In this document: positions 1 to 10,935 of the stretch, in pieces
Position numbering within the stretch: position 1 is the first letter of the stretch
Layout: each line of letters opens with the position of its first letter
NCBI GenBank assembly: GCA_048886685.1
Contig: JBHLKM010000040.1
Location: forward strand, 1-10,935
Direction of reading: 5' to 3'
Source: Candidatus Hodarchaeota archaeon
Lineage (GTDB): Archaea; Asgardarchaeota; Lokiarchaeia; Sigyniarchaeales; SOKP01
DNA: 10,935 bases
Translations under genes and position numbers: made by a program
The notes under the pieces: model-generated
Told to the model about the DNA's origin: nothing
The model's database searches: none
What the model saw: the letters and a program-made list of their open reading frames with translations, nothing else

Positions 1-1298
1 CAAATGATCTGAGCTGCGTTAATCATACCTTTATGTCCTATACTCATTCCTGAGGTCGCTACATTTTGCCATGAGTGCCCTGGAGAACCTATAATTTGGC
101 ATGCTGTCCCAAATTCTCCTAGAGGAATATACCAAGATACATCTCCGACGTCGGTAGAACCTGCCATTACTGTCCCTTTTCCTAATGGTGGTGCTACGAC
201 AGGAAATAGCGATCCTTGAAGGATTTTTATTGTTTGATCCCACATTTCAGGAGGTACAATTTTTTTAATGCCTGTAAAATCAGGTGGTGGCACAGTCTTT
301 TTAAGTTCCTTAGCAAATATTTGTTCCTCTTTATTAAAAATCGGTGGGCCAAGTTCTCTCATCTTTTCATAAATTACATTATTCACTACATCATTACGGA
401 CAGGATTATAGGTTCCACTTAGAAACTCAATCTCTAATCGTGTTTCGGTCATTAGTACAGCCCCCTCTGCAACTTTTTTTAATCGGTCATATAGTTCATC
501 AACCTGATATCGCTCAGGAGCTCGTACGAAGTAATGTACTTCAGCTTCAGCTGGAACTACATTAGGCGCAAGTCCTCCATTTGTGATTATATAATGAAGT
601 CGAGCATCAGGTATCATATGTTCACGCATATAATTTGCTCCAACATTCATAAGTTCCACAGCGTCGAGTGCGCTTCGTCCATTATATGGATCTCCTGCAG
701 CATGGGCGGTTTTCCCATAAAACCTAAAAAATACAGAATTCATGGCATTATTTGATTGGAGTGCAACCCCATTAAAAACCCCTGGATGCCATGTTATTGA
801 GATATCAATATTCTCAAAAGCTTGCCCGGGATTAATCATATATCCTTTTGCATTAAATACTTCTTCAGCGGGGCAACCATAATATTTTATTGTTCCCTTT
901 ACTTCACCAGCATCAAGCGCTTCCTTTACTGCCAAAACAGCTCCTATGCCTGCAGTGCCTAAAAGGTTATGCCCACATCCGTGACCTGGAGCACCTTCTT
1001 TTAATGGCTTTCTTATGAAATCCGTAGTTTGACTTAAGCCGGGTAAGGCATCATATTCACCTAATATTGCAATTATTGGTTCACCATTGCCATAAGAAGC
1101 TACAAATGACGTAGGTATTTCTGCGATACCTTCCTTAACATTAAAACCGTTTTCCTTCAGAATTTTAATTAATAATTCTGCAGATTTATATTCTTGGAAC
1201 CCTAATTCAGCGAATCCCCATATTTTATCACTGATTTCTGTGAACGTGTGCTGATTCCTTTTTATCCATCTTGAATATTCATTAAATTTTCTTACCAG
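1..1298 (-). CDS. M20D family amidohydrolase, p-aminobenzoyl-glutamate hydrolase subunit B (AbgB)-like; 3' end outside window; probable CTG start
   Basis: Manual minus-strand translation is open from 1298 to the window edge: ISDKIWGFAELGFQEYKSA...ILGEYDALPGL...GHGCGHNLLG...YGCPAEE...TWHP...GKTAHAAGDPYNGRSALDAVELMNVGANYMREH...NGGLAPNVVP...GSTDVGDVSW...PGHSWQ. These are M20D/AbgB hallmark motifs. The ORF track misses it because there is no stop in the window. An in-frame TGA at 1307-1305 limits the start; CTG at 1298-1296. Confidence 0.92.
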   Translation of the reverse strand, partial: MVRKFNEYSRWIKRNQHTFTEISDKIWGFAELGFQEYKSAELLIKILKENGFNVKEGIAEIPTSFVASYGNGEPIIAILGEYDALPGLSQTTDFIRKPLKEGAPGHGCGHNLLGTAGIGAVLAVKEALDAGEVKGTIKYYGCPAEEVFNAKGYMINPGQAFENIDISITWHPGVFNGVALQSNNAMNSVFFRFYGKTAHAAGDPYNGRSALDAVELMNVGANYMREHMIPDARLHYIITNGGLAPNVVPAEAEVHYFVRAPERYQVDELYDRLKKVAEGAVLMTETRLEIEFLSGTYNPVRNDVVNNVIYEKMRELGPPIFNKEEQIFAKELKKTVPPPDFTGIKKIVPPEMWDQTIKILQGSLFPVVAPPLGKGTVMAGSTDVGDVSWYIPLGEFGTACQIIGSPGHSWQNVATSGMSIGHKGMINAAQII

Positions 1299-1363
1299 TT
1301 TCCTTCACGTTTTTAATTATTTGTATATTTAAATCATAAATTGAGATTGCATTTAAAAATTAT

Positions 1364-1399
1364 ACAACCATTAATTTTTTTAGGTAAAGGTAATAGATA
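1364..1399. repeat. 36-bp direct repeat, copy 1 (acaaccattaatttttttaggtaaAGgtaatagata)
   Basis: 34/36 identical to 2369-2404 by direct comparison. Confidence 0.9.
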
Positions 1400-1444
1400 A
1401 ATTAGAAAGTGGCAAATTGATGATCTTTTATTCTGTAAATGAAT

Positions 1445-2272
1445 TTATTCGGTTCTATTATCCTCTATCCAGTTTATAGCATAATCAACCATTTCTCGTT
1501 GTGATAATAAATAAGCATCAGCTAAACCTACTTTTTTAGGTTTGTATTGCTTTGATATCTCGAAATTTTTACCAATTTCCTCGAAGTCATCAGGATTATG
1601 GTTCAATTCCTTCCATACTACCCATTTTCTCTTTCCTTTTTCCATTATTGATGAACCTTGGGATTGAAATATTTTCCCATAATAATTACTCCGATATTCT
1701 GCTAGATGAAGCGACGTATTATTCGAATGAGTAACTCCTAGCAATAAGATTTGCCCTTCTAGATCATAGATTTTCGTAAGAGGAGATTGTTCCCCTAGAT
1801 CAAATTCTAATTTATGATTTCTAGTAATCTTTTTAGCATATTTTCCCCAAGCTGCAAATGAAGAAAGAGGATGATTACTACGAATAACTCTTGGAAATCT
1901 ACGAAATGTCTCAGCTATGATGCCCATACCCCTCGTAGGAGATACAATTGGATCAAACGCGGGTGAATCTTGACGAATGATCTCCCACCAATTTTCAGGA
2001 ACAGGTGGATTCTCCCATCTTGATGGTTCAGAGTTCCCCCCTGTAAATGTGGGCATAATCAACGTACCTTTGTTCGTTAAAATTTCCATCATAGCTCGAA
2101 TTACGGAAAGTGGACCCCCAACAGTCCAACCTAACTCGCTTAAGGAGCTATGCATTATGATGATTGCCCCTTGTTCTACTCCAAGAGCTTTAAAATCACG
2201 TTTTAAAGTTTTAACTGTATTCGGTTTGTAAGTTTTTTTAACAACTTCAAATTCTTGTTCAATATTTTTCAT
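1445..2272 (-). CDS. AAC(3)/YokD family (aminoglycoside N3-acetyltransferase-like) protein, ~275 aa
   Basis: Motifs IMHSSLSELGWTVGG, GTLIMPTFT, MGIIAETFR, RSNHPLSSFAAWG, GQILLLGVTHSNNTSLHLAE. Start reassigned from 2428 to ATG 2272 (MKNIEQEF...), which has AGGAG upstream. The extra 52 aa in the ORF track look like translated intergenic DNA and overlap the 36-bp repeat. Confidence 0.9.
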   Translation of the reverse strand: MKNIEQEFEVVKKTYKPNTVKTLKRDFKALGVEQGAIIIMHSSLSELGWTVGGPLSVIRAMMEILTNKGTLIMPTFTGGNSEPSRWENPPVPENWWEIIRQDSPAFDPIVSPTRGMGIIAETFRRFPRVIRSNHPLSSFAAWGKYAKKITRNHKLEFDLGEQSPLTKIYDLEGQILLLGVTHSNNTSLHLAEYRSNYYGKIFQSQGSSIMEKGKRKWVVWKELNHNPDDFEEIGKNFEISKQYKPKKVGLADAYLLSQREMVDYAINWIEDNRTE

Positions 2273-2368
2273 CCTAATTTCTCCTAAATTGATAAATTTG
2301 ATTATAAAGGGAACAAATTCATTAGAATCTATAAGGTTGATCATTATCGGGTAATTGTCAATAACACA

Positions 2369-2404
2369 ACAACCATTAATTTTTTTAGGTAATAGTAATA
2401 GATA
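2369..2404. repeat. 36-bp direct repeat, copy 2 (acaaccattaatttttttaggtaaTAgtaatagata)
   Basis: 34/36 identical to 1364-1399. Confidence 0.9.
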
Positions 2405-2458
2405 GAAATATCTATTAATAACACTCAATACGAAAATTATTGGAAAAGCGAGTTTAAA

Positions 2459-4483
2459 ATGAGTGATGAAAGAAAAAAACTATGGGAACCCTCAAAAAAA
2501 TTGATAAAAAATGCTGAAGTAACACATTTCATTGATCATGTTAATAAAAAATATAAAATCTCCATTAAGGATGCTAAAGCACTGTATCAATGGTCAATTG
2601 ATAAGATTGAGGATTTTTGGGCTGCAATGTGGGATTTTGGAGGTATTATTGCTTCACAGAAGTATGATAAAGTTGTTGAAGATTTAAGCGTTTTTCCGGG
2701 TACCAAGTGGTTTCCTGGAGCAAAACTTAATTTTGCTGAGAATCTCTTAAAATATAAGGATGATCAGTTCGCATTTATATTTCAAGGTGAATCCAAAAAG
2801 ACCGAACTAATTACGTATAAAAATTTAAATATCCAAGTTGCTCGATTAGCAAAATCTCTCCATGAAATAGGGGTGAAAATTGGAGATAGAGTTGTATCAT
2901 ATATCCCAAATTTAATTGAAACGCCTACTGCAATGCTAGCAGCAACAGCCATAGGTGCTGTGTGGGCTTCATGTGGTGCAGAATTACAACCGAGTGCTGT
3001 AATTGACCGTTTTGGGCAAATTGAACCTAAAGTGTTATTCGCTGTAGATGGGTATTACTACAGAGATAAAGTGTTTGAGACTATCCCTAACATTAAAAAA
3101 GTAGTTGAAGCAATCCCTTCAATTGAAAAGGTTATTGTTGCTTCATATATTTCGGAAAGAAAACCAGATATAAGTAGTATTCCTAACGCAGTTCATTGGG
3201 ATGATTTCCTTTCTAAGGAAGAGAATCCTAAACTTGATTTTGAGCAATTACCCTTTGATCATCCCGTTTATATTATGTTTTCAAGTGGTACTACTGGTAA
3301 ACCTAAATGTATGGTTCAGGGAGCAGGTGGAGTTTTAATTAATCATCTAAAAGAATTAATCTTAGCAAGTGACCTTAAACGTTCAGATGTAATCAATTAT
3401 ATTACTGCGCCCTCATGGATGATGGTATAAGTTTTCCTTATTCCAGCCAAAATGTGGAACTGGCTAATCAGTTCCTTAGCTGTGGGCGCTACAATATTTC
3501 TATACGATGGAAATCCGCTGTATCCAGACCCATTAAGAATGTTTGAACTTATTGAAAAATATAAAATTTCGATATTTGGGACAAGTGCATCATATATCCA
3601 CAATCTGATGGGGATTAACGCTAAACCCTCTGAGAAATTTGACTTAAGTACATTAAGAGAAATTTCTCAAACAGCATCAACGCTTTCTCCAGAAGGATTT
3701 GAATATGTCTTTAAAGAGATAAAAAAAGATCTATTTTTCAATTCAATTTCAGGAGGAACAGATATTAATGGATGCTTTGCATGTGCCTTACCAATACAAG
3801 CTGTATATTCTGGTGAAATTCAAGGGAAGTCATTAGGAATGAAAGTTCAAGCATATAATGATGAAGGTGAACCTGTTCTTGACGAACAAGCTGAACTTGT
3901 ATGTGAGGCACCCTCTCCTTCAATGCCCATTTATTTTTGGGGAGATGATGAGAACATGTCGAAATACAAGGCTGCTTATTTTGATCACTTTAAAGATTCA
4001 GGAAAAAATGTATGGAGACATGGTGATTATATTGTAATTCATAGTGATACTGGAGGAATAACATTTTGGGGCAGATCTGATGCAGTACTTAAACCAAGTG
4101 GAGTAAGAATTGGAACTGCTGAAATTTATAATGTAGTGGAACAACTTCAAGAGATCGCTGATTCATTGGTGATTGGTCAAAAGATTAGTGGCGATATCCG
4201 AATTGTGATGTTTGTATTATTAAATGAAGGTTATGAATTAACAGATGAATTGAAAGAAAGAATAAAAAAAACACTTCGAGAAAAAACTTCACCTAGGCAT
4301 GTCCCAAAGCTTATAATAAAAGCACCTCCAGATGGTATTCCTTATACATTTAGTAATAAAAAAGTGGAAATAGCTATTACAAAAATCATTCATGGCATAC
4401 CAGTTGCTAATCGTGGAGCGTTAAGAAATCCTGAATCATTAGATTTCTATGAAAAAATGAGAGATGAACTCAAGAAAACTTAA
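2459..4483 (+). CDS. Acetoacetate-CoA ligase (acetoacetyl-CoA synthetase), join(2459..3421,3452..4483), 664 aa if spliced
   Basis: Both ORF-track pieces are in the same frame. Motifs: WFPGAKLNFAENLL, YIMFSSGTTGKPKCMVQGAGG (AMP-binding loop), SWMM/WNWL, SISGGTD, WRHGD, GRSD..LKPSGVRIGTAEIY, SPRHVP, PYTFSNKKVE. Removing 30 nt gives the family-typical WMMWNWL and a normal length. I saw no other lesions. Confidence 0.92.
3422..3451 (+). other. Candidate 30-nt bulge-helix-bulge (tRNA-type, EndA-spliced) intron in protein-coding gene
   Basis: Insert atggtataagttttccttattccagccaaa carries an in-frame TAA (3428-3430). Inner stem 3423-3431/3437-3445 (8 of 9 pairs). 5' bulge UGA 3420-3422. Central helix 3416-3419/3446-3449 (3 WC pairs + A.G). 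3' bulge AAA 3450-3452. Outer stem 3411-3415/3453-3457 (4 of 5 pairs). Cutting after the 2nd nt of each bulge removes exactly 3422-3451. Confidence 0.75.
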
Positions 4484-4494
4484 TTTAAAAATTA

Positions 4495-4510
4495 TTTTTT
4501 TACTTTTTTT
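4495..4510 (+). terminator. Oligo-T putative archaeal intrinsic terminator after the CoA ligase gene
   Basis: Two T7 runs (tttttttacttttttt) start 12 nt after the stop codon at 4483. Confidence 0.45.
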
Positions 4511-4647
4511 ATTAGGTTTAGAATAACATATAGATAATCTTCATAATTTATTCAAAATATACTCTTTTTCTAGGTAAACTATCTCTATAATTAGCAAGCA
4601 TTTCATGCATCAAATCCATTCCTAAATAGATATTATATCCTATATTT

Positions 4648-5466
4648 TTATTGTGATAATACTTGTTTTTGATTCATTAATTCCTTCACTTTTATATAAG
4701 GATGATTGTATCTATCCCTACCCAAAGTATATTCACCCCATTGAATAGCTTTTTGGGGACAGTAATGGAGACACCCTGTGCACATTTGACATTTATGCTG
4801 CCACTCTGGTTTTTCATTTATGATTTTTATATTATCGACGGGGCAAATTTTTTGACAGATTCCACAACCATTACAATTTTCGTCTGAATAATATTTTTCA
4901 TCCATGGTATTCACTTCTTTCATAAAAGAGAAATATGAGCCCTTCATTGGGTAGAAAGATCCCTTCCTTGCTGTATCTTTCTGATTATTACGGATTATTT
5001 CAGCAATTTTTTCTAACTTTAATAAGGCTTTCTTTATTCTATTTTCTCCCTTTTGTTTTGAAGGAAGGGGATTGATTCTTTTTGATCCCCATATGTTATT
5101 CGAAAAAATTCTTAAGTTGTATGCCACATCAAGTTCTTTGCTTTTTGGTTTTAATAACTCATTTATCAACGGTGCTACATACTGCCTGGAAAAACCGCCC
5201 ATAGTAGCTACAGCAAATATATATTTTGTATTACTTAAATCAATCTTTTCAATAAAATCATAGACAATTTTAGGTAGAGCCCAAGAATACACTGGAAAAA
5301 CAAAACCAACTTTTTCTGATGTGGTGATTATAGAATCTTGATTAATAAGGCTCGCAATCGGTATAAGTTCACATTCTCTAAGCATTTCTTTAAGTTTTTT
5401 GGCCATATGGAGTGAGTTTCCAGTGCCTGAAAAATAATATATTGTTGTTTTGTTATTTTGTGTAAT
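4648..5466 (-). CDS. EFR1-family flavodoxin-like/2x[4Fe-4S] ferredoxin protein, ~272 aa; probable ATT start
   Basis: C-terminal CNGCGICQKICP and CQMCTGCLHYCP, RYNHP, GFVFPVY. The flavodoxin N-terminal motif TTIYYFSGTGNSL lies in frame upstream of ATG 5406. The frame is closed by TAA at 5472-5470, and ATT at 5466 follows GTGA-N6. Confidence 0.88.
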   Translation of the reverse strand: MTQNNKTTIYYFSGTGNSLHMAKKLKEMLRECELIPIASLINQDSIITTSEKVGFVFPVYSWALPKIVYDFIEKIDLSNTKYIFAVATMGGFSRQYVAPLINELLKPKSKELDVAYNLRIFSNNIWGSKRINPLPSKQKGENRIKKALLKLEKIAEIIRNNQKDTARKGSFYPMKGSYFSFMKEVNTMDEKYYSDENCNGCGICQKICPVDNIKIINEKPEWQHKCQMCTGCLHYCPQKAIQWGEYTLGRDRYNHPYIKVKELMNQKQVLSQ

Positions 5467-5624
5467 TTTTTATCACTTTGCTTTTTTTTAGGTTATAATA
5501 ATACTTATTTTATATTTCTTATCAACTAAAAAGAATTACAGATCATGGTATTTATAGGGTGATTGTGAATCCGGATTGTTATGTTTGTTTTGTCAAGGAT
5601 TGTGAAGAATAAATTAACATTAAT

Positions 5625-5638
5625 CGTAAGCTTATATT
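5625..5638 (+). promoter_or_regulatory. Putative archaeal BRE-TATA promoter for the serine hydrolase
   Basis: cgtaag-cttatatt, ending ~35 nt upstream of ATG 5674. Confidence 0.5.
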
Positions 5639-5673
5639 AATTATTTTAAAAATTAAATAAGTTAAATTTATTC

Positions 5674-6789
5674 ATGGTATTGAAAATGATTTCTATTGAA
5701 ACAAAACTTCAAGATTATGTAAAGGAAATAGTCGAAAAGAACAAACACATCTATAATGTACTACTAGCTATTTCAACAGGAAATGGAGAATTCTCCTGGT
5801 CAGGTGCTGCGGGCATTGCAAATAAGGCAAAAGAAATTTCAATGACTCCTGAAACACCATTCTTTATAGCAAGCATTACTAAATTGTTCACTGCAACAAT
5901 TATTATGAAACTATATGAAGAAAAAAAGATAGATTTAGATGATACTATCGTTGATCGATTACCAGACACTCTTGTGAAAAGAATTCATATCTATAATGGT
6001 GTTGATTACACGGATTCAATCACTATAAGGCATTTGTTAAGTCATACATCTGGTATTGCTGACTATTATCTTGAAAAGCCTAAAGGAGGGAAAAGTTTCT
6101 TTGATCTAATTTTAGAGAATCCAGATGAGACCTATACAGTAGATCAGACAATCGCTTTTGCACGCGACACACTAAAAGCTAACTTTGAACCTGGTAAAAA
6201 AGCAAAATATTCTGACACTAACTTTCAACTTTTAGGAAAAATAATAGAATCAATAGTAGGTAAGGAATTACATCACGTATATCACGAGTACTTGTTTTCT
6301 CCTTTAGGCTTGAATAATACGTGGTTTTACAAAAGATCAGAACCAATAGATAAGAAAAGAATGCCTGTAGCTGAATTTTATTATAAAGATAAAATAATTT
6401 CAGATTATAAACCATTAGAATCTTCTTGGGCTGATGGAGGGTTAATCTCAACTACAAAGGATTGCTTAACTTTTCTTAAGGCATTGTTTACCGGAAAAAT
6501 TATCAATAAAGACAGTACACTCCCTTTAATGCATCAATGGAGGAGGATAGGCTTTCCATTAAAATATGGCTTCGGTACAATGAATATTGAATTACCCGCA
6601 TATATGACCATGGGTAGAAAACTTCCGCGATTAATTGGTCATCTCGGTTCTACAGGATCATTTCTTTTATATGCCAAAGATTTTGACATGTATTTTGCTG
6701 GAACAATTAATCAAGCAAGTTCTCCTTCAAAACCTGTTAAATTAGTGGTTAAGCTATTAAATACGATAAAAAAAGATCTTTTTAATTGA
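5674..6789 (+). CDS. Serine hydrolase, beta-lactamase class C / D-Ala-D-Ala carboxypeptidase-like family
   Basis: FFIASITKLF (SxxK), ITIRHLLSHTSGI, FEPGKKAKYSDTNFQLLG (YxN-equivalent region), ADGGLIST, IGHLG. No signal peptide evident. Start may be ATG 5686. Confidence 0.9.
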   Translation: MVLKMISIETKLQDYVKEIVEKNKHIYNVLLAISTGNGEFSWSGAAGIANKAKEISMTPETPFFIASITKLFTATIIMKLYEEKKIDLDDTIVDRLPDTLVKRIHIYNGVDYTDSITIRHLLSHTSGIADYYLEKPKGGKSFFDLILENPDETYTVDQTIAFARDTLKANFEPGKKAKYSDTNFQLLGKIIESIVGKELHHVYHEYLFSPLGLNNTWFYKRSEPIDKKRMPVAEFYYKDKIISDYKPLESSWADGGLISTTKDCLTFLKALFTGKIINKDSTLPLMHQWRRIGFPLKYGFGTMNIELPAYMTMGRKLPRLIGHLGSTGSFLLYAKDFDMYFAGTINQASSPSKPVKLVVKLLNTIKKDLFN

Positions 6790-6886
6790 ACATACACCAA
6801 GCCTACAGAAAAAACCAGTTCAAATTGTAATATACCTAAAAAAACTGTTTAAATCTTTAAATCTTCTAGAATTAACTATGGGATGA

Positions 6887-7534
6887 TTAACCAAAAAACA
6901 GTAGCCATCCTCCCAAAATTAGTTCAAAAAGAAGAATTAACCCACCACCGATGTTCCACATGACTTTAAAGTCATGTTTTATAAGTAATATCCCGTTACC
7001 AAAGCCATAGAGAATGCCGGCAACAATTCCAAACCATCCGATAAATAATGGTACAACTCCATGTATAACAAACAGGATTGAATATGCGAATGTACCTATA
7101 GAGAAAAATAGTTGTGCAATTACAAATCTAAACTCTTTTGTTATAAGAATGCTACTACCTGAATCAGTTAATATTTCTTTTTTAGTAGTACTAGTATTTG
7201 AGTATTTTATTGCTATATCGAGAAGTCCCCAATAATTTTTTTTATCATAAATTTGGATTAATGCTTCTACTATTCGAGAGACACACCAGATGATTCCAAG
7301 TATCATGTTATATGAACCAAAAGTAATGAACAACGTTATAGCAAGAGAAATGATCCCAAGGTGCTCTAAGAGGATTAACACGAAACCTATTTTAAATTTT
7401 GTTGGATTCTTGTTAATCCATTGCAGTTGAGCTTCTGAGTCCACATCACCAAATGTTTTATATCCAAATTTATTACTTGTAATGTTTGTTACGATAATAA
7501 ACAGAAAGAAAAAGCCAGATATCCTTTCAATAAT
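6887..7534 (-). CDS. DUF4386-like multi-pass membrane protein, ~215 aa; probable ATT start
   Basis: Hydrophobic helices with SRIVEALI, FFSIG, VPLFIGWFGIVAG and LFELILGGWLL, typical of DUF4386. The frame extends 30 codons upstream of GTG 7444 to give a first TM helix (IIERISGFFFLFIIVTN). It is closed by TAA 7540-7538, with GGTGA 6 nt before ATT 7534. Confidence 0.75.
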   Translation of the reverse strand: MIERISGFFFLFIIVTNITSNKFGYKTFGDVDSEAQLQWINKNPTKFKIGFVLILLEHLGIISLAITLFITFGSYNMILGIIWCVSRIVEALIQIYDKKNYWGLLDIAIKYSNTSTTKKEILTDSGSSILITKEFRFVIAQLFFSIGTFAYSILFVIHGVVPLFIGWFGIVAGILYGFGNGILLIKHDFKVMWNIGGGLILLFELILGGWLLFFG

Positions 7535-7582
7535 TTTTTATCACCATTTATTCAAATTGTTTTTTCTTTATTATTGTAACGA

Positions 7583-8245
7583 TTAAGACTTTTTAAGCCA
7601 AGGACAAGACAAAAGACATAACAAACATCCATTATCTCCTAAACAAGACTTAATATCTAAAACATCCTCTCTACATGAGGGATGATCGTCAAAGGCGACA
7701 AAAGTAAGTGCGTTTTGAGGACATGCTTCTATACATTTTCGGCAATTACCACATATATTTTTAATTACTTGATTAGTTTGAAGTGGTAGGTCTGTCAAAA
7801 TTGCAATTAAACGATGTAAAGGACCATAATCTGGAGAAATAATTAATAGAGACCTACCTTGCCAACCTAAACCCGCTGTTTTTGCCAAGAGTTTTAGAGA
7901 CATAAATCCTTTCCGATTAATAGGATCAAATTCGTCTTCAGTATGAATAATCAGTTGCCTATAACCCTTATCTTCTAAGTATTCCATTATAGACAATGCA
8001 GCTTCTTCTAAAAATAATGCGGTCTTACCTCCAGAGGCTTTTTTGCCTAATTTTCCATATTGAGCGCCTAATACAATGGCATATGGAAACATATTTATGA
8101 ATTTTTTCAAGTCTGTGGGAATTCCTGTTTCCATTGCAGTTAATAATTTCATATCTCCAATACCATATATATCAATTTCTAGGTTTTTAATATATTTCCT
8201 AAGATTTTCTGTTTCTAATATCTCTTGATCCTCCATTTTTTGCAA
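7583..8245 (-). CDS. Epoxyqueuosine reductase / reductive dehalogenase-like 2x[4Fe-4S] protein
   Basis: SLKLLAKTAGLGWQGRSLLIISPDYGPLHRLIAILTDLPL followed by CGNCRKCIEACP and C..CLLCLLSCP. Start is TTG 8245 or ATG 8236. Confidence 0.85.
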   Translation of the reverse strand: MQKMEDQEILETENLRKYIKNLEIDIYGIGDMKLLTAMETGIPTDLKKFINMFPYAIVLGAQYGKLGKKASGGKTALFLEEAALSIMEYLEDKGYRQLIIHTEDEFDPINRKGFMSLKLLAKTAGLGWQGRSLLIISPDYGPLHRLIAILTDLPLQTNQVIKNICGNCRKCIEACPQNALTFVAFDDHPSCREDVLDIKSCLGDNGCLLCLLSCPWLKKS

Positions 8246-8321
8246 CTTTTTTTCATTTTTTATTAGGTATAAATATATCCCTCTATAAATATAAAATAAA
8301 AATTAAAAAATTATTATTTAG

Positions 8322-8576
8322 TTATTCTTTACCACGAACCAATTTAACGAGAAAAATAATTAGAAAAATTGCTCCGACAGTAACACATATAATCGGAATC
8401 ACCTCAGTAACAACTCCGATGATTAATCCTTCTGGTGTACTAATAGAATCTATAAAATCCTGCCAACTCAAAATATCGGGGTAATGCCAGTCTAATAATG
8501 GAGGTAGTACAAACATAGTTATTATAAAAACAATAATTAATATTATTCCAATGATAAATGCTGTCCATTTTTTCAT
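8322..8576 (-). CDS. Small hypothetical membrane protein (84 aa, 2 predicted TM helices)
   Basis: ATG sits 1 nt after the permease stop. Two long hydrophobic segments flank an acidic loop, with basic termini. Confidence 0.8.
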   Translation of the reverse strand: MKKWTAFIIGIILIIVFIITMFVLPPLLDWHYPDILSWQDFIDSISTPEGLIIGVVTEVIPIICVTVGAIFLIIFLVKLVRGKE

Positions 8577-8577
8577 A

Positions 8578-9342
8578 TTAATCTACCTTCCTATCATATA
8601 ATTTTACACCAATAATATATATTACTAAGGTGATAACTGCTATTACTAGAAGGTCAATCCATATAAATATATCCGTTAAGGTACCTCCATAGAAAATTCG
8701 GTATATGCCTTCAGTCACATATTGACTTGGCATGGCATACCCTATTACTCTCATTGATTCACCCATGTATATGAATGATCCAAACAACTGTTGTGGTACA
8801 ATAAAGATAAAAGCTAAACTAGCTGCAGCTCTAGCATCTTTGGCAATAGTAGCAATAACCAATCCAAGCCCTACTGAGCAAAAACTCATAAAGATCATAA
8901 ATACAAATACCATTATTACCCTCTCAACAGTAAGTAGCGGATTAAAACCCATGAGAAGCGCAGTTATCAATATTATAGCGGTTTGAAGGATTGGTATAAT
9001 TGTATATGCTAACATTTGACCTAATATTACCTCTCCAGAGGCTATTGGAGTTGTTTTCATTCTTCTCTGCACTCCAGTATCTCGGTCTCCAGTGACAGCT
9101 GATGCGAAAGTAAATACTATTAAGATTCCTGCGTAAGCAAATAATCCTGGTACCATGTGTTCAAAAATGCTTCTTGGATTCCCATAGGCATCAGGTCCCC
9201 ATTCATATACATTACCCAGCGCAAATCCTAATATTATTACTAGCAACGCAACAAAAAATAGCGAGAAAACCAGATACATCGGTGTTCTTATCATTTTCTT
9301 CATTTCCATCTTAAAAACAGATAGAATCCTTTGTCCTTTCAT
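8578..9342 (-). CDS. ABC-2 type exporter permease
   Basis: FKMEMKKMIR N-terminus, MVPGLFAY, DRDTGVQRRMKTTP, six hydrophobic segments; directly downstream of the ATPase. Confidence 0.92.
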   Translation of the reverse strand: MKGQRILSVFKMEMKKMIRTPMYLVFSLFFVALLVIILGFALGNVYEWGPDAYGNPRSIFEHMVPGLFAYAGILIVFTFASAVTGDRDTGVQRRMKTTPIASGEVILGQMLAYTIIPILQTAIILITALLMGFNPLLTVERVIMVFVFMIFMSFCSVGLGLVIATIAKDARAAASLAFIFIVPQQLFGSFIYMGESMRVIGYAMPSQYVTEGIYRIFYGGTLTDIFIWIDLLVIAVITLVIYIIGVKLYDRKVD

Positions 9343-9344
9343 TA

Positions 9345-10169
9345 TTAAATCCCCTCCAAAATTCTTCTTCCGGTCATTTTCAAGAAAACTTCCTCCAAAT
9401 TATTAGCCCCGTGTTCTTCCATTAATTTTTTAGGAGGTCCCAACGCTACTAGCTTCCCATAATCAATAATCGCAACTCTATCGCAGAGGGCTTCAGCTTC
9501 TTCGATATAATGGGTTGTCAAGATGATGGTTCTATTTTCATCTTTTATATTACCAATAAATTCCCATGTTTTTCGTCGGACTCGAGGGTCCATTCCAACT
9601 GTTGGCTCATCTAAAAAGAGAATCTTAGGCTCGTTTATTAACGCAACTAATAAATTTAATTGCCTCTTCATTCCTCCACTATATCCTTTTGCTTTCCGCT
9701 TACTAGCTTCATATAAATCTAATACCTTTAGCAATTCTTCTGCTCGCTCATTTATTCTTTCTTTTGACATCAGGTGCATGTTCCCGAAATACTCAATATT
9801 CTCTCTACCTGTAAGAAATGGAAATACTGCCGCTTCTTGAGGGCATACACTAATTAATTCCTTAATCTCATTAAGATTCTTCCTTACATCATAACCTCCA
9901 ACTATAGCATTACCTTCTGTTGGTTTTAATAATCCACATAGCATATTTATTGTAGTTGTTTTTCCTGCTCCATTAGGTCCCAAAAGACCAAATAATTCTC
10001 CTTTTTTTACCTGAAATGATATTCCATCAACAGCCTTAACATCCTCATAACGATTTTTCCCTATAAAATATTTCTTTAAATCCTTAACTTCAATGGCGTG
10101 TGAATCATTGGATTTAAATTTTAATTCATTGCTTTTTGATTTTAATTCTGGCATTTTTTCGATAACCAA
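9345..10169 (-). CDS. ABC exporter ATP-binding protein (DrrA/CcmA-like)
   Basis: Walker A GPNGAGKT, signature YSGGMKR, Walker B ILFLDEPTVGMD, TTHYIEEAE. Start is TTG 10169 or ATG 10154. Confidence 0.95.
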   Translation of the reverse strand: MVIEKMPELKSKSNELKFKSNDSHAIEVKDLKKYFIGKNRYEDVKAVDGISFQVKKGELFGLLGPNGAGKTTTINMLCGLLKPTEGNAIVGGYDVRKNLNEIKELISVCPQEAAVFPFLTGRENIEYFGNMHLMSKERINERAEELLKVLDLYEASKRKAKGYSGGMKRQLNLLVALINEPKILFLDEPTVGMDPRVRRKTWEFIGNIKDENRTIILTTHYIEEAEALCDRVAIIDYGKLVALGPPKKLMEEHGANNLEEVFLKMTGRRILEGI

Positions 10170-10200
10170 TTTTTTTCAGATTAAATTTTGTTTTTGATTA

Positions 10201-10215
10201 TATTTAAAGTTTTAA
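10201..10215 (-). promoter_or_regulatory. Putative BRE-TATA promoter of ABC operon
   Basis: Minus strand reads taaaac-TTTAAATA, ending ~31 nt before TTG 10169. Confidence 0.5.
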
Positions 10216-10229
10216 TTATTAATTATAAG

Positions 10230-10811
10230 TCAGATTATGACTCTAATAAGAGCATGTTTACTATTTGTGAAAAATTTTAATTTAGCGAGCTGTATTCCAA
10301 TAGAGCCAATACTTCCAGAAGCTCCTATGATAAGCATTTTTTGCCCTTTCTTGATATTTGCTTCTCTTAGATAATGCATTGCCTCAAGCCCTCCTACTGG
10401 GATTGTAGCGGCTTCTTCATATATCATATTATTAGGTTTAATTAATAAAATCTCACTTTCGCGCAGGCATACATACTCAGCATAAGCACCAAAATGAAAA
10501 CTGGTAGTTCCAAAAACGAGGTCATCTTTCTTAAAAAGTTTTACATCACTATCTACTTATTCTGTTTCCCCGGCTAGTTCCTGTCCTAATATAGAGAAGT
10601 TCTTTCTTGGGCCTCTGAAACTTATTTCTAGTCGCATCATGACTTTTAACCAACCAGAGAATTTGAGAATTCTCATCTCGCAATCCCCCATCGTTACTGT
10701 TACGGCGTGTATCTTAATTAAATCCTCATTATCTTTGGGAATTGGTCTCTCTACCTCCTGGAGCTGAAGAACATCAGGAGGACCGTATTTTGTACATATA
10801 ATTGCTTTCAT
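10230..10811 (-). pseudogene. MDR-family NAD(P)-dependent alcohol dehydrogenase/quinone reductase pseudogene
   Basis: [26 protein letters not shown]...[27 protein letters not shown]...GAYAEYVCL...EEAATIPVGGLEA...IIGASGSIGSIGIQLAK. The frame is continuous across TAA 10559-10557. Homology ends just after the Rossmann motif, so the C-terminal part is missing. Confidence 0.88.
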
Positions 10812-10859
10812 AACATTCTCTTTAACCTTATCTACCATTACTTTTTTCACTCATTTTAT

Positions 10860-10935
10860 TTATTCTTCCATATATATTACTATTTTTCCTTTGTGGTGCC
10901 CTTCTTCGAAATACTTGAATGCTTCAGGAACTTTA
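10860..10935 (-). CDS. C-terminal fragment of another MDR-family dehydrogenase (5' part outside window)
   Basis: Minus-strand translation KVPEAFKYFEEGHHKGKIVIYMEE* matches the typical MDR C-terminus (EA.rY.e.G...GKiVi). Stop at 10862-10860. Confidence 0.75.
   Translation of the reverse strand, partial: KVPEAFKYFEEGHHKGKIVIYMEE

What the first reader, a model, noticed from the sequence alone, without database searches (positions are those of the whole stretch)
3411..3457. Candidate bulge-helix-bulge (tRNA-type) intron inside an acetoacetate-CoA ligase mRNA
Seen: the two ligase ORFs are in one frame and read S-W-M-[M-V-stop-V-F-L-I-P-A-K]-M-W-N-W. Exactly 30 nt interrupt the conserved WMMWNW motif, and the rest of the gene looks intact. 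The RNA folds as an outer exon-exon stem (CCUCA 3411-3415 / UGUGG 3453-3457, one U.U), a 4-position central helix (UGGA 3416-3419 / GCCA 3446-3449, 3 WC pairs + A.G), two 3-nt bulges on opposite strands (UGA 3420-3422, AAA 3450-3452) and an intron hairpin (UGGUAUAAG-uuuuc-CUUAUUCCA). Established: archaeal splicing endonuclease EndA cuts BHB motifs after the second nucleotide of each bulge and RtcB ligates the exons. The well-documented protein-gene example is the cbf5 intron of some crenarchaea. Applying that rule excises 3422-3451, one of only four registers that restore the protein, so the structure and the protein homology agree independently. Inference: this is a spliced mini-intron in an ordinary metabolic gene of a probable Asgard-like archaeon. 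It would imply mRNA splicing by the tRNA machinery is wider than recognised and that such genes are mis-annotated as split or pseudogenes. Weak point: the A.G pair in the central helix requires an endonuclease with relaxed specificity.
Basis: partly seen in the sequence, partly recalled or inferred. Interest (0 to 1): 0.95.

Follow-up and report, generated by a model that had tools for sequence, protein, structure and literature searches.

The report
tRNA-type intron in Asgard ligase gene
A 30-base insert with a stop codon interrupts the acetoacetate-CoA ligase gene of an Asgard (Loki-type) archaeon, and comparison with dozens of relatives makes it very likely an intron cut out of the messenger RNA by the tRNA-splicing enzymes, which the papers searched document inside an archaeal coding sequence for one gene only (cbf5); removal from RNA was not observed.

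Summary
Confirmed at DNA level; splicing is inferred, not observed. The insert 3422-3451 splits the WMMWNW motif. The same 30-nt insert, always with an in-frame stop, sits at this site in 22 of 159 genomes of the class (8 genera of one Promethearchaeota family) and in two other assemblies 99.9% identical to this one. Removing it gives an intact frame; dN/dS is 0.06-0.08, as in intron-less copies. The hairpin covaries (5 of 9 pairs). The first insert codon varies (Met, Ile, Leu, Val, Thr) while all 222 uninterrupted proteins keep MMWNW. This fixes the 5' boundary at the bulge-helix-bulge (BHB) cut site and argues against ribosomal bypassing. The host has a two-subunit EndA with the broad-specificity loop lysine, and RtcB. 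The A.G central mismatch is conserved. Presence is patchy (at least 7 changes on the gene tree). No spliced RNA was found. The scan noted this site and many similar Asgard mRNA introns earlier in other genomes.

The parts
2459..3421 (+). Exon 1 of the acetoacetate-CoA ligase gene (321 codons, ends ...APSWM)
   Evidence: matches PRK03584 profile positions 3-320 and TIGR01217 4-319
3422..3451 (+). 30-nt putative BHB intron (1 bulge base + 23-nt hairpin + 4-nt central strand + 2 bulge bases)
   Evidence: same length and site in 23 of 23 matches of a class-wide pattern search with a free gap length; 5' boundary fixed by variants at the first base
3428..3430 (+). In-frame TAA inside the 5' arm of the hairpin; stops unspliced mRNA after 323 codons
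   Evidence: stop at this codon in all 28 distinct variants, TAG in two of them with a compensatory partner change
3423..3445 (+). Intron hairpin, 9-pair stem (one U.U in this genome) and a variable 5-nt loop
   Evidence: 5 of 9 pairs changed on both sides, 0 of 500 shuffles as high for the whole structure
3416..3419 (+). Central helix, 5' (exon) strand UGGA
   Evidence: three pairs invariant in 37 of 37 rows; this strand is also fixed by the Trp-Met codons
3446..3449 (+). Central helix, 3' (intron) strand GCCA; G3446 faces A3419
   Evidence: CCA in 23 of 23 matches of a pattern that did not impose it; G in 21, U in 1, A in 1
3420..3422 (+). 5' bulge UGA; predicted cut 3421/3422
   Evidence: 3422 is A, G or T in relatives
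3450..3452 (+). 3' bulge AAA; predicted cut 3451/3452
   Evidence: invariant
3414..3415 (+). Short outer helix CA, pairing with UG at 3453-3454
   Evidence: 20 of 21 intron-bearing rows not selected for it vs 5 of 20 intron-less rows; low computed pair probability (about 0.05)
3407..3412 (+). 5' strand of a long-range exon1-exon2 helix (partner 3484-3489), built from synonymous codon choices
   Evidence: pair 3409/3487 G-C 25, A-U 6, G-U 3, U-A 1 of 37; found by RNAalifold; probability about 1.0
3484..3489 (+). 3' strand of the long-range exon1-exon2 helix
   Evidence: both synonymous pairs kept in 33 of 37 intron-bearing vs 4 of 20 intron-less rows
3456..3475 (+). Exon-2 hairpin (3456-3462/3469-3475), third arm of the junction; less well supported
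   Evidence: probability 1.0 in this genome, 0.3-0.5 averaged over relatives; no double changes
3452..4483 (+). Exon 2 (343 codons, begins MWNW); joined product 664 aa
   Evidence: PRK03584 positions 320-654, abutting exon 1

Best explanation
The gene is a working acetoacetate-CoA ligase interrupted by a 30-nt intron of the archaeal tRNA type. In the pre-mRNA a long-range exon-exon helix (3407-3412/3484-3489) and an exon-2 hairpin hold the two boundaries together, the intron folds into a hairpin, and a relaxed BHB motif forms between them (3 Watson-Crick pairs plus A.G, 2-bp outer helix). The host's two-subunit EndA cuts after the second base of each bulge (3421/3422, 3451/3452) and RtcB joins the exons, giving a 664-aa enzyme with intact WMMWNW. 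Unspliced mRNA terminates at the TAA. Shown: the DNA insert, its conservation, covariation, register, selection on the gene, and the presence of the enzymes. Inferred: the fold in vivo, cleavage by EndA, ligation by RtcB. The patchy distribution is best read as repeated precise loss and/or transfer by recombination; direction is not resolved.
For: Fixed 30-nt length and site in 22 of 159 genomes, 0 for the control pattern. Removal gives an open frame in every intron-bearing locus examined. dN/dS medians 0.080 and 0.057 for the two exons, against 0.084 and 0.057 in intron-less copies. Covariation: 8 pairs with double changes, 0 of 500 shuffles; G153 adds a further double change in the stem. Of 136 split products 26 have a non-Met residue at the first insert codon, whereas 222 of 222 uninterrupted proteins read MMWNW; L184/L185 begin GTG and L189 TTG, so only the BHB register restores the motif there. 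Synonymous codons near the junction are constrained only in intron-bearing alleles (identity 0.71 near vs 0.49 far; intron-less 0.39 vs 0.49). EndA alpha passes the TIGR00324 cut-off and aligns to a solved crenarchaeal-type alpha subunit with the loop lysine (K44) and the catalytic Y/H/K in place; K44 gives broad specificity (PMC3241643) and Asgard EndAs are reported to carry this loop (PMC5829648). RtcB present. Four other inserts of 30-33 nt in purA, pfk (two) and cobO of this genome have a 3-4 pair central helix at a motif-restoring register.
Against: No spliced RNA was found; the closest uninterrupted relatives were 85-95% identical in DNA, and at least one came from an assembly labelled as a metagenome. 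[quoted passage not shown] The BHB core is weak in folding models (central pairs about 0.3, outer pairs about 0.05). Association of exon pairing with intron presence points the expected way but is not significant on independent pairs (p 0.125-0.6), and similar flanks could partly reflect co-transfer by recombination. One carrier (L132) lacks the outer CA/UG pair.
Confidence: 0.88

Rival explanations
1. Programmed translational bypassing: the ribosome leaves one AUG, slides over the hairpin and stop, and lands on AUG 3452-3454, as in T4 gene 60.
For: In this genome the insert begins with ATG and is followed by ATG; it holds a hairpin and an invariant stop. Flanking structure could serve bypassing too.
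Against: [quoted passage not shown] Here a codon lies between the AUG and the stop, and the needed take-off codon is not Met in 26 of 136 split products. Take-off from the earlier AUG would delete one Met from a motif invariant in 222 of 222 proteins. It does not explain the invariant CCA-AA end.
Confidence: 0.04
2. A genuinely split gene: two polypeptides (323 and 343 aa) are made by termination and restart at AUG 3452 and assemble into one enzyme; the hairpin tunes restart.
For: Exon 2 starts with ATG and is called as a separate gene in public assemblies. Both halves are under purifying selection.
Against: The break lies inside a motif conserved as far as the solved Streptomyces enzyme 4WD1. 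A spacer would not be expected to stay exactly 30 nt in all carriers, to keep the central-helix bases, or to be lost precisely many times.
Confidence: 0.03
3. The 30 nt are removed from RNA, but by a route other than EndA/RtcB (another nuclease, or a protein cofactor that recognises the three-way junction).
For: The BHB core is thermodynamically marginal while the flanking helices are strong; the A.G opposition is conserved rather than repaired.
Against: The boundary fixed by sequence variation equals the EndA rule exactly; relaxed motifs are usual for cbf5 introns (PMC2738675).
Confidence: 0.03
4. Pseudogene, stop read-through with a tolerated 10-residue insert, or assembly artefact.
For: In-frame stop; insert length is a multiple of three; the genome is an assembly with 8% estimated contamination.
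Against: Identical insert in two other assemblies; no second lesion in any carrier; dN/dS 0.06-0.08; the insert's translation varies freely while its pairing is kept; it is the only close copy of this ligase found in the genome.
Confidence: 0.02

Closest known systems
cbf5 pre-mRNA intron of Desulfurococcales and Sulfolobales (Watanabe 2002; Yoshinari 2006; Yokobori 2009, PMC2738675)
   Same: Short intron inside a coding sequence at a conserved motif; unconventional BHB; cut predicted between bulge bases 2 and 3; hetero-oligomeric EndA; secondary losses in some lineages.
   Different: Asgard (Promethearchaeota) host; ordinary metabolic gene, not an RNA-modification gene; 3n length with an invariant stop; present or absent among alleles up to 98% identical in protein; long-range exon helix written in synonymous codons; at least four more such inserts in the same genome; splicing not shown here.
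BHB intron in the 5' UTR of Haloferax volcanii HVO_1309 (PMC7714728)
   Same: Short (46-nt) EndA substrate in an mRNA.
   Different: Untranslated region, so no effect on the reading frame; alpha2-type EndA; shown by circular RNA and in vitro cleavage.
Non-canonical tRNA introns of Asgard archaea (PMC11291895; bioRxiv 10.64898/2026.10.13.758758)
   Same: Same size range, BHB boundaries, repeated gains, same predicted enzymes.
   Different: Those are in tRNA genes; the passages of those papers searched here report no mRNA introns. No copy of this insert was found elsewhere in the genome.
T4 gene 60 translational bypass (PMC7026636)
   Same: Short non-coding gap with a stop and a hairpin inside an ORF.
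   Different: [quoted passage not shown]

Membership tests
Archaeal BHB (EndA/RtcB) intron | Two 3-nt bulges on opposite strands separated by a 4-position central helix | tested here: met
   geometry holds only at register 3422-3451; three central pairs invariant
Archaeal BHB (EndA/RtcB) intron | Canonical class: all four central pairs formed | tested here: not met
   A.G in 35 of 37 rows, A-U in one, A.A in one. It is a relaxed motif, not a canonical hBHBh'
Archaeal BHB (EndA/RtcB) intron | Flanking helices (intron side and exon side) | tested here: met
   9-pair intron stem with covariation; 2-bp outer helix in 36 of 37 rows, backed by a covarying long-range exon helix
Archaeal BHB (EndA/RtcB) intron | Cut after the second base of each bulge coincides with the boundary that restores the product | tested here: met
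   variants with G or T at 3422 are repaired only by this register
Archaeal BHB (EndA/RtcB) intron | Host encodes an EndA able to cut relaxed motifs, and a ligase | tested here: met
   two EndA subunits; loop lysine and catalytic triad aligned; RtcB. Sequence evidence only
Archaeal BHB (EndA/RtcB) intron | Spliced RNA or excised intron detected in cells | tested here: inconclusive
   no RNA-derived contig identified; the tools hold no reads
Archaeal BHB (EndA/RtcB) intron | Cleavage by EndA in vitro | not testable with these tools
   needs an experiment
Programmed translational bypass (T4 gene 60 type) | [quoted passage not shown] | tested here: not met
   needed take-off codon is not Met in 26 of 136 split products
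Programmed translational bypass (T4 gene 60 type) | Stop codon immediately after the take-off codon | tested here: not met
   a variable V/A/I/L codon lies between
Acetoacetate-CoA ligase (TIGR01217, PRK03584) | Whole-protein score above the curated cut-off | tested here: inconclusive
   halves score 348 and 423 bits on TIGR01217 (cut-off 521) and cover profile positions 4-319 and 319-648; the joined protein could not be submitted; intron-less orthologs at about 89% identity carry this name
Mobile DNA element (MITE or IS footprint) | Other copies in the genome and a conserved target-site duplication | tested here: not met
   single copy at up to 6 mismatches; the apparent ATG repeat is not conserved

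The most novel reading that the evidence does not exclude
In this Asgard family the tRNA-splicing machinery routinely matures ordinary mRNAs. Short relaxed-BHB introns are gained and lost among close relatives, exon codons are under selection to build a helix that presents the splice sites, and a deliberately weak core (conserved A.G) with a built-in stop makes enzyme output depend on EndA activity.
Probability: 0.5. Interest if true: 0.9.

Novelty: new variant of a known kind. Interest (0 to 1): 0.76.

Why it matters
The papers searched document EndA splicing inside an archaeal coding sequence only for cbf5, plus one 5' UTR case in Haloferax (PMC2738675, PMC7714728, PMC10485636). A conserved intron in a routine metabolic gene of Asgard archaea, with at least four more candidates in the same genome, would mean that the closest prokaryotic relatives of eukaryotes splice messenger RNA with the tRNA machinery. 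Such genes are now annotated as two partial 'AMP-binding proteins', so Asgard metabolic reconstructions undercount them. The site is a convenient test case: alleles with and without the intron exist at up to 98% protein identity, natural variants cover canonical (A-U) and relaxed (A.G, A.A) cores, and the whole substrate fits in about 95 nt.

Tried and rejected
(1) Looking for a spliced transcript through uninterrupted proteins close to intron-bearing ones: best matches were 97-99% in protein; the contigs fetched were 85-95% identical in DNA to carriers or had intron-less-type flanks, so they are separate alleles, not transcripts. (2) A blind genome-wide scan for BHB motifs that join ORFs gave no excess over wrong-length controls (85+13 joins vs 82-121 in controls) and missed the relaxed inserts in purA, pfk and cobO, so no genome-wide count is claimed. 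(4) A spliceosome-like GT...AG reading (3425-3446, 22 nt) shifts the frame; rejected on sequence. (5) Rfam: no match in the window. (6) No other copy of the insert in the genome. (7) Independent-pair tests of exon pairing against intron presence were not significant. (8) Loci L044-L062 came from a pattern that imposed the flanks and were not used as evidence for conservation of those bases. (9) Promoter/terminator scan: nothing above shuffles.

Full report
Observation. The window is the whole of contig C40 of a 4.4-Mb, 31% G+C genome. Related records are titled Promethearchaeota. ORFs 2459-3430 and 3452-4483 are in one frame and match consecutive parts of the acetoacetate-CoA ligase profile, positions 3-320 and 320-654 of PRK03584. 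Thirty bases holding a TAA interrupt the WMMWNW motif, which is conserved as far as the solved Streptomyces enzyme 4WD1. Only register 3422-3451 of nine tested satisfies it; the geometry occurs at 2.6e-5 of genome positions and in 62 of 200,000 shuffles of the insert. The isolated 47-mer does not fold unusually well (z -0.89), so the case rests on comparison, not on energy.

The insert is real and old. Two other assemblies 99.9% identical over 6.9 kb carry it unchanged. A pattern with a free gap of 20-45 nt found it in 22 of 159 genomes of the class, in 8 genera of the window's family; all 23 matches are exactly 30 nt, and the control pattern found none. About 20 orthologs among the relatives fetched lack it precisely. 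In every carrier examined removal gives an open frame with no second lesion. Pairwise dN/dS medians are 0.080 and 0.057 for the two exons among carriers and 0.084 and 0.057 among intron-less copies (some pairs are near saturation). This excludes a pseudogene.

The insert is conserved as structure. Five of nine hairpin pairs show changes on both sides, above all 500 shuffles and all slid controls; the tool warns that kinship inflates such counts, but the changes fall on several branches. The loop varies freely and the insert's translation is not conserved. The 3' end CCA-AA, which supplies the central helix and bulge, is present in all 23 matches of the search that did not impose it; the base facing A3419 is G in 21, U in one, A in one. 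The motif is therefore a relaxed BHB, not a canonical one. The in-frame stop is kept in all 28 distinct variants, twice as TAG with a compensatory partner.

The register is fixed independently of the fold. In this genome four registers restore the protein. Among 136 split N-terminal products, the residue encoded by the first insert codon is Met in 110, Ile in 14, Leu in 8, Val in 3 and Thr in 1, while 222 of 222 uninterrupted proteins read MMWNW (these sequences are not independent). Loci L184, L185 and L189 show GTG or TTG there. In them only removal of the 30 nt starting at the base equivalent to 3422 restores the motif, and that is the EndA rule. The same fact counts against ribosomal bypassing, which needs matched take-off and landing codons with the stop directly after take-off (PMC7026636).

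A correction to the drawn structure. Synonymous codons from about six before to fourteen after the junction are constrained in carriers (identity 0.71 against 0.49 further away) and not in intron-less alleles (0.39 against 0.49), with a free codon inside the tract. An exon-2 hairpin (3456-3475) is less well supported. The likely substrate is a BHB with a 2-bp outer helix inside a three-way junction. On independent pairs the association with intron presence points the expected way but is not significant, and co-transfer of flanks by recombination may contribute.

Machinery. The genome encodes two EndA subunits. The one on C18 passes the TIGR00324 cut-off and aligns to PDB 3P1Z chain B with the loop lysine at position 44 and the catalytic Tyr, His and Lys in place; that 3P1Z is the Aeropyrum enzyme is my recollection, consistent with K44 in PMC3241643, which ties this residue to broad specificity. 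PMC5829648 reports this loop in Asgard EndAs. RtcB is present. Following earlier scan notes I checked four other inserts in this genome: purA (30 nt), pfk (31 and 30 nt) and cobO (33 nt). Each has a 3-4 pair central helix at a register that restores a conserved motif, and most have imperfect flanking helices. Relaxed motifs thus seem normal here.

History. On a 58-row gene tree built without the junction region, presence of the insert needs 10 changes, 7 forced by strong branches, and a single clade of carriers is rejected (AU p 0.0005). The genes nearest to the window's are intron-less. Intron-less alleles up to 98% identical in protein to carriers keep carrier-type flanks, which suggests recent precise loss, as proposed for cbf5 (PMC2738675); transfer by recombination is not excluded, and the tree cannot give direction.

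What is not shown. No spliced RNA was found. Cleavage, ligation and the fold in the cell are inferences. Earlier scan notes report RNA evidence for other Asgard mRNA introns (e1-5425605, e1-5425751); I could not test them and do not count them as support.

Comparison and verdict. It works like the cbf5 intron, the only coding-sequence example in the papers searched (PMC2738675, PMC7714728, PMC10485636). It meets the geometric, register and enzyme criteria, fails the canonical four-pair criterion, and lacks RNA proof. Recent Asgard papers describe abundant tRNA introns; the passages searched mention no mRNA introns. I put 0.88 on an EndA/RtcB-spliced mRNA intron and rate it a new variant of a known kind, interest 0.76. 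The scan has noted this same site and many similar introns in other Asgard genomes.

Noticed in passing
G000 C2:178230-178201 (-), C16:51761-51731 and 51445-51416 (-), C17:95399-95367 (-): Inserts of 30, 31, 30 and 33 nt in purA, pfk (two) and cobO of the same genome; each has a BHB central helix at a register that restores a conserved motif. Leads came from earlier scan notes.
   Followed up: partly
G000 C5:243982-244231 (+), L195: A decayed partial copy of pfk carrying a near-identical version of the second pfk insert.
   Followed up: no
window 10230-10850 (-): Looks like a quinone-oxidoreductase or zinc-dehydrogenase-like gene with an in-frame TAA at about 10557 and a truncated 3' end: an ordinary pseudogene, with no insert (family assigned by eye, Pfam found nothing in the pieces).
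   Followed up: partly
window 1445-2428 (-) and 5674-6789 (+): Aminoglycoside 3-N-acetyltransferase family gene and a beta-lactamase-family serine hydrolase gene near the ligase; family names only, function untested.
   Followed up: no
L132:7236-7331: A carrier with Ser codon AGT lacks the CA/UG outer pair but keeps the long-range helix through a U-A swap; a natural test of which element is needed.
   Followed up: partly
L048 (SDBS01018332.1): Mosaic allele: 76% protein identity to the window in exon 1 and 90% in exon 2, with an identical insert; suggests recombination near the intron.
   Followed up: no
G023 C17 and C57 (L010, L039): One genome holds two divergent copies of the gene with identical inserts; the bin has 9% estimated contamination, so paralogy is unsure.
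   Followed up: no
L067 and L077: Records titled Odinarchaeota and Thorarchaeota show the same inserts as genomes G103 and G089, which the tool places in the window's own family; the titles are probably not reliable, so no spread beyond one family is claimed.
   Followed up: partly
G000 C1:221073-221165 (-): ARAGORN calls a tRNA-Sec and many intron-bearing tRNAs in this genome; tRNA-Ser(GGA) and tRNA-Leu(CAG) introns have canonical four-pair BHB motifs.
   Followed up: partly
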